Source: Gemmatimonadota bacterium (lineage in GTDB: Bacteria > Gemmatimonadota > Gemmatimonadetes > Longimicrobiales > Gaopeijiaceae). Taken from it: a DNA stretch of 10,510 nt. Position 1 is the first letter of the stretch. The number at the start of each line of letters is the position of its first letter. Positions 1 through 10,510 of this stretch are shown in pieces. The notes beneath the pieces are model-generated. The model saw only the letters and a list, made by a program, of their open reading frames with translations. It ran no database searches and was not told the DNA's origin. The stretch covers positions 1 to 10,510 of the forward strand of contig JBDHHQ010000139.1 in NCBI GenBank assembly GCA_039589315.1, in the 5' to 3' direction. The translations under genes and the position numbers were made by a program.

Positions 1-88
1 AGATCAATAGGCGAGGCCAACTCAACGAGAGTGCCAGGGATCCGGTCAGCGATGCAACCCTGCGAGGGCTGCGACGAGGCGATCCCGC

Positions 89-400
89 CTACTCTTCCTC
101 GCGCTCCATCCGGGTGAACACGGCCTCGTACACGAAGCCGTCCTGCTTCTCGCTGATCGGCACCAGGAAGATGGGGAGACGGCCCAGTGACCCGTGCTCG
201 AGCTCGTAGACGTGCTGCTCGAGGAAACGCTCACGTGGCCCTTTGAACAGCAGCGAAAAGGCGCTGTCCGGCCGGTCTCCCTTCATCTTCTCCGCCTCGG
301 CGAGCTCCAGCTCGAGCTCTTCGCCCTCGCCGAGGTCCACGCGAAAGACCTGGCCGATCAGCTCCGCGAAGTGCCCGTGCGTCACCTCACCTAGATCCAC
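89..400 (-). CDS. DUF6916-like hypothetical protein (103 aa)
   Basis: Motifs F..LIGQVF, L.L.EAE, AFSLLFKGP...LEQ.VY.LEH..LG.LPIFLVPI and YEAVF match my recollection of DUF6916 proteins, which usually follow tail-collar/GNAT clusters. GTG start at 400 with GGAG 8 nt upstream; TAG stop at 89-91. Confidence 0.85.
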   Translation of the reverse strand: MDLGEVTHGHFAELIGQVFRVDLGEGEELELELAEAEKMKGDRPDSAFSLLFKGPRERFLEQHVYELEHGSLGRLPIFLVPISEKQDGFVYEAVFTRMEREEE

Positions 401-404
401 GGCT

Positions 405-444
405 CTCGCTCCGTTCCGGTGACGGCGGCGCCGGACCGAGCGAG
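405..444 (-). promoter_or_regulatory. Stem-loop overlapping the putative ribosome-binding site of the DUF6916-like gene
   Basis: Minus-strand RNA CUCGCUC-GG-UCCGGCG-(7-nt loop)-CACCGGA-ACG-GAGCGAG. The outer 7 bp are perfectly paired and overlap the GGAG at 409-412. Confidence 0.35.
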
Positions 445-509
445 GACACGTCCGTGACCGAGGGTCGCGTCCTGCCGCCTGTGTTGTCGTGCTCGCGTCG
501 TCAGCGCCT

Positions 510-1031
510 TCACACCCGTTTGCGTGTTGCGGCCTTCGTCGTCGTCTTCGTGTTTGCCGCGGCCTTGGTCGTAGACGCCGTCTTGCTCTTCACGGTCCGC
601 TTCTTCTTCACGACCGGAGGCGGCTCGTGTGAGGGCACGGCCACGAAGGTGGCTTCCGCGATCTCTCCCCAGAACTCGTAGCGGATCGTGTACGTCTTGC
701 CCGGCTTCAGGCGCTGCGTGCTCAAGGTGAGGGTCTGCGGGACGTTGAGTGAGCGCCCGGCCCCGACCGCCTGCGAGACGTAGGGGTGGGGATCGTCCTT
801 GCCCGGCTTCTCGGGCTTGATCGGAGGCGGACGCATGACCTCGCGGTGGTTCTCGCCCAGCACATGCCAGTTGTGGACGTCGTCGGGGTGGCTCGCACCC
901 ACGACCCAATCGTGCTCCGCCGCGTTGTGGAGCCGGCATAGCACGTCGACCTGCACGGTCTCTTCCGCCGGTATGTGCACCACGGCCGGTGCGTCCAACC
1001 GGGCCTCGATCATCTTGCCGCTCGCCATCAT
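510..1031 (-). CDS. Hypothetical protein (173 aa), predicted beta-rich domain plus basic Lys/Thr/Ala-rich C-terminal tail
   Basis: Start reassigned from 1097 to the ATG at 1031, which overlaps the GNAT stop codon (ATGA, 1028-1031) and has GGAAGG upstream. Codons are GC3-rich. The tail reads VVKKKRTVKSKTASTTKAAANTKTTTKAATRKRV. Confidence 0.75.
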   Translation of the reverse strand: MMASGKMIEARLDAPAVVHIPAEETVQVDVLCRLHNAAEHDWVVGASHPDDVHNWHVLGENHREVMRPPPIKPEKPGKDDPHPYVSQAVGAGRSLNVPQTLTLSTQRLKPGKTYTIRYEFWGEIAEATFVAVPSHEPPPVVKKKRTVKSKTASTTKAAANTKTTTKAATRKRV

Positions 1032-1558
1032 GAGCCCGCCTTCCCTGGTTGTTGTTCGCGTATCGTGGAGGATTCCGGTACTCGGTCCGGAATCCACTCC
1101 ATCAGTACGTACGTCTCGAAGTCCTCGACGACCCGAAAGCCCAGTCGTTGGTAGAAACGGAGCGCCCCGGTGTTCTGTTTGTAGACCGAGTGCCGGAGCG
1201 GCCTATCGGCGGCAGATGCCTCGGCCTGCAGGCGGCGGAGCAAGGTGGTGCCCGTTCCGCTGTTGCGCCGCTCCGGAAGCAGAGCGATGTCGATCAGCCT
1301 CATCTCGTCCTCGCCACGATCGATCCACACCCGTCCCACCTCGACCTCGTCGACCAAGACGATCGAGTGCTCGCTCCGGGGGAAGCGGGCCCGGTAGTCG
1401 GTCTTCTGGGCCGTGAACTGCATGTCGAGGAAGGCCGCCTTCTCTTCCGGCGTCCACGGCACCATGGCCAGCTCGTCCGCGCGAGTGCTCGCGTAGACCC
1501 GCCGGAGGAAGGTCTCGTCGGCTGGCTGCGCCGGGCGAAGCGAGAGCTCGGATCCCAT
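1028..1558 (-). CDS. GNAT-family N-acetyltransferase (176 aa)
   Basis: Acetyl-CoA-binding motif A (IDIALLPERRNSGTGTTLL) and motif B (N.GALRFYQRLGF). The N-terminus LRPA..ADETFL..VYASTR.DEL...FL.MQF.AQ is typical of GNATs next to tail-collar genes. Start reassigned from 1798 to the ATG at 1558, 5 nt after the upstream stop. Confidence 0.93.
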   Translation of the reverse strand: MGSELSLRPAQPADETFLRRVYASTRADELAMVPWTPEEKAAFLDMQFTAQKTDYRARFPRSEHSIVLVDEVEVGRVWIDRGEDEMRLIDIALLPERRNSGTGTTLLRRLQAEASAADRPLRHSVYKQNTGALRFYQRLGFRVVEDFETYVLMEWIPDRVPESSTIREQQPGKAGS

Positions 1559-1563
1559 TCGCC

Positions 1564-2208
1564 CTACCCTGCTGTGGTGGTGCACAGTCCCGGCGCAGAG
1601 CCGTTCGTCGATCCGAGCTCCACCGGCCCTGATGATTCCGCCTCCTGGTGTTCCCGCGGCCAGCAGCCCTGCCAGTCGCAATAGGCATCGAAACGTCGTT
1701 CGAGCCGTTCCATCTCCGGCACGGCGCGCTCGTCCGCCGGATTGGACCAGATGTCGTGCCATCCCACCGTGTAGTGGGCCCCGGGAGGTGGGTCCCAACG
1801 GAAGGCGTCGCCCTCGACGATCTCCAGCCGTGGGCCGAAGCGCTCGATCAGGTGGGGCCCCACCAAGCGAATGACGTCGGGTGACAGCTCGACCACGGTG
1901 ACATGCTCGACGGCCCCGTCAGGGTCGCCCAGCATGGACTCCACCACCAGACCGAGCCCCAGGCCCGTGACCATCACCCGTCCTCCCCGCCGACACGCTT
2001 CCAGGATTCCCTTCCGCTGCGTCCACCACTCATAGTACAGGTCCGTCATGAAGACCTCATGAGCGTGTCTCAGACGCGTGTAGCGCCCCGGCCGTGACTT
2101 GAACGGGTCCGGGGGGGTGTCCGAGCGGCCCGGCTCGCCGACCACGAACCTCTCCACGATCCAGTCGCCGGATTCGCCGACGGGAACGCGGGATTTGATG
2201 TAGGGCAC
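1564..2208 (-). CDS. Class I SAM-dependent methyltransferase-fold / spermidine-synthase-like protein (214 aa)
   Basis: Glycine-rich motif I (RVMVTGLGLG), acidic end of beta-2 (VTVVE), EIVEGDAF and WHDIW. It fills the gap between the tail-collar and GNAT genes with 7-nt and 5-nt spacers. The GTG start is slightly uncertain because GGGAG abuts it directly. Confidence 0.8.
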   Translation of the reverse strand: MPYIKSRVPVGESGDWIVERFVVGEPGRSDTPPDPFKSRPGRYTRLRHAHEVFMTDLYYEWWTQRKGILEACRRGGRVMVTGLGLGLVVESMLGDPDGAVEHVTVVELSPDVIRLVGPHLIERFGPRLEIVEGDAFRWDPPPGAHYTVGWHDIWSNPADERAVPEMERLERRFDAYCDWQGCWPREHQEAESSGPVELGSTNGSAPGLCTTTAG

Positions 2209-2215
2209 CTCCCGA

Positions 2216-2740
2216 TTAGCTCCGGCTCGGGTATAGACCGACCAGCGCGATGATGTAGTTCAGGGTCAGAAACGGCTGCATGTTGTTGTGAGCCTGACTG
2301 GCGCCGGCGTTCCCCAGCTTTTCGAGGGTCCCCGTTGGCGTCGAGGTACTAGACGCGTAGAAGTTGACGCCCCTGCCTCCTCCCGTGGCGACCGCATTCC
2401 CGACCGGGGTGCGTTGGTTCCCAGGATTCGTGGATCCCTGGGCAGCGTGGGTATGGGACGCCATCTGTGCCTCCGAGAGGGTCACCGTCTCGGTGCCGCC
2501 CGTCTGCCCCAGCCGGCGGCTGGTCAGGCCCGGGCCCCGCCCCGGGTGCATGACCGCCCGTCCCTGCAGGTTCGGCAGCGCTGTCGTCGTGCGGCCGTCG
2601 CCGCCGTAGGTGGTGCCGATCAGGGAGAACAACGCCGTGTTCTGTGAGATGGGCAGGAGCTGACCGTTGCAGAAGGCCCAGCCGCGAGGCGCGAAGTTGC
2701 CTGCGAAGATCTTGACCTCGGCAATGAATGGTTCTGACAT
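2216..2740 (-). CDS. Phage tail-collar domain protein, MdpB/microcystin-dependent family, paralogue 3 (174 aa)
   Basis: Collar motif FIAEVKIFAGNFAPRGWAFCNGQLLPISQNTALFSLIGTTYGGDGRTT.ALPNLQGR, HTH (HxH) at 2447-2455, HNNMQP, C-terminal GLYPSRS. AGGAG ribosome-binding site upstream. Confidence 0.95.
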   Translation of the reverse strand: MSEPFIAEVKIFAGNFAPRGWAFCNGQLLPISQNTALFSLIGTTYGGDGRTTTALPNLQGRAVMHPGRGPGLTSRRLGQTGGTETVTLSEAQMASHTHAAQGSTNPGNQRTPVGNAVATGGGRGVNFYASSTSTPTGTLEKLGNAGASQAHNNMQPFLTLNYIIALVGLYPSRS

Positions 2741-2750
2741 GGCCCGTCTC

Positions 2751-3269
2751 CTACTGGCGCGAGGGGTAGATGCCGAACAGCGCGATGATGTAGTTGATGC
2801 ACTGGAATGGCATCAGATTGTCGTGGGACTGCGAGCCCCCCGTGTTCGCGACCATGTTGCTCGCCATCGGTGTGAAGCTCGGGCTGTCGTCGCAGTAGTC
2901 GGTGTTGAGAGCCTGGGCCAGACCGTTGCCTGTCGGGCTCCGATTCGCGGCGTTGGCGTTGGCCACATCCCAGGCATGGGTGTGCGACGGAAGCGTCGTC
3001 GGCGTGAGCGTGACCTTTTCCGCGCCTCCTTTCGAGCCCAGGTTACGCGGGCTCAACCCGGGGCCCTGGCCCTGGTGGATCGGGATGCGGCCCCGCACGT
3101 CGGGAAGCCCGAATGTGGTCCTTCCGTCTCCCCCGTAAATGGTCCCCAGCAACGAGAAGAGGGCGTCGTTCTGCGATACCGCGAGCAGTTGGCCGTCACA
3201 GAGCGCCCATCCCCGCGGAGCGAAGTTTCCGGCGAACATCCTGATCTCACCTACAAAGGGCTCAGACAT
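2751..3269 (-). CDS. Phage tail-collar domain protein, MdpB family, paralogue 2 (172 aa)
   Basis: Start reassigned from 3827 to the ATG at 3269 (MSEPFVGEIRMFAGNFAPRGWALCDGQ), preceded by GGAGG at 3277-3281 overlapping the previous stop. HTH at 2976-2984, HDNLMP, C-terminal GIYPSRQ. Confidence 0.95.
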   Translation of the reverse strand: MSEPFVGEIRMFAGNFAPRGWALCDGQLLAVSQNDALFSLLGTIYGGDGRTTFGLPDVRGRIPIHQGQGPGLSPRNLGSKGGAEKVTLTPTTLPSHTHAWDVANANAANRSPTGNGLAQALNTDYCDDSPSFTPMASNMVANTGGSQSHDNLMPFQCINYIIALFGIYPSRQ

Positions 3270-3280
3270 TTCGACGCCTC

Positions 3281-3811
3281 CTAGTTCCGCGAGGGGAAGA
3301 GCCCCTGCAGCGCGATGCAGTAGGTGAGCGTGATGTACGGCTGCATGTTCTCGTGACCTTGCCCGCCGCCCTGGTTGCCTATTGCACCGCTGTTGGCTTG
3401 TTGATTCAGTGCTGACGGGCCGGAGCTGTAGATCTCGGCCACGCCCGTGGACGTCTGGGCCAGCAGGTTGTTGCCCGGACCCGGCGCGTTCGCCGTCGCG
3501 CTGGTGCCGATCATGCCGTGGGTGTGCGTAGGCAGCTCCGCCACAGTGAGCGCTTGGTTCTCCTGGCCGCCCTTCGAGCCGAGCGTGTGATTGCTGCCAC
3601 CCGGAGAGGCGCCTACGTGGATGGGGGTGCGGCCCCGCAGGTCGGGCAGCGCGAAGCTCGTCCGCCCATCTCCGCCGTAGGTGGTGCCCAACAGGGAATA
3701 GAGCGACTGGTTCTGGTTGATGGGCAGGATCTGCCCGTTGCAGAACGCCCAGCCCCGCGGCGCGAAATTGAAGCCGAAGATTCTCACCTCGGCCAGGAAG
3801 GGCTCCGACAT
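3281..3811 (-). CDS. Phage tail-collar domain protein, MdpB family, paralogue 1 (176 aa)
   Basis: MSEPFLAEVRIFGFNFAPRGWAFCNGQILPINQNQSLYSLLGTTYGGDGRTSFALPDLRGR, HTH at 3518-3526, HENMQP, C-terminal GLFPSRN. Strong AGGAGG ribosome-binding site upstream. Confidence 0.95.
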   Translation of the reverse strand: MSEPFLAEVRIFGFNFAPRGWAFCNGQILPINQNQSLYSLLGTTYGGDGRTSFALPDLRGRTPIHVGASPGGSNHTLGSKGGQENQALTVAELPTHTHGMIGTSATANAPGPGNNLLAQTSTGVAEIYSSGPSALNQQANSGAIGNQGGGQGHENMQPYITLTYCIALQGLFPSRN

Positions 3812-4012
3812 CCGGTCCTCCTCTCACTGCCGTAAGAGTTGATGGTGAGGGCCCGGGGGGGGTGGCCCGTGGTGTGGTTCCTGGATGCTGCCGCCCGCCT
3901 GGAGGCAGGGGCCGCTGTGCGAGACGATGAGACGTCTCACCGCGTCTTCGTGGTCACCTCCTCTGTAGCGGCGCTCTCTTGCTGGCTCCTTTGGTGGGTC
4001 CCGGCCCTTGGG

Positions 4013-4058
4013 GGTTGGATGGGCTGGCAGCGGCTTTCCGCCCCCGGCCCACCCAACC
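4013..4058 (-). terminator. Long stem-loop downstream of the giant lipoprotein gene (terminator-like or mRNA-stabilising)
   Basis: GGUUGGGUGGGC pairs with GCCCAUCCAACC (12 bp, one G-U), with an inner stem closing an AAAG loop. It starts 50 nt after the stop codon. There is no U-tract, so it is not a canonical intrinsic terminator. Confidence 0.5.
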
Positions 4059-4108
4059 TCTCTTCGGCCTCATCCTCGGAGTTCGAACCTGAATCCCATT
4101 CGCGATCC

Positions 4109-7100
4109 CTACGGAATCGTGATGCTCGGCAACGCCGGTGCGGTGGTCGTGCACGTGATGGTGCCCGACACGGAAACCGTGGGTGGGCTCGTACCGTCTG
4201 CGCCCCCGCCGCCCGTGTTGCCATTGGTGTTCAGAATGAATTGCGGGGTCGGTGGACCCGCGCAGCTTCCGGTGGTAAAGAGATTGAAGGTCCCCGCTTG
4301 CTGGATCAGGTCGTAGCCGTTCGGCGCCGCGTTGTTGGTCAGGCTCAGGTTGAGCACGTTGCCGGCCTGATTCTGGGTCTGCGCCCGGAACGACTGCGGT
4401 ATTGGCGTGCCATTGCCCGTGTCGTTCAGCGGCATGATCTCATCCCTCCAGGTGAGATCCAGCACACCGCCGTTGCGCACGGTCACGAAGTTGCCCTGGA
4501 ACGGCGACGGGAACGGGCCGCCAAGGGCGTCCGAACCGCTCCCGACCGTGCCGTCGTTGTAGATGTTGTCCTCGACGAGGACCTCCGTGCCCGCGCTACT
4601 CCCGTCTGCTCGCATATGGAGTGCCGCGTCCCACGGCAGCGTGAAGGTGTTGTCGTGCACGTGTACCTGGGAAACGCCGCCGTCGAATCCCATCGTAAGC
4701 TGACCGAAGCCTCCCGCCGCGTGCATCACCTGATCGAACGTATTGTGAGACACGATCGCGTCGAAGGTGCCGCCGTCCGGAACGAGCGCTACCCCACCCT
4801 GCGGGAAGTTGAAGTTGAAGTCCCCAGGGGTCCCTTGCGATGCCAGGTGATCGTTCACGATGAATTGGTTACGTGAGATCACCACGTCGATGTCGCCCGT
4901 GTGGCCGGTCTGACCCAAGACCGCGATCGACGCGGTCGCGTTGTTCGTGAACACGTTTCCGAGGGCTCCGCTCGCCTGCGCCGGATCACCGATCCGTACG
5001 ACGCCGTCATGGCTTCCCGACACCACCACGCTGATGCCTCGGATGCCCACGTTGACCGTCGGCCCCGGCAGCTCCTTGTAGATCTGGTTGAACACGCTCT
5101 GCTGGACCGTCATGTCCATCGTTCCGGCCCCGGTTAGCGTCTCCACGTCGAAGCCGCGGGCGCCATTCTGAATCGTGCTGGCGATGATCCTCACCGTCCC
5201 GGTGAGGCCCCGGATCCTTACGATTCCCTCGTCCTGGTCGTCGCCGCGGCTCGCGACGTCGAACCGGTTGGTCAGTTCGAGCACGCTGTTCAGGATTTGT
5301 ATGCCGTCCCAGCTGGTGGCACTCACGCCGTCCGAGAACAGCGACCCGTTGATGGCGTTGTCGCTGATCCGGCGGATCCTGACCCCGTCCAGCGTCAAGC
5401 CACCGTTCACGTTCTCGCCGTGAATGCCATCGGCGCCGCTGCGGAAAACCGTCGACGTGTTAGACCCGTCGTTCGGATGGCTGATGTCCTGGATGTCCAT
5501 GTCCTCGAGATGGACCAGCCCTCCTGTGCTGTTCAGTCGGATGCCGTCCGTAGACGACTTGTTCGCGATCGTGCCGCCGGAGCCGGAGGCACCCGTGCCC
5601 GTGACATGGAAGGTGCCTGAGACGGTGCTCAGATTGATGCCGGTAGTAGACCCACCGCTGGAGCTCACGCTCTGGAGCGTGACCCCCAGAGTCAGCGTCG
5701 GTGCGCCCGTGATGCTCACGGCGTTGGAGGCGCCGCTGTTGATCGTGCCCGTGGTGATGTCGAACGAGCCGGTGGTGCCGTTGATGTCGATGCCCTGAGC
5801 GTTCGAGCTGCTCAGCTCATCGAAGGCCACCGCAAGGAAGCCTCCGTTGTTGGCCTCGAAGCCCCGGCCGGTGCCGGTGATCGACACGTCGTCGATCGTC
5901 AGCGTACCGACGGTACTGCCGGCGTCCGCGATTCCGGTCCCGCTCGTATTGCCGATATCGAGACCCCTGACGGTGTTGCCGGTGGCCAGATCGATGCCGT
6001 TGCCGGCGCTGGCCGTGATCGTCGGTGCGGTGCCCGTGCCACCCGCGAACGTCTGGTAGGCCGCAACGCTGTTGGCAGCGGGCGTGAAGATCCCGGCCGT
6101 TGCCGGACCGAACGCAACGCCTGCCCCGATCAGCACCTGGTCCGGGCGCAGGTTGATTCCATCGGCCTCGTTGTAGGCGCCGCTCGCCAGCGAGATGAGG
6201 TCGCCGTTCTTCGGATCGGGGACGGCGCCAGTGAGGTTGTTCGCGGAGTTGAACGCAGCGATCGACTGGAACGGGTTGCTGAACGTCCCCGTGTTGGCGC
6301 CTGTCCCACTGCCATCGATGAACCAGACCATGTCGGTGATCGAGATGAACACGGTAGCGGCGTCGGTCTTGGTCGTTCCCGCGTTGCTGAGCGTATAGGT
6401 GAAATTGTCCGTCCCCTCGAAACCGGGGGGCGGTTCGTACGTGAAGCTTCCGTTCGCCAGCAGGACGACCGATCCACCGTTGGTGGTAGCGGTCGAAACC
6501 CCGACGTTCGCCGACGACCCCTGGACTCCACTCACGACGCTCCCGGCGGGCGCGATGTCGTTGTTCTCAACGACATCGGTCGGACCGTCCGGGATGGCGA
6601 TGGCGATGTTGCCGCTCGCATTGTAACTGTCGTCGATCGCGTCGACCCTGAGCGAGTTGGTGAACGTACAGGTGGTGGTCTTCCCTGCCTCGAGAGCGAC
6701 CCCGGTCACCCCAGTGGCGTTCGGGGTCCCCGTGCCGCCGCCGCCCTGAAGCGTGCAGCCCACCAAGTCTAAGTCGAACGCCGGATTGAGCGTCTCGGTC
6801 AGGTCGTACGTGACCGCGGCGTCCAGACTGTTGAACGTGGTCTGATCCGTCGAGCTCGGGGCACCCACCGTGGTGAGCGCGAACGCTCCCACCGCACCCG
6901 TGCCGGTGAAGTTGAATGTCGCGTCCGCGTCAGAGTTCTTGATCACCGTGAGCGAACCCGGCTGGATCTGGTTCGTGAACGTACAGGTGGTGGTCTTGCC
7001 TGGCTCGACACCGACGCCGGTCACCGTGCTCGCGCCCGGCGTGCCGGTCGCGCCACCGCCCTGGAGCGTGCAGGCCACCGACACGAAATCGAAGTCCACA

Positions 7101-9106
7101 TTCGCGGATTCCGTGATGTCGAACGTCATCGACGCGTCCAGGCTACCGAACGTCTGCATGGCAGTCGCCGCCGGCGCGCCGGTCGTGTTCAGCGTGAAGT
7201 TGCCCAGATCGCCAGTGAAGTCGAAGCTCCCGTCGGCGCCCGAGTTCTTGACCACCTTGAGCGAACCGGGCTTGACCGTGTTCGTGAACGTACAGGTGGT
7301 GGTCTTGCCGCCCTCGATCACGATGCCCGTGACGGACGTGCCGCCCGGCGTGCCCGTGGGTCCGCCGCCCTCGAGCACGCACGAAGCGCTCCCGAAGTTG
7401 AACTCGGGATTGAGCGTCTCAGTCACGCTATAGGTCACGTTCGGGTTGAGCGACCCGAACGTCTGCATCGCCGTCGACGGGCCTCCGCCCACGGTGTTGA
7501 GCGTGAAGGCGCCCAGGTCACTGGTAAAGTCGAAGCCCCCGTTGACATCCGAGTTCTTGACCACCTTGAGCGAACCCAGCTTCTGCATGTTGGTGAACGT
7601 GCAGGTCGTGGTCTTGCCCGGCTCGATGTCGATGCCCGTGACGGATGGGCCACCCGCGCCCGTCGCTCCGCCGCCTTGCTTGAGGCAGACCGCACTGACG
7701 AAGTCGAAGGCGGGATTCGGTGTCTCGGTGAGGTCGACGTCAACTGTGGCGTCCAGACCGCTGAACGTCTGCATGTCCGTCGCCGCCGGCTGGCCCGTGG
7801 TGTTGAGCTGGAATGCGCCGATGCCGCTGGTTGCGCTGAAGTCGAAGCTGCCGTCGGCGTCGGAGTTCTTGATCACCTTGAGCGCGCCCGGCTTCTGTGC
7901 GTTGACGAACGTGCAGGTGGTCGTCTTGCCCGGCTCGACCACGATGCCCGTGACCGCTGACCCGCCGGAGCCTGTGCCCCCGCCACCCTCCAGTAAGCAG
8001 GTCGCGCTCACGAAGTCGAAGTCGGGATTGAGCGTCTCGCTGACGTCATACGTGGTGGTGACGAGCAGACTGAAGCTCTGCATGCCCGTGGCTACCGGCG
8101 CGCCCGCGGTGCTGATCTGGAAGGCGCCGCCGATTCCGCCCGAGCCCGTGAAGTCGAACGTCCCGTCCGACCCCGAGTCCTTGATCACCTTGAGCGTGCC
8201 GAGGGACGGCTTGACGATGAGTGTCTCCGAACCGGACGCCGCCCCTACTGTCGCCGTGATGGTCACGTTGGTGTTCGCCACGACCGGCGTGAGCCCGTCC
8301 GAACTGGCCGTGGTGGTGGACTGCCCCAACCCATCGGTGGGACCCGTGGTGGCCGGGTCCACATCCGCGTTGGCCGGATGGCTGCTCTCCCAGCCGACGT
8401 CCACACCGGGGAGCGGATTGGCGTACAGGTCCGTGACCGTCGCCGTGTAGGCGACCGACTCGCCCGGCGTGTCGGCGTCGAAGATCATCGCGCCCGGAGG
8501 CGTGACGACAACCGCACCCGCGATCCCCGTCTCGACCCGCCACTTGAACAGGTAGTTGTTGTCGACCACGAACCCGCTGAAGCCCGGCCCCACATCCTTC
8601 AGGTCCCTCTGCTTCGCCACAGCTTCCAGATCCACCCATCCGAGCACGACGCCGACCACGCTCAGCACCGCCCGGTAGGTCATCCCGATCTGGATGTCGC
8701 CGCCGTTCGTGCTCTGCCAGGTGACCGAATAGTCCTCCTTGTCGGCGTCGAGCCGGATGATCTCGGGGTGGGAGGCGCTGCTGAGGGTGCGGATGGCTGT
8801 GTGGGATGGATAGCCTTCGCACGCTTCGAACCCCTCACCCGTACCACCGTTGATCTTGCAGATCTCGATCGTCGGGTTGAGCGACAGGAGGTTGGGATCG
8901 AACGGGTCGTCGAAGTTCTTCTGGCTCTTCTTGACCGTCGGCGACAGCCAGTAGAAGCCGTCGACCGGGCCGCTGTTCGCACCGTCGCCGATGTCGAAGG
9001 TGACGTCGATGTCGTCGAGGGGCGGCGTGACACTGGAGTCGTTGGTGCACGTCGCGAGCAACAGCGACAGGGCCACGATGGCGATGCGTGAGGGGCGGAG
9101 GGACAT
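4109..9106 (-). CDS. Giant multidomain surface lipoprotein, adhesin-like (1665 aa): Ig-like, 5x CnaB/SpaA-like, cadherin/Big_9-like and right-handed beta-helix regions
   Basis: Start reassigned from 9199 to the ATG at 9106, giving signal MSLRPSRIAIVALSLLLAT-C20. Ig-like segment (YTATVTDLYANPLPGVDVGWESS) at about 8205-8515. Five repeats at 6656-8200. Big_9-like AIDDSY...NGSFTYEP..GFEGTDNFTYT at about 6335-6646. Then VWFID...GTFSNPFQSI...GD.I.LASGAY followed by Gly/Asn/Thr/Ile-rich beta-helix-type coils. Confidence 0.9.
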   Translation of the reverse strand: MSLRPSRIAIVALSLLLATCTNDSSVTPPLDDIDVTFDIGDGANSGPVDGFYWLSPTVKKSQKNFDDPFDPNLLSLNPTIEICKINGGTGEGFEACEGYPSHTAIRTLSSASHPEIIRLDADKEDYSVTWQSTNGGDIQIGMTYRAVLSVVGVVLGWVDLEAVAKQRDLKDVGPGFSGFVVDNNYLFKWRVETGIAGAVVVTPPGAMIFDADTPGESVAYTATVTDLYANPLPGVDVGWESSHPANADVDPATTGPTDGLGQSTTTASSDGLTPVVANTNVTITATVGAASGSETLIVKPSLGTLKVIKDSGSDGTFDFTGSGGIGGAFQISTAGAPVATGMQSFSLLVTTTYDVSETLNPDFDFVSATCLLEGGGGTGSGGSAVTGIVVEPGKTTTCTFVNAQKPGALKVIKNSDADGSFDFSATSGIGAFQLNTTGQPAATDMQTFSGLDATVDVDLTETPNPAFDFVSAVCLKQGGGATGAGGPSVTGIDIEPGKTTTCTFTNMQKLGSLKVVKNSDVNGGFDFTSDLGAFTLNTVGGGPSTAMQTFGSLNPNVTYSVTETLNPEFNFGSASCVLEGGGPTGTPGGTSVTGIVIEGGKTTTCTFTNTVKPGSLKVVKNSGADGSFDFTGDLGNFTLNTTGAPAATAMQTFGSLDASMTFDITESANVDFDFVSVACTLQGGGATGTPGASTVTGVGVEPGKTTTCTFTNQIQPGSLTVIKNSDADATFNFTGTGAVGAFALTTVGAPSSTDQTTFNSLDAAVTYDLTETLNPAFDLDLVGCTLQGGGGTGTPNATGVTGVALEAGKTTTCTFTNSLRVDAIDDSYNASGNIAIAIPDGPTDVVENNDIAPAGSVVSGVQGSSANVGVSTATTNGGSVVLLANGSFTYEPPPGFEGTDNFTYTLSNAGTTKTDAATVFISITDMVWFIDGSGTGANTGTFSNPFQSIAAFNSANNLTGAVPDPKNGDLISLASGAYNEADGINLRPDQVLIGAGVAFGPATAGIFTPAANSVAAYQTFAGGTGTAPTITASAGNGIDLATGNTVRGLDIGNTSGTGIADAGSTVGTLTIDDVSITGTGRGFEANNGGFLAVAFDELSSSNAQGIDINGTTGSFDITTGTINSGASNAVSITGAPTLTLGVTLQSVSSSGGSTTGINLSTVSGTFHVTGTGASGSGGTIANKSSTDGIRLNSTGGLVHLEDMDIQDISHPNDGSNTSTVFRSGADGIHGENVNGGLTLDGVRIRRISDNAINGSLFSDGVSATSWDGIQILNSVLELTNRFDVASRGDDQDEGIVRIRGLTGTVRIIASTIQNGARGFDVETLTGAGTMDMTVQQSVFNQIYKELPGPTVNVGIRGISVVVSGSHDGVVRIGDPAQASGALGNVFTNNATASIAVLGQTGHTGDIDVVISRNQFIVNDHLASQGTPGDFNFNFPQGGVALVPDGGTFDAIVSHNTFDQVMHAAGGFGQLTMGFDGGVSQVHVHDNTFTLPWDAALHMRADGSSAGTEVLVEDNIYNDGTVGSGSDALGGPFPSPFQGNFVTVRNGGVLDLTWRDEIMPLNDTGNGTPIPQSFRAQTQNQAGNVLNLSLTNNAAPNGYDLIQQAGTFNLFTTGSCAGPPTPQFILNTNGNTGGGGADGTSPPTVSVSGTITCTTTAPALPSITIP
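6656..8200 (-). repeat. Five tandem intragenic repeats of about 309-315 nt (about 103-105 aa)
   Basis: Each unit reads G.L(K/T)V(I/V)K.S...F.F...(T/S)E(T/S).N..F......C...GGG.TG...VTG...E.GKTTTCTF(T/V)N. The GKTTTCTF-coding DNA recurs near 6670, 6985, 7295, 7605 and 7915. Confidence 0.95.
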
Positions 9107-9314
9107 GTCTTCAAGCCTCGGCTTTGGGGACAACCAGTTGTACGTGTGAACGACCGGGGGCGGGCCGGGCCGGGAAGAGCATCCATCTGGCCGGTACACC
9201 GCGGTCGTGGCCTCGGGGAGACCACGTGACGCGCGTACTACGTATCAGGGTCGATCAGGCTGAACCGCTTCTTGCTCGGTGCGAATCCGAGATGGGGGGG
9301 CGACGAATCGCTGC

Positions 9315-9390
9315 CGCAACAGTTCACCGGTCGCACCCCATCCCGCAATAGCGATGTCGCGCAACAGTGCCGTTGCCCACGCGCAACGGT
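9315..9390. repeat. Cluster of CGCAA(C/T)(A/G)G(T/C) direct repeats, with one inverted copy, upstream of the giant gene
   Basis: cgcaacagt at 9315-9323, cgcaatagc at 9344-9352, cgcaacagt at 9360-9368, cgcaacggt at 9382-9390. Inverted ccgttgc at 9370-9376. Confidence 0.45.
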
Positions 9391-9433
9391 TCCTTGACCT
9401 CTGGCTTGCATCCGGAGGCTCACGGCCCCACGC

Positions 9434-9476
9434 AGAACAGGGCGGACAACCCGCGCAACCGGTTGCCCGCCCTTCT
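9434..9476 (-). terminator. Putative terminator hairpin downstream of tRNA-Sec
   Basis: AGGGCGGGCAACC / GGUUGUCCGCCCU forms a 13-bp stem (one G-U) with a 9-nt loop, starting 12 nt after the CCA end. It is followed by only a weak GUUCU tract. Confidence 0.6.
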
Positions 9477-9485
9477 CCCGTAAGC

Positions 9486-9582
9486 TGGCGGGAGCGTGTG
9501 GGAATCGAACCCACCTATCCGGGTTTTAGCCGGACAAGCTGGTTTTGAAGACCAGTCGAGACACCAGTCCCGATCCGCCCCC
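9486..9582 (-). tRNA. selC: tRNA-Sec (selenocysteine tRNA, anticodon UCA), 97 nt
   Basis: Folds as GGGGGCGG AT CGGGAC-TGGT-GTCTCG A CTGGT-CTTCAAA-ACCAG C TTGTCCGG-CTAAAAC-CCGGATAG GTGGG-TTCGATT-CCCAC ACGCTCCC G CCA. This gives the bacterial 8/5 acceptor/T-stem geometry, a 6-bp D-stem with 4-nt loop, UCA anticodon at 9546-9548, a long variable arm, discriminator G and an encoded CCA. Confidence 0.97.
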
Positions 9583-9593
9583 TGGGGCGGGAT

Positions 9594-9622
9594 CTTATAG
9601 CGTTCGCTTCATCCGGGAGCAA
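9594..9622 (-). promoter_or_regulatory. Putative sigma70-type promoter of selC
   Basis: -35 TTGCTC (9617-9622), 17-nt spacer, -10 TATAAG (9594-9599; an overlapping alternative is TAAGAT at 9592-9597). It lies about 11 nt upstream of the mature tRNA 5' end and is an AT-rich patch in otherwise GC-rich DNA. Confidence 0.55.
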
Positions 9623-9840
9623 CTCGTCCGGACCACTCGGCTTCGCGGCCGGCCGCCGCTCCGTCCCCTCGGCTGCCCTTGCCCTCTGGGTCCCTGGCTG
9701 TCAGGTCGCCCTGACGCCGCCAGCGGTCGCCTTGCCCCCTACGCCCCCAGCTCGAGGACCAGGACCAGCGCACCCCGGGGCGGACGTCGGTGACTCAATC
9801 GGCGCCAGCGCGTCACCGGTTCCACGAGGACCCGGCTCCC

Positions 9841-10509
9841 TCACCGGTCTCGGCGGCCAGCAGCCCGGCCAGCTCGTCGAACTCCGCCCACGTCCTCACG
9901 AGCGTCGTCCCAACGAAGCTTCCACCACCACGTCACCAGCCCACAGATGGCGGCCCCGAGACCGACGCCCAGGGCCCACCAGGTGCCGCCCAGCCACCAG
10001 GCGATCGCGGTGTACCCGGCCAGGAACGCCGGGAACGCCAGGATGACGGTGGCCAGCTTTATGGTCGACACGGCCTCGTATGCCGGGCGCATGCGCCCCA
10101 CGGCCAGCCGGGGAAGGTGGTACGGAATCCACCACAGAACGATTCCGGCCAGCGCCACCGGCATCGTGAGACCGAGGACGATGCCCTTGGTGACGATGTA
10201 CCAGAGGACCTTGCGAGTGCGGTAGCGCCGGGGGATCTCGGCGTCGCCGGCGCCCAGGACCCCGAGCAGCTTCGCGTATCGGCGTACGGCGTCGGTCACG
10301 CGGCGATGCCGCTCCGGGTCGTTGGCCCGCAGCCAGGCCAGCCCCCGGGCGAATTGCCGAAGCCGTGGCAATCGGTCGCCCAGGGACTGTCGGGTGCGCC
10401 ATGCCGTGAGCCCCTTCTCCCGCGCGTACATGCGCTCGGCGACCTCGACCAGCTCCCTGTCCTCACTCTCGGCGAAGTTGAGGGTGAGCTTCTCCAGTGC
10501 CTGGCTGAT
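9841..10509 (-). CDS. 3' part of a membrane protein, probably a PlsC-like phospholipid/glycerol acyltransferase; 5'-truncated by the window and possibly frameshifted near 9888
   Basis: The frame is open from the window edge (ISQALEKLTLNFAESEDRELVEVAERMY...). It has several transmembrane helices (LGLTMPVALAGIVLWWIPY; STIKLATVILAFPAFL; WWALGVGLGAAICGL) resembling the C-terminal membrane region of such acyltransferases. The catalytic HX4D motif is not in the window, so the product call is inferred. Confidence 0.6.
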   Translation of the reverse strand: MSQALEKLTLNFAESEDRELVEVAERMYAREKGLTAWRTRQSLGDRLPRLRQFARGLAWLRANDPERHRRVTDAVRRYAKLLGVLGAGDAEIPRRYRTRKVLWYIVTKGIVLGLTMPVALAGIVLWWIPYHLPRLAVGRMRPAYEAVSTIKLATVILAFPAFLAGYTAIAWWLGGTWWALGVGLGAAICGLVTWWWKLRWDDAREDVGGVRRAGRAAGRRDR

Positions 10510-10510
10510 C

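Follow-up and report, generated by a model that had tools for sequence, protein, structure and literature searches.

The cassette described here, carried by a Gemmatimonadota contig, is a real, widespread and previously undescribed cellular gene set, in which three stand-alone tail-collar proteins, a GNAT and a DUF6916 protein are encoded beside a giant surface protein, here a lipoprotein. We put at about even the chance that its product is a heterotrimeric fibre tip that is exported and acts on, or together with, this giant. No description of the cassette was found in the literature searched, which covered sources other than subscription journals, and DUF6916 was absent from the matches listed.

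Organization of the locus

The window analysed is the whole of contig C139 of genome G000 (95% complete), 10,510 nt in length. Its eight open reading frames are co-oriented on the minus strand (Table 1), with intergenic spacings, from the giant to DUF6916, of 297, 11, 10, 7, 5, -4 and 109 nt; between 3811 and 510, six genes follow one another at 11 nt or less or overlap, and the tight packing reported in a preliminary description of the window agrees with these coordinates and gaps. GC content is level across the cassette at 63-68%. Pfam matches on the eight proteins are Collar (three proteins), GNAT, DUF6916 and, in the giant, five SpaA_4 repeats and Big_9. PHROGs matches are solely to tail/collar, methyltransferase and acetyltransferase families, which bears out the earlier statement that the window has no capsid, terminase, sheath, tube or baseplate genes; the contig stops 88 nt beyond the DUF6916 gene, and the result holds for the locus up to that end.

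Table 1. Features of the window and the evidence used to assign them
Feature	Position	Strand	Evidence
Giant lipoprotein, 1665 aa	4109..9106	-	Pfam, hydrophobic N-terminus, ESM Atlas, orthologue alignment
Stable hairpin	4000..4108	-	Folding energy vs shuffles
Collar class 1, 176 aa	3281..3811	-	Pfam Collar, class alignment, tree
Collar class 2, 172 aa	2751..3269	-	Pfam Collar, class alignment, PDB search, tree
Collar class 3, 174 aa	2216..2740	-	Pfam Collar, class alignment, tree
Class I SAM-dependent transferase, spermidine-synthase-like fold	1564..2208	-	Fold search, families, PHROGs
Cassette-specific GNAT	1028..1558	-	Pfam, motifs, PDB search
BsuPI-like beta-sandwich protein, Lys/Ala-rich tail; optional cassette member	510..1031	-	Small family
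DUF6916, signal-less form, YcgR-N/PilZ-like split barrel	89..400	-	Pfam, structure comparison
tRNA-Sec gene	9486..9582	-	380 nt upstream of giant; Rfam

The stable hairpin lies directly 3' of the giant's stop codon (-55.1 kcal/mol; z -3.1 relative to 100 shuffled sequences); it has no U-tract, was not called as a terminator, and is a possible mRNA stabiliser or attenuator between the giant and the collars. A promoter scan of the window found none, and an Rfam scan of the window found the tRNA-Sec gene alone. This gene upstream of the giant had gone unmentioned in the preliminary description. It is a possible landing site for integration of the cassette; a search across the assembly for a duplicated tRNA-Sec end (att) found none, and in the same-genus genome G001 no triad was found, but its contig breaks just before the tRNA-Sec-equivalent position.

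A conserved cellular gene set

The GTDB set consists of the best 80 of 522 relatives of collar 1, and these 80 loci span at least 12 phyla, with four loci lacking a phylum assignment. A complete triad of collar genes is present in 78 of the 80 and the window gene order in 77, accompanied by GNAT in 69, DUF6916 in 54, the methyltransferase in 11 and the Lys-tailed protein in eight. Where 8 kb of flank could be read on both sides (46 loci), the triad was found in all 46, GNAT in 44, DUF6916 in 38, and an ORF of at least 900 aa within 6 kb in 42, judged by ORF size alone, so that some may be shadow frames. Recurrence of the triad, GNAT and DUF6916 beside a large exported protein, stated in the preliminary description, is thus upheld by gene neighbourhood. 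The lipoprotein partner and two extra genes, offered earlier as what sets this version apart, are indeed present, but other loci have them too and they do not distinguish this copy.

The cassette is a cellular one, neither a prophage nor a tailocin or eCIS. A PHROGs search of 130 flanking ORFs drawn from 21 loci gave no head, tail or lysis match, and one transposase; the earlier reading of the collar genes as a domesticated module derived from phage fibres fits the absence of virion genes from these flanks. The best phage relatives of the collars share at most 40% identity with them, and an IMG/VR scan with two class-2 patterns confirmed no relative. Genome G000 was searched for sheath PF04984, baseplate J, gp19 tube and terminase PF03237, and none was found; its T6SS genes are on other contigs. 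These T6SS genes could be read as the recipients of orphan fibres, the collars then serving in trans an eCIS, T6SS, tailocin or prophage encoded elsewhere, and the co-induction of eCIS-like genes in Acaryochloris marina MU13 (PMC11633204) points the same way. Fifty of the carrier genomes behind the 80 loci, chosen for long contigs and with completeness not reported, include 22 with an eCIS tube (PF06841) and nine with the T6SS sheath VipB (PF05943), and eCIS occurs elsewhere in the genome in 4/4 order-level kin tested. Against such supply in trans stand the 23 carrier genomes, some of them cultured isolates, that show neither of the two, together with the virion-free flanks, the distance of the phage relatives and the negative searches of genome G000, and we regard it as very improbable.

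Three classes of collar protein

The stand-alone collars belong to what we take to be the family annotated MdpB/COG4675 "microcystin-dependent protein", the name used in the preliminary description; the label comes without a function, and no functional study of MdpB/COG4675 collar proteins was found in the literature. The three window proteins score 97-102 bits against the Pfam Collar family (cut-off 24), are the sole Collar matches in genome G000, and have no hydrophobic or signal stretch. They share both hallmarks of phage fibre tips, PF07484 above its cut-off and an HxH motif. Their N-termini follow the pattern M-S/A-E/D-P-F. Class 1 starts with MSEPF, has no signal peptide and ends in LFPSRN, class 2 ends in IYPSRQ and class 3 in LYPSRS; each carries H96-x-H98, and both histidines are invariant in each of the three class alignments.

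The window collars are 50-52% identical among themselves, compared with 55-76% to relatives of the same class, and in a tree of 81 rows classes 1 and 2 each occupy one supported side of a branch, while class 3 requires two changes. By these comparisons the three collars are ancient classes, kept in a fixed order. Bacteroidota loci include single collars and near-identical triplets. Because the classes are maintained in fixed order and the HxH sites are invariant, the three collars probably form one metal-bound heterotrimeric needle, which is likely to be knitted by a six-histidine metal site.

The best PDB matches to the collars come from phage tail fibres, long as well as short (8KEC, T4 gp12), and the collar alignments show a variable distal loop. 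The tips of T4 gp12/gp37 and of cyanophage A-1(L) (PDB 1OCY, 8KEC) resemble the cassette proteins in collar domain and HxH metal motif; they are shaft-fused homotrimers on a baseplate, whereas the cassette collars stand alone in three fixed classes. A closer likeness in arrangement is the virophage tripartite tail, likewise encoded by three consecutive, co-oriented collar genes (PF07484), all of them short and devoid of a fibre shaft. The triad of virophage DSLV2 is reported to co-purify as a heterotrimer, and the 1:1:1 needle of the DSLV2/Aquatic Virophage 1 lineage binds LPS, with docking modelled via the collar on another protein (PMC12724248). The virophage triad is viral and lies beside capsid genes, whereas the cassette is cellular, its collar genes having a giant lipoprotein, a GNAT, DUF6916 and a methyltransferase as neighbours; the likeness is drawn from domain content and gene arrangement.

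The giant lipoprotein

The giant is composed of a signal with Cys20, an N-terminal domain (about residues 20-290), five SpaA_4 Ig-like repeats, Big_9 (826-920) and a beta-helix head (about 922-1665). It is the sole window protein with a hydrophobic N-terminal stretch, which ends in LLATC, and Cys20 is retained in three close orthologues. By its lipobox cysteine, read from the sequence, the giant is a predicted lipoprotein, in which Thr at -1 is atypical. Its C-terminal region looks like a right-handed beta-helix: in the ESM Atlas, residues 920-1665 first match a cluster of beta-helix proteins (0.94), and PF13229 was matched in 2/25 aligned relatives. The window giant itself has no beta-helix Pfam match, and a PDB sequence search with the head alignment returned nothing useful. 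The name "giant beta-helix lipoprotein", given to it beforehand, agrees with the orthologue, Atlas and PF13229 results.

Stalk and head have different affinities. The stalk is common to the giant and its close orthologues (67-69% identity over residues 20-330), which end in heads other than the window head. The N-terminal domain has 19 matches in genome G000 and is a lineage-type domain; a lipoprotein orthologue with this domain and a cap adjoins the triad in 7/7 order-level kin that have the triad. A module of Big_9 and beta-helix cap is present at 49 loci out of 90, and a loose C..P or P..P pattern fits the tail of 44 among 51 closed giants. At loci L047, L076, L139 and L144 further sequence lies beyond the head, a point against the tip model.

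A methyltransferase that travels with one type of head

The model of the window methyltransferase has a class I, spermidine-synthase-like fold, with a TM of about 0.4-0.5 to SpdS chains. A PDB sequence search with the methyltransferase alignment returned nothing useful. Identity as a spermidine synthase (aminopropyltransferase) was rejected at 17.4 bits against a family cut-off of 472, as was a defence-system reading, for which there was just one weak PADLOC match to a methyltransferase domain. A scan seeded with the enzyme, taking the best 80 of 364 relatives, yielded a close group of 42 loci and 38 distant loci. A collar gene was in view in 37/42 of the close group, with four of the other five short upstream, and in none of the 38 distant loci.

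Presence of the enzyme and of the window-type head could both be read at 60 loci with a complete triad: 25 have both, 35 have neither and none has one alone, in a set that includes nearly identical rows and with a head profile derived from the window protein itself. This covariation corresponds to only two independent changes on the tree (sign test p 0.5). On this pattern the methyltransferase marks a subtype of the cassette and co-travels with one C-terminal beta-helix head. A search of 300 genomes from the window's own family found neither the enzyme nor the window-type head, and the triads nearest to the window's are acidobacterial. Because of these two results, and because the orthologues share the stalk but not the head, we infer that head, triad and enzyme were acquired sideways as a module and fused to a host stalk.

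Among surface proteins, Rickettsia OmpB is a beta-helical example served by dedicated cytoplasmic lysine methyltransferases. The cassette resembles it in having a dedicated methyltransferase beside a beta-helical surface protein, which here would be a putative substrate; the enzymes are of different families, as far as the fold search shows. The Lys-tailed protein was rejected as the substrate, the enzyme being present in just 4/8 of its GTDB loci.

Partners of the triad in other bacteria

Five annotated plasmid loci have a shared core and differing partners: an autotransporter in Ruegeria, a lipoprotein with a cap in Deinococcus, an SLH protein in Paenibacillus and a CBM3 protein in Spirosoma, while at the Azospirillum plasmid locus the giant is absent within 12 kb flanks. 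No universal docking domain is evident, because the partner giants use unrelated means of export and anchoring (autotransporter, SLH, T9SS-type) and some are without the beta-helix module.

Expression data bear on the relation between triad and partner. In A. marina, AM1_3684, 3686 and 3687 shift jointly with the collar genes 3688-3690, at log2 -3.2 to -4.0, and the next gene, AM1_3691, shifts by log2 -1.2 (PMC11633204). These genes, an acetyltransferase among them, were equated with locus L113 by gene order only, and their joint shift accords with the co-expression expected in the preliminary description. In the passages covered, papers on Solibacter and Caulobacter K31 list such genes without more (PMC3174227, PMC4221894), and a term search of a Flavobacterium johnsoniae colonisation preprint gave no mention of collars.

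The diversity of partners in architecture and export route would suit a collar trimer that shares its regulation with the giant but is exported or released unattached and acts alone: a diffusible probe for glycans, a cross-linker of the matrix or a receptor-blocking phage decoy. So would the loci with no large neighbour (at 4 of the 46 read with long flanks, none was seen within 6 kb), the weaker response of the neighbouring gene in A. marina (PMC11633204), and a collar-domain protein, perhaps from a triad, that an R. pomeroyi exoproteome study records in culture supernatant (PMC4949626). Co-regulation alone would hardly explain linkage to a giant exported protein in 42/46 loci across phyla, or co-inheritance of the methyltransferase with one head type, and we consider a free trimer unlikely, though worth bearing in mind. 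A needle attached to the giant as a receptor-binding tip has, in our view, roughly one chance in two of being correct.

Modifying enzymes and export signals

The GNAT has intact acetyl-CoA motifs, and its top PDB matches are protein N-terminal acetyltransferases, over the C-terminal half only; against rimI it scores 34 bits (cut-off 86). Because its PDB relatives are N-terminal acetyltransferases and the collars start with M-S/A-E/D-P-F, the enzyme may acylate collar N-termini, a role to which we give somewhat less than an even chance. In Bacteroidota its place appears, by gene content, to be taken by another enzyme. The set of 37 loci comprises 36 regions (from 34 of 42 new genomes with matches, in a sample of 300) and the Spirosoma plasmid, and among them an Fmt-like formyltransferase occurs at 14, the cassette GNAT at five and both together at none; on these counts a formyltransferase replaces GNAT in Bacteroidota. 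The idea that collar N-termini track the type of enzyme was discarded, as formyltransferase loci show Met-Asp/Glu and Met-Ser starts alike.

Tat- or Sec-type signals occur on collars at 8/37 Bacteroidota loci (read by eye, two doubtful), and locus L224 carries a signal on two of its three collar chains. A GNAT or formyltransferase is found at none of the eight signal-bearing loci and at 19 of the 29 signal-less ones (Fisher p 0.001, uncorrected for kinship); the other ten signal-less loci have neither acyltransferase. The window DUF6916 protein scores 97.5 bits in Pfam and has a YcgR-N/PilZ-like barrel (VIA: Z 8.1, rmsd 2.4, 84 aligned, with Z near the common-fold level); Foldseek gave no match at E 0.001, and a PDB sequence search with the DUF6916 alignment gave nothing useful. 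At least two DUF6916 copies are present in 20/91 loci, and in 17 of these 20 one copy bears a twin-arginine signal (read by eye), while loci with one copy are mostly without a Tat signal. The assembly of genome G000 contains one signal-less copy, with no second or Tat-signalled copy found; the genome has TatC.

Complexes that hitch-hike through Tat, for example the hydrogenase HybO/HybC, carry a signal on some subunits only. The L224 collars and the DUF6916 pairs are signalled in a similar way on some subunits; no Tat-signalled member is found in this window or genome. The signals on some collars and DUF6916 paralogues point to export as a folded complex. The twin-arginine carrier subunit found in other cassettes is absent from the window operon, and the signal-less window collars, overlooked in the preliminary description, are the main gap in the tip model.

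It is this feature of the window collars, together with the modifying enzymes that gather around cassettes, that would favour an internal maturation factor, in which triad, GNAT and DUF6916 stay off the surface altogether and serve the giant as a chaperone or a scaffold for its modification. The Tat or Sec signals that collars and DUF6916 paralogues bear at other loci, and the homology to fibre tips with a variable distal loop, argue otherwise, and an internal factor seems to us distinctly improbable. We infer that the collar needle acts outside the cytoplasm, a part of the model in which we have good confidence. The collar-domain protein of the R. pomeroyi exoproteome speaks for an exported tip as well (PMC4949626).

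A model for the cassette

In the exported-tip model, one copy of each collar class would fold, while still cytoplasmic, into a needle resembling the fibre tip of T4 gp37/gp12. GNAT would acylate the conserved Ser-Glu-Pro-Phe N-termini of signal-less collars during maturation, and the folded needle would leave the cell by Tat hitch-hiking or another non-Sec route. DUF6916 would serve as an adaptor, and in many cassettes its Tat-signalled paralogue could take the complex out of the cell. The giant would supply a stalk, made of its lipid anchor and Ig repeats, with the beta-helix as its head, and the methyltransferase would serve the window head subtype by acting on the head before export, or else on the collars.

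Taken as a whole, and put forward tentatively since we think it somewhat less probable than not, the cassette may represent a new class of bacterial surface organelle: a phage-derived, heterotrimeric, metal-knitted needle, N-acylated, exported in folded form and seated on the beta-helix head of a giant adhesin made of one chain, with modules of head, tip and enzyme exchanged between phyla. The copy described here would be the methylated-head subtype, joined to a lipoprotein stalk of the host lineage.

Triads of stand-alone tail collars, though routinely taken for prophage debris, are present in at least 12 phyla with tight linkage and no described function. New here are the subtype defined by methyltransferase and head, the enzyme swap in Bacteroidota and the clues from export signals. 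The swap, the Tat signals and the pairing of methyltransferase with head open the system to specific testing in culture (Ruegeria TM1040, Acaryochloris marina, Deinococcus ficus and Paenibacillus). If the tip model is true, the cassette would be a new device for adhesion, modular in build, and an example of phage fibres turned to cellular use.

Flanks of the cassette and recurrent neighbours of collar genes

The cassette is directly preceded by a tRNA-Sec gene. No integrase gene was found in the window, and no duplicated tRNA-Sec end was found in the G000 assembly, that of the window's own genome. The upstream flank also holds a 5'-truncated, membrane-type open reading frame with no Pfam match; its orthologue in G001, a genome of the same genus, is 89% identical and is immediately followed there by an inserted extra gene. 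T6SS genes of G000, including two VgrG and several VipB matches, lie elsewhere than the window contig (on contigs C91, C105, C33, C83 and C2).

Features upstream of the cassette and next to collar genes in related loci (L)
Locus	Coordinates	Strand	Feature
Window	9486-9582	-	tRNA-Sec
Window	9841-10510	-	membrane-type ORF, 5'-truncated
L075	11652-12932		400-430 aa slot protein
L215	15126-16343		400-430 aa slot protein
L216	7081-8241		PF13458
L223	8940-10073		PF13458
L247	6148-7263		PF13458

In 15 loci, mostly alphaproteobacterial, a 400-430 aa protein without a Pfam match occupies the slot that separates collar 3 from GNAT. Repeatedly found immediately after collar genes is a periplasmic-binding-protein-like gene (PF13458), whose Deinococcus copy carries a twin-arginine-type signal.

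Three methyltransferase-type cassettes (L049, L045 and L052) are adjoined by a B12-binding radical SAM gene (L049 12364-14082). A methyltransferase relative in a Bacteroidota genome (L243 7439-7969) lies next to just one collar gene, along with T9SS-sorted proteins, and two complete collar triads in tandem surround one methyltransferase, GNAT and DUF6916 at L165 (3346-8077). On an Azospirillum oryzae plasmid (L218 5452-17537), with no giant gene in view, a collar triad, GNAT and DUF6916 are surrounded by genes of lasso-peptide type (B2, PqqD, asparagine synthetase) as well as by 2OG oxygenases and glycosyltransferases.
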